A stretch of 62,999 nucleotides of DNA, counting the filler, from Globobulimina sp. (taxonomy: Eukaryota): NCBI GenBank assembly GCA_003354225.1. It is 40 parts of 40 records of this genome, joined end to end, with 100 filler letters (N's around TTAATTAATTAA, not from the genome) between each part and the next. Parts side by side here need not be neighbours in the genome. Positions count along the whole stretch, not along the records: positions 18,942 to 20,419 come from PIVH01016050.1; 39 more parts are not named here. The stretch is one strand, 5' to 3'. Positions 1 to 62,999 of this stretch are shown piece by piece (position 1 is the first letter of the stretch; each line of letters opens with the position of its first letter). A model generated the notes under the pieces. The model saw only the letters and a list, made by a program, of their open reading frames with translations. It did no database searches and had not been told where the DNA came from. The translations under genes and the position numbers were made by a program.

Positions 1-40
1 ATATGATATTTAATTATTTATTGAATTGCATTGTCTGTTC

Positions 41-1479
41 TTACAAATGAATATAACATTCATGTCGTTGTTTTGGGTAATTGGAGTGCTGCGATATTGT
101 AATTTTGTCATTGGTAGCGAAAAGAAATTGATTTAATTTCACAATTCCAATCCCGATTCCACAACCTTTTACAGATGAATATCCGCCATTAGTCACATAA
201 CCAAACAGTTTATCATTCAGAAACATTGCATTCCCAACTGCAGCCACTCCTTTTTTACACATCTTGATATTCACCAGTAACAAAGCACAATTCACAACTG
301 ATTCATCCCAATTATATAAATTCATAAAATCCATTTTCTGTTTTAATAACCTACAATTTCTGATGTTTTGCAGCATATTTTTATCTCTAATTATGAAATA
401 TTTACAATTTTTATTCCGATTCCAATCCACATCAAAACTTTCTATAGTATCACTATTCAATTTAAGTTTAATATTATTTATCAAATCACAATCATGCTTG
501 AGTCCCCATAACGTGTAATTCAGCAAATATTCCAACTGTTTCCCCTCATCATCCATTTTAATATCCGAGTCTCCATCTTCTTTTTTATATTTTTCAATTT
601 GCAATAAATTCTTTTTTATCATAATATCTGATAGCTCCATATTTTGAATTTCATCTTTCTGTTGAAACAATAACAATATATTTGGCCATACACTAAATGG
701 GTACATTGGATATGGATTTATTCGTTTTGCTTTGGGTTTGTTAAAATATTCATGCAACACTTGATATTTATAATATTTTAACCAATAATGAACGCCCGCC
801 ATACTATCCACATAATCCACTGGGAATAACAGTTGATTTGATTTCATTTCTAATCTCATAAATAACTTTTGTTTATACCCAATGACCCGTCCACCACCAA
901 AATGCAGATTCTTCCACCAAAACCTTGCTATGGATGTAAATTTAATTGAGTCTTCAAACTGAAATGCTTTCACTTTTGTTGAATGAATAGGTATAATAAT
1001 ATCCCATCCAATAATCTTATTCCTCAATGCTAATTCTTTCATATTGCTATCATCATAAAAACGTTTGGCGATCATCATAAATGGAAATAAAAACAATTCA
1101 TTTTTGCGTTTTTCCCTCTTTGAATGACCAGATTCTGTTTCTTCAAAATATGTGTGAAAATCGGCAGTCATGTTATAATTATTACGCTTGTATTGATTAA
1201 TAAGAATGAAGGGATGTTGTGAGGGGGTATTGCAACTCACAAAATCTTGTTTCAATTTGGATTTATTATTCAGAATAAAGGGTTGTGATACAGAGTAATG
1301 ATGTCGACCACATACCAATTGCGAACACATAATGCTTCCATCCGCAACAAATGGCGCACTTTTTTCCTCCATTAAATTGGGTATAGAGCATTGTGAGGCA
1401 GCTTGTAACACAAAACAAGACATTGGACCACGTAACTCATATCTCACGAATTTGCGTGATTCATTCCCAACTTTAATAC
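41..1479 (-). CDS. POP1: RNase P/MRP subunit POP1, C-terminal part (5'-truncated)
   Basis: POPLD-like GWDIIIP...FWWKNLHFGGGRVIG...LE...FPVDYVDSMAG and C-terminal LFGYVTNGGYSSVKGCGIGIG motifs. Confidence 0.85.
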
Positions 1480-1579
1480 NNNNNNNNNNNNNNNNNNNNN
1501 NNNNNNNNNNNNNNNNNNNNNNNTTAATTAATTAANNNNNNNNNNNNNNNNNNNNNNNNNNNNNNNNNNNNNNNNNNNN
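1480..1579. other. Artificial contig linker (first of 39; one about every 1.58 kb)
   Basis: N-run + TTAATTAATTAA + N-run recurs identically; contig lengths fall steadily from 1479 to 1476 bp, i.e. a size-sorted concatenation. Confidence 0.99.
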
Positions 1580-2043
1580 CATGGTCAGCATACTTAGTTA
1601 CAAAGTGAAGCACTCAAATGTTAGTAAAAATAGAAAATTTAAATGTTGATTGAAGAAATGAACTAAAAGCAAAAACTCTATTGACACACACAAATACAAC
1701 AAATAAAAAATTATACTTCACTTGAAAGGTTTTCACACAGAACCCTATTCCCAGGATTAACTACACTTTTTTTATTTTCGTTCCTTAACTAGTCCACATT
1801 TTTTTCAGAAATAGCGCAATACCTCCTTCTCGTGTGACGAACGGGCGTTTAATCCTAATCTGGATATAGACGTCATTTAAAAGTGTGTGAATACTGAATA
1901 CATCTTTCAACACAACCAGATAACCGACAATTGAATGTTTAGTTACATAACAGATCCAACAGCAAATAACAAAAATATTCTTCATTGTCATGGATATACA
2001 GATAAGATTTGCAACACTGCGACTATCATACAATTGCAACACT

Positions 2044-2640
2044 ATGGGAGCTCAATTAAACTGCATATCTGCGCCCTTAGAAGACGCCGACAGTTCCAAT
2101 AGTTCACATTCTTACATCACTGAGGATTCACACAACAAATCGCTCCATCGACATCGAGTTAAAATCCTATTCCTTGACGTTGATGGCGTATTAAATGGAG
2201 AGAACCATGGTTATGGCGGTGTGGATGATTCGTTGTTATTCTTACTCCGAACCATTATCGATGAGACCCATTGTAAAATCGTATTATCCACAACCTGGCG
2301 ACTTAACCAATGCGCGAGAGCCACTTTGTTGCATTTTATGAAGGCTCGAGCTGATATAAATGTGGACGACATTATAATTGGGGACACCCCAAATATTAAA
2401 AATAAAAAACGCGCCTTTGAGATTGAATCGTTCTTAGAATCGGATGAGTTTCAGTCGCAATATTCAGTGACCCGTTGGTGCGCCGTCGATGATTTGGCGC
2501 TCAATACACATTATCCCATTTTCATGAAGAACCATTTTGTGCGAACCAATTATAGGACGGGTATGACGACGCAAGACGCGGTCAAAGTTGTACAGATTTT
2601 AAATCGAGAGGATGAACTGTCAAATTCTTATGATTATTAA
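2044..2640 (+). CDS. HAD-superfamily phosphatase (HAD_SAK_2 / Swiss-Army-knife RNA-repair-like)
   Basis: KILFLDVDGVLN (DxD), KIVLSTTWR, IGDTP, WCAVDD motifs; MGAQLNC N-terminus; intronless. Confidence 0.8.
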   Translation: MGAQLNCISAPLEDADSSNSSHSYITEDSHNKSLHRHRVKILFLDVDGVLNGENHGYGGVDDSLLFLLRTIIDETHCKIVLSTTWRLNQCARATLLHFMKARADINVDDIIIGDTPNIKNKKRAFEIESFLESDEFQSQYSVTRWCAVDDLALNTHYPIFMKNHFVRTNYRTGMTTQDAVKVVQILNREDELSNSYDY

Positions 2641-3158
2641 TGATTGACTTGCTTGTTTTTTTTATTTGTGACCGTTTTTTATAATGCTTGTATTATCCCG
2701 CTGTGGCACTCCATTTTTAATTTAAATTTTCTTGTTTGCTCTTTTTATTTATAATATTGGATTTTTATTTTATTTTAATGCAATGCCATCGAGCGAGACC
2801 TTACATTTATTTATAAAAAATGTACAAGTTTTAATGTTTTTTTTGGGGGAATGGAGATTCAAAATGTGTGATATTTTAATTAATTAAGTTTTGTTCGTAA
2901 ATTTGTATACTTATTGCTTTTTTTTGTTTGAAAAAGAATTAATTTTAACACCATGATTGCTTTAATCGTAGTATTGAGTGGTCACAAACAGACTTTTGTT
3001 TTCTTTTTCTTTTCCTAGATTTTCTGTTACTATCGTTTCAATTTATATAATTATTTCCNNNNNNNNNNNNNNNNNNNNNNNNNNNNNNNNNNNNNNNNNN
3101 NNTTAATTAATTAANNNNNNNNNNNNNNNNNNNNNNNNNNNNNNNNNNNNNNNNNNNN

Positions 3159-4637
3159 GGCATGACACTGGCGCGACCTGCAACGACATGGCCCGCTGTA
3201 AGAATTGCTCCCCTGGTCGTAGCTGCGTGGCTCAGTTCCCACATCAGATCTGGAAGGCCACTGCGCACGGTTTAGTCAACGGCACCGACGCAATGATCGC
3301 CGCGTTGCAAGACGGTCCTATCGCGTGTGGCATGGCTGTCACCTCCGCCTTTGAGAATTACAGAGGCTTTGCCATATTCAATGACCAGACTGGTGCCAAA
3401 AATGTAGGTCACGCCATTAGCATCGTGGGCTATGGCACGGACGGCGGCGTAGATTATTGGATTGGCAGGAATTCGTGGTCGACGTGGTGGGGCAATGCAG
3501 GCTATTTCCGAATCGTGCGTGGTACCAACAACATGGCGATCGAGAGTTCGTGCGCCTGGGTGACGCCCGCAACCGCTCCGGTGTGGAAGAACCACACTGG
3601 CTTCGGCGGAGAGGGCACGGGCACGCCGCAGGGCAATCAGGGCGTAGCTTGCGCGACGAAGAATGATTGGGATGCCATTCCGCCAAAGATTACCTCGCCT
3701 TTACCGCATACTTATGTCGATTTGAAGGCGTTGCCGAATAAGTTTGTGTGGAATAATGTGAATGGAACCAATTATGCATCGTTGGCGCGTAACCAACATA
3801 TTCCGCAATATTGGTATGCATGTTTTTTTTTGTATGTTTATACAGTTTCAGACATACTGTTTTGTGTACATTTAGTGGTTCTTGCTGGGCAATGGGAAGT
3901 TTATCGAGTTTGAATGACAGATTATCGATTCAGAGAGCGAAAGCTGGCTCGAATTGGGGCGGCAATATCTGGCCTGAGGTTAGTTTATCGGTTCAAGTGT
4001 TGATCAATCAGAATGGTGGCGGAACCTGCAATGGTGGCAATGCCGGCGGTGTGATGAAATATGTGGAGCAGCATGGCATTCCCGATGAAACCTGCCAGAT
4101 TTATCAAGCTAAAAATAACCCGCATAATGGGAATTCTGCGTTGAATATTTGCGAGAATGTTAAGTGTTTTGTTTATGTTTTGAGATTGCTCTGAAAGTGA
4201 ATGTTTATGAAAACAGTGTGTTCCTGGTTCGTCGTCAACGACTCCCGGAGTTTGTTCAAAAGTGTCGAATTTTACGTTGTATGGGTTGAGTCAATATGGT
4301 CCTGTTCGTGGTGTGACGAATATGAAAGCGGAAATATATGCACGTGGTCCCATTGCCTGTGTATGTTTTGTGTGTGGTTTTGAGTGTGAATGTGTTTAAA
4401 TCTGTGTTTATGTGACAGGGAGTGGACGCAACCTCGGCATTTGATGCTTATAAAGGTGGTGTATTTCAACAAGCAAATGCGAATAATATTAATCATATTA
4501 TTAGTGTGATTGGATGGGGTGTTACTAGCTCCGGAGAAAATTATTGGGTTGGACGAAATTCTTGGGTATGTTGTTTATGTTTTTGTGCGTTTTGAGATGA
4601 TTTATATATATAAAAAAACAAAGGGAACGTATTGGGG
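3159..4637 (+). CDS. Tandem two-domain cathepsin Z/X-like cysteine protease (partial at both ends, 4 introns)
   Basis: Domain 1 ends GHAISIVGYG...YWIGRNSW; domain 2 reads RNQHIPQYCGSCWAM...NHIISVIGWG...GRNSWG after removing introns 3814-3875, 4159-4216, 4361-4418 and 4566-4623. Confidence 0.92.
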
Positions 4638-4791
4638 NNNNNNNNNNNNNNNNNNNNNNNNNNNNNNNNNNNNNNNNNNNNTTAATTAATTAANNNNNNN
4701 NNNNNNNNNNNNNNNNNNNNNNNNNNNNNNNNNNNNNGTTTAAGGTTTTTAAAGTTTGTTTAAATTAAAAAACACAGTATTTTCCTTCATA

Positions 4792-6049
4792 ATGGTCTAC
4801 AAACGAGCAGCAATCAAAAGTTTTGTTGCTGGATTCGGTGACGCCCTGTGGCCGGGCGCCTTTATTTACGTCGTAACATCACCATTAATCCGCAAAAGAT
4901 TTGCGCAATGTTGCATTCTGAACGGAGTCATATTTCTCGGTTCCATTTGCATTTTAAATTACATCGCCATTCCAACATTTATATTCATTCTACAATTTTC
5001 GGGCCTCAGTCCATCGCGGACAGAATGGGCTGAATTTGCTGTCGATAAACTGTACAAAGTTAAATTAAATATCCTCACACACACACAACAAATAACTGAC
5101 ATACATCAACAACACACAAACACAACGCCAGGCTGTATGGGTGTTGCCATTATACATATTCTCATTTGTGGTCAACTCCATATGGTACCAAGACATAGCC
5201 GAACAGGCACATTTATTGCATTCGCATCCACGAAACAAAGAGCAAAAAGCCATGAAAAAATTAGTGCATCGCGTTGAAAAAAATAAAATGCATTCACCGC
5301 TGCCAAAAAACAGTGATTTTTCCTTTTCCTCGCCATCATTGCACGATGATGTGGTGAAACATGATATGCGTTCATCCCACAATGGATCGGATCATTTGAA
5401 CCACAGCGACAGTAAATTGAACAGACGATTTAAAAAGTCCAAGAACGGAAAACGTAAACAAAACATAATTAACTCAATACGCAATACACTGAATGAGGAG
5501 ATCTACCATTCCTTATTTTTGGTGGTGTTCAATGTGGAGATATTGTTATTTAGTAAAATGGGCACTATTTTCAGTTTAATTGCATCCTCATTCAAATATG
5601 AGTTTATATCCATTTTATTTGATTACATTGGTTTGTTGATTGCGTTTTTTTTATTTTGTTGGCAACATTCATTTCTATCATTTGAGTATAAGTGGATTAT
5701 GGAAGGAAAGCCATTGCGACAACGGATAAAATATTTTGAGGAACGGATACCGTATTTTTCTGGATTTGGTGCTCCGTTGACCATAATGGTGTTGCTTGCG
5801 CCGCAAATTATAGCGACTGGGATCTATGCGTTGACCTTTCCGTTGTTTATTATTCAGGCGATTGAGTCATATCCGGTTTATAAAACGCAACGTAATGAGT
5901 CGAATATCAGGGTGCCATTTCGGATCCCGGTGTTTGCTACGACGAAATGGATCGAATATGTTATACTTTGGTTCTTTGATAAGCATTTTTGTTGTGTTCG
6001 GTGTGTGTTGTCGTGCTTGCAAAAATGTGGGAGAGTGTTTGGAATATAA
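4792..6049 (+). CDS. EI24: EI24 (etoposide-induced 2.4) family membrane protein
   Basis: QCCILNGVIFLGS, WVLPLYIFSFVVNSIWYQDIA, FEYKW, YFSGFGAP, YALTFPLFII; intron 5059-5131 joins the two ORFs. Confidence 0.85.
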
Positions 6050-6315
6050 AATGTTTTTTTTTATTGTTTGTTTTGTTGAACAAGAATACTAAATAACAAG
6101 AATATGTAACCAAGCTGAAAACCTGGTTCAGTTTGAGTACCCTATGAGTACAGCACCTACCGAGCTCAGGTATTGTTGCTTATGCATATCTATGCATATT
6201 AGAAGAATTTAAAAAANNNNNNNNNNNNNNNNNNNNNNNNNNNNNNNNNNNNNNNNNNNNTTAATTAATTAANNNNNNNNNNNNNNNNNNNNNNNNNNNN
6301 NNNNNNNNNNNNNNN

Positions 6316-7085
6316 NGACCTATAATATTATTAATATATTCATTTTGTTTCTGTTTGGTTGCAAATAATACAATAAAAATACAATAAAAAACCTGAGATA
6401 TGTCGGCTTCCATCATATTATAGAATTTCTTGCTCATCATAAAGGGTTTCAGCGCATTGATTTTGTGCACGCCGCGAGACTTATTCTTCTCTCTTTTTTT
6501 GCGTGCGTCTTCTTTGCATTTCTCAATCATATATTTGTAATCATCGATCTTCGACGCAAAGTAATTGCTCATCATAGTTAGCCGCATCTCGTCGGCTTCA
6601 GAAACTTCCCTCGTTTCTTGTTCGCTCATCGCCCCGGCAAAATTACGCGATTTCTCGATTTTGCGGTTGAGTTTGAAGCCGCGTTGGACGGCGGATTGGA
6701 TGGAGTTTATATTGCCGATTAAAGTCATCCTTTTACGACCCATTACGAGATGTTTCTGCCCATTGGGCGGAGGGTACATACTTTCCTGAACATCACGGTA
6801 AGTTAAACCAACTCGGCCCGTTGGTGTCAGTGAGCCGGCTACGGACAATGTGGACGATGGTTTGTAGGAATGTGACTTGGTTGTTATTCGTGGCGTGATT
6901 GACTGTGCTGAGGAGTCGATGCTTACGTTTTTGCGTTTTGATTTGGCAGTGGATGGACGACCTTTGGCTGTTCCTGGACGCGAGGTTTGGTGACTTTGGT
7001 CCGTTGGCCAATCGGCGTCGTCTTCCGTTGGTAATGATACTTTCGATTTGCTTTTGCCATTACGTTTGCTTGCAGGGGAAGCCAT
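6316..7085 (-). CDS. Hypothetical protein (3'-truncated)
   Basis: Long ORF from ATG 7085; low-complexity basic/Ser-rich N-terminus; no recognised domain. Confidence 0.55.
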
Positions 7086-7130
7086 TTAGCGCAGACTTTA
7101 GTTACTGGAAGTTTTTGAAGAATCACTTTA

Positions 7131-7795
7131 ATGGCACACAAAATATTAAAGAATCCACAATCAAACACAAGTAAACATGATGATGTTGATAATGAATCCA
7201 TGGATATTGACCTCAAAATATTTGCTTAGAAATAGCAACAAATTGTAATAAATCAAAGAATGAAATTATATCAAATTGCTCATATTTACAGAGATTAACA
7301 ATGAGTTTAAAATATTTCAATGTGTTAATAAATAATAATCAAATCAATGCAAGTAAAGTAAGTCAAGAAATATTGATTGAATTTTGTAATGAATCATACA
7401 CACATTTTATTGATGATTTTGCACATTTTTTAAAAGAACATGGCTCAAATAATGAATTAATTGAAATTGAAAAAGAACTAAAAAATAAATATGCGTTTAC
7501 AACCTGTGATATTTCAAAATGTAATCAATTAAAAAGATATTATAATGGAAGAAAGGAAGAAAAAAAAGAAAATAATAAAAATAATGATGAACGATTTGAT
7601 TTTTATTGTCATTTATTTGATAGGTTTCATCATCAAATATTTCATCTTTTTAGCATGGGATTGAGAGTCGAAACAATGGAAAACAAAGAAAATAATAATA
7701 ATAATAATTTTTTATGCGTTGAAAAAATATTTAAAACAAAAAGGGATTTAATCAAAAAAAAACAAGAAAACTCTAGATTTGGTTTAAGACGATTT
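7131..7795 (+). pseudogene. Lineage-expanded hypothetical family member with apparent frameshift near 7226
   Basis: ATG 7131 frame (…MDIDLKIFA*) stops at 7227-7229; the shifted frame continues …CSYLQRLTMSLKYF. Joined, it parallels the intact ORF at 42302 (AIDFAIF…CEAVSRIIYALKYY). Confidence 0.45.
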
Positions 7796-8053
7796 NNNNN
7801 NNNNNNNNNNNNNNNNNNNNNNNNNNNNNNNNNNNNNNNTTAATTAATTAANNNNNNNNNNNNNNNNNNNNNNNNNNNNNNNNNNNNNNNNNNNNATCAA
7901 AATCGTTGGAAAAATTCAATGGTTGTAATGGGTAATCTATTGCAAGCCCTTTTGAATCCAATCGGTCGGCAACAGTGTATGTTGAACATGGTTGGATTGT
8001 TTTTGATGTCATTGTTAACCAGCTATTTTAAGAAAACTTTGCAAGTTTGCTAA

Positions 8054-9229
8054 GTGCATTTAGTAACAATTCACCTGATATTTTCCTATCGCCACCTACA
8101 CTGCGGCCAAATGCAAGACGAGAAAGAGATTGCAAATAAGAACGACTATAAAAACGATAATGCAGTGCCATACTGTGAATGTGACATATATCGATTATAC
8201 AACGACATGGAGAGTCCATCGACACTAATATTGGATGTTCGCTCTGCAAACGATTATAATATAAATCATATATTAAACAGTGAATATTTTGAAATACCTT
8301 TTAATTTTGAATACAAAACACCAAAGGATTTACTATTAAAATTGAACAAAAACATTGAACAATTTAAAGCAAAAGTATTTACTAAATTGGCTACCATCAA
8401 ATCAAAAGACAATTTATTAATATCTTGTTACGGTAATGAATGGACCAAAAACAAAACAGAAAAATTCAATGTCTTATACCAATTATCACTCATATTTGGT
8501 TTGCAAAAAAATCAATTAAAAATATTAAAATATCCCGGATTTATTTCATTTGAAAAGAAATTTCCATTTTTATGCAGCAAATATATCGCCGAAGAAGAAT
8601 TAGAAAAAGCAACAGATTTTAGTTCAATGTTAGATGCATTAAAAAATAAAAATAGACCCAAGAACGATGGCACTTTATATGGTAAAATAAAATCGCAAGA
8701 CCGAAAATATCCGAATTCCATAATTTTTGACAAATTATTTTTAGGAAATTCTGAACATTCAAAGAATTTAAAAGTGTTACAACAGTTAGGAATAACGCAT
8801 ATTATTAATGCAACATTGCAATTTAAAAATGAGTTTGAATCGTTTGGCGATATAAAATATTTACAAGTTGCAATTGATGATAATATGAATGAAACATTTG
8901 AGCCGTATTGGCAGCGAATAATGCAATTTATGCAATGTATCGACGAGGAGGATAATAAAAATGCAATATTCGTGCACTGTGAAATGGGAATCTCGCGGTC
9001 AGCGACCATTATCATTGCATATTTGATGTCTAAATTAAAAATCTCATTGTATGATGCTTATGTTTATGTTTTGGATAAAAGGGATATCATTCGACCAAAT
9101 CAATCTTTCTTAAAACAACTGGAAAAATATGAAAAACAATTATTTGATGGTGTTTCTACATTGGAACATGTTGACAAAGAAATAAGACAGATTCATTTGC
9201 GAAGATTATCAAAAGAGCAGCACCAATGA
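8054..9229 (+). CDS. Rhodanese + dual-specificity phosphatase (MAPK-phosphatase-like); true start probably in an upstream exon
   Basis: LILDVRSANDYNINHI (rhodanese), LFLGN, ITHIINAT, catalytic VHCEMGISRSAT, AYLM, IRPNQSFLKQL. Confidence 0.92.
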   Translation: MHLVTIHLIFSYRHLHCGQMQDEKEIANKNDYKNDNAVPYCECDIYRLYNDMESPSTLILDVRSANDYNINHILNSEYFEIPFNFEYKTPKDLLLKLNKNIEQFKAKVFTKLATIKSKDNLLISCYGNEWTKNKTEKFNVLYQLSLIFGLQKNQLKILKYPGFISFEKKFPFLCSKYIAEEELEKATDFSSMLDALKNKNRPKNDGTLYGKIKSQDRKYPNSIIFDKLFLGNSEHSKNLKVLQQLGITHIINATLQFKNEFESFGDIKYLQVAIDDNMNETFEPYWQRIMQFMQCIDEEDNKNAIFVHCEMGISRSATIIIAYLMSKLKISLYDAYVYVLDKRDIIRPNQSFLKQLEKYEKQLFDGVSTLEHVDKEIRQIHLRRLSKEQHQ

Positions 9230-9474
9230 TATTTATCCTGGCACATTTCGTTTTGTGTTTGTTTTTGTGCGATTTTTTCATCGTCAAAAAATAACGCCAG
9301 TCAAATGAGGTTTTTTCAAGATAACTCACAGCAGAATCGAGATAACTGCAGAATGGATAATATATGCATGCAANNNNNNNNNNNNNNNNNNNNNNNNNNN
9401 NNNNNNNNNNNNNNNNNTTAATTAATTAANNNNNNNNNNNNNNNNNNNNNNNNNNNNNNNNNNNNNNNNNNNNT

Positions 9475-10951
9475 TTAGCTGAAAAACGTCTCCTGTCCCA
9501 TGCCTACATTGATTTCGAAAGGGACTATGTAGGAGACAAAATTCAGTTGAATATCGCTTAGGATGATGCTCTGGAGGCATATAAACAATGCCGCATCGTT
9601 CTTAGCGGTTTACTCAATGCCCATAATAAAGCTTTGCTTCAACCGGACCCCAATGAGACTAGGAATCTTGTTCCGAAATCAAAAGAGTCTGGGGGGTCGC
9701 AGAGCGACGTTTCGTGGCAAATTTCGTCCCCCTCCACTTCCCAAAAGGTCCCTCCTACCCCTATGCCAACAATGACAGCAGTAGATACTCACACAAGTAC
9801 TACAGCCTCATTCAAGAGACAAATTGTTTCTTCAGCACAGACAATTTATTCAAGTCTAAAGTCGAGAGTCCCGGCTGTGCCAAAGCGACTCAGTCTGGAT
9901 GCCTTGAGAACAACCGTTCAAGCACAGACTTTAAACAAATCAAATATGACTGTGCCGAGAAGTCAAGTACCAGGAGAGGTACAGTCAGCGGTCTCACTTC
10001 CGCCCATGACAAATACAGCGGTCTCAATTCCGCCAGGAATGAACTCAGCGGTCTCACTTCCGCCTGTGACGAGTTCAGCGGTCTCAATTCCGCCAGGAAT
10101 GAATTCAGCGGTCTCACTTCCGCCTGTGACAAATTCAATTCCGCCAGTTACCTATTCAGCGGTCCAATTTCCGCCAGTGAGGTCTGTTCCTCCTACAATG
10201 ACACCTACTATTCAACAGATGCCCGAAACGAGCTACAAACAGTGCTATAAACGCCTCCATCGTTCGGAGCCCACGAATAACACAAGTACACCCTATCAAC
10301 CATGGGTTTCGTCACAGGGCAAAAGTACCTATAAACCACGGGTTTTGTCACAGGGCAAACGTACACCCTATCAACCACGGTTTTCGTCACAGGGCAAACG
10401 TACACCCTATCAGCCACGTTTTTCGTCACAGGGCACAAGTACACCCTATCAAACACGTTTTTCGTCAGTGCAACAAACACCAAAATTGACTCCAATCACA
10501 GAGGAGAATACAGACACAAATGACGACAAAACAACACCCAATGAAGGTCAACAACAAAATACAGACCCATCTACCGTAACGAGAGAACAAACGGCAGAAG
10601 AACAAACCGTAGCACCCGATATTGCATGGTCAAAATACACAGACAGTCCAGCTTTTGGTCGATGGACTATACAAACGAAGGCTCCGAAATTCGCTGCTCG
10701 TTATTTATCAGTACTAATGCGCAATTTCCGAGCTCGTATACGTCAAATACAAACACAAACGGCCACAGCTCGACCCATTATTACTGGTCCTACTCCTCAA
10801 TGCAAAAGGACCGTTATTAAACAAACTCGTTATTCCAAAAAAGGGACGGTTGGAAAACGAAAATATGGAAGACCACCTAATGGTCAAATTCATTATTTCC
10901 CATACATTCCGCGTATCAAGATGTACAGATATAGGCGCAAAATTCGTCCTA
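9475..10951 (+). CDS. Pro/Ser/Thr/Gln-rich tandem-repeat protein (partial; single in-frame TAG at 9559-9561)
   Basis: One frame is open across the whole contig except TAG 9559; SAVSLPP and TPYQPRFSSQG repeats. Confidence 0.5.
9986..10180 (+). repeat. 30-bp coding tandem repeat (about 6 units, partly degenerate)
   Basis: cagcggtctca(c/a)ttccgcc... recurs at 9986, 10016, 10046, 10076, 10106. Confidence 0.9.
10288..10468 (+). repeat. About 39-bp coding tandem repeat (5 units)
   Basis: acaccctatcaaccacggttttcgtcacagggc variants encoding TPYQPRFSSQG. Confidence 0.9.
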
Positions 10952-11051
10952 NNNNNNNNNNNNNNNNNNNNNNNNNNNNNNNNNNNNNNNNNNNNTTAAT
11001 TAATTAANNNNNNNNNNNNNNNNNNNNNNNNNNNNNNNNNNNNNNNNNNNN

Positions 11052-11687
11052 AGCTTGGAATTGATTGAAATTTTCACGGCCATAAATTTTCAGTTTCAAA
11101 CTGTTTGTGATAAACTTAACGTGATCAGGATGTTGCATTACAGGATCATCCTCGTCATCATCATCTAACGTATCTGGGTGTGGTGCCAAACACGCATTGC
11201 ATTGCATGCTATGCCCTGCATTCACCAATGTACAATTTCCACACTGCCAACCCTTTGACGCAGCGGATGGCTTCGCATGATTCTGTATATACATATTTTT
11301 GTATATTATATATAGTTAATTAATATTTAAGTGGTGTTTAACTGATTTTTGTTTTTTGACGGGAGTCACTGATCGTGATTCTTCAGTATGTTCGGCGGAA
11401 TCAGATTGTGAGGAGGTGTCATCACTGGAATTATCACCAGTGTCCATTTGGTTTTTTTGTTCATTAAATTCTTTTTTTTCATTGGTATCAACGCGTTTAT
11501 GTTGATTTGGTTTTGATTCGATTCGGTACCATTCTCCAGTTTCCGTATCTACGTAATATGGTTTACCATTTTCATCTATGTGTTCTTCCCAGGATTCGGG
11601 TAATTGTTCGGGTAAAGTTTGTAACTCAGCGATTTTGGCTTTTGCTGCCTGGAGTTTTAATTTTATTGCATTCGCTAAAGCAGCCAT
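11052..11687 (-). CDS. WW domain + RanBP2-type zinc finger protein (3'-truncated)
   Basis: LPESWEEHIDENGKPYYVDTETGEWY (WW); intron 11283-11342; WQCGNCTLVN...CNAC (zf-RanBP). Confidence 0.82.
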
Positions 11688-11715
11688 TACTATTTCAAAA
11701 ACGGTTTTTAGTCAA

Positions 11716-12529
11716 ATGGGAACATGCAGTTACATGCTATTCAAAATCAACAGAAAATAACATAAAAATCCATAAAAATAAAGTAAATGAATGGTTTAAC
11801 AATGTGGATAAAAGCAAGCATGAATCCATTCATTCAGCTATTTTTGAACCGATACTATTAACTGATTTCAGCAAAGATAAATCCATCAACAAATATGAAT
11901 ATAATAGCAAGTTCAAGCAAACCTGTCATTGGCTAATACCAAATGTGATATTAATTGGAGCAGATCCATACAGAGACTCTGACAAAGAAGGATTTGTAAA
12001 CTATTTGTTGAAGGACGGCATCACAGAATTTGTATCGTTGCACGGATGGGACCATAAAACCTATAAAGAAATTATTGAAAAACATTATGACGGCACCGGT
12101 ATTAATATTGATGACAAACTAATTTCATTACCAATCCCCGATTGGAGTATTCATGATAATATAAAAACGATTCAATACGTTGATGATTTGATAAAAATCA
12201 TATTAGAGAGTGATGAAAAGAAAATAATCTATGTCTGTTAATATATATATGTGCATATATTACAATAAATAAATTAATAACATTAAAGATGCATTGTTTT
12301 GGAGGGCATGGCCGTAGCGGATTGATTTCCTGTTTGCTGTTACAAGCAATTTATGGAATGGAGTCGTTGACAGCAATACAATTTTTAAATCATATTCATT
12401 CTGTACGGCATACAAAAGAATCACAGGTAAATGAAGGACATTATAAAATGCCCGAAGCAGAGGAACAATTCAATCAAATACACGATTTGCATGGAAACAT
12501 GATGCTGTTATATAATAAATATAAGAGCC
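11716..12529 (+). CDS. Protein tyrosine / dual-specificity phosphatase (CX5R)
   Basis: WLIPNVILIGADP, LPIPDWS, IYMHCFGGHGRSG after intron 12233-12288; predicted first intron 11729-11783 gives MGTCINEW. Confidence 0.82.
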
Positions 12530-12629
12530 NNNNNNNNNNNNNNNNNNNNNNNNNNNNNNNNNNNNNNNNNNNNTTAATTAATTAANNNNNNNNNNNNNNN
12601 NNNNNNNNNNNNNNNNNNNNNNNNNNNNN

Positions 12630-12955
12630 CCAATTCTGCAGAATTGATGAATTGCAACCAACCCTCCCACTGAGGCAAAATCTCCAACCTCAACATGGCC
12701 AGCAAGTGTGGCAACGTTTGACATAATGACACTATTCCCAAGAATGCAGTCATGAGCAATGTGTATGTATGACATAAGCAGGTTATTGTCACCTATAACG
12801 GTTTTTCCTCCCCCCTGTTCCGTTCCACGATGAATCGAAGCATATTCACGAATTCGATTATTATCACCAATAATTAGTTCAGTTGGTTCACCATCATATT
12901 TGAGATCCTGTGGATCACCACCAACTGTAGCAAAAGATGAAATGGTATTGTTTTT
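12630..12955 (-). CDS. lpxA: Bacterial UDP-N-acetylglucosamine acyltransferase, internal fragment
   Basis: Reads [69 protein letters not shown]...[25 protein letters not shown]; no introns. Confidence 0.95.
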
Positions 12956-13471
12956 ATGGATGCATCCATTCCAATAAATTGCAAACTTGTTTCATCACCT
13001 TTTTGCAGAATGTATGCCATTGTATGAGCTGAAGTGAACCTTTGTGTATCAATGCGTGGCATTGTACAATAAAATCAAAGAAATCAGATCCCGCATCTTC
13101 CATTGCCAAATAATAATGATATTTATCATAGAAAAACATTTCATATTTAACGAGCGATGGTGGCGGATTATTTGCAGTTAAATGTCGCAAAATTTTTGTT
13201 TCTTTGATTACGTTTTCGTGGACTTTGATTTTTCGACCGCGTGAATTTATTGTCACGGATTTTTTATGTAATTGTTTTTTTACTACTTTGATTACATATT
13301 TTTTTCCTCCTTTTTTACACTTCCAAATAGCTCCTATATATATTGCGGATTTATTAATATTGTATTAAATATTTTGTTGTGAACAGTAAATATACCTTGC
13401 AGTGAGTTGGTGACTCTTTTCAAAGAGACATATCCTTTGCTTTTGATTGTCTTTTCTATGGAATACGAAAT
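12954..13471 (-). CDS. Eukaryotic Ser/Thr protein kinase, N-lobe only (broken at the lpxA junction)
   Basis: SLQGAIWK...YVIKV...ETKILRHL...[15 protein letters not shown]...[12 protein letters not shown]; intron 13334-13395; stops just before the HRD motif would occur. Confidence 0.8.
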
Positions 13472-14222
13472 CTAAATACAAGTTTGCTTCGATATCGATG
13501 GATGAGAATAAAAGAAATGCTTTGTCTTAACTGTTGTTTTGATATAGTGTTGCATGATAAATTGATTTATAACAGAAGAAAATTATTTGAGTACTTGAAA
13601 ATGGAATTATTTGGTTAATTAACATTTTATCATATACTCATGACATTCTTCGGTGTATTCATATTTGTAGCGAATTATGAAATTATGAATTATGGAAGTG
13701 GATGAGCTGTACACGTCTTATGTTAATTATGATGTGTAGGTGTTTGAATATATAGAGTAATATGTGAATAAATCGTATATAAATTATCACTCACTGTTTC
13801 TTGAACGGAGCATTTATTCGAGAATTTATATAAAACACAATCATTTGTTTAAGAATATCACCAATTTATCTGTGATAACATTGCATTCATCATCGTAAAT
13901 GTCAATAATTGATAACATTGCTTTTATTGTCAACTCTTTACATTTCATAACATCTTTCCATTTAATTTTAAACTTTTCCATATCCCATAATTCCGTTAAT
14001 TTATCATCTCTAAAATGTGCACAATTTGTCCATACAACACCTAATTCCATTAAATACACTTTGAAATGAATAGAAATAGCAACAGCATCCTTTGGCATTG
14101 CTGATAGNNNNNNNNNNNNNNNNNNNNNNNNNNNNNNNNNNNNNNNNNNNNTTAATTAATTAANNNNNNNNNNNNNNNNNNNNNNNNNNNNNNNNNNNNN
14201 NNNNNNNAAAAATGCGTGACAT

Positions 14223-15685
14223 GTGCTCCAGAATATAAATATATTAGTAACTAATATATATATATTAGTACTAATATGCGTACCTCTTATCGGGAACACT
14301 ACTGTAACAAGATTGAATGAGTTCATCCCCGTATCACAATGCAGAGAAACGAATATAGCAATCTGTGGAATCCTTATCCACACTAAACACAAACCGATTG
14401 CCGTTTATTCTTATTATCGCCCCCCAAAATATGGTGAAGCCACACAATTATTCCAATTTAAATTTGAAGGTGAAAAAGTTATCCTTGGAGGTGATTTAAA
14501 TCTCCACCACGAAATGTGGGGGAGTAAAAAGCATAATAAAGCCTCAACGGACTTTGTGACCCTTCTGTCCCATTCGGAGTTCCAAGTAATTAATTCAAAA
14601 ACACCAACCCGATGTGACCCATCCAATCATGCCCATGAATCCAATATAGACATTACATTAACGTCGAATAATACCAAAGCAATAAACTGGCAAGCAATTA
14701 ATCACCATAATCCCCAATTATCGGATCATTATTTAATCAAATTTGAAATAGAACTGGAACAGGCCTATGGTTTTAATTATAATCGCAGAGTTTGGAACCT
14801 TAATTCTAAGAAATGGAAGAATTACACTGCGCTACTCACCAAACGAGCAAATCAAATGCAAGAATTTATAAATCATGACATCAAACTCCTTCGAAAAAAC
14901 CCAACCAATACGGCGCTACAAAATAAAACAATAAATGCCCTCACTAATACCATATCCCAAACAATTACGGATGTTGCAAACCTTACCATTGGGAAAAAAG
15001 CATATTTTAATGGATATAAACCATGGTGGAATAACAAAATAGGAAAGCTGCAAAAGAAAGCGAGGAAATGGGAGAATAAAAAGAATAAATTTAAGAAAAA
15101 AGTAAAAAACGCCCCAAATAATTCCATTAGAAAAAGAATTTTTATTTATGAAAGGGATCAAGCAAATTTCAAATATAAAAAACTCCGAAACGAGAAATTG
15201 AGAGAAATAAGGAAAGCGAAAGCAGCGTATAATAAGAAATTAAACCACCAAATACAACACGCAAAATCCCATTCTCGCGTATTCTATAGAGCACTAAAAC
15301 AGAAAAACTATAAATCCGATAATATAATCCCGCCAATTATAATAAATTCAAATCAAGAAACAACCAATGACCCCACCGAACAAGCTACATTAATCCATCA
15401 ACACATATGTAACCCGCCTAAACCTCCGTTTAATGCAAACCACATCAATTATCATCAAATAATTGACCATTCAGCTAATTTCATAATCAATGATGTGCAT
15501 CAAAACACTCCGAACCTCACAGACAATCCAGACGATGTACTAAACTCTGAGATCTATTTCTATGAAGTCAGAAACTGTGCGGCAGAGTTGGATACGGACA
15601 AAGCAATTGGCACCGATGATATTCATAATAAAATGTTGATCTTTGGGTTTGCCCCGTTATATAACATTTTGACCCAGTTATTCAA
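14223..15685 (+). mobile_element. Non-LTR retrotransposon (LINE) ORF2 fragment: APE endonuclease to the region just before RT
   Basis: YRPP, ILGGDLNLHHEMWGS, IDITL, LSDHYLI (APE); KPWWN; KAIGTDDIHNKML (pre-RT motif). Confidence 0.9.
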
Positions 15686-15785
15686 NNNNNNNNNNNNNNN
15701 NNNNNNNNNNNNNNNNNNNNNNNNNNNNNTTAATTAATTAANNNNNNNNNNNNNNNNNNNNNNNNNNNNNNNNNNNNNNNNNNNN

Positions 15786-15917
15786 GTGAAAGAAATTAAA
15801 GATTCTGATTTAAAAGAAATTGGAATTCAAATCAGAAACAGAAATAAAATTTTATGGAACAGAACACATTTAATATATGCTTTGATAAAACAATCTAAAA
15901 ACAACACTAGTAATTGA
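15786..15917 (+). CDS. C-terminal SAM-domain fragment
   Basis: EIKDSDLKEIGIQIRNRNKIL resembles the SAM motif (DL.E.GI...R.KI). Confidence 0.55.
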   Translation: MKEIKDSDLKEIGIQIRNRNKILWNRTHLIYALIKQSKNNTSN

Positions 15918-16323
15918 TTGTTATAATTATATATTTATACTAATATATTTTTTATTTGGTGTCGGTTTTATTCAATGTCAGATGTTTCCTTTGGTGTCAG
16001 ATTGTTATTTTATGTTTTTCTATTCTGTATTGTCAGATCTTTATTTATTCTTTGCAGATTTATATAATATTATTGTTTAGTTTTTATGTGTGTGTCTTGT
16101 ATGTATTATTGTCAGAAAATATATTTTAATAAAATTCTTTGTTACTTGTATAGCACATTCACTTTATCGATACATGTACATGTTCGCCAAAAACAAGATT
16201 TGTTTACTACAATGATAGTCCGGTTTGTCTATTACCAAACCGGTCTGTATAAAAACTTAGTCAACTCAAAAATATATAGATTGATCAAAAAACAGTAGGG
16301 ACAAATTAACATAAGCAAAAAGC

Positions 16324-17263
16324 CTACAGACACACTGTTAAACTGTTTGGGCTTACAATGGATTGCAGTGCGTTGATAGCATCCAATGGCAAGTTTTGAT
16401 TGTTATATTTGTCATAACATCTGATGTATCCGATTTGCGGGTGAGATATTTGAGCATATGCAATTCCATCCACATTTTTTATTTTCTGTATTTCAACCAT
16501 TGTTGTTGCAGATAATTCAGTTAATTTGGAATTGTTTGGAATGTTTGGCTCTTTTGAAATATGAGTATCCTGAAGTAACATAACTAAAACCCCTCTGTCC
16601 TTAGCACTGCATAATACAGAAATATAACCGGAATCATAAGTTGTGTTCATTGCTTTATCTGATACCAACGTTTCCGAAATTTGGTTTCTTTCTTCTTTTT
16701 TGACACTTTCATCTTTGTTTGATGTTTTTTTATATTTAAATAATTTAATTTTATTTCCATTCTGATTATTTTGATTGTTTGTACATAGATAATCCGTGGA
16801 TGCATATTTTTTCTCTATAGTCTGTTTTACAGATTCGGCTTTGTCAAATGATATCTCATTATCTGCACTCAATACATTTGGTATTGGTTCCACATCTTCT
16901 TTAAAGTTCAACAATTTTATGGTATTCAGATTGTCACTCATTTCCGAAAACGTTTGTATATTGGGAGAATCTTTATATTTCTCTGATTCATCAAATGTAA
17001 ATAGACCATTTGCATTGATTGGACTGCAGTTTCCGCTGTGTAATAGTTTCTGATTTAGTTCTTCCATCGCAATGGCTATTTTGTTGTCGTCTTTGCAATC
17101 GAATTGTGTATCAAATATGTTTGTATATTTAGGGCTTTTACGTAATGATAATGTAGTTCTTAATTGTTCCATATCGGTTGCAATTTTATGATATTCTGAT
17201 ATTGAAAAAATATTCATCATAATCTCCGTTCCCGGGCAAAGTCCAATCCTCAAAAATCTTAAC
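16324..17263 (-). CDS. Hypothetical protein, C-terminal part (possible SH3-like terminal domain)
   Basis: 309-codon ORF open to the contig end; ends YAQISHPQIGYIRC. Confidence 0.55.
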
Positions 17264-17363
17264 NNNNNNNNNNNNNNNNNNNNNNNNNNNNNNNNNNNNN
17301 NNNNNNNTTAATTAATTAANNNNNNNNNNNNNNNNNNNNNNNNNNNNNNNNNNNNNNNNNNNN

Positions 17364-18841
17364 TTGACAGTGTCAGTTGTGATGGTCGGACAACTGACGG
17401 ATGAGCTCATTGCTACATTTCCATCTGATTCCCAGTCGTTTAATGTGTTTGATTCGTCACAACGAGCGAATGGAGTTGGTGCAGTCGAAGGTATTATCGG
17501 ATTTCTTGTGGGATATAATGTTGTGGGCAACGATGTTTCTTGCAAATCAGTACAAACTAATGTTACGGAATAAGGACCCCAACCATTCCACTCGTTCTTT
17601 ATAACAAAAATATATTCATCACCAATGGCTACAGCGCCTGGAATAGTGATTTGTCTGGACTGCCAATAGTCTAAGTGACTGACGCAAAAGACGTCTTTGC
17701 CTTCATTGACGATTACAAAACCATGCGAGTCTTTGATTTGCAACCGCGGTGTAAAAAAACCTGAAGTTGCATTACATGCATCTAAGAATACTGTGTTATT
17801 GTTATGCGCAACATTTGCTGTATACAAATATTCAACAGATTCGAATGCGGACCTAAATCCTGTACGCGTTTGGTTGCACGATATTGATGGAAGTGGTGCA
17901 ATGGGTGCTTTTGTGGGCTGATTATTTGGCGGATGGGTTTGACCCAATGTTAATGGCGTTTGTGATGGTGAATAGGTCCATGGACCTAAACAAAATAATG
18001 TGACAGAATAGTCACCAAACTCTGGCTCTGCCCCTCCGCCCCATCCTTCTACGATGAAAGTATAAATCTGATCGGGATATACAGGGCCTGGGATTGTAAT
18101 ATCTCCCGCATATTGATGACCACAAAAGGATTGATCTTCGCCATGCTCAGTATTCCGATAGGAATATGCGATTATATTATTGTGAGAGTCACGAATTGTC
18201 AAAGCTGTATCCTGTGTCATGTCACAAAAACATTTGCATAGATTTGCGAATACAGTATTTGCAGTATATACATTGTTTTTGGTTTGGTATATACAGAAAT
18301 CTTATATACGGAAACATACAAATTCTGATGGACAGCTCTCCAAATATACTATCTCATGTCCAATAGTGCTGGTAAACACAAATGAAACTGTTCCGTTCTC
18401 CAATATCGATCCTGTATGCGTTTCCCCACATGATATGGTATTATTAATTGGTGGAAGTGGTGCAATGGGTGCTTTTGTGGGCTGATTATTTGGCGGATGG
18501 GTTTGGCCGAATGTTAATGGTGTTTGTGATGGTGAATATGTCAATGTACCTAAACAAAATAATGTGACAGAATAGTCACCAAACTCTGGGTAGTCAGCAA
18601 ACTCCCATCCTTCTACGATGAAAGTATAAATCTGATCGGGATATACAGGGCCTGGGAATGTAATATCTCCCGCCCATCTATGACCACAAAAAGATTGATC
18701 TTCGCCATGCTCAGTATTCGAATCGGAATATGCGATTATATTATTCTGAGAGTCACGAATTGTCAAAGCTGTATCCTGTGTCATGTCACAAAAACGGTAT
18801 TTGCAGTATATACATTGTTTTTGGTTTGGTATATACAGAAA
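17364..18841 (-). CDS. Extracellular multi-module protein with Cys-containing beta domains and PT-rich linkers (partial, intron-containing)
   Basis: Repeated modules SC..T.TG...ESCPSEF|DTALTIRDS...YSVTLFC separated by SPSQTP/PTKAP linkers; intron about 18213-18319. Confidence 0.7.
17888..18841. repeat. Tandem duplication, offset about 564 bp, covering exon plus intron
   Basis: 17888-~18299 is near-identical to 18452-18841. Confidence 0.93.
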
Positions 18842-19244
18842 NNNNNNNNNNNNNNNNNNNNNNNNNNNNNNNNNNNNNNNNNNNNTTAATTAATTAANNN
18901 NNNNNNNNNNNNNNNNNNNNNNNNNNNNNNNNNNNNNNNNNGTACCAAATCCATCAGTCCATTAGATCCATCATATAATCCATCCATACGCATCCTTTGT
19001 GTGGACCAATAGAGATTTCCGATTGTGACTGATTTGTAGTATCAAATGGACTGTTCAACAGTTAATGTTTTTCTATTCAATATCCAAAATGAGGCGCATG
19101 ATATTGAGAGATTACGAATACCTGAGATATATATATCAATCTGAATCTGCTCTTAATTAACAGGAATTAAAGTTTTTAAGGTAAACAATTTGCAGCGAGG
19201 TACATCATTATTATCATATACTTTTTGCCCTTCGATTACTGCGA

Positions 19245-20414
19245 TTGCGAAGTTTCAAATACCTGAATCGAACATTTTATACCTATAATATACGATGTTA
19301 TCGTTCAAGTTTACTGCCGCCACACACAAAAATAAAGATGCCATCAATTGGCAAAGATAACGAAGCCGGCGAAATAGTGAAATGGTACAAGACAATCGGT
19401 GATAAATTGAAGATTGACGATGCAATCTGTGAAATTGAAATGGATGATTTAACACTTGATTTGGAGGCAGACGTTGATGGATATTTAGCAGAGATCTCAA
19501 TTCCCGATGGACTTAAAGTAAAATGTGGCACAACCATAGCAAGACAGGTCGAAACAGAGAAAGATTTAGAAACATTTATCGATGCTCTCAAGGTAGTAAT
19601 GTCCAAAATAGATAGATACAATGATCGGACATTTAAACTGTTTTTATTCTATGTTCAGAACAGCAGAGATACGGCAGAACGAGATTTAATATTTGCATAC
19701 CGGATATTGTCAGATTTAGGATATGATTCTTATATAAATATGAATCATTTATCTGTCTCAATACCAATATCCGCTGAAACTCCATGGAACAAAACAATGA
19801 TAACCGGCAAAGATTCATTTTGTTGGCATAATATAACAAAAAAGGATTTGATACAAATTGATATTGAACAAGTAATCAAAGAGAAACAATTTAAAAATAC
19901 AATGAATGATATCGATGCCATGGACATTTATTGTGCATTGATTAAAAAAACGCCAACCATAAATACTTTATTTCATATCAATACGCCGAGTTTGTTAACA
20001 TTGTCATCCATAAAACCCAACGAATTGTTAATGATAAATCCTTTATGTGCTCGTTTTTCGAATAGAATAATTTATGTGGAATCCCTGCATGAAATATACG
20101 ATACGAATTTTATTACATTTGCCAATGTCATTGTTATTAAGAATTTTGGTGTTATCGTAACTGGTTCATCCATTCAACAGGCATTTGATACTTTTTTTTA
20201 CTTTGACAAAATGGTTAAATTACAATTGAAAATATTAAGATTACAAAATTCAAACTCACAGCTTCAAATTATGGAATTGGATGAACAACAAATACATGAA
20301 TATCAAAGCAAATATCAGGTAAATTCGCATAAAATTGCAAAGCAACATTTTGATGCGCGGAAAAGGAGTATTTTAGAAAAAGAGGAGCATTTATTACAAG
20401 AGACACAAGAATGA
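19245..20414 (+). CDS. Lipoyl/biotinyl-attachment domain fused to class II aldolase/adducin-like domain
   Basis: LPPHTKIKMPS...GEIVKWYK..GD...ICEIEMDD...DGYLAEI (PDH-E2-like lipoyl fold), then RDLIFAYRIL...NHLSV...ITKKDLI...KNFGVIVTGSSIQQAF (aldolase II); start codon uncertain. Confidence 0.8.
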   Translation: MRSFKYLNRTFYTYNIRCYRSSLLPPHTKIKMPSIGKDNEAGEIVKWYKTIGDKLKIDDAICEIEMDDLTLDLEADVDGYLAEISIPDGLKVKCGTTIARQVETEKDLETFIDALKVVMSKIDRYNDRTFKLFLFYVQNSRDTAERDLIFAYRILSDLGYDSYINMNHLSVSIPISAETPWNKTMITGKDSFCWHNITKKDLIQIDIEQVIKEKQFKNTMNDIDAMDIYCALIKKTPTINTLFHINTPSLLTLSSIKPNELLMINPLCARFSNRIIYVESLHEIYDTNFITFANVIVIKNFGVIVTGSSIQQAFDTFFYFDKMVKLQLKILRLQNSNSQLQIMELDEQQIHEYQSKYQVNSHKIAKQHFDARKRSILEKEEHLLQETQE

Positions 20415-20609
20415 GCTTANNNNNNNNNNNNNNNNNNNNNNNNNNNNNNNNNNNNNNNNNNNNTTAATTAATTAANNNNNNNNNNNNNNNNNNNNNNNNN
20501 NNNNNNNNNNNNNNNNNNNGTAGGGCTCGTCAAACATTGATGACTAAGTTATGCCATAACTAATATGTCACCTGTGCCACAACTGAAGCGCTGTTGGTTT
20601 CTCTACGTC

Positions 20610-21997
20610 AGGGTAGCGTCCGAAAGGCGCAACGCCAAAAGGCGCAACGCGGCGCAACGCCGCTGCACGCGGCGTGCGGCGCAACGCCGTTTTAAACAGC
20701 GCCACATCACTAATGGCGCTTTTTACCGTTGCCGAAATCAGTAGAACGCTGTGTGCGTGTGTTGTATTGTCGTTTCATTCTTTTACTTAGCAAAATTATT
20801 ATTTTCGTTAAATTTTCATTTATTAAAATGGCCAAAAATCCAGAAATTCAACAAGAAAATGTAATAATTGAAGGTAAGTAAGTAGATACCTACGTTATAT
20901 TTTTCGACTTTCTTGAACTTCTTCGTTTTAGATTTTGATGCGACCCAGCCGATGTTGCAAGGTTCGCCTCTACAATTTAGTACTCCTATTCGGCGAATAT
21001 CTTCCATGTCGTCGATCAATAATGTATCTCCCAATCTAATTGATTTAACTCAATCTAGTCCTGATGACAAGTAAGTATTTTATAAGTACTATTTTATGGG
21101 CTACCTGTTAATTATTACTGTTATTCTATGTACATATAGTGTACGTACATGTAGCATTCTTCTGCATACATGTACACATTTCATTCATTTACAGAGTGTC
21201 TCCACCACAAAAACGTGAATGTGTTCGACCTAGTCCCGATCATCATCGTAGCAGTTCAGTGTCAAATCGTCCAATAAGCATCGATTCTGGCTTGGAGTCC
21301 AGCCAGCTGTTTAACGACCAACATGATGTTTCGGACAATTCAGATTCTGATGGATTTGTCAGTCATTTCTCTCAACAGCAGTCATCAATTGACAGTTCAA
21401 ATGAAAATGTTGATGTTGACTACACATTTCTAAAGGTATCATACTGTATGATACATATACAACAGGTAGTGCAATGTGTTAAAACATTGATCGTTTCAGG
21501 ACCCTCAAAATTTGCCTCTATTGCAAAAGGAACCAGTACGTGTGATTGATAAAGTTGCCTCGATCATGAGTTTCGAAGTCGCTAATTTGGGTGATAAAGT
21601 TTGCAACAAGGTTCCGCAAATTTGTCCCGGCAGGACTGCCACATATTTAGTCAATTTATCAGAGATTGGACACCCTGACGACATTGTTAGAGACTCTTAT
21701 GGATCCTGGGGTAAAAATTCGGGCGAAACAAGTTATTATTCTGTCAATACCGTTTCGAGATCAGTCAAAAAACAGAATTGTGGCAAATATAGGAAAATGG
21801 CAGAAGACGCCAAAGTTGATATGAAAATAAGACGACGATTTTATAAACATCCGGTAGTAAATGATTTTAAGAAAAGTATCTTTATTGGATATTTCGGTGA
21901 ACATTTATTGGACCCAAAATGGGCTATTATTTCATATGAGTGGTTATGCCCCCCTTTCGATTTCATGAACAGAGCTCAATTGATATGACTTATCATT
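20610..21997 (+). mobile_element. Possible DNA-transposon end plus spliced ORF (animal-like)
   Basis: Clustered gcgcaacgc motifs at 20626-20688 precede a spliced ORF (…DDIVRDSYGSW…RRRFYKHP…DFKKSI) of a type I associate with invertebrate transposon proteins; no catalytic domain visible. Confidence 0.35.
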
Positions 21998-22151
21998 NNN
22001 NNNNNNNNNNNNNNNNNNNNNNNNNNNNNNNNNNNNNNNNNTTAATTAATTAANNNNNNNNNNNNNNNNNNNNNNNNNNNNNNNNNNNNNNNNNNNNATA
22101 CAGTTTTCCAACTGAAAAACATGAACTGAACGCAGAATTGAAATATTGAAT

Positions 22152-22843
22152 ATGTCAGCAGATAATTGTTTTTATTTGATGGCTAATGGCCAGGTGGAGA
22201 GCTGCAATGTTAAGTATTTTTGCCTATGCTGCTAGAAATGAATCTTGTTTCATTTACATATAATTTTAGGTATCAGGGTATGACAGAATTTACAGTAAAT
22301 ACTCGATTAATTTTGGTGCGGATTGGAAATGTGTCAAAGGAGTAGAAACAGGAATATCTCAATCATCTCGGAAAAATCCGTTACAAAAATTTGGGTTTCT
22401 ATGGAATTATCCATTTGATTTAACCTTCAAATCCTTTAATCCAACGGGATGGCCACAAATTATCATTTCTGTTTATTCACTAAATTCGTGGACAAGCGAT
22501 GACATTGTGGGTTATGCGTCGCTAAGAATTCCGATATTTCCCGGCAGGTTTAATTGATTATATTTTTAATATTCGTTACCTCTCATAAATAATATATAGA
22601 TATGTGATTGAAGCGGATTTATTTCGTCCAGTTTCATCCAATTGGTTCAGTGAATTAGTTGCAACATTCAAAGGAAATAAACCCGAATATTTTGATACAA
22701 CCTTTATTACACAAAGTAAAAATAGAGAGATAACGCGAGTTACCTCCAATGGAAAAGTAAAAGTTGTATTTAATGTCATGACCAAAAATCTAAAGTCATT
22801 TGGATACTCTGTAAAAGATGAATTTATCAATAAAGAAGAATAA
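22152..22843 (+). CDS. B9D1: B9 domain-containing protein 1 (ciliary transition zone, MKS module), complete
   Basis: NGQVESC|...FGADWK...GISQ...WNYPFDLTFKSFNPTGWPQI...GYASLRIPIFPGR|...GNKPEYFD...REITRVTSNG; introns 22209-22269 and 22548-22599. Confidence 0.88.
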
Positions 22844-24536
22844 AAACATTTAATATTTGACTTTTAAATTGTTCAATATCTTTAATTTCTGTATTTAATT
22901 ATGCGTAATGATCAGCTGAGTTTAATCAATTTAAAAATAGTACGCATGCTCCACAAATGTCATTTTTCTTCGAAATGTTTTGATGCAGTCAGTGTGTGGT
23001 AAATGTGCTGCAAGAAACAACAATTGAGTCATATTTTGTGGATGAGATAAATATGGCTCTTGTTTGCCGCCAAGCAGAAGCATGATGGATAACATATGGT
23101 GCAGCTATTTGTTTATTATACGGTCCAATCATGATTCGAGTTTCATCATTTAGTTTGAAAATAGAATTATTAAATCTTGCATTCCGATTTCCGACCTATA
23201 TAGCAATTAAATGCACCTTGTTCCATTGGCCAGTATTTTCTCCAGAAAAGCAGGTTATTCACAGATTTCTTGTTGGATATTTTGTTGGATATTTGGTTGG
23301 ATAATTCGTTGGATAATTGGTCTGATTCAAAGTAGGTCTGTGTATATTAGATTAGATTAGATTAGATGAATTTAACATAAACTATGTGAAAACACAAAGC
23401 TCAGCAATAAATATGTCACAGTAACAATGTAAAGAAGAAAAAAGAAATAAGAAAAATTTAAAAATGCAACTGTACATAGATATGAAATAAAAATATAAAT
23501 GGAAAGACACACAGTCTCACCAACACAAAGGCAAACACAAAGATAAATAATGTTTTTTTAATCGACTTCTAATTCNNNNNNNNNNNNNNNNNNNNNNNNN
23601 NNNNNNNNNNNNNNNNNNNTTAATTAATTAANNNNNNNNNNNNNNNNNNNNNNNNNNNNNNNNNNNNNNNNNNNNATATACAACCTGGCTTTTTGCAGGT
23701 CATCGACTGTGGTGTTCTCCTGTTTCATGATGGTTCTGTTTGTGGTGTTTGTTGTACGTGTTTGTGATTAAGTATTTGAGAAAAAAAAGTATGTAAATTA
23801 ACTGTGAGAGGGATTCTATGCTATCTCTGTTTTCATCAGTGATTAGATTGTTGCTTTTGAGGTTTAGCAGATGGAATTTATCCAAATATTTCATGAACGT
23901 TACGTAGTGATTTAAGTCATCGAATTGGAATTTATGTTTTGTAGAACCAATCATTGCCGCAACGAATACTTCAATGCAGTTGTGGTGTTTTGCGGATTTA
24001 CAGAATCGAGTCATTTTTAATAAATCTATTTCATTTTTGTATTGCAACTCGTTGTTTTTCACTTTATACCATTGTAATTTTGCATTATCGAATATTTTTA
24101 TTGTGCTAAAACAGAATATCGTAATGGTTTTCCATTAAATGAAAATGAAAAGGAGATAGATAAGATAACATACACTGTTTTCCATTGTTTGCCATCTCTT
24201 TTCTTGACCACTGCTTGGAATTCCAAATACGACAAACGATGTCGTTTTTTCTTGTTTGTTGATCTTCGAGACATGATTGATACAATGCTATTTATGAAAA
24301 ATAATAGCTAGATTCTAACGACTGTCCATGCATTATCAAATGTTGCGAATTTCCGAATTATGGAATCACCGCTGCAGCAATCAACAGCTGTGCATCAGAG
24401 GATTTTTATGTTAACTTTTTTACAGAAAAAACGTTGAGCTCAAACTCATCAAAGATCATCATCGTCTGTGTAGAGCAAATTTTGATACAATACAAAAGCA
24501 TATCATTCATGTTAGATTAGCACAAAAGGCTACCGC

Positions 24537-25121
24537 CTACATGGAAACTTTTAATTTGATTACGACTTCTTTTCCAAATCTTGTTGTGAGATCTCTAGCA
24601 GCCCATCGTTTGATATATTGACCAGCTGATCCATTCAACATATTTTGATGACTTCTTGTTTTTACATTAACTAAAACATGGACAAATATTTTATCATCTC
24701 TCTGGTCCACATTCTCCATCTCCAATACCACATTATATGGTACTTCGTTATGTGTTCTTTGATATAATTTAGCTCGAATACATTCCAATATTTCTCCTTC
24801 TATGGACATATTTGTTTTAATATGACTTTCAAATTGCCATTTCCGCGAATACCTATCCACTGATTTTTGATTGACTGCGGAACCAATATGAGACAACAAA
24901 TATCCTTTTACTTTATCAATACGTCTCCTATGTTTTGCTGATATTATCAAAGTAATATCAAATTCACATTTACTATTTATTAGTTCTGCCAATTCATGCA
25001 ATTTGGTATGCGGCCAAAACAAATCGCATTTATTGATCACCAATACAAATTTGTCAACATTTTGTCTATGTAAAATATGTAAAATTATGGACAAGAAACA
25101 AGAATGTAAATAAGTAAACAA
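24537..25121 (-). CDS. Era-family GTPase C-terminal part (G4/G5 + KH domain), eukaryotic/organelle-targeted type
   Basis: VINKCD, ISAK, ECIRAKLY..THNEVPY, SHQNMLNG; preceded by a probable intron. Confidence 0.8.
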   Translation of the reverse strand: MFTYLHSCFLSIILHILHRQNVDKFVLVINKCDLFWPHTKLHELAELINSKCEFDITLIISAKHRRRIDKVKGYLLSHIGSAVNQKSVDRYSRKWQFESHIKTNMSIEGEILECIRAKLYQRTHNEVPYNVVLEMENVDQRDDKIFVHVLVNVKTRSHQNMLNGSAGQYIKRWAARDLTTRFGKEVVIKLKVSM

Positions 25122-25253
25122 TCAAAAGTTACCTGACTGTGTTTAATTGTTCANNNNNNNNNNNNNNNNNNNNNNNNNNNNNNNNNNNNNNNNNNNNTTA
25201 ATTAATTAANNNNNNNNNNNNNNNNNNNNNNNNNNNNNNNNNNNNNNNNNNNN

Positions 25254-26514
25254 ACACATTAACCAGTTCTCTTTCATTCAAAAATCCATCAAATATCAAC
25301 ATCGACGCTACTTTCCCCGGTCCTTGCGATGTATTACCAATTCTCCACGTCAGTTTATTACAAATATCACATCCAACATTACCTATAAATTGTGGTAAAT
25401 TATCATATAAGTCACCAATATAAATATTTGTATTATTATCGCCACCCATTGCCACAACAAATTGCCATTTATCGTCATCCGTATTAATTTCATAATTTTT
25501 AATATTATTCCAGTTGGTATGTAGAGCAGATAGAGCCGGATTGGATTCTGAAGCACAGCCAATATGTTTATGATCGATGTAAATCGGAGCATTGGCGCCA
25601 GAATCAAACGTTGTTAGTAAATGCATTCCTTTCTCCCATTGAATCCATAAAATAAAGGTGTACTGTTCAGGCCATTTAAAGTTTGATGTTTCAAAATATA
25701 AATGTTTCAATCTCGATTGATCTGAACCTAAATGGAAATATGCAATTTTACGCAATTTATTATCAAAATCAATCACTTCGTCATAATCCACCAAATCATT
25801 TGGATGTAACTTGATCGATTTATCTGTTAACTGTTTGTAACAACTTTTATAACTTACATCAAACGGCGCGAGTCGGAATTTCATGGATTTATAATCTTTA
25901 TTCTTTCTAGAAATATAATCAACGACATACATGGAACAAATACAATTTATATTTGATTCGAATAATGATAATTCGGATAGATTTATTTTTTTTGCTGGAT
26001 TTGGCGCAAAATAGGATGAATATAATTGCTGTTTATTCTGTTTATTAAGTTTCTTGAGCTGATTGATTTTGTTATTCACCATTTTTATTGATTTGCTAAT
26101 AAGTAATGAATATTTCGAGATGTCCTCATCGGAATGTAATGACAGTTTTGCTTTCACAAAACAGGATTTAGCAGACAATAATCGATATCTTTTCAGGTCA
26201 TTGGTTTCCAGATTCATTGATAACAATGCTTGGCCTTTGCGTAACAGTGCTTTGGTATTATCTGAATAAATATTTAATACATTGTCACAGAATTCTATGC
26301 ATTGCTGAAACTTTTCTAATTTAAAGTAAATCAATGAGATGTTATTGTTAACAGATACATTTAATTCGGTGTGTTCCGAAATGTTGCTCTTTTTGAGGAA
26401 ATCTAATGATTTGAAATATCTATCAAGTGCTTCAACCGGTCTTCTCGCTGCAAACAATTCATTTCCTTCTTGTTTGTGTTTGGATGCTTCGGAGAAAAAG
26501 TCTGTTTGAGCCAT
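25254..26514 (-). CDS. TPR protein with C-terminal ConA/LamG-like domain (3'-truncated)
   Basis: KQEGNELF...ALDRY, NNISLIYFKL, KALLRKGQA (TPRs); YTFILWIQW...KWQFVVA...IYIG...RIGN (LamG-like). Confidence 0.75.
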
Positions 26515-26831
26515 GACTAAAATGAAAAAAACACGTTTTCACTACTTTGTGAAATATATTAGTGTTTAGATTTAATGGGGGAATATACATCATTGACATG
26601 TTGTGATTTATCATCGGTTTCTTTCGCATCATCCCACCATTCAGTCCACCATTTATCTCTACCATCCCCAATATCGCATTTATGGCATTGCCAATCTTTG
26701 CCAGGTCCTTTATATATTCTTTGTCCTTTAGNNNNNNNNNNNNNNNNNNNNNNNNNNNNNNNNNNNNNNNNNNNNTTAATTAATTAANNNNNNNNNNNNN
26801 NNNNNNNNNNNNNNNNNNNNNNNNNNNNNNN

Positions 26832-27862
26832 CCCCACAGCCACAGCCACAGCCACGCGGCGGTGGGTATGATAAGAGGGTCAAGTTCAAGGCTAAGGGCG
26901 ATGGGAAAGCGCGGACAAAGAGGAAGGTTCCGCGGCCGCCACAGCGGTTGGATGTGGGACGGGATAAATTGAAGCTGCAGAAGAGGCACAGTACGATGAG
27001 CAGTCTGGGCAATGATACGAGTACGGCCGTGCATAAGGTGAAGAGTCAGCCGATGGAGATGAATCAGAGGAAGAGGGATAGTATGAAGATGAGTGGCGTT
27101 GTGAGGCGGAATAGCAATCCGAGTGTGCCTGTACATGTGGATGATGATGATGATAATGAGCAGATTGGACGGGCTCAGACCTATCAATACGGTCAAGGTG
27201 GTGGTGATCAGTGGAATAGCAGTCAGAATAATTATGGGCAGAGCGGTATGGGGTATAATAGGAATCAATATGGTCAGGACAGTCGGAGTAGGAATAGGCA
27301 CAATTATGGACAGAATAATATGAATCAGAATAATAACCAGCAGTATCAGCAAAATAATCAATATAATAATAAGCAATATAATCAGCAATACAGTCGACAT
27401 AAGCAACAAAATAGTATGGAGCGGGTACGGAGGCAGGTTGATAACAGTCAATATGCGCAGAATAATAATAGGCAATATAACAGTTATCCGAATCAGACTA
27501 ATCAATACATGCAAAGTAATAACAACCAATACCCTAAAAATAATATGCAGAATAATAATATGCAGAGTAATAATAATCAATATAACAACAATCAGTCTTA
27601 TAATAATAATCAGTATAATATGCAGAATAATAATAATCAATCGTATAACAATAGATATCAAAATAGGAATAATCAGAGTCAGCACCATAATCAGCACCAG
27701 AACCAAGGGCAATATCATGAGAATCACCATTATAATGATGGCAAAGCAGTACAGCCACCGACTATTTCTGTAAATATCATGAATACCATTCGGCAAAATA
27801 TGCAACGCCGTTTGAATGCGAATACCCCGGAGAGTCCCGGCAGGAAAGGCGCCATCGTTTGA
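26832..27862 (+). CDS. Asn/Gln/Tyr-rich low-complexity protein C-terminus
   Basis: Long N/Q/Y tract (NNMQNNN, YNNNQ); stop at 27862 followed by AT-rich 3' region. Confidence 0.65.
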
Positions 27863-28630
27863 TACATCATTATGTTTAATAGATAATATATTTTAGTTTT
27901 GAATATGTTTTTATTTTATACGGAAAGTATCCCCTCATTTAGCTCCAATGTTACATAGTCTTTTGTTGTTATATATTTTCCTACGTTTTTTTTTCATATA
28001 TACTTTACGACCATTCGAATATTTATTTTTCTATATTTTGTGATTTGTAGTTTTGCCAAATGTTGATATTTTTCTTTTTTGTTTATTAAACACGGTTATT
28101 CTAATATTTTGGTTGTTTGTTTGTGTTGAAAATAAACTTGCCGTAAATTTGAAACTGATCATGATCAAACAAGAAAGTATGCTTTTTTGTTGTATTCTGC
28201 TTCTGTGTTATATACACGTTATATTGCATTAATTACATCAGTCAAAGCTGAAATATATACACTGTATTTTCTAACTTTAACGGTAGAATTAACTTTTTTG
28301 GCTTCGTTNNNNNNNNNNNNNNNNNNNNNNNNNNNNNNNNNNNNNNNNNNNNTTAATTAATTAANNNNNNNNNNNNNNNNNNNNNNNNNNNNNNNNNNNN
28401 NNNNNNNNTTGAATATTTGCCACCATTGGCGTTCTGCTTTTAGAATTTACACAATGCGCAAATATGTAGATGATTTCCATAATGATGTGGTTTGTTTCAC
28501 CATTTTCTTCATCCATTTAATTACCGCCTCTGTATCCATTACTGATGACAGCATTAGGTGTGGGTCGAAATGTTGTTGTATTCTGGTTTGGGTTTTTAAA
28601 GAAAAACCTAGGTCATACAAATCTGGTAAC

Positions 28631-29695
28631 ATGACAGCTCCACTAACAGAATTCTCTGAACTATCAGCTCTTGAAGAAACGTGTGTAATTATTGACGCGT
28701 ATGCATTTGGGATACTTGGCATATTTGCAGCAATTTATTATTTAATTTCTGTTAAAAATCAATTAAATCAACACCAAAAGAATAAATATTATCAATATGC
28801 AACGCATTGTGCAATTGCATCATTTATTTGTTCCATCCTTGCATTTTCATTGAAATTATTCTTTGGAAATGATATACTAATTCCACACAATAAATTTGTA
28901 TCAAAAAAAATGAGTTTTGTCTCAATAGTTGATACCTTAATAATTTTTGTTTTTGCTATAGAAGGATTATGTGTATATTATGGATTTCTGTTTCATTCTC
29001 AATCATTAACTGATAAAACACTGAGCAATTTTGTAAGATTTTTGATGGTTGGAACTGCTGTGGTTGTGGCTGCAGAATGTATCATATATATCTTTGACGA
29101 TGCTTTGATTTATACTCCAAAAGAAATTGGAATTGCTCCAACATATAATTTTCATATTGCTATGTATTTAGGACACGAAGACGCTGGATTAGTGCCATAT
29201 GTTTTATTTGTAGTCCTTGCTGTTGATATTATATATTTTATCTATATATTGTATCTGTATATAAATATCTTAAAACAAGTTAATATTTGCTTTTGTTTTA
29301 CTTTGTTATATACGTTATTTGTAAGCTAATCGTTGCTAATTAAGGTGGATGAAGAAAGAAGAGATAGTATTAATGTGAATGTTGGTGATTTAAATGATGT
29401 GCGGACACAAGGCATCAAAGGGATATCATTAATAATATTTACACGGATTGTATTTTGTATTTGTGTGCTTATAATTGGATTAAATTTAGAAATAAAATAT
29501 TTATTTGCAAATATTGTTGTTCTATCAGATAATTTGTGCCTTTTTTTAATTTTGAAATCAAAAAAAAATCAATGGTTATATAATATTACATGTGGACGTT
29601 TTTGTAATAACTGTTGGATAAAAATTGTTTATGGAATGAAATATCGTGCTGTTTATCAACATGACAGTGATGAAGATGACAGTGACAGTGATTAA
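28631..29695 (+). CDS. Seven-transmembrane (GPCR-like) protein
   Basis: Seven hydrophobic segments after removing intron 29279-29344; Cys-rich, acidic C-tail. Confidence 0.6.
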
Positions 29696-30036
29696 ATATA
29701 AATAATTTTTAATTTTAAAAGTCTGCATTACGTTTTTCGAAAAGGTTTTGATAATTTCCTGAAAACAAGAATACGTCCGATACCAAATGGCAACGTCCAT
29801 AAACCAAATACACCAATCGTGATTTTTTGTTGTATACCGAGCATGAAGAAAGAGCTGCAAAATATGGATCTCTACTCGAAGTAAANNNNNNNNNNNNNNN
29901 NNNNNNNNNNNNNNNNNNNNNNNNNNNNNTTAATTAATTAANNNNNNNNNNNNNNNNNNNNNNNNNNNNNNNNNNNNNNNNNNNNCTAACAATGATCTCT
30001 AATTTTAGCCTTTGAATCGCGAATATAAGTCAACTA

Positions 30037-30543
30037 ATGATACTTTTTGAGCTAACTAGCCTCGCAAAACCTGAAACTAATTATCGAATTGGCATTCCCG
30101 GTTTGGGAAATGCGCCAAGCGAACATACCCTGATCACTTACTATCATTCATATGCAATATCCCGCATCAAAGACCTCCGTATCGATGGCGAGCCGATAAT
30201 ATGGAATCAAATGGACACTATGGATCAATTGGGTTTGAGCTTCAATGAGCAGATTCTGGCCAAATTCCAACAGAATGACGTCGGCAATTTATTATTTCAT
30301 AAAGTTTTGCAGTACGTTGGCGATGAATTGGTGCTGAATGACTCGGCCTTAGCCTCGTTATTAAATAAGCAAAAAGTCGGCATGCGATCGCGTATCAATA
30401 CCAAAGTGGTGCGACAGTATGAGATTGACGACAATAACGACTCGGATGACGCCTCGGACGATGAGATAAAATCAGATGACAACGCTGTAAATACGAATAA
30501 TGCGGCCGACTATGTCCAATATGACTTCGACAATGACACCTAA
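30037..30543 (+). CDS. Hypothetical protein (probably 5'-truncated)
   Basis: 168-codon ORF with acidic tail; no motif recognised. Confidence 0.4.
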   Translation: MILFELTSLAKPETNYRIGIPGLGNAPSEHTLITYYHSYAISRIKDLRIDGEPIIWNQMDTMDQLGLSFNEQILAKFQQNDVGNLLFHKVLQYVGDELVLNDSALASLLNKQKVGMRSRINTKVVRQYEIDDNNDSDDASDDEIKSDDNAVNTNNAADYVQYDFDNDT

Positions 30544-30806
30544 TCACTATGTTAGATCGCACCAACAATGGCTGTATCAGCCCTATCGTCATCCAATTAA
30601 ATCGCCTGCACTCTCTCCCAACATCTACCCCTTCTTTTTCCTTATTATTATACTTTTTCTTTAATTTGTCACCAAATCCAACCATTCAAACAAACCTAGC
30701 TCTCTTTTTTCTTTATTTCTACCAAATTCGCCTTATTTTTTCTTACGTTCAATACTTTTATTATTCCTTTTTTCATTTTATTTTTGTATTAAATGGGTTC
30801 ATTGAT

Positions 30807-31462
30807 ATGTACAATGAGATAAATACCGATAATATCATTGCTACACTGAACCATTTGCCTAATATTAAATTACAAACAACGCCTTGCAACGCGCTCATTT
30901 TGTCAGTAAATAAAAATAAATACACACATTATAGGCAGAAACATTGCACGGTACTTGACACTCTGCAGAATAACCGATACTTCATCGGAAATAAGAAAAG
31001 CCACTCAGTCCACAACTACTTCAATCATTTCATGCATGTAATCAAAACAGAATGCATTACCGGATATATGATAAGCACAAAAGACCATAAAAATACGCGG
31101 AAACTATATCGATTTATCGAGCGATACCAATATAGACTACGAAAGCTGTACAAATACATAAAAATCATAATGGATAAATCCCTGCGTTGGGTGACTCTGC
31201 GTATGCCACAGCATCGATATCATCCCATCAAATCGTTTATATTGGGCAGATTTCCCCAACATATTCACATTCGATTCAAGAAGATACCGTACAATAAAGA
31301 GACTGTAGAAGAGACTGTGTACAAACAGCTCCATGCTTTTAATAAAAGTCCGGCGAAAATCTTGACACTCTACGACTTCATAGTAAAAAATCACTATGTT
31401 GAGAACGACCCAGTTCTGCAGCAATCTGCCACGAATGGCAAATACCACATTAAATGGTACGT
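30807..31462 (+). CDS. Hypothetical basic protein (3'-truncated)
   Basis: Open frame from MYNEINT to the contig end. Confidence 0.4.
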
Positions 31463-31625
31463 NNNNNNNNNNNNNNNNNNNNNNNNNNNNNNNNNNNNNN
31501 NNNNNNTTAATTAATTAANNNNNNNNNNNNNNNNNNNNNNNNNNNNNNNNNNNNNNNNNNNNGATCCTCGTTACCCAGTTATATTGCATTAGTTTCATCC
31601 AATTTGAGATGAAATTTAAATCTGG

Positions 31626-33020
31626 TGAACAGAGTTTTGAAACTCTGTATCTAGAGTTTTGTACAGAGTTTCAAAACTCTGCACATTTTTGCATAGAGTT
31701 TTGAAACTCTGTACATTTTTGCACTACATTTTTGCACTTTATGTCTTACAGTAGTGTTCCCGATAAGATATACGCATATGATTAAATAATATATATATTA
31801 GCTTTAGTCATATGGTGGACCTTAAGGATGGCCTAGGTCCAATTTATATTGCGCAATATAAGAACAACACATTATGTATGTACATTTCATCTCAATAAGA
31901 ATGGATATAATTGATTACGGAGTTCGACATGTTGATGAAAATAAAGTTTATGAGTAATATTCGTCAGTTTTCAGTTTAGTTTTTATGTGGTTGTAATATT
32001 AATATATGTACATGTAACATGTAATAATATAAAAAAAATCACAGCGGTGCATCTTTTTTAAAACTGTTTTCTTTGGTCCACTTTTTGCAGCTGACTTTGC
32101 AAAATCTGTCCACTCTGCCGAAGAGAGTGGACAGTTTTTGCAAACTCCATACTCATAATCAGTTGAATTTTACATTTTTGGCAAAACAACCATGTCAACA
32201 CAACGCTCTCGCAGATGAAATATGCAAACACATGATTACAAATCATCAAGTAAATCTAGATCATGAAGTAGAAACACACGGATAAATAGTTTAGGTAGGT
32301 TCTTTTGCCTGATACTAGTAATATTCGTCAGTTTTCAGTTTAGTTTTTATGTGGTTGTAATATTAATATATGTACATGTAACATGTAATATTTTTAAAAA
32401 AATCACAGCGGTGCATATTTTTTAAAACTACGTTCTTTCTCATTAATTTTACAAAAACTGTCCACTCTCTTCGGCAGAGTGGACAGATTTTGCAAAATCA
32501 GCGGCAATATGTGAAGGGTTTTGCCAACAAAATAAAATGATATATTTGTCAGATTTCAAATTAATTTTTATGTGAGAGTAATCTTAATATATGTTCATGT
32601 AACATATAATAATATAAAAAAAATCACAGCGGTGCATCTTTTTTAAAACTTTGTTTTTTCGCATGACTTGAAAATGACTTGAAAAAATATTCGTCCTATT
32701 CCATGCTCGCTATTTACGTCTCTTTTTTGCCAATGGAATCTATTTACGTCTCTTTTTTGCCAAGAAACTAAGCTACAATAAATATAATAAAATCATGAAC
32801 TTAAAACAAATATGTATTTCAAAATATTCTATCAAAATACTCAAATCATGTACAGAGTTTGAAACTCTATCAAAATACTCAAAGAGTTTTGAAACTCTGT
32901 GGATCCAAATTCCAAACTCTGTTCACAAGATTTCAAAACTCTGTAGCAAAAAATGAACAGAGTTTTGAAACTCTGTTCCAAATTTGATAGAGTTTCAATC
33001 TAGGTACAGAGTTTCAACAT
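31626..33020. repeat. Composite non-coding repeat element (terminal motif clusters, internal direct repeats, inverted hairpins)
   Basis: cagagttttgaaactctg-type motifs at 31630-31712 and 32850-33016; about 113-bp direct repeats at 31953-32065, 32317-32429 and partially ~32565-32650. Confidence 0.85.
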
Positions 33021-33139
33021 TAACTTGAAAGTGCTTTGANNNNNNNNNNNNNNNNNNNNNNNNNNNNNNNNNNNNNNNNNNNNTTAATTAATTAANNNNN
33101 NNNNNNNNNNNNNNNNNNNNNNNNNNNNNNNNNNNNNNN

Positions 33140-34616
33140 CCACTTAACGAAGAGCGATTTTTGCTCGAATGTTGATCTCCCTCTTTTTGAGCATCTGATG
33201 CGGCGAATTCATATTCATTCACATTGAATATAGCAAATAATGAACACATTTTATCATCGTTTTTATCATTCAGTATCAAACGTTTTTCGTTCTTTTTTGC
33301 AGCCAATACATACTGACACTGCTCACTGTTAATCCCAACAGAAAATGTATACCATTCATTCTTAGCATCTTTTTGAAGAAACCAATGTTGTTCATCACCA
33401 TTTGTATATGGCTCAAATCCAACACATTTATTATCGCAATATGCAGTAAGTACCAGTGCCATATCTTTGTGTGTATCAATCCATCCTTTTTTTGCGCAGA
33501 TTCTTTGATGACTCTTTGTGTTCAATTTAAGTTTAATCAAATAATAATTACTTTTATTCGTAGCTTCCAGTGTAAATTTAGCAAATTCTTTAAATGCTTC
33601 ATCGACTTCATACAAACTAATTTCTTGGGAATATGGCTCAATGTAAAATAATCTGTGATTTAATACAGATGCAATATATACGTCATCCTTTAAATCATCA
33701 TAGTCATTGAATGTATTTCTTAAACAATTTTTCTTAAACAATTCCTGTTTCTTGACATATTGTGACCAGCTCCAATTGCATGATTTCACTGCAGATTCTT
33801 TATATGTTAACGCTTTTTGCAATGGATTTATTTTATATTCATTTAACAATAATTTTAACAATGAAATATTATGCCGTGCAGCAGCATGGTGCAATAAATC
33901 GTATCTTGGATCATTTACATCGCATTTTATTGTATCAACCACATACTTAACATATTCATGAGGAGCACATCGTCCACAGATGTAAAGCAAAGGATTATTG
34001 TGCCACAAAGGATAATATCTCCAATCAGCATTATACACATTATTATGAGGCAATATTTGTTTCAACAATGCATATGACATATTACCTTCTCTCTGAACTA
34101 AATGGCATAAATATCTACCAATTTCAGAGGTAGTTTGTGGTCGAATATGAATGATATGCTCTTTGAGCCTCTGTATTGAGGCCATATGAATAAAAAATGG
34201 ATGATTAATATCCTTATGACAACAAAATAAATTATATCTATTCTTGTTCTGGTCGAAGCTTGGAATTCCATTTTTTAATACATCTTCAATGATATTTTCT
34301 TTATAAACCTCTTTATTCCAAAAATTATTGCATTTATTCAATATATTTGTGTCAATAGTTGGATTATTTAATTTTTGTTGAATTAACAACGACTCATTTC
34401 TTAACTGAGCAGTACCTCTAATCCTTATTCCTTTTCGTTCACCAAAATTTGCAATAAATCGGCCAGATTCTTTTTGTATTGCAACCTCTCGAGATTCTGC
34501 ATTGTCATAACCAATATGCATTATATTGCTATGCATTGGATCGACATCATACGAACATATTTCACCATGCACTTCAAATATTGATTTCAACCGTTTTCGA
34601 AGAGACTCTGGGTCCA
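33140..34616 (-). CDS. Multidomain protein: RRM-like, ankyrin-like repeats and possible ricin-B/beta-trefoil (partial)
   Basis: KSIFEVHGEI...HIGYDNAESREVAI; NPLLYIC, LLHHAAARHNISLLKLLL; NGDEQHWFLQ. Confidence 0.55.
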
Positions 34617-34716
34617 NNNNNNNNNNNNNNNNNNNNNNNNNNNNNNNNNNNNNNNNNNNNTTAATTAATTAANNNNNNNNNNNNNNNNNNNNNNNNNNNN
34701 NNNNNNNNNNNNNNNN

Positions 34717-35103
34717 CCAGCCCAGCCCACGTGAAAAAAATCCAGCCCATACTCAGCCCATTCAAAAAAATTTCTGCGATTTGATCGAAAATATGGACAT
34801 TTTTGTAGGTTTTTATGGGTGTAAAAGATTTTTGGCATTCTGAGAACATAATTTTGTGTATTAGGAGTGATTTCTGGCGAAGGCCAGAAGTTTTGGGGAA
34901 ATTGGTGTTCTGAAAGCATAATTTCGTTCAATAGGAGTGATCTCTGGCCGAAGGCTGAAGTTTTGGGAAAATTATTCAGCCCACCTTGAGCCCACCAAAA
35001 TTTTTAGGTCAGCCCAGCCTCCAGAAAAAGAATGGGCTGTCCAGCCCAGCCCATGGGCTGTACATGGGCTGGACACGGACAGCCCAGCCCATGCTCATCT
35101 CTA
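34717..35103 (-). mobile_element. Probable non-autonomous DNA-transposon end with cagcc subterminal repeats
   Basis: Reverse strand begins TAGAGATGAGCATGGGCTGGGCTG at 35103; many cagcccagccca motifs within. Confidence 0.5.
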
Positions 35104-35855
35104 TATACATATTATTGGATACAAACAAATTACCCTTCTCAACGAATAGTGGTTTACAGGTGTTCCACTCGTGCATTGCAGAATGCAGTATGTACGGATT
35201 ACGCACACCGTGGACGCGAAATTTTGTATCAATATGTGTGTTTGCCCAACCACGAACGATTCTTGCACTGACATCATCATACACATACGTTCCAACCATT
35301 CCACCTAAAATATAATAATAATAATATAATTATAATTAATAAATTCATTTCATTGGTCATTTATTTAGTAAATATCAATATCGATATCGACGAAATATGA
35401 TATCGTTGGAGCTCTAATTCAAACCCACAACAACAATATATTAAAGGGCAACCTATCATCATGCGCGCGCAAGCGCATTTTGCACGAAATTATTAATTAT
35501 TATATATATATAAATAATAATAAACAATATTTTACTAAATCTCACCTAAATTTAACAAAAAAGGAGCACATTTATTATTATATGGCATCTTTTGAATACA
35601 CGACCAGACCAATCAATAAACTACAAAATCAGAAAGCACTGTATGTATATTAAAAATAATATATATTTTGTCGTCGTGTTTACGGACGGAAGGCAGGGCA
35701 AAATTAATTAAGGCTACCGTACCTAATTACACCACAGTATTAAAGTGCGCAACGACGTAAAGAGACGCAACCTGGCCTGCATTTTATATGAAGGAGAGAG
35801 GAGATAATTTAATTACCTAATAATAGTGCTGCTAATATAAGAGATAATTAGTGCT

Positions 35856-36193
35856 CAGAGTTGAAACTTTTGACCCGACCCGACCCGACTCGGGTAATCG
35901 GGTCATGCTTTTAAGTGGCAGGTCGGGTCGGTTCGGGTTTATAAAGGGCTCAAGTCGGGTTGGGTCGGGTCGACTCAAATAATAGTCTCGATAAAAATAC
36001 TTTTCCTTCCATAAATTTGTTAGTTTGCCAGATTTAGTCATAAAAAACAGGATTTTAGCATTAAAAATCAATAGAATAGTGCTTATTATGAGGTAAAATA
36101 TGGTTTTGTCAGGCATTTGGGTTGTTTTTGACATTTTTCGAAAAGTTTTTTGGATCGGATCGGGTCGTCGTGGGTTGGTTTTTGCACATCTTG
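35856..36193 (+). mobile_element. Probable non-autonomous hAT-like end with acccg/tcggg subterminal repeats
   Basis: Begins CAGAGTTGAAAC followed by (gaccc)n and inverted (tcggg)n arrays. Confidence 0.5.
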
Positions 36194-36442
36194 NNNNNNN
36201 NNNNNNNNNNNNNNNNNNNNNNNNNNNNNNNNNNNNNTTAATTAATTAANNNNNNNNNNNNNNNNNNNNNNNNNNNNNNNNNNNNNNNNNNNNTTTATTT
36301 TTGTAAAGTTTATCAACACAGAAATAGAAAGGGAAATCACCACTGACATGAATCATGTCAGCATATTGTCTGTATATTATTATTAAGTAAAAGACTGTGT
36401 AGTTTATAGTGTGAATTAGTTGTAACTATATTTTATTAATTT

Positions 36443-36484
36443 CACTGAGCTTTCGGCTGTCTTAAAGAAGCCATTGTCAAAGTG
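36443..36484 (-). ncRNA. Minimal type I hammerhead ribozyme (Penelope-like-element type, U3-A8 core variant)
   Basis: Minus strand: CACU-UUGACAAU-GGCU-ucuuuaagac-AGCC-GAAA-GC-UC-AGUG; stem I CACU/AGUG, stem II GGCU/AGCC, palindromic AGCU in place of stem III. Confidence 0.7.
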
Positions 36485-36684
36485 TTTAATTGAAGACTGT
36501 AAAAATGTTCAATCACAAAACGAAAAACTACAAACAATCAATACAAACACACACAAAACGAAAACAAACACACGTGAAAAATTGCGACAATTATCACAAA
36601 CATTGTCAACCAATTAAATAAAAATAAAAATAAACATAAAACACGACAATGATAAATAAAAAAGTACCTAATATCCACCAGCTT

Positions 36685-37770
36685 CTACAGCATCGAAACG
36701 AACGGTTCGTATTTCTCGCCGGACTTTAAATGTAATAATTCTTTTATCTCCCACTCTCTCCACCGGCTTTCAAATGATTTTCTTGGTAACTTGAAATCTA
36801 ATAAATTAATGTTTAAATCCTCTTTGTTTTCGTCCAATAATAACGAGATATCTTCTAATTTTTCCACCATATTAAAATCCAAACTCAAATCCAAATTTGT
36901 GTCCTTTTCATGCGACGTAATTAGACTCTCGTCAAAATGTACTAATTTTGAGTCATTCCAATCTTCGTTCTCCAAAATGTCGATATCCAACACTGAATCG
37001 TTTGGATTGAAAGTTGTTATTGTTTTTTGTGATATTTTTGATATATTTGCTAGGTTTAAATGATGATTATCATTCAAATTCGACTTATTTCTCAAAGTAT
37101 GTTTCTCAAAATTTGTTATATGTTCTACTAAATCCGTTTTTTCCTCTTTTTCTGGCGATTTTTCCTCTATATTTAGTCTCGGATTTATTTGATTAATGTT
37201 TCTCCACATTCTGGTATTATTTGCCTCGTTATTTATGATTTGATTATTTAATAAATTATAATCATTCCACGCCGAATCATTTAACTGTTCATCCTCCGAA
37301 ATCTGCGACAAATTTGCGCTCTGCATCGAGTTGTTATTATTATTATTGTTGTTGAAGAATCTGCTGAAATTTAATTCATTTTTCAGGCTCTTTATATCCA
37401 ATTTATTTTTCTCTTCTTCCTTTTTTATTATTTTCTCACATCTCTTCCATTCCTTTACTCGCATTTCCCTCTCATAATTAATCAAATCCTGCTCGACTTT
37501 CTTCGTAAAGTCTCTTGAAAACGTACCTGTGTTGTTTGCGTCTTTCCCACTGTTCATACCATGGGTTATCGCGCAAAATTGTGTCTGATGAAATATTTCT
37601 TGTTTACACAGCTTTGCTTCGCATACAAATCTATTTTCGCCCTTTACTTGTTTGATAACGAATGTTTTCATTAATTTCAAAGGGTTTCCTTTATTCAGCA
37701 AATAACATTTCGAACCATCCAAACCTAAAAAGTGCATAACTTCTCCGGTATAGTCCTTTTTGATGCTTTT
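36685..37770 (-). CDS. Hypothetical protein, possibly the 3' end of a retroelement ORF (5'-truncated)
   Basis: About 360 open codons ending about 200 nt upstream of the hammerhead on the same strand. Confidence 0.5.
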   Translation of the reverse strand, partial: KSIKKDYTGEVMHFLGLDGSKCYLLNKGNPLKLMKTFVIKQVKGENRFVCEAKLCKQEIFHQTQFCAITHGMNSGKDANNTGTFSRDFTKKVEQDLINYEREMRVKEWKRCEKIIKKEEEKNKLDIKSLKNELNFSRFFNNNNNNNNSMQSANLSQISEDEQLNDSAWNDYNLLNNQIINNEANNTRMWRNINQINPRLNIEEKSPEKEEKTDLVEHITNFEKHTLRNKSNLNDNHHLNLANISKISQKTITTFNPNDSVLDIDILENEDWNDSKLVHFDESLITSHEKDTNLDLSLDFNMVEKLEDISLLLDENKEDLNINLLDFKLPRKSFESRWREWEIKELLHLKSGEKYEPFVSML

Positions 37771-38520
37771 NNNNNNNNNNNNNNNNNNNNNNNNNNNNNN
37801 NNNNNNNNNNNNNNTTAATTAATTAANNNNNNNNNNNNNNNNNNNNNNNNNNNNNNNNNNNNNNNNNNNNTTGGGACAAATCACAAACACCATCCAGCTC
37901 TTGAGGGTTGGCGACAAATTCTTTCTTTTCTTCCTTTTCTTCTTCCCTGTCAGCCATGATGTATCTGAGCTTACTTCACTGGTTTTTGTGAGTTTAACAT
38001 TGAACAGAAAATTCCAAAAGTTTCCGCTTTCCTAAATTCTACAAACAACGTAGATATACTGTGAAATACTATGGGTAGCTCTGTACCAACTGCATCTAAA
38101 TCTATTTCCACAAAAGCAATGTATTCTGTCGGCGCGTCAATGGTTAGCAGCAATTCAGGATTATCATTGTATGTGAATGGCTTATTTGAATGTAATTTTG
38201 CACATAGATAATATATAAAGGTTCGACCACCCAGTAAACAGACAAAATCGTAATGTGGTTGTGAATTTATTGGAAGATTTGCGTATACCCATAACAGCGG
38301 TGTGGTTAGTTTCGCGTCCAATTGACAGAAATGTAGTCGACTCTTTTGAGCATTGGTGCGTTAAAATACAGGCACGTAGTTGTTTAATATCGATTGATTT
38401 CTTAGAATCGTCAGGAAAAGGGGTATGTGGCATCATTCGATGCATGTCAGCAACACTTAATATATTAATTTATGAAATAAGGCATTTGGTTTACAACAAA
38501 GAACCGATGTCGGCGCAGAG

Positions 38521-39048
38521 TTGGCACAATTTATGTATTATGGCGTCAAGAACAGACATACACAGAAAACGACGAAACATGAATGGGAGATTATATCCTC
38601 TGTAACACCCCATCCCTTCAGAAATGATACATATTTCAATTATTTATCTGATTATGACAGACATAAATTAGAGGAATTTGTGAGAAATTCCAAAATGGCA
38701 CCAACAAACCCTTCCAAATTTATGAAGGATATAAAATGCAATAAACGCGTATGTGATGTTGCTAAATTTTGCAGTGCATTTACTGCTGATAACAAAGGCT
38801 ATAATCCAATCACTAAAAATTGGTATAATATGTATTTTGTACGTATATTTTGTCGATATTTTCTACACATATTATATAGTCAACAATTTGCAGCAGAATT
38901 ATTTGCATATTTGGTTGGTGATAATTATAAACAAGAATGTGAGCGAATATTTGAACGTTATCAGAGTCCATTTGATAAAAGAAAATGGAGAAACATTCAA
39001 TATCAAAAACATCCGAGAATAAAACCAGCCATTGTTATAAAATCATAA
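38521..39048 (+). CDS. Hypothetical protein exon(s)
   Basis: 175-codon ORF followed by AT-rich 3' region; no motif recognised. Confidence 0.35.
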   Translation: MAQFMYYGVKNRHTQKTTKHEWEIISSVTPHPFRNDTYFNYLSDYDRHKLEEFVRNSKMAPTNPSKFMKDIKCNKRVCDVAKFCSAFTADNKGYNPITKNWYNMYFVRIFCRYFLHILYSQQFAAELFAYLVGDNYKQECERIFERYQSPFDKRKWRNIQYQKHPRIKPAIVIKS

Positions 39049-39643
39049 TGTATAATATTATTGTATATGCACTCGAATCCGCTTCGGTGTCAGCAAAATA
39101 TGATATATATACATATTATGTATGACGGGATGTTTAACAATGAAAATAAGAATATAATATATGATGTTACATGCTATCTAAAATAATGTAGTTTATGTTT
39201 TGATCATATATTTATATTTATATTAATTTGTTTTAATTGTTTTCAGTATCATTTGAATATTATTTTAAATGGGTTGTATACATTTACATGTATAACCAAC
39301 GGAATTCTTGGTTAATGCTTGTAACTGTACTTTCAATAAAATGCCCTNNNNNNNNNNNNNNNNNNNNNNNNNNNNNNNNNNNNNNNNNNNNTTAATTAAT
39401 TAANNNNNNNNNNNNNNNNNNNNNNNNNNNNNNNNNNNNNNNNNNNNTTCCAAAGCAGTTTTTATAATATTTTATGCATAATATTACAGCTATAACATTA
39501 GCATAATATTTATGCAATATACGATTTTCATAATATTATCAAAATGTAGTATTACATATTGATTGCATGAAATGTAATATTACCATCTGAATAACGTTTT
39601 TGCTAAGTCTGAGTAAGTAACTGAAGTGTTAGATGGTAACCGC

Positions 39644-40924
39644 ATGAATGCACAAATTATGACTGCTGTTGAAGGTGAAACAGGATTTAATTTTGACAAA
39701 TGGATAACAAACCATTCCCTGCAAGATATTAAACATTTATTTATTAAACATAATGCAAATACACAACATACATTACAATTGACATCAACCCAATTCAGTG
39801 CATTAATGACGGATCAACAATTATTTCAAAAATCGTATATGATACCAAAGATTATGAAAGCAATGCAGAAGAAACAACGTATTGTTATTACGGAAGCAGA
39901 AGAAATTCCGATGGTTAATGCACAGAAAGAAAATGAAAAAATTATGCAAGATATTAATCTGATAAAAAATACAAATAACAACAAAAGAGAGAGTGAAAAG
40001 AAAATCAATATTCAATTTGATCAAATTATAAAAGCATTGAGAGCGCGGCAAAAAGAGTTATTAACAAAATTAGAAAATATTCAAACAACTAAAATTAAGA
40101 AATTTGAAAAACAGTTAAATATTTTAAAAGTGTGTGGTAAACAATATAATGACTTGGATCACAAATGGGAGCAATTGATACATAATGAAAATATTGAAAG
40201 AAATAATAGAAAACAACTAATTGTCAATGATGCAAATCTAAGTATTGGAAATGCAAAAAAATTACAAAATGAAAATAAAAATATATTTGCAACAGTAAAT
40301 GATAAATTTGCAGCGCAGTTTGAATATAAATCAGTTTAGATATAATTATATGTTTAATATGTGATATTTTGTTGTTTGTTTTTTTAGTTTGTAGATGGAT
40401 TTGGTAATGTTTTTAGTGCCATGGCAGCACCGATGGTATCATTGTTAGACGTTGGTGTAAAAAATGCTAAATTTGATGTGCAATGTGTTGGTGGTGTTGA
40501 TGATGAAAAAAAAGAAGAAAATGAATATATTTATCAAGTTGAATGGAGTTCGGATTGTAAAGGTGATGAAGAAGATGATGATGAGAAATATGAATGGGAA
40601 ATTAAAGAATTTGAGTCAGTTCCAATTGAAATTGGCAATTTATTAAAAAATACAAAATATGGAATAAGATGCAAATTAATATCAACAAAACGTAATATTT
40701 GCAGTTTATCATCACAGATATTGTTGTTTAATACAAAAGATGAGGAGAGTTAAGTGAATAATGTATAATATGTTTGAATGCGAATTAATTTTATGTTGTT
40801 GTTATATATAAAGTGTTTGAAATAAAAAGAGGAGATATTGGTCAAAGTTGTTGGACTTATAATGGCAAATCAGATGCATTATCATTTATGTCTGATAAAA
40901 ATATAATGTTTTATGGAATTGCTG
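39644..40924 (+). CDS. SAM-like + coiled-coil + FN3-like protein (spliced, 3'-truncated)
   Basis: FDKWITNHSLQDIKHLF (SAM-like); INIQFDQIIKALRARQKELL (coiled coil); YQVEW...NLLKNTKYGIRCK (FN3-like). Confidence 0.6.
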
Positions 40925-41024
40925 NNNNNNNNNNNNNNNNNNNNNNNNNNNNNNNNNNNNNNNNNNNNTTAATTAATTAANNNNNNNNNNNNNNNNNNNN
41001 NNNNNNNNNNNNNNNNNNNNNNNN

Positions 41025-41930
41025 CTCAAATCAAATGTTTCAATGGCTCTCGCAGTGATTGACGCGACATTCAATACATTATGCGGTTGAAGCCATGTCA
41101 ATGGATAGTAATCCTGATTATATTTGATATCTGGTATGATATCATTATACCATTTATTCTGATTAAAGTCATAAAATTCCACACTTGCCACTCCCGAATA
41201 ATTACTTCCATCAAAACCACCACAAATATATAATTTTTCCGATGTATCATCATAGCAAACACCCGATGCCATTATTTCATGATTAATATTATCCAAAATC
41301 TTCCATTCTTTGCTGATTACATCATATATTTCAACATTATCCAAAGTTTCACTAAATGTGTTTCCTTGCCCTCCAATCACAATTAATTTGGTATTTCCGT
41401 CCACAAAAATAGAGGTTGACGAAGATCGACTTTGCTTTAGATTTGGCATAGATTTCCATTCTAATGTTTTGTTCTCATTATCAGCAAATATTAATTCATA
41501 CACATTATTTGTTGGAGTGTACCGATGATTATTTCCTGTAATTCCACCCATTGAGATTAACGAATTTGTGTAATGAGAAAATATTAAATCATTTGCACGA
41601 ATTGTTACGTTTGCAATCGGTATGTTTGGTATTCGAGTTTCATATAAAAACACTATGAAATATGAACATTAATATAAAATGAAAATGTTTTTGCTTGAAA
41701 GTAGACATTAACTTTTATGGTGAGAGTGGTTAATAAATGTTGCTGGATTTATAATATATGCTCGACAAACACTTTTATATTCGTGCTGCCAATATCTGTT
41801 CGAATGGAATATGATGTTATATTTTCTACTTTTTATGTTGGATATTCTTGATTGTTTATTGAAGGAATTTAAAATCGATGAAGGTATTTCTACATTTTTT
41901 GCATAACAAACTGCAGCATTCTCCATTTTT
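41025..41930 (-). CDS. Kelch-repeat protein (spliced, 3'-truncated)
   Basis: ISMGG...WKSMPNLKQSR, IVIGG...VEIYDVISKEW, YICGG...VEFYDFNQNKW. Confidence 0.85.
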
Positions 41931-42301
41931 AATGAAGGTAATTTGGAACAATTTGGTGATTGAATGGATTCATATTTCCAATTTGTATCGTTTTCGATAT
42001 CACCAATTCGAATAAATGTATTATGAATCGCAAGAATAAAAAATTGAGCATAAAAATAATTAAAGCATAATATGTTTAGAGATTGAGGAATGATTTGAGT
42101 GGGAATTAGTTTTTCGATCGCACGAATAAATCCTGCTATCAGCAGTTCACTGTGTTTAGGCTAATAAATCCTGCTATCAACAGTTTAGCATCCATTATTT
42201 TGCGGGAAAATGCAGTTTAGAAAAAAACTCAGTTCAAAGTAGCTTTACAGCTACAAATGATGGGGTGATTACGTGTCACTTTAAATCCATATAAAATTAA
42301 G

Positions 42302-42501
42302 ATGAATTCAGACGAGAAAAAGAGTAAACATGCGATTGATTTTGCCATCTTTGAAAGTACAGAAGAATGTAATGGACGAAACCTGAATAAGTGCGAAGCA
42401 GTGAGTCGCATAATTTATGCGCTTAAATATTATGCATTGCTGAATACGCAGCAAAGCAAAGAGGGACAATTGACCTTTTTGCATTTTATTAAAACATTGT
42501 A
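42302..42501 (+). CDS. N-terminus of a lineage-expanded hypothetical family member
   Basis: CEAVSRIIYALKYY parallels CSYLQRLTMSLKYF at about 7274-7318. Confidence 0.5.
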
Positions 42502-42601
42502 NNNNNNNNNNNNNNNNNNNNNNNNNNNNNNNNNNNNNNNNNNNNTTAATTAATTAANNNNNNNNNNNNNNNNNNNNNNNNNNNNNNNNNNNNNNNNNNN
42601 N

Positions 42602-42742
42602 AAATTAGGCGATGAAGGGCGCGTTTTAATAAGATATTCAGGAACACAACCATTGTTAAGAGTTATGGTTGAAGGGCCGGATCAGGGTCAGACTGAAAGA
42701 TATTGCCAATTGATATGCGATAGCATTGAAGCAAATGTTTAG
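42602..42742 (+). CDS. glmM: Bacterial phosphoglucosamine mutase, 3' end
   Basis: [25 protein letters not shown]...*. Confidence 0.9.
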
Positions 42743-42762
42743 ACTCTTTTAGTAGTTTACAT

Positions 42763-42810
42763 AAAAAGTCGGGTATTAGTTGAACTAATTGCCCGCCTTT
42801 TATATTTTTT
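42763..42810 (+). terminator. Probable intrinsic terminator between convergent glmM and yccA-like genes
   Basis: Imperfect hairpin aaaaagtcgggtattagtt/aactaattgcccgcctttt with T-rich tail. Confidence 0.5.
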
Positions 42811-42966
42811 TGTCTATTTAGTACCTAACCGAAAACCCCGTGTTTGGGCGTAAAGTTGCACATATGCAAGGCGCAAGAAATTTTGAAACCGGAATGTACG
42901 ACTGTACATGAGGAATACAAAATTTTGCAGCAACACCGCAAATGGGTGAGTTTACGTTCAAACACT

Positions 42967-43677
42967 TTAATCTCTGCTACCGCCAAATATGTGAAGCATC
43001 ATGATAAATAAATTTATGAAATCAAGGTAAAGTGTCAGCGCCCCCATTAATGCACCTTTTCTAACCATTGCACCAGATGCGTTGTCAGGCAGCGTTACAG
43101 CCATTGTTTTAAGTTTTTGAGTGTCATAGGCAGTAAGTCCAATGAAAACCACAACACCAATGTATGAGATCATCATCTGCATGGCCGAGCTTTGAATGAA
43201 TAGATTGACCACAGAGGCAATAATTATTCCAATTAACCCCATCATCATAAATCCACCCAAAGATGTCAGATCCTTTTTGGTGACCATGCCATAAATACTG
43301 ACAACCAGGAAGGTTGCTGAACAAATAACAAATGTAGAGACAATTGAGGTTGCAGTATAAGCAAGGAATATAAATGAAAATGTGACACCGTTTAGGGCCG
43401 CGTAAATTGTAAATAAGAGCGTGGCAGTGGTTGCTTTGATCTTTTGAATCCGAGCACTGAGAAACCATACAAATCCCAATTCAGCAATCACTAAGGGAAA
43501 AAAGAGTCCGCTTATGGTCTGAGCAAATGCAGGATTTGAGATCATGGCTTGACTGACAAAGTATGATATTACAGCAGTAAGTCCTAAGCCAAAGGTCATC
43601 CAATTATAAACACTTCGAATAAAAGAATTTGTTTTTACAAGTACAGCGTTTTGTGAAAGAGAAGAGTATGTATTCAT
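42967..43677 (-). CDS. Bacterial Bax inhibitor-1/YccA family membrane protein
   Basis: FIRSVYNWM..GL.LTA, TKKDLTSLG, GLTAYDTQKLK, GALTLYLDFINLF; GGAGG Shine-Dalgarno upstream. Confidence 0.95.
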   Translation of the reverse strand: MNTYSSLSQNAVLVKTNSFIRSVYNWMTFGLGLTAVISYFVSQAMISNPAFAQTISGLFFPLVIAELGFVWFLSARIQKIKATTATLLFTIYAALNGVTFSFIFLAYTATSIVSTFVICSATFLVVSIYGMVTKKDLTSLGGFMMMGLIGIIIASVVNLFIQSSAMQMMISYIGVVVFIGLTAYDTQKLKTMAVTLPDNASGAMVRKGALMGALTLYLDFINLFIMMLHIFGGSRD

Positions 43678-43968
43678 TTTGTTTCCTCCGGTAATGTTAT
43701 TATTTAAGGTTTTGCTCAGTAATATAACATCAAAGCAGGGGATTTCAAGATTACATTTTGATTATCTTCTTATATTGCATTGATTTAAGTGATATTATAA
43801 AAAGTTTACATAATATATATTATCAGACATTGCGTAAATGCGGTGTCTGCCAATAATGAAAACTTAATTGAAAACTTAGCCGCATAAAAAATAAAATTTA
43901 TTGTTAAAAATTAAGCTTTGTTTTATAAATATTTGTTTTGCATTTGAAATGGTTTAACTAATAAAAAA

Positions 43969-44078
43969 ATGGTAAAAATAACTACAGGAAATATATATTC
44001 GGTTTCTAAACTAACAAGAGAAATTAAATCTCTTTTAGAAGAAACATATCCTTTCATCTGGGTAACCGGTGAAATATC
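43969..44078 (+). CDS. xseA: Exodeoxyribonuclease VII large subunit, 5' end
   Basis: IYSVSKLTREIKSLLEETYPFIWVTGEI. Confidence 0.9.
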
Positions 44079-44294
44079 NNNNNNNNNNNNNNNNNNNNNN
44101 NNNNNNNNNNNNNNNNNNNNNNTTAATTAATTAANNNNNNNNNNNNNNNNNNNNNNNNNNNNNNNNNNNNNNNNNNNNTTTGAACCCTTTGGACCACCAA
44201 ATCTGACACAGCAAGTGACTTATTAGAAATATATTTTATATTTCCTCTAGACACAACAGACAGAAATCTCTAGAAACTTAATCGCTTTGGGCAA

Positions 44295-44483
44295 AGAGTG
44301 TGGACACTTTCTCAATGGTTTTAAAATTGTGGGTTGAACATTTGAGTAACATGTTCAACATGTTGTATCTCTAAAGTTACAATAGAAACTCTTAAAAGGA
44401 TTACATGTTGAACAAAATTCACAACATGTTCAACATGTTGCTGACCCATAGAATGAAAATCTCTTAGAAAGTGTCCACACTCT
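44295..44483. mobile_element. MITE-like element, 189 bp, perfect 18-bp terminal inverted repeats
   Basis: agagtgtggacactttct (44295-44312) / agaaagtgtccacactct (44466-44483); internal aacatgtt repeats. Confidence 0.7.
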
Positions 44484-44576
44484 AGTTGCGTAAAATGTTT
44501 TTTAAAGTGCTAGTAAAATCACTATGTAAAGAAAGAATTAGAAAGATCGAAAAAATAAATACAAAAAAAAAAAAAT

Positions 44577-45638
44577 CTAAGAATTTTGATATGAGTCATA
44601 TTCGGAAACAATAACATTTTGTTCTGCTTGATTTTCCTCATCATTATCAGCATCATTTTGCACTCCATCAAATGACAATCGCTGTTCCTCATTCTCCTCT
44701 TCTTTTCTTTTCCTTTTGCCCTTTTTATCCCGTTTCTTAATCCTCTCCTCGTACGACGGATATTGCACGCACATAATCGGCGGCAAATAGGCGTTATTCA
44801 ATTCTTTGCGCGATCCAAACTGCTGAATCTGATTGCTTTTATCCGACTTATTGATAACTTTATTGATTTGTTTATCTTTTTCAGTCGCCGACGTCAACGA
44901 AGGCGCGTTAAAAACCGGTCTAAATTTCATCGAAATGGAGCCAGTAATATACCAAATAAAGCCGGCCAACGGCACCAACAAAGCACCGCAAATATAGGCC
45001 TGTTTCAAGGCCATTAAGCCGACCAAAGTAAAGATGGCAATCATGAAACCAAAGCGGATGCGGCCAAACACCAATGGCCACTGTTTGGCGCCAGTCTCAA
45101 ATTCGGGCACCCACGACATCGATAAGTTGTATGTGAACACAAAAGTGGCGAAGAAGAAGTATATGAATCCAAACAGCCACATAATAGGACTCATCACCGC
45201 ATAAGTTAGCACAATGACCAATATCAGCATAGTTTTGGCGAACCACAAGGAGTAATTAAACCGGTTCGGCTCCGCCACATTGAAGTGTTTGCGGAAATGG
45301 TATACGGGGCGATATAACTCCAGCGGCAGCCAAATAAATGTATTCAGCAACACGTACAACAAAAAGAAGACTGACATATTGGACAAGCCCGCTGCCAAAG
45401 AATCGACGATGGTCGACATGCTCGCCAAGATATTGTGGGCGTAATCCGTGAAAGTCACCGCATTCGACACCGTGGTGCCGGTGATCACCGTCACCAACAA
45501 CACCATAAACACCAAGCAATCGAAATATTTCGTCATCACCAACATCTCCAAGCGGCCGCGGTGAGTCTTGCGTTGTAATTTGGTTAATAGCTCGTTAATT
45601 GTGTTGCGGGCATTGGTTCTTTTTCTGTGCAATTTCAT
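44577..45638 (-). CDS. OSCA/TMEM63/CSC1 (RSN1_7TM) mechanosensitive channel, C-terminal half
   Basis: FNYSLWFAKTMLILVIVLTYAVMSPI...YFFFATFVFTYNL...PEFETGAKQWP...TLVGLMALK...AYLPP. Confidence 0.88.
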   Translation of the reverse strand: MKLHRKRTNARNTINELLTKLQRKTHRGRLEMLVMTKYFDCLVFMVLLVTVITGTTVSNAVTFTDYAHNILASMSTIVDSLAAGLSNMSVFFLLYVLLNTFIWLPLELYRPVYHFRKHFNVAEPNRFNYSLWFAKTMLILVIVLTYAVMSPIMWLFGFIYFFFATFVFTYNLSMSWVPEFETGAKQWPLVFGRIRFGFMIAIFTLVGLMALKQAYICGALLVPLAGFIWYITGSISMKFRPVFNAPSLTSATEKDKQINKVINKSDKSNQIQQFGSRKELNNAYLPPIMCVQYPSYEERIKKRDKKGKRKRKEEENEEQRLSFDGVQNDADNDEENQAEQNVIVSEYDSYQNS

Positions 45639-45755
45639 GGCCCTGTTTATTTGTTNNNNNNNNNNNNNNNNNNNNNNNNNNNNNNNNNNNNNNNNNNNNT
45701 TAATTAATTAANNNNNNNNNNNNNNNNNNNNNNNNNNNNNNNNNNNNNNNNNNNN

Positions 45756-46935
45756 CTATCTGCGCTGTCTGTGCATGTCTGGCCATATATGCCTGCGCGC
45801 CATGGCTGTGATGATAGGGTGTGGCCAACGGGATAGTTTGAAAAGCTTCATACTGTTTTGGATGACTTTCGTTCCAATTTATAGGCGGCACCACAGCACC
45901 GCACGTATTTGGATTGGACGACGTGGAACAGCTCATATTATCAGACTGTATTTGCTGTACTGATGGCGGCAAATTATTAATTTGTAAGTGTCCATACAAC
46001 CTATCATTTTTATCCATAAATTGCATTAATAATTTCTCTTTCTTTTCTTTTATTAATTTGCTCCATAAATCTTTTTTTTTCCTCATTTTTAAGTCATATT
46101 TTGCTAATTCAGGCGCTACAAAGTAAGATATCAATTTCTTACGCAAATTTGCTTTGGAATATTGGAAGGAAGTTCGTAAAAACACTTCATTGGATCCACT
46201 GCGCATCGTACTGAACACCGACGATATCGCCGTTTCTAACAACTGTTTTGCAAATAACTATAAACTGATTACGATTTGCAACAAAAAGCAAACTAAATAC
46301 CTCAAATATGCAATAATTTGTAAATTCGCTCTGTAATTGAGCCGATATTTGCCGTCCAAGATATTCTGCCATCTGTTTTGGTGCAGTTATATGTAATTTG
46401 TGCGTTGTATGAGGTGTGTATATAAGGCGTGGAGTACTTGGTCAGTTGCATTGAGAATGGACGGTAAAAAAGCTTGCGACATTTCCGATGCTTTTTGATT
46501 ATTCCACCATTTTTGTTTAGGGTCTTTATGTTGTGATGCTTCATAATTGTCACAGACAGATAAATACTTATCGATATTATGATATATATAGGTAAATTGT
46601 AACGGGTTTGGTTTGGGTTTGTGCGGTAAATATTGGTTCCATATTTGATGACATTTCTGTGTTAGAGACGTACGGATATTTAGCATATACGTTAGAGTCA
46701 GTCGAAGGGATTAATAGTGATGAAATGAATCAGTTTGTACCTTTGTTACAGCATTGTTTACTTCTTGGTTACGTTTATTCATTAATACACGTTCATGTTG
46801 TTTGAATTCGTCATTAGTTCTCTCAATTTTGGGGCGTAGGCGGCGCGATTTTATTCTGGAGGCACTCATGGTCATATATTCAGACATATTTTGTGGTGTT
46901 GGCCGTTGGGGCAGAAGAGAGTGGTTAGGTTGCAA
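45756..46935 (-). CDS. Hypothetical multi-exon protein
   Basis: The overlapping short ORFs join through three short GT-AG introns (about 46657-46740, 46373-46436, 46239-46300). Confidence 0.5.
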
Positions 46936-47332
46936 TGCGTATGGACTTTGAGCTAGTTGAAGTTATTTTTGCTAAAACTTTTCACAAATCCGCATCGGTG
47001 CGGAAAAGCCTTCTCTTAAATAATGCGCGCAGTTATTAGTGACGATGTAACTAATCAGGTTGCACAGCCTCGAAAATTAAGCGTTTGAAAAGGTTTTTAA
47101 AAATGTTGGTAAATTACGTAATTAAAATTTGACCCTAGGTCCTAGGTCCAATCAAACTGTAACAACTTCAAACTTTTTTTCTTAAAGGAATGTAAAGGAG
47201 TTGAAGCAGATTTTTCACATTGTAACAAATTGNNNNNNNNNNNNNNNNNNNNNNNNNNNNNNNNNNNNNNNNNNNNTTAATTAATTAANNNNNNNNNNNN
47301 NNNNNNNNNNNNNNNNNNNNNNNNNNNNNNNN

Positions 47333-48520
47333 CATTCATTATTGCTTCAAATCGTGCAAATGCATCACACATTACATATTCAGCTTGTTGTGGCTTATTC
47401 CAATTGCATATGATGTTTATGTTTGTTTCTGTCCCATCAATGGTCGGCTCAATCGTTGGTTCGGTTGGATAAGTGGTCGTATAATAAGTGGTCGGTTGGA
47501 TAAGTGGTACTAATTTGCTCCAATATATTGTATCAACCGCCGCATTGTCCCCACCAATAACGTATATCTTTTGTCCTGTACTCACCGCACACTTAATGGT
47601 ATCATGCAAAAAATTGAGCAAATGATTGAACAAATAAAAAATACGTTATTACATACAGGCTTGTTTAATTTCGATGGCAAATCAGGTTCATCGAACACTA
47701 AATCAGAAACAGTATCAATTCTCTGTGTTATGTAACTTATGTTGTATTTGCCAATGTCGTCCGAATTTCCACCCAAAACATAAATAGCTGCAGCAAATAC
47801 TACACTTTGTAGTTGATTCCGTGGTTTCGAAAGAGATGAAATGTATTCCCACGTTTGCCTTGATATATTCATAACATGTGTAATATTTATTTTCTCCACG
47901 GTTTCACCACCATCAGTGGCAATTGCATATAAATATCCATTCACTATATCACAGGCGAAGTTGGCTCTTATTCGAATCATATCTGGCCCATCAAACCACA
48001 AACCGCCATCTACATCATAAATTTGAAATTGTTTCACTTTATTTACGTTGTTATCAGTTAGAGAACCACCGATAACAAATATGAATTTACCATCATCTGA
48101 TACAGTTAAGCACGCTCTTGGTCCACCAACTGACATACGCGGAGAAAAAGGATATTGTAGTATTTGTGTGTTCATATTAAATTTTCCGACATAATAATCC
48201 ATGCCGAAATATAGATCATCGTTATGCTGTGCACCGTGACCGCCAGTTTCAATTGACATATTGTAAGATGATGGGCTGTAATATATTGGAAGATTGACTG
48301 TAAATTGATCAGTTAATATATTATAACCAGTCACGTTTGTTCCTTTCAACATAAATATTGTATTTGTTGCGCCATGATATCCGCATTCTGCCCCGGAAAC
48401 AGGTGATGGTAGAGATACATTTGAAATTCGCCAATCTATTAAAGTGGGAGCAGATGTTGCATGGCATTGTGATATTAACGATGTTATCATAAAGGATAAT
48501 TTCAGAGAAGAAATACGTTG
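47333..48520 (-). CDS. Extracellular-type kelch-repeat protein with PT-rich stalk (partial)
   Basis: FVIGG...QIYDVDGGLWFDGPDM, YVLGG, YVIGG; PTEPTIEPT linker; hydrophobic N-terminus. Confidence 0.75.
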
Positions 48521-49241
48521 ACTTTGTTTCAACAAAATAATTAACAAAATAATTATCTTCACAAAATATGCATTTGATTGTTCATCATATAAAAATGTGG
48601 GATCCTCGTCATCGGCCTTTGCTTTCCTCTCATCCTCCAATGCGCGCCTTGCTTTTTCCAAATTGCGGCGTTCCTCCTCCAACTGCCTACGCCGAGCCTC
48701 ATCATCTCTGTCTTTCTGTCGTTGCAATTTCTCGGCATCGCGTTTCTTTCGATCCAATTCGTCCTGTAATGCATCTGCTTCTTCTTGCATTTTACGTCGC
48801 AAACTACAANNNNNNNNNNNNNNNNNNNNNNNNNNNNNNNNNNNNNNNNNNNNTTAATTAATTAANNNNNNNNNNNNNNNNNNNNNNNNNNNNNNNNNNN
48901 NNNNNNNNNAAGGATAAAGAGAACAAAGATGTTGTAATAATAATATAATTAACTCGAGCTCTTCCATTTTCTGCTTCACCTTCATCCACACAAAACAACA
49001 TATTAAAATGAATGCACACACTCCCAATAGGCTCTTTGCTTCTGTTGTTGACAATTTCTTAATCAATACATCAATGTAAACATTCAACTTCTTCATTGCT
49101 TAGGATGTAAATACGGTAATTTCAGTCAAAGTGAATCGAAAATGCGCTGATTTATCAGTTATTGCGTAACATTTTTAAGGGCCTTCATCCTTAGAAAGTA
49201 TTACATAATTAACAACATTTGAAAGAAAGACAGTTATAGGA

Positions 49242-49973
49242 TTACCACCCTCTATTCTTGATTTCTTTCTTTTGTGATTTAGAAGTTCGTTGTTTTATAT
49301 TATATTCTTTTTCCAGTTCCTTATATTCCTTTGGCATGGAACTCTCAATGCGTTCCCTTTCCGGGTAACAACATTCCTCAAAAATTTCTTTCAATCGTTT
49401 ATTTGCTTCATTTTTATTATCATATTGAGTCCGATGCGTATCAGAAACTAGTATAAATTCATTATTTTTATTAATTCTTCCTTTTTGTCGTTCTTGTAAT
49501 CGCTGAATAACTTCCTCTGGAATCCAATCAGAATCATTTAAATCGATGCGAACTTCAACTTTTGTTGCAACTTTGTTTACATTTTGCCCGCCGGGGCCAG
49601 AGCTTCGACAACAAGAAATATCCAATTTTTCAAATGGTATATCCACTTTGTAGTCTTTTTGCACATCTGAGCGGTCGTATTTTGATCTCCATTCTTTCTG
49701 TTGTTTTGTTAAGTGTCCGATAGCATATATATTTAGAAAATACTTGAAATTTCCATACCATCACATCAGTTTTGTTAATTGCGACTTTTTTACCAAAGTA
49801 TCTGTATGAATGGTAGTGATTTATTGCAAATGTGGAGACTGAGTGCCAATATGGGCGCAAATACGTTATCTAATACAGTTATATTTTTAAACAACACTTT
49901 CATGATAACTTGAATAATAACATACATTCTTACCAATATTTCCTAGTTTCATACAAGATATCCGTGCCGTCAT
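49242..49973 (-). CDS. ICT1: Mitochondrial peptidyl-tRNA hydrolase ICT1/ArfB (mL62)-like, spliced
   Basis: RSSGPGGQNVNKVATKVEVR, WIPEEV, RINK...SDTHRTQYDN, basic C-tail; 5' exon structure and start approximate. Confidence 0.88.
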
Positions 49974-50098
49974 TCTGCAATTATTCAAATCAACTTTAAA
50001 AAACTTTGACTGTTTTTGTCAGATGGCAGCTGACTACGCAAAAACGAAACATTATATTTAGTATTATTTATTAATTGTAAATATTAATTGTTAAGAAA

Positions 50099-50386
50099 AT
50101 GGGCACTTGTTTTGGGTATGTTATCTGACCAGAAACGATATAATAATTATAAACTATGTAAACAAAACAGCTGTACATCTGCCGCCACAGAATCAAACGT
50201 CATGATGATTGGATTAGATGGTGCAGGGAAAGTATGTTAATACATTTATTAGCAATACATTGCAATTGATATTCCAATGCAAATATTTAACACAGACAAC
50301 AGTTTTACAACATTTAAAAAAAGAATCAGTGGATGAAACGCTTCCGACATTGGGGTTTAATGTCGAACAATTTGCATTTGACGGGT
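50099..50386 (+). CDS. ARF/ARL small GTPase, 5' part
   Basis: MGTCFG...MIGLDGAGK|TTVL...PTLGFNVE; introns 50116-50170 and 50232-50295. Confidence 0.9.
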
Positions 50387-50702
50387 NNNNNNNNNNNNNN
50401 NNNNNNNNNNNNNNNNNNNNNNNNNNNNNNTTAATTAATTAANNNNNNNNNNNNNNNNNNNNNNNNNNNNNNNNNNNNNNNNNNNNGCCGTTTTTAGTTG
50501 ATGCATTAGGAAATGATTTATCAATAGTATTTTTAACAAAAAGAAAATATAAACTACCTTCTGGAAGAACGGCAAAATGTAAATTTGATAAAACAATTAT
50601 ATCGGATTGCAAAAAAACATTTGGTAGTTGTTTAAACGGATATTGGAAAATTCCAGATGAGTTTATAATATAATTTTTAGACATATATAATATAGGGGAA
50701 TT

Positions 50703-50954
50703 ATGAATAAGTATAAAGAATTATTTGAACGCTGGAATAAAGTATGTGGGGGAATGCAAAAGTTGTCTGCATATGTGCAAAATGATTTAGATAGGCTGTT
50801 GGATGAGGGGCATGTTTCAAAAGAAATAATTTTAAAATCTGTTATTGAATTCGATACCTTATTCCAAAAGAATAAACAAGAGCAAGAAAAATTATTTTTC
50901 GAAATAAAGTCTTTTCTATTAGCTAAAGCAACAAATAATAACCGGACAAAATAA
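50703..50954 (+). CDS. Small hypothetical protein (phage/prokaryote-like contig)
   Basis: AGGGG Shine-Dalgarno-like site upstream; co-directional with neighbours. Confidence 0.6.
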   Translation: MNKYKELFERWNKVCGGMQKLSAYVQNDLDRLLDEGHVSKEIILKSVIEFDTLFQKNKQEQEKLFFEIKSFLLAKATNNNRTK

Positions 50955-50982
50955 TACTTATGTTATATAAGGAGAAAAAGTT

Positions 50983-51153
50983 ATGGGGAAATCACAAATA
51001 ATAAAAAAAACAATTAAGCGATGGGAAGAAGCATTAAGCAATACAAGATCAAAAGAATGTGAAGGCTACACTGATGAGTGTATTCAGGGAGTAATGGAAG
51101 GATTAATATTAGAGTTTCTTGATGATCTAAAAGATATTAAAAAGGAGAAATAG
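50983..51153 (+). CDS. Small hypothetical protein, 56 aa (below the ORF-track cut-off)
   Basis: AAGGAG upstream; MGKSQIIKK...KKEK*. Confidence 0.6.
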   Translation: MGKSQIIKKTIKRWEEALSNTRSKECEGYTDECIQGVMEGLILEFLDDLKDIKKEK

Positions 51154-51165
51154 AAAGGAAATAAA

Positions 51166-51570
51166 ATGAATAGAAAAGTTATGAACCATAAAATTAATAT
51201 TACAGATATGCAATTAGTAAGAAAAGGAAAGTGCCAACCGGATAAATGTAAATCTGCTTGTTGTAAATTTTATATGACTACTCAAACTAATAACATGGAT
51301 GATTATATTGAGGGATTTTTTGAAAATACAAATAAATTCGGAGATCATTATATAATAAAAAATTGTAAACATTTAGATGTTAAAAAAAATAAATGTAAGG
51401 CATGGGGAAAAGATAATTTCCCAGAAGTATGCAAGCAGTTTCCTAACCCTACTGATTCTGTCTACAAACATTGTTTTGATGCTTGTACTTTTAAATTTGA
51501 AATGGAACCAGTTGAATCTACTGAAGAAGATAAAGATTTAGTTGTAGCAATAGAAAACACATCTATGTGA
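51166..51570 (+). CDS. YkgJ-like (CxxCxxCC) cysteine-cluster protein
   Basis: KCQPDKCKSACC...CKHLD...CKAW...PEVCKQFP; AAGGA upstream. Confidence 0.75.
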   Translation: MNRKVMNHKINITDMQLVRKGKCQPDKCKSACCKFYMTTQTNNMDDYIEGFFENTNKFGDHYIIKNCKHLDVKKNKCKAWGKDNFPEVCKQFPNPTDSVYKHCFDACTFKFEMEPVESTEEDKDLVVAIENTSM

Positions 51571-51620
51571 CATAAGGAGACTTTTATCACATAGGAGTAT
51601 ATACAAAAAAGGACAAAATT

Positions 51621-51881
51621 ATGATTTATAAATTTTTTAACAGTAAATTGATGAAAATGTTTTTAAAGAAATTTACAAATATTTCTTCTATTAAAATTAA
51701 TTATGTTGAAAATTATTATAGTCAAGAAAAAACAATTGATGAAGAAGTGAAGCAAATTGTAGGATTATATGATAGCATATCAGAAAAAATGAAAAAACCA
51801 CCTGTCACAAATTTTTATTTAAGGGAAGATGCTGATAAAAATATAAGCTATATTCTATTTGAACATGAAATAAAAAAATAA
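51621..51881 (+). CDS. Small hypothetical protein (phage/prokaryote-like contig)
   Basis: AAGGA upstream; same strand as the cluster. Confidence 0.55.
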   Translation: MIYKFFNSKLMKMFLKKFTNISSIKINYVENYYSQEKTIDEEVKQIVGLYDSISEKMKKPPVTNFYLREDADKNISYILFEHEIKK

Positions 51882-52188
51882 AAACCACTTGACTAAAACA
51901 AGACAAAATATTATGCAGATTAAAGGAGGAAAAGTTATAAACCACTTTGAGCAGGGTAAAGCTNNNNNNNNNNNNNNNNNNNNNNNNNNNNNNNNNNNNN
52001 NNNNNNNTTAATTAATTAANNNNNNNNNNNNNNNNNNNNNNNNNNNNNNNNNNNNNNNNNNNNTTATTTTTTTTATCTAGGAGTTATGCATACAATATAA
52101 ATCCGAGAATTATATAAATCCGAGAATTATTTTTTTTAATACTTCAGGTATTGACGTCTGTATAAGTCTGTATTGTTGCCCTTAAGAT

Positions 52189-52941
52189 TTATGGGTGCTG
52201 AATAATAATATCATCAACAACAGATATGACACAAACATATTTTTCATTTGGTAATCTTAGAGGAGCAGAATATACCAACAATTTAAGAGCATCTACACTG
52301 ATTCCATTGAGAATATATTGCTGCAATCTATCAAAATGGTTTAATGATAAAATATTGTCATTTTGCATGAAATGTCCCAAATTATTTTTGAAATGAACAG
52401 AATGAGCATGCAAGTCATACCCAACAATGTCAATAGTTTCTGTTTCTTTACCATTTGCACATCTCCATATTTCTGGGATTTCTTCTTTGTTTTTGCCATT
52501 ATATCTATACTGCACAACACCTCCTTTTCCAAATTTTGGACGTAAAACCAATCTCAATTTTGTAAAAGCTATCGATGATTCACCAATATCAGAAAATACT
52601 GTCGATTTTGCTCTTAAAACAGACGGAATAATAGGTTGTAGAGGATGGTATATAATATCATTCCTATTTTCTTCATTCGATACTCTGTAACTAAATGTAT
52701 CAATTTTTTCAAAACAATACACTTTGTTATCTTTATTTTGTTTCATCATTATTTTGTATGACAATAAAGGATGCAATTCATCAAACGGTATTGGATATGA
52801 ATACAACTGGATCATGCATTTAATGTCATCATTAATGAATGAAACTGTGGTGCAATTCCGACACCAGTGATCCATAATGATTTCACGTGTTTTATATCCT
52901 GTTGGTTGCTGTTTATTTATACTGTCAGCATTGGCTTCCAT
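52189..52941 (-). CDS. Hypothetical protein
   Basis: Complete intronless 250-aa ORF; no motif recognised. Confidence 0.55.
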   Translation of the reverse strand: MEANADSINKQQPTGYKTREIIMDHWCRNCTTVSFINDDIKCMIQLYSYPIPFDELHPLLSYKIMMKQNKDNKVYCFEKIDTFSYRVSNEENRNDIIYHPLQPIIPSVLRAKSTVFSDIGESSIAFTKLRLVLRPKFGKGGVVQYRYNGKNKEEIPEIWRCANGKETETIDIVGYDLHAHSVHFKNNLGHFMQNDNILSLNHFDRLQQYILNGISVDALKLLVYSAPLRLPNEKYVCVISVVDDIIIQHP

Positions 52942-53025
52942 TTGAACAGAATTAAGTCGTATTTAAGTATAAAAAAAAAGTCCGCCCTAACAATCTATTT
53001 TAATTTATAGAAGTCATATGCAAGT

Positions 53026-53540
53026 TTATCTAAACCAGATCCACATCGATATATTTGTTATCAGCGAAAAGGCAAACATAATATTTGCCATTCTTTTCCA
53101 ATTTATATTTTCTTCATCACCTTGTAAGTGTGTCCAATCCCAAAAAGATTGAATATATTTATTTTTCGAATCAGTTTTCTGTTTAATTTGCATCAAAGGC
53201 GAGATTTGCTTATTTTCAGTCTCTTTATCACTTTCAACATCATTATCTTTAGCGACTTTACCGAAGCTAATATCGCCCTCATCAATAATATCGTTGCTCA
53301 AATATTGTTTTTGTTTTTCTTTCATTGTTTTTACTGTCCAATATGTCAAGCCATCAACTTGTGTTTCAAAATCAGGAGCTTTGGTCATTAATGATACAAC
53401 AATCAATGCCAACGAACATATAACAAACAAAAACATAGCAAAATACAGATAATTTGACTGACAAAATATGTTTTGACAGTATTTATCTTCCAGAACTATA
53501 CCAAAGATAAACCGCGGCATTCCCAACAACAAACCAATAG
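53026..53540 (-). CDS. Sodium:solute symporter (SLC5/SGLT-like), C-terminus
   Basis: GLLLGMPRF...NYLYFAMFLF...IVVSLMTKAP...GLTYW and terminal TM helix. Confidence 0.8.
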
Positions 53541-54051
53541 NNNNNNNNNNNNNNNNNNNNNNNNNNNNNNNNNNNNNNNNNNNNTTAATTAATTAANNNN
53601 NNNNNNNNNNNNNNNNNNNNNNNNNNNNNNNNNNNNNNNNGTCTCAGCAACGATATCAAGGTTATCAACCCAATTAAAAAGTTAATGTGATATAAAATAT
53701 GTAAGTAATTGTTTATTATGTCCTTTTACATATTAATACGGTTGACATAATTCAGTATTTATTCGTTTAGTCTGTTAAATATTGATTGTTTACTTTCAAT
53801 TCACTTAAATGCACAATGTCTTTGAAAGCGACAAATTAATACATAATGCAGACAATTCTGACAATAGAACAAAACAACAACAAAAAAATATTTGCACAAT
53901 TCATTATCTAATTTATATGAAACTAAAACAAACAAAAATATCATATAATAATATTAATTTTGCTTTTTATGTCACAAATTCAGACCAAACACAAAATTGA
54001 AGGAGAAAAAAGCATAAAAATAAAATTAACGAACGGGATTCAATTCAATCG

Positions 54052-54800
54052 TTAGATTGGTGTGACATTTGGATTATTTTTCAACCATCGATCAATTGCT
54101 CGTTTCAGAATTTTATTGGGATACAAATCATTCCTTCCCATAGCTTGTTGATTAAAGGGATCCGTCCCATAGTCATCGACGTGTTTTACTATCATGGCTC
54201 TATCATACGTCCGTCCACTTGTTTTGCTCGTGACCGGATCATTCATTATCTCATACATTATTGGGTCGATATAACAGTTTGGTACCACAGCACCGCTCAC
54301 ACTGTTCGATGTTGAATAGCATGACATGCCATAATATTCCTTATCTTTGTCAAAAAAATCACCATCACTTTGTGTCAATCCATCCATTAAATTATTACAC
54401 TTTTTATCGTCATTAACATTAATATTTGCTTTCAATTTGTTTATTCGCGCCATTTGTTTCATGACATGCAATTTTTCCATATTTTTATATATATTGTGGT
54501 GGTTTGTAGGTGACGGTAATATGGAATTACTTGTATTTGTATCATTTGATTTTGTCGATAATGATAGTTCATCATTTTTCAATTTGTTTATGTTTGATTT
54601 TGTTTTATATTTTATAACAATCCAATTATTTTCTACATAGATGCACATTGATGGTACTTGTTGCATTGCGGCGGAACGAATTAATAATTTTTGTCCCACA
54701 TAATAGCAATTTTTATTTTTTTCACCATCGTCCACTGGAAATGTCCATTCTGAGGGGAAAAATTCATCGTTTTCATCAATAATGTCCTGTTTCTTATTTA
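54052..54800 (-). CDS. U-box protein, C-terminal part
   Basis: VPNCYIDPIMYEIMNDPV...SGRTYDRAMIVKHV...TDPFNQQAM...LYPNKILKRAIDRW. Confidence 0.9.
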
Positions 54801-54816
54801 TATCATTTGTTTTCAG

Positions 54817-55117
54817 GTCTAACAATCGACTCTAGTATCATGCTGGGACAATTCGGCACTTTGACGGCATTGAATTGCAATACAGAAACAGATTCAACTT
54901 TCCCAATGGAAACATTAGCTAGTCAATTATGTCAACATGTCGTTGGAATGAATCCACAAAGTTTAGGTACCATGCCTTTAGCTGATACTGAGGAAATAGA
55001 GAAAGAGTCTGAGGAAAAGACAGAGTCTGAGGAGGATGAAGAAGAGATGACAACAAATCTTAGTAATGAAACTGAATTGTTAAAACAAGACTTTTTATTA
55101 AAACCTGATATCAAAGT
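54817..55117 (+). CDS. Mitochondrial elongation factor Ts exon (TSFM-like)
   Basis: LGQFGTL...LASQLCQHVVGMNPQSLG...ETELLKQDFLLKPDIK; preceded by a tttcag acceptor. Confidence 0.8.
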
Positions 55118-55307
55118 NNNNNNNNNNNNNNNNNNNNNNNNNNNNNNNNNNNNNNNNNNNNTTAATTAATTAANNNNNNNNNNNNNNNNNNNNNNNNNNN
55201 NNNNNNNNNNNNNNNNNTCATATTTAATTTGTCCAACGTCTTCGGTTTTTTTTTTGTTTTGAAAAACTTTTTTTGACTAAATCTATAGTGAGTGTTGTCG
55301 TTTAACG

Positions 55308-56456
55308 TCAGAGTGATTGAATGTTAATTGGCAGTTCATCTTTATTTGGTCGACCTTTGTGATTGGTTTTACACGAATGATACAACCAATAACAAAATAA
55401 GACGAGGCCAATTATAGTCAAAGTTATGGATACAACTAAGTCCGCTAAATTATCAATAAATCCTCGGGTTGTTAATATAATCGCTCCACAAAATATCAAA
55501 TACATAATCAAAACATGGAATGAATGTTGGTTTAAATATGGCGATAAATAATTACCAATAATCAATCCGATAAATCCACCGATTACTATGGCAACATAAT
55601 GTATTATATGATCTTTATGCAACTTTTTATTTATAATTAATAACTGTATGACAGCCACAGTCTCACTCAATATCATTGCACACGCGGTTGATGCACGAAA
55701 TTCATCTTTATTTATATTTGTCAACAATGCAAAAAACATAAGTGGGACTCCCGCAACACCCCACAAACCACGCAATAATCCAGAGATCATACCCAATATA
55801 ATCAGCACCAATGCTTTTGTACATGAATCTACTTCCCATTCAATACCGTTTTCCTCCTCCATTAACCGTATAGATACGGCACTGTTTGGTGCAAGATCAT
55901 CAATACTCGTACTGTTACTGCTGGATGTGTTTTCCATCAAATTCAGCACAGCATCATCCTGTATTTTACTGCATGCTATATTTGCCAACATAACATAATT
56001 GCAGGTAACTACCTGATTTTGCTGTTGTAGAGACTGTAGATGCAATGCGATATTGCTTTGTTTGTATTTTCTATATTGCAGATAACAAAGCATGAGGAAC
56101 GAGATTAGCAAAAATATTCCCAATGCACGAGCTAACCAAATGGTATCGTTACGTTTCAGAATAAAAATGCCCAACACAGTGAAACATGCAGTGCTTATGC
56201 CAAAGAATAATACAAAATTAATGTTCCAATGTTGACGGAGATATCCAGCTTCAACAAATGCCATTGGCAATAAAGCAATGGTTAAATACACATTTGCTTG
56301 GGTTAATGTCTCAGAGGTGAAGATTCCCATTGATCCTAGCATGAAATAACCGATTTCAAATATTAACGCAACGCCTAACGAAGTCATTCCAAAGGAACTG
56401 CCACCGAGAAGCGATAAGATCCCTAATAAAAGTGGCTCAGTGATTGTATTTACCAT
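55308..56456 (-). CDS. TauE/SafE (sulfite exporter-like) membrane protein
   Basis: Two hydrophobic halves with GGSSFG and GMISGLLRGLWGVAGVPLM...KDEFRAS; GGFIGLIIG. Confidence 0.72.
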   Translation of the reverse strand: MVNTITEPLLLGILSLLGGSSFGMTSLGVALIFEIGYFMLGSMGIFTSETLTQANVYLTIALLPMAFVEAGYLRQHWNINFVLFFGISTACFTVLGIFILKRNDTIWLARALGIFLLISFLMLCYLQYRKYKQSNIALHLQSLQQQNQVVTCNYVMLANIACSKIQDDAVLNLMENTSSSNSTSIDDLAPNSAVSIRLMEEENGIEWEVDSCTKALVLIILGMISGLLRGLWGVAGVPLMFFALLTNINKDEFRASTACAMILSETVAVIQLLIINKKLHKDHIIHYVAIVIGGFIGLIIGNYLSPYLNQHSFHVLIMYLIFCGAIILTTRGFIDNLADLVVSITLTIIGLVLFCYWLYHSCKTNHKGRPNKDELPINIQSL

Positions 56457-56829
56457 GATTTAAAGCTCAAAGATGTTTTTGCGCAAACAATCGTTTATTC
56501 ATATGGATCCAGTCCAAAAGAGGCTGGGCGTTCTAAATAGTTACAAAATAGTTACGCCTAACTATTTTGTAACTTTTTAGTAACTATTTAACAATGGTGC
56601 GAAACCATTATTACTCGTACATTTGTGTCATTGCCGACATTTACAAATCCTCTCAAAAGTCAACAACACTCCAAAAATCATCACCATACAACAANNNNNN
56701 NNNNNNNNNNNNNNNNNNNNNNNNNNNNNNNNNNNNNNTTAATTAATTAANNNNNNNNNNNNNNNNNNNNNNNNNNNNNNNNNNNNNNNNNNNNAAAAGA
56801 AGACTCATATGAAAAACAATGTTATTGGT

Positions 56830-57830
56830 TAGCAATGCAATTAAGCGATCAATACGTAAATACTACAAAATATCCCAATTATAACGTTGATTTACTCGAT
56901 GCTGACAACAGTGGCGCTGGTATGTAATACATGTAATATTATAATAAATAAAAATAAATATACATAACAACCTAAAAAGGCATTGTTTTTACAATGTTGA
57001 ATGGCCAATTTTGTGCAGATGGGCACAATATGAACCGTCAATTGTCCGTTTCGTTAAAGTGTCCAGATTCGACTCAAACAGAATGGGATACGGATTTAGC
57101 AAATGTGATAAGCGAACCAGTGACAGAATCGCCAATTTGTGTTTATAAACTTACATTTGAGTCACCATTGGCCTGCCCCCAACAATGTATCAGTAAGCAA
57201 ACTACCAATGGATATGCCATATGTTCGACGCATGGAATATGTGCAGCTGATCCCAATGCGGGATATTCTCATTGTATTTGTGATAATGGATTTGGTGGCG
57301 ACTTGTGTCAGAACATAATATCTGGTGTCACCGTATTGGATGTAGGCAATGAAGATTTGATGGGTGCCATTATCATTTGTATTGTTATAACGGCCATATG
57401 TTGCGGTGTCGCAGTTTATTTATGGTATCATTGGCGGAAAGGGATGAAAATGGATAAGATGTTGGATAGAAATGAATATTTTTTGAAAATTGATGATGAG
57501 GTGGAAGAGGATGATGATACAAGAAATGCTGGAATTCGTCAGAAAACAACAACGGATACATTCCATCCGGTGCTTACTGCGGATATTGAAACTGCGAAAT
57601 TTATACAAATTCAACAGAGGAGGCAAAGAAAAGAAATTGTGGGAAATGAGGTTGACGATGAAGATGAACATGAAAAGGGAAAGGAAAAAGAGGTTCAAGT
57701 TAAAAAAGAGGACGCAAAGCAAAGTGAAACCGAAGAGACTGAGGAAGATCATCGGAAAAATATAGAAAATTATGAAAGTGATCCAGATGAAGAAGTTCCT
57801 GGTGATGATGAAATTCATTATGTTGAATGA
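56830..57830 (+). CDS. Type I membrane protein: mannose-6-phosphate-receptor-like domain + EGF + TM + acidic tail (5'-truncated)
   Basis: NGQFC...RQLSVSLKC...ESPICVYKLTFESPLACP; CSTHGIC...CICDNGFGGDLC; TM AIIICIVITAICCGVAVYLWY. Confidence 0.75.
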
Positions 57831-57948
57831 TAATATAAATTACTACTTATTAATAATTCTTTAAATACAAAACGTGTAGATACGGTTGTAAAAATGTAAA
57901 CATTCGCCACTTTCTTAGAGTTTTGAAGTGTGATAGCTTACTGACACA

Positions 57949-58271
57949 ATGTTTAGCACTATGGATATATGCTCATCGCCTGGTATTACTGGTCCATGTT
58001 CTCTGTTAGTTGACAGATGGTACTACAATGTGGATGAAGGTAAATGTAAATATTTTACATATAGCGGATGTGGCGGAAATGAGAATAATTTCCAAACGTT
58101 ACAGCTATGTCAAGATACATGTCTGGATGTTGCAACTACAACATTTGACTCTGATGATGCAGCATTTATTAACACCTATCATATCGCAGGATTTATCCTG
58201 ATATTTATTGTGGTTTACTTATTTTTTTGCTTATATTATTTGTCGAGAAAACAAGAAAATAAACCATTTGA
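57949..58271 (+). CDS. Kunitz/BPTI domain protein with C-terminal TM segment
   Basis: CSSPGITGPC...RWYYN...CKYFTYSGCGGNENNFQTLQLCQDTC (all six Cys). Confidence 0.92.
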
Positions 58272-58371
58272 NNNNNNNNNNNNNNNNNNNNNNNNNNNNN
58301 NNNNNNNNNNNNNNNTTAATTAATTAANNNNNNNNNNNNNNNNNNNNNNNNNNNNNNNNNNNNNNNNNNNN

Positions 58372-59622
58372 CGTCAATTTGTTTTGATCGACGACCATCC
58401 TCAAAAGATCTCCGTGTTTGACTCTCGCGGGAATACTATCTGCAGCTTAGGCCAATATGCGAGGAACCTCATCCGTTTCAGTAAAGATGGCCGCTTTTTG
58501 TGGTGTGGCGGCTTCGGGAACCTGACCGGCGAAATGACGTTTTATGACTATAAGCAAGTCACGAACCGCAGCAATGGCGACAATAAGGGACAATGTTTAG
58601 GGTACAATACGGATGACGCCTGTCGGTATTTTGAGTGGAGCCCGGATAGCAGCACGTTTTTGACAGCGCGATTGTATCCGTACATGACTGTGGATAATGG
58701 GTTTAGGATCTATAAGTATAACGGACATAGACTGTACGAGCAGACTTTTGACCGATTGTATCAGATCGCGTATCGGCCGAGTCTTAAACATGTGTATCCG
58801 CAGAGATCGCCGTCGCCGAACTCACAGAGAAAGGCCAAGTCTGTGCCGAAAGCGTCTGCGAAGAAACGCTATGTTCCGCCACATTTAAGGCCGAAGAAGA
58901 AGAAAAGTGATAAGGCGGCGACACCACAGAAAGATAACAATAATAAGGCACCGAAGCAACCTCAAGCAGCAGTGACACGGCCAGCGGCTGCTCAGCAACC
59001 GGCGGTGCCACACGCGGTGCAAAACAATCAACGGCCAAATTATCAACAAAATCGGCAAAATTATCAAAATCAGCAACAAAATCCGGTCCAACAAAATTAT
59101 CAAGCAAATTATCAGCAAAATCAGCATCAAAATCAGCATTCAAATTATCAACATCAAAATTATCAAAATCAGCAAAATCAGCAATACGGTCAACGACAAA
59201 ATTATTATAATCAACAAAATCAAAACCAAAATCAAAGTCAAACTCAAAATAATATGAGTTATCAACAACCAAAAGCAAAGGCAAAAGCCCCTCAACAACA
59301 ACAAAATGAGCAGATATTGCAAGACGCTCAGAATCAATTCAATCAAATGGAGATAAATAATAACAATGAGAAAAATGATCAAAAAAAAGAGAATGCGGAA
59401 GGTGGTGATGGTGATGGCGGTGGAAATAAGAAGAAAAAGAGAAGGAAACGGAATAAAAATAAGAATAAACAAAATCAAGATAACAGTGCTAATGTCCAAG
59501 GTGCTGCAAGTAACAGTGGAGGAGGAGGAGGAGGCGGAGGAGGCGGAAGGTTTAAACCAGGATTAGCTGATAATGATAATCGACGATGGGCGCGAGGCTC
59601 AAAAATTGACACAAATCAATAA
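58372..59622 (+). CDS. EIF2A: Translation initiation factor eIF2A, C-terminal part with Q/N-rich extension
   Basis: RNLIRFS...GFGNLTGEMTFYD, WSPD...FLTA...VDNGFRIYKYNG, YVPPHLR. Confidence 0.85.
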   Translation, partial: RQFVLIDDHPQKISVFDSRGNTICSLGQYARNLIRFSKDGRFLWCGGFGNLTGEMTFYDYKQVTNRSNGDNKGQCLGYNTDDACRYFEWSPDSSTFLTARLYPYMTVDNGFRIYKYNGHRLYEQTFDRLYQIAYRPSLKHVYPQRSPSPNSQRKAKSVPKASAKKRYVPPHLRPKKKKSDKAATPQKDNNNKAPKQPQAAVTRPAAAQQPAVPHAVQNNQRPNYQQNRQNYQNQQQNPVQQNYQANYQQNQHQNQHSNYQHQNYQNQQNQQYGQRQNYYNQQNQNQNQSQTQNNMSYQQPKAKAKAPQQQQNEQILQDAQNQFNQMEINNNNEKNDQKKENAEGGDGDGGGNKKKKRRKRNKNKNKQNQDNSANVQGAASNSGGGGGGGGGGRFKPGLADNDNRRWARGSKIDTNQ

Positions 59623-60249
59623 ATTAATTTATATAAAGTAATTATTAAAATTTATTTCTATTCTTTCATTCTCAAATTTTTGTTTTATTTATTTGTTTTA
59701 ATTTGTTTTTTTGTGTTCTTGGCCGGACACAACGATGTAGTATTTTAGTTAAATTCACTTTGGACGTCTTAAAAAATAATATCAAATTCAACTGTGTCGG
59801 AGTTATATGTTGTATTTATATTTGGTTTGTGTACGATGATTCTTATANNNNNNNNNNNNNNNNNNNNNNNNNNNNNNNNNNNNNNNNNNNNTTAATTAAT
59901 TAANNNNNNNNNNNNNNNNNNNNNNNNNNNNNNNNNNNNNNNNNNNNTGTATCATTGTATACATGATTGATTCCAATGCTTCATTGTTGTCAGCTGTCGC
60001 GAAAATTGGTAGAATGAGTTCATAGGTGATAGGAGAACTGGATTATAGCGTTGGTTTGAGATCTGTTTATGACATCTCGAAACAATAAAAAAAAAACGAA
60101 GTTCTGAACATTTCCAAAACTTCACAACTGTGTGCTTTCATTGCTCTACAAGCTGCTGTAAATGCACCAGTTTTACCAAGAGGTGGTAACTCTTCTTATG
60201 ATGACATTATTATGTGTTTAAATGAAGCGAAGTAAAAAACCTTTGTTTG

Positions 60250-61308
60250 ATGATGCTCCTTTGGACAGTGCAAGCAATGTCGATGCTTATTAGCGTTGCA
60301 TATGCATATGAACCGATCGTAAACCAATTACAGGAATACGTCTCAAATAATGCAACATTTGCTGCTGAAGTAAACGAGACATTTAAACAAGCCAACCAAA
60401 GCAATGTAACATTCACTGACATGTACATCATGTTCAATGGATGGCTGAATCGAGTTCCAACTGTGGATCAAAATTGTTCTGTGCAGATGTTAGATTTAGC
60501 CCCATTCGATGACACACCATATGGTAATGAAATATTAAGGTATAACAGTACAACAGAATGGTTCTATAATTATTTGAATGATTGGAAGGGTTATTTGGAC
60601 TCGAATAGATCTGTATTTATAATTCCAGAGTGGATGGCATGTGTAAATATGACTGAATATATCGTTCCTTCCAATGGATATTCCAGTTTCAATGCATTTT
60701 TTTATCGCGAAATTAACCGTAAATTCCGTCCTATCGCAAATATTTCTGATAATTCTGTGATAGCTTCTCCAGCAGATGGGTTTATATATTTTATTGAACG
60801 AAATGTGACGTCGAGCACTCGTTTCCAAGTGAAACATGAAAATTTCAATATTACGCAAATGTTAAATGATAGCAAATACACAGAAAGATTTGAAGGTGGC
60901 GATATTATAGAAGTAGTGCTTATGCCTGACAATTATCACAGATATCATTCGCCGGTATCTGGCTATATCACTGCTATCGACCAATTGTCAGGGTGGTATT
61001 TTGTTGATTACAATGGAAGATTTGACCATTGCCAAGAAAACAGCAATCGAAGGGGTGTAGTTTATACAACATTGGACGATAATGCAATGGTTGCAACTGT
61101 TCATGTTGGAATGGGAGAGATAAGTTCAGTTAATTTCAATGTGTCGCCAAATAGTAAAATAAATAAAGGTGATGAGGTTGGCTATTTTGCTTTTGGAGGA
61201 TCTGCAATATTGATGTTGTTTGAGCCAGGATATATTGATCATTTTACAGTTAAAATGGGTCAGAATATTAAAATGGGAGAACAAATTGCAAAAACAAAGT
61301 ATAAATAA
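60250..61308 (+). CDS. Phosphatidylserine decarboxylase family proenzyme with signal peptide
   Basis: YSSFNAFFYR...RPI, IASPADG, YHRYHSPVSG, VGMGEISS, KGDEVGYFAFGGS (self-cleavage/pyruvoyl site). Confidence 0.9.
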   Translation: MMLLWTVQAMSMLISVAYAYEPIVNQLQEYVSNNATFAAEVNETFKQANQSNVTFTDMYIMFNGWLNRVPTVDQNCSVQMLDLAPFDDTPYGNEILRYNSTTEWFYNYLNDWKGYLDSNRSVFIIPEWMACVNMTEYIVPSNGYSSFNAFFYREINRKFRPIANISDNSVIASPADGFIYFIERNVTSSTRFQVKHENFNITQMLNDSKYTERFEGGDIIEVVLMPDNYHRYHSPVSGYITAIDQLSGWYFVDYNGRFDHCQENSNRRGVVYTTLDDNAMVATVHVGMGEISSVNFNVSPNSKINKGDEVGYFAFGGSAILMLFEPGYIDHFTVKMGQNIKMGEQIAKTKYK

Positions 61309-62078
61309 TTGAAGACATTGTTATAATATAAAAAAAATAACGCCAATGATACCACAGTATACCATGTTATCGTGCTTCCTGTATCAAACACAACTTGGTC
61401 TAAAATAATAACACCACCATTTANNNNNNNNNNNNNNNNNNNNNNNNNNNNNNNNNNNNNNNNNNNNTTAATTAATTAANNNNNNNNNNNNNNNNNNNNN
61501 NNNNNNNNNNNNNNNNNNNNNNNATGAAATAAAATATTACAAATAAAGCAACCTAAGTTAGAACTTGTTTATCTTTGGTTTGGCCCGATGGAAACGGATA
61601 TTTTATCTATTAATCTATGCTTCTATATCGGTTGAATGGTTTTATATATTTTAGGGACAGCAAACTGCTCTTACTTATGAATTAAAGATATGTTTTAAGT
61701 TATTTGTCACATTAATTTGTAACTTGTTTACTTGATCAAAAGCGGCTATATCATTTAATATTGAATACATACACTATGCATTTTCAGACATTTTTCTCTA
61801 GAGAATATCTTTGAGTTCAGTCTCGCAATGTCTGCAGCAATAAATAAAAAAAAGGCGAAAGATATTATCGACGCAAAGGTGGAACGAATTAGTTTTACCA
61901 AATCGCAGTTAGCAAAGTATTCTGGTATGAAATGGAAAGAATATAGGAAAAAAAAAATATATACATTTGAAATGAGTGAAAGAAATCCGTACTGGAATGG
62001 TATTTTTGTTTGTTTTTAGTATAAAATGCAATATACCACACTCAAAAACAAAAACAAGATAGTTGCAATAATCCTGAT

Positions 62079-62999
62079 GTGAAATATCCTGTGCAGTATA
62101 GCCCATTCAGTGGATATTTATTGAATCAGCAAAGCGTTGCAAAGGCCGCAAAATTAAGCGACCAAATGAAGAAATCTGACGTATATTATCATGTTTTTTA
62201 TCCTTTAGAAGCTAATCATTCACTATTTTCACAATCTGCTAAATGTTCACAAATGTATGAAGATTTGAAGAGATTTCCGCATGTTAATCAAATGGGTGCA
62301 AAAACCAGAGATCATGGCCGACATTTTAATAATCAATTAATGCAATTATGTTCAGATATCATTCAACCGAAATTCACTCCACGAGGAGTAATCGTTGTGT
62401 CAGTCCATTTACGATGGGATGATCTCGTCAGTGGTGATGGCGGGATAGTCGCACATAAAGATTTACCGTTGGAAGGGGCAACTATTATGACCGCTTGCAT
62501 TAAGAAACAAAGCTATGTGCAATATTCGGTCTCTCACGGCGCTTTTAAAGGTGGTTGGATTAAATGTGAGCAAGGTACATCATATAGTGTGTCTGGGATT
62601 ATCCCCTGGATGGCCCGCGGCCATAAATATAAAGCAGAGATTAAAGAAAAAGAAAATGAAGGAAAAGAGAGTGAAATATTGAAGTTCATGATTGGTGGCA
62701 TTATGCAAGCTGATAAGGGATTTTTTACACCTTCTAATCTGTGGAAATATGGAATAAATGAAGATGGAACATTGGATGATATTAATAATCCATACAAAGG
62801 GCATACATTGGAAGATAAAGATATTACACACGAAGAGTATAAAAAAGGAATTAATAGAACTAATGCATTTATGCAACATAGGAAAAAAGCTGCAAGACAG
62901 AAACAACGGGTAAAAAATTTAAAACAGAATCTTAAAAGAAACGCGACCAAAGCCCAAACTGCTAAACAACCGGCGACAAAAAAGAGAAAACAATAATCA
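62079..62999 (+). CDS. Hypothetical protein with basic C-terminal region (partial)
   Basis: 305 open codons to the window end; no motif recognised. Confidence 0.5.

Follow-up and report, generated by a model that had tools for sequence, protein, structure and literature searches.

The question raised by this locus is whether a single gene joins two degenerate domains, a lipoyl domain without its lysine and a class II aldolase/adducin domain depleted of metal-binding histidines, and, if so, what such a protein could do. The locus lies in the window, i.e. the whole stretch of DNA analysed (62,999 nucleotides, filler included, from a Globobulimina sp. assembly), for which a preliminary description had proposed one continuous frame carrying both domains. 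Forty separate, unrelated contigs of ~1.48 kb (pieces of 1476–1479 bases) make up the window, so that genomic context exists only inside the contig that carries the gene. Pfam searches of four ORFs of the two adjoining contigs gave no match.

Results

A continuous frame with one short intron

The frame 19245–20414 on the plus strand was open over 389 codons with no internal stops, and Pfam matched both domains within it, as had been described. The motif readings and domain calls of the preliminary description held in every detail tested. The positions of the features are collected in Table 1. In run X1, the 5′ part of the contig (18942–19134) was covered by short, high-depth contigs (repeats) only, and the unique contig started at 19135.

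Table 1. Positions of the gene and its features in the window
Feature	Position	Strand	Basis or remark
Contig with the gene	18942..20419	.	Single short contig; N/TTAATTAATTAA spacers separate it from the other contigs on either side
Presequence-like N-terminal coding region	19185..19337	+	Frame open from 19185 on; first in-frame ATG at 19338
E2p-type lipoyl domain	19329..19541	+	Pfam Biotin_lipoyl PF00364, residues 29–99
Asp68 codon GAT at lipoyl-lysine position	19446..19448	+	Alignment to human PDH-E2
66-nt intron, GT..AG, phase 0, between the two domains	19593..19658	+	Skipping contigs and relatives
Second exon: class II aldolase/adducin-fold domain and conserved C-terminal helical tail	19659..20414	+	Stop TGA 20412–20414
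Tyr229 at the His of I-H-A in bacterial relatives	19929..19931	+	Alignments
H244-I-N246 replacing H-x-H (first His kept, second replaced)	19974..19982	+	Alignments
N300-F301-G302 replacing N-H-G (third metal His replaced)	20142..20150	+	Alignments

The segment between the domains, previously only a candidate intron, was found skipped, with contigs of runs X2 and X6 crossing it joined: the joint at 19590>19657 (cut +2) was present in two contigs of X2 and one of X6, and the segment was kept in the X1 contig. None of the listed runs that carry the sequence is recorded as RNA: X6 and X8 are RNA by guess and X2 is of unrecorded type, so the intron-skipping form is putatively RNA, short of proof. 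The 22 residues encoded by the 66-nt segment were missing in all six full-length relatives. A single spliced contig spanned both domains in X2 and again in X6, which contradicts two separate genes or a chimeric junction, and a single contig of the unspliced form spanned both in X1. Two degenerate domains are thus joined in a genuine foraminiferal gene that is spliced and strongly conserved, and the fusion of the two pseudo-domains at an intron points to exon shuffling.

The inter-domain segment (residues 100–116) had a mean identity of 66% in the family, with R100, Q101, V102, T104, E105, L108, F111 and L115 invariant. Since this segment is short and conserved, the lipoyl domain should be unable to swing far.

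A presequence-like N-terminus

Upstream of Met32 (19338), 51 codons were open, which at the rate of stops in the other frames has a chance of ~0.009. ORF listing gives the TTG at 19245 as the first start codon, but this is not an established start. With no ATG in frame before 19338, the true start would lie in an upstream exon or be a non-ATG codon. The ATA at 19218–19220 marks the approximate place where the Met of the relatives would fall. An upstream exon or start was sought on the contig, and ATG was absent between 19102 and 19294. Three candidates were rejected: translation from the ATG at 19090 would end at a stop 23 codons on, the one at 19295 lies in another frame, and 19181–19195 as an intron would be implausibly short at 15 nt. 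With the start codon not on the contig, the presequence of the window copy is incomplete.

The N-terminus had been described as rich in Arg and Tyr and lacking acidic residues, and residues 1–31 of the frame indeed contained seven Arg+Lys, four Tyr and no Asp or Glu. These residues aligned with the N-termini of the relatives P0002–P0004, whose first residue is Met. Among five members, the N-termini were 31–41 residues long with 5–10 Arg+Lys and 0–1 Asp/Glu, whereas acidic residues make up 15–17% of the remainder of each protein. The motif LLPPHTKIKMP aligned with LPPHQKVPLP of human E2, from residue 3 in 8piu_B (562 residues); in human E2 chains of 647 residues this motif starts at residue 87–88. 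The N-terminal region therefore matches the transit-peptide region of human E2 in position, and by its composition it looks like a mitochondrial presequence.

A lipoyl domain without its lysine

The Biotin_lipoyl match (E 1.7e-15, 57.1 bits against a cut-off of 22.1) covered profile positions 2–71 of 73. Homology to human PDH-E2 extended over residues 22–114 (19308–19586), with both lipoyl domains of human DLAT aligning. The best NCBIfam match of the lipoyl part was TIGR01349 PDHac_trf_mito (E 2.3e-15), matched over profile positions 1–89 of 437 only, with 56.7 bits against a cut-off of 445. The features that follow the lipoyl domain in E2, namely the peripheral-subunit-binding domain and the acyltransferase core, were absent, Pfam giving Biotin_lipoyl and Aldolase_II only. 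Matches were also obtained to E3-binding protein (protein X; 2dnc_A and 1zy8_K, E 1.4e-11 to 1.6e-10), and a weak one to BCCP (E 0.0029).

The known role of lipoyl domains is that of swinging arms, with the carriage of lipoate as their sole job. In this one, Asp68 occupies the position of the lipoyl-lysine, as determined by the gapless HMMER alignment of ‘ceiEMDDLTldle’ with ‘aeiETDKATigfe’ of human PDH-E2. The earlier reading of a PDH-E2-like domain with EIEMDDL and an Asp at this codon is thus borne out by Pfam and by the human alignment alike. Nor do the orthologues retain the residue: Lys was at the lipoylation position in none of eight family members, the relatives having D, Q, E, D, Q and D, and the distant P0058 having N. 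P0007 has a Lys one position before the site. The hairpin around the site is otherwise well kept, with C62, E63, I64, M66 and L69 invariant in the family.

An eroded metal site on a class II aldolase fold

Aldolase_II (PF00596) matched residues 147–328 (E 6.7e-12, 46.1 bits against a cut-off of 22.2) over profile positions 2–183 of 183, and NF005689 matched residues 141–381 over profile positions 11–244 of 248 (E 7.9e-15). The metal motifs were placed by alignment to adducin, 4xxf and the closest bacterial aldolase-II proteins found, to which identity was ~22%. Where the bacterial relatives have H-T-H and N-H-G, the window protein has H244 (19974–19976) followed by N246 (19980–19982), and F301 (20145–20147) opposite the His of N-H-G. 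The replacements described earlier, DIYCAL, FHINTP and KNFG for IH.A, H-x-H and NHG, were therefore recovered, with Y229, N246 and F301 in place of His.

Retention of the histidines varied across the family. All three metal His were kept in none of the 10 sequences covering both motifs; the first was kept in all 10 foraminiferal-type rows covering it, and the third position was F, Y or H. The second His was kept in P0008, P0159 and P0157 and the third in P0002, P0009 and P0058, while P0157 and P0058 also kept the His of I-H-A. Orthologues thus do retain a second or third His in some cases, and never the full triad. This variation indicates a metal site eroded to different degrees, rather than uniformly lost.

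Of 134 positions conserved in at least 90% of 18 bacterial relatives, 32 were kept in the foraminiferal proteins, including R153, N167, H168, R274, D315, Y319, H368 and R374, which could represent a surviving ligand pocket. Three new Cys/His residues were invariant in the family (C193, H195 and C268) and may build another site. By sequence, the solved matches with E up to 1 were adducin (beta-adducin, E 8.3e-6) and 4xxf only (0.056). Adducin had been put forward as a non-catalytic model for this domain; the model is imperfect, as adducin keeps both H-x-H and N-H-G in the chains aligned. The window protein ends 44 residues past the aldolase domain, and the adducin chains matched are of 724–744 residues.

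Distribution and selection

The family is narrow: besides proteins from two foraminiferal transcriptomes, it takes in a few environmental contigs and a single distant singleton. The same two-domain order was found in six full-length relatives from four sources and in the singleton; two transcriptome-derived foraminiferal proteins share the architecture. Among the best 150 rows of a search of 1.84 billion proteins, the architecture was present in the family and one singleton only, and the named top non-family matches were eukaryotic PDH-E2 proteins. With the aldolase part as the sole query, a word-based search brought up nothing beyond the family (seven proteins among 196 candidates), and a search with P0058 returned P0058 alone among 2575 candidates. 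Full-length P0003 gave no usable match against the Atlas, and no lipoyl fusion was present in the 30 nearest named Atlas clusters. The metagenome contig scan gave one locus (L083), a 34% lipoyl-domain match that does not belong to the family. The locus is best explained as a nuclear gene from a foraminifer or a close relative, encoding a lineage-specific protein.

The literature search found no fusion of a lipoyl domain with a class II aldolase, nor of Aldolase_II with Biotin_lipoyl. The terms lipoyl, adducin and class II aldolase were absent from the main texts of two foraminiferal papers; the supplements of PMC8153729 may list this transcript. The preliminary description knew of no such protein, and no description of one came to light in the literature searched.

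Conservation was about equal in the two domains, with a mean pairwise identity of 73% for the lipoyl domain and 70% for the aldolase domain. Between run X6 and the window, the listed sites comprised 20 synonymous and six non-synonymous (pN/pS 0.073), and both sites that differed in run X2 were synonymous. At a pN/pS of about 0.07, the gene is under strong purifying selection.

Predicted fold and oligomeric state

The aldolase part was modelled with a pLDDT of 89.2 and a pTM of 0.88; an earlier model from 12 family sequences only (pLDDT 59.9) was set aside. Foldseek returned 83 PDB matches with E up to 0.001, and every row listed was the superfamily or a named aldolase with a probability of 1.00. 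The nearest solved folds were TqaM, pyruvic oxime dioxygenase, NovR, 3ocr, 4xxf and adducin heads.

The four-copy run gave an ipSAE of 0.88, compared with 0.02 for the best of three controls, a score to be read with the facts that the calibration used pairs instead of four copies, that the family alignment was not used and that the model may recall solved class II aldolase tetramers. In that calibration, 21 of the 30 proteins whose solved structure is a pair of one chain passed the ipSAE mark, compared with 0 of 23 solved as single chains. Across the tetramer runs (n=3), at least 85% of contacts were shared, with a partner pLDDT of at least 81. The predicted subunit interface includes exon-2 residues 108 and 161–164, with replaced ligand positions among them. 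The aldolase-fold part is accordingly predicted to be a homotetramer, which lends qualified support to the oligomeric scaffold proposed earlier, memory of solved relatives being a possible contributor.

Discussion

A probable binding protein built from two degenerate domains

Binding, and not catalysis, is probably how the protein acts. In the reading that we tentatively favour, and which we would place somewhat short of an even chance, it is a tetramer with dead lipoyl domains, likely mitochondrial, that works as a competitor or adaptor. Its basic presequence would direct import into the mitochondrion. The lipoyl domain would be a copy taken from the mitochondrial pyruvate dehydrogenase E2, and as the lipoate-carrying lysine is lost, it should shuttle no acyl groups. 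A short conserved segment in place of a flexible linker would join it to an aldolase-II-fold domain of the adducin/pyruvic-oxime-dioxygenase/NovR branch from which two of the three metal His have gone. If this domain is tetrameric, the particle would show four dead lipoyl domains, and could block or bridge the partners of lipoyl domains: E1, E3, the lipoyl-attaching enzymes and, where present, PDH kinase or phosphatase. Such an action may be likened to that of the lysine-less BADC, which restrains plant acetyl-CoA carboxylase.

A more specific version is distinctly unlikely: that this foraminiferal tetramer is a ‘lipoyl-domain mimic’ that docks on the PDH complex, or on proteins regulating it, and slows or diverts the oxidation of pyruvate, possibly in a switch between aerobic PDH and anaerobic pyruvate use for survival of anoxia.

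The short contig, the highly fragmented assembly, the 5′ repeats and the lack of an in-frame ATG upstream of Met32 might suggest a chimera of the assembly or a pseudogene decaying in one genome. This is scarcely credible and is contradicted by the architecture shared with the six relatives from four sources and the singleton, by the contigs running across both domains in X1, X2 and X6, and by the low pN/pS in a frame free of internal stops. Better founded, though still unlikely, is that the protein remains an enzyme with a remodelled or metal-free site (for example, His244 used together with Asp227, His168, His195 and Cys193/Cys268), the lipoyl part being a structural or regulatory appendage. 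The whole aldolase domain is strongly constrained, the first metal His and many bacterial-enzyme residues are kept beside the new invariant Cys/His, some members keep two of the three His, and the nearest folds are chemically versatile, comprising oxygenases, decarboxylases and aldolases. However, among proteins 60–70% identical the third ligand is F, Y or H and the second N, M, H or K, which is the pattern of a site without selection for metal binding, and the full triad is missing from every sequence in which both motifs are present. Were it catalytic, class II aldolase chemistry would extend to a site without the usual His triad.

A different role for the conserved acidic and hydrophobic hairpin of the lipoyl-like domain (E-I-D/E-M-x-x-L) would be to dock, inside its own particle, into the former active-site cleft at the subunit interface as a plug or sensor, with no part for outside partners of lipoyl domains. 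The short, conserved inter-domain segment, which would allow little swing, and the replaced ligand positions within the predicted interface are consistent with this; however, the arrangement is pure conjecture, the fold models covering the aldolase part alone, and we consider it improbable. Very improbable is an adducin-like organiser of the cytoskeleton or membrane skeleton, unrelated to 2-oxoacid dehydrogenases. By sequence, no solved relatives other than adducin heads are clear, and these heads are also among the top fold matches, but the protein stops soon after the aldolase domain where adducin chains continue, bacterial aldolase-II families such as NF005689 score better, and the presequence-like N-terminus is E2p-derived.

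If the distinctly unlikely mimic version is true, no natural decoy of lipoyl domains would have been known before it, nor any adducin-like aldolase fold serving as the scaffold of one. On the broader binding reading, a carrier domain would have been turned into a binding module, a conserved and selected lipoyl copy on an oligomeric pseudo-aldolase, offering a handle on the regulation of 2-oxoacid dehydrogenases in a major group of anoxia-tolerant marine protists.

Comparison with known systems

With the lipoyl domains of PDH-E2 (DLAT), the window protein shares homology that includes the LPPH motif and the G-Y-L-A-x-I strand. It differs in lacking the lipoyl-lysine, the Ala/Pro-rich linker, the E3-binding domain and the acyltransferase core, and has an aldolase-II domain instead. 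E3-binding protein, a paralogue of E2 without catalytic activity, also has a lipoyl domain, yet it keeps the lipoyl-lysine, the E3-binding domain and an E2-like core, all three of which are missing here.

The stand-alone aldolase branch of ~250 residues (NF005689/NF005068) has the profile, the fold and the C-terminal helix with His368 and Arg374 in common with the window protein, which in contrast keeps one of three metal His, has Tyr for the His of I-H-A and carries a fused lipoyl domain. The class II aldolase fold is typically tetrameric. In adducin, a long neck and a basic C-terminal tail extend past the head domain, whereas the window protein has neither.

The closest parallel in logic is BADC of plant plastids. 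BADC proteins are reported to be inactive relatives of BCCP, the carrier, and to regulate ACCase negatively. They are BCCP homologues without an aldolase fold, whereas the BCCP match here is weak; and a regulatory role is established for BADC and is postulated for the window protein. What the two would share is a biotinyl/lipoyl-superfamily carrier without the lysine for its cofactor, maintained by selection.

Domain content of the fused reading frame

The frame at 19245-20414 on the plus strand comprises 389 open codons and ends in TGA. For its N-terminal part, the nearest NCBIfam model was TIGR01349, the mitochondrial-type pyruvate dehydrogenase (PDH) E2 (E 2.3e-15), matched over only the first 89 of 437 positions, and the best matches among solved structures were PDH-E2 chains, human and other. 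The C-terminal part matched two stand-alone bacterial aldolase-II models along their full length, NF005689 (residues 141-381 on positions 11-244 of 248, E 7.9e-15) and NF005068 (E 1.5e-14). The preliminary description had proposed a lipoyl domain without its lysine fused to an aldolase domain with altered metal motifs; all of its motif claims agreed with the PDH-E2, adducin, 4xxf and bacterial alignments. The description was accurate, and the finding is real.

Features of the fused frame
Feature	Position	Strand	Basis
Biotin_lipoyl	residues 29-99	+	Pfam, E 1.7e-15, above curated cut-off
Aldolase_II	residues 147-328	+	Pfam, E 6.7e-12, above curated cut-off, entire 183-position profile
Asp68 at lipoyl-lysine position	codon 19446-19448	+	ungapped E-M-D-D-L-T vs E-T-D-K-A-T, PDH-E2 alignment
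Tyr229 opposite His of I-H-A	second domain	+	alignments with beta-adducin, adducin 1, 4xxf, two closest plasmid-borne bacterial proteins
H244-I-N246 opposite H-x-H	second domain	+	same alignments as Tyr229
N300-F301-G302 opposite N-H-G	second domain	+	same alignments as Tyr229
Intron, 66 bases	19593-19658	+	GT start, AG end after pyrimidine-rich run, phase 0 after codon 116

The window consists of 40 pieces of 1476-1479 bases each, with N runs around TTAATTAATTAA between them, and is not a single locus; the contigs are sorted by length and range in GC content from 27% to 47%. Since it is a chain of separate contigs from a fragmented assembly, genes that lie side by side in the window need not be adjacent on a chromosome and are not treated as such, and the genomic context of the fusion gene is the piece 18942-20419 only. 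On the neighbouring contig (17364-18841, minus strand), the ORFs 17312-18220 and 18302-18784 have a repeated module in common, which opens with MTQDTALTIRDS..NNIIAYS and includes PGPVYPDQIYTFIVEGW; Pfam gave no family in either ORF. A GC-rich block of GCGCAACGCC-like repeats stands at the start of the next contig (20600-20700), which is otherwise AT-rich.

Family and distribution

A word-based search of 5.8 billion proteins returned six relatives among 2297 candidates, 59-66% identical and all containing both Pfam domains. A profile of the seven sequences gave 9957 matches (E up to 0.001) against 1.84 billion cluster representatives. The best 150 of these included the family representative P0003, three fragments (P0008, P0009 and P0012) and P0058, in which a single stretch matched across both domains. 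In the other 145 the best stretch lay in the lipoyl part, and as only the best stretch per match was visible, a weak second domain is possible there; the named proteins among ten looked up were eukaryotic PDH-E2. P0058, encoded on one contig, has 353 residues, both Pfam domains and a basic N-terminus, and a search with it as query recovered only itself. For the aldolase part, the 30 nearest named Atlas clusters contained Aldolase_II alone. As judged from these searches, the family comprises foraminifera, a few environmental sequences and one distant singleton.

Within the literature searched, no paper combining both domains and no description of the lipoyl and aldolase-II architecture was found. 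The main texts of two foraminiferal metabolism papers contained no mention of lipoyl, adducin or class II aldolase.

Loss of hallmark residues and selection

At the lipoylation position, the eight covering sequences had D, D, Q, E, D, Q, D and N, with lysine in none; P0007 has a lysine one position earlier and P0058 an Asn at the lysine position. The surrounding hairpin is invariant in the seven close members (C62, E63, I64, M66, L69, then D72-L-E-A75), which indicates a tip that was remodelled and afterwards fixed.

Metal-binding motifs in members of the family
Sequence	H-x-H	N-H-G
Window	H-I-N	N-F-G
P0002	H-I-N	N-H-G
P0003	H-I-M	N-Y-G
P0004	H-I-N	N-Y-G
P0005, P0006	H-V-N	N-Y-G
P0007	H-I-N	N-F-G
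P0008, P0159	H-I-H	N-Y-G
P0157	H-L-H	truncated
P0009	not covered	N-H-G
P0058	S-L-K	N-H-G

All three metal histidines were present in 0/10 sequences covering both motifs, and those retained differ between lineages. The bacterial relatives had I-H-A, H-T-H and N-H-G in all 18 placed in the alignment. Contrary to what might be assumed, both H-x-H and N-H-G are intact in the aligned adducin chains too. In the divergent member represented by the ENA contigs P0157 and P0012, the aldolase domain is interrupted by a long insertion (>30 residues) with many Asn, Lys, Ser and Glu. This member retains H-L-H and the His of I-H-A, which suggests milder degeneration on the deeper branches of the family.

The two domains are equally conserved among the seven proteins (mean pairwise identity 73% in the lipoyl and 70% in the aldolase part); the 17-residue interdomain segment has a mean identity of 66% and eight invariant residues. 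Between the coding sequences of the window and a contig from public run X6, 26 differences were listed (of 29 other letters in the table of pieces, three thus being unlisted): 20 synonymous and six non-synonymous. The resulting pN/pS was 0.073 (206 synonymous and 841 non-synonymous sites; raw, without multiple-hit correction). Run X2 showed two differences, both synonymous. Given the low pN/pS and the synonymous-only X2 differences, the fusion gene is not decaying. Both domains, the interdomain segment and the C-terminal helix are maintained by selection.

Intron and 5′ end

Exactly the 22 residues of the intron were missing in 6/6 full-length relatives, two of which are EukProt proteins (transcriptome-based sets) from Nonionella stella and Bolivina argentea, both foraminifera. 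Contigs from four public runs were placed on the piece 18942-20419. Two X2 contigs and one X6 contig joined 19592 to 19659; these runs are from two different studies, neither carries a recorded library type, X6 is a presumed RNA run only, and the skipped form alone is no proof of RNA. A contig from run X1, spanning 19135-20376 with zero differences from the window, retained the 66 bases. Taken together, the joins and the transcriptome-derived relatives make splicing the simple reading, bearing out the candidate intron of the preliminary description. The intron separates the E2-like segment from the helix with which the aldolase fold opens, a position compatible with fusion by exon shuffling.

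The TTG at 19245 is an ORF-listing convention only; no stop interrupts the frame from 19185 onwards, the preceding codon being TAA (19182). The 51 open codons before Met32 (probability ~0.009, given how often stops occur off-frame locally) align with the N-termini of P0002-P0004, whose Met precedes the conserved Y-R-S by 25-28 residues. No in-frame ATG was found in this open stretch of the window; an ATA at 19218-19220 lies about where the relatives' Met would be expected. The X2 contig begins near 19228, and upstream of 19135 the only coverage in X1 comes from short high-depth contigs, hence from repeats. On these grounds, either the start is non-canonical or it belongs to an upstream exon that the contig does not include.

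In X1, 18942-19134 had only short contigs with loose ends at 6 to 59-fold depth, the gene itself being at 5.5-fold; the region looks like a repeat, mobile element or collapsed assembly, and may hide a first exon. A short upstream reading frame of ~21 codons (19295-19360) starts at an out-of-frame ATG, 19295, and runs across Met32 and part of the conserved frame of the presequence.

Predicted fold, assembly and location

Modelling from the 12 family sequences alone reached a pLDDT of just 59.9. With 18 of 80 bacterial relatives, fetched from genome_contigs, added to the alignment, the exon-2 protein was modelled with pLDDT 89.2 and pTM 0.88. Foldseek gave 83 PDB matches (E up to 0.001), led by TqaM, pyruvic oxime dioxygenase, NovR, the Pseudomonas aldolase-II protein 3ocr, 4xxf and adducin heads, followed by YgbL, a pyridine-dicarboxylate decarboxylase and classical fuculose-phosphate aldolases. 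The modelled fold thus matches the metal-dependent branch of the class II aldolase/adducin superfamily.

Four copies of exon-2 residues 1-249 were predicted to assemble with an ipSAE of 0.88 (runs 0.86, 0.88 and 0.88; best of three controls 0.02), at least 85% of contacts common to the runs and partner pLDDT of at least 81. The ipSAE mark was calibrated on proteins solved as pairs of one chain (21/30 passing) or as single chains (0/23), which four copies do not resemble, and the tetramer was built without the family alignment; as tetramers of the aldolase fold are already solved, the pass may reflect model memory. The predicted interface involves exon-2 residues 108 (Asn246) and 161-164 (around Phe301); in keeping with the fold, the replaced ligand positions would thus lie where subunits meet.

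The N-termini of the five members having one are 31-41 residues long with 5-10 Arg+Lys and 0-1 Asp/Glu, against 15-17% acidic residues in the rest of the proteins. The following L-L-P-P-H-T-K-I-K-M-P aligns with L-P-P-H-Q-K-V-P-L-P of human E2, which starts at residue 3 in the 562-residue chain 8piu_B and at 87-88 in 647-residue chains. By this placement, the region before the LPPH motif occupies the place of the transit peptide of E2, which is of that length in the human protein. A mitochondrial location is therefore inferred from sequence.

Proposed function

The architecture, new and built from two known folds that have both lost their hallmark residues, is conserved in foraminifera. In E2 domains the lipoyl-lysine must sit exactly at the turn, and with it gone the Asp68 domain cannot carry lipoate. 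Canonical metal chemistry in the aldolase domain is unlikely, given that two of three histidines are gone and the positions drift among relatives.

As the simplest reading, we tentatively postulate a binding protein, in which a tetrameric aldolase-fold core would carry four fixed lipoyl-like domains; it would probably be mitochondrial, and its partners would be proteins with an affinity for the lipoyl domains of E2. The main rival, which we regard as rather improbable, is a surviving enzyme with a remodelled active site: of the 134 positions with at least 90% conservation across the bacterial set, 32 persist, among them Arg153, Arg274, Asp315, Tyr319, His368 and Arg374, and the new invariant Cys193, His195 and Cys268 could contribute; against it stand the altered histidines. 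We give less weight still to an intramolecular plug, to an adducin-like role in the cytoskeleton and to an artefact.

For the postulated binding protein, the presumed target exists in foraminifera, since PDH was expressed in all samples of a basal foraminifer (PMC13561418). The BADC proteins are reported to be inactive carrier-domain homologues that restrain plant acetyl-CoA carboxylase. BADC is a precedent for the logic of an inactive carrier domain as a regulator, with regulation shown for BADC and proposed here.
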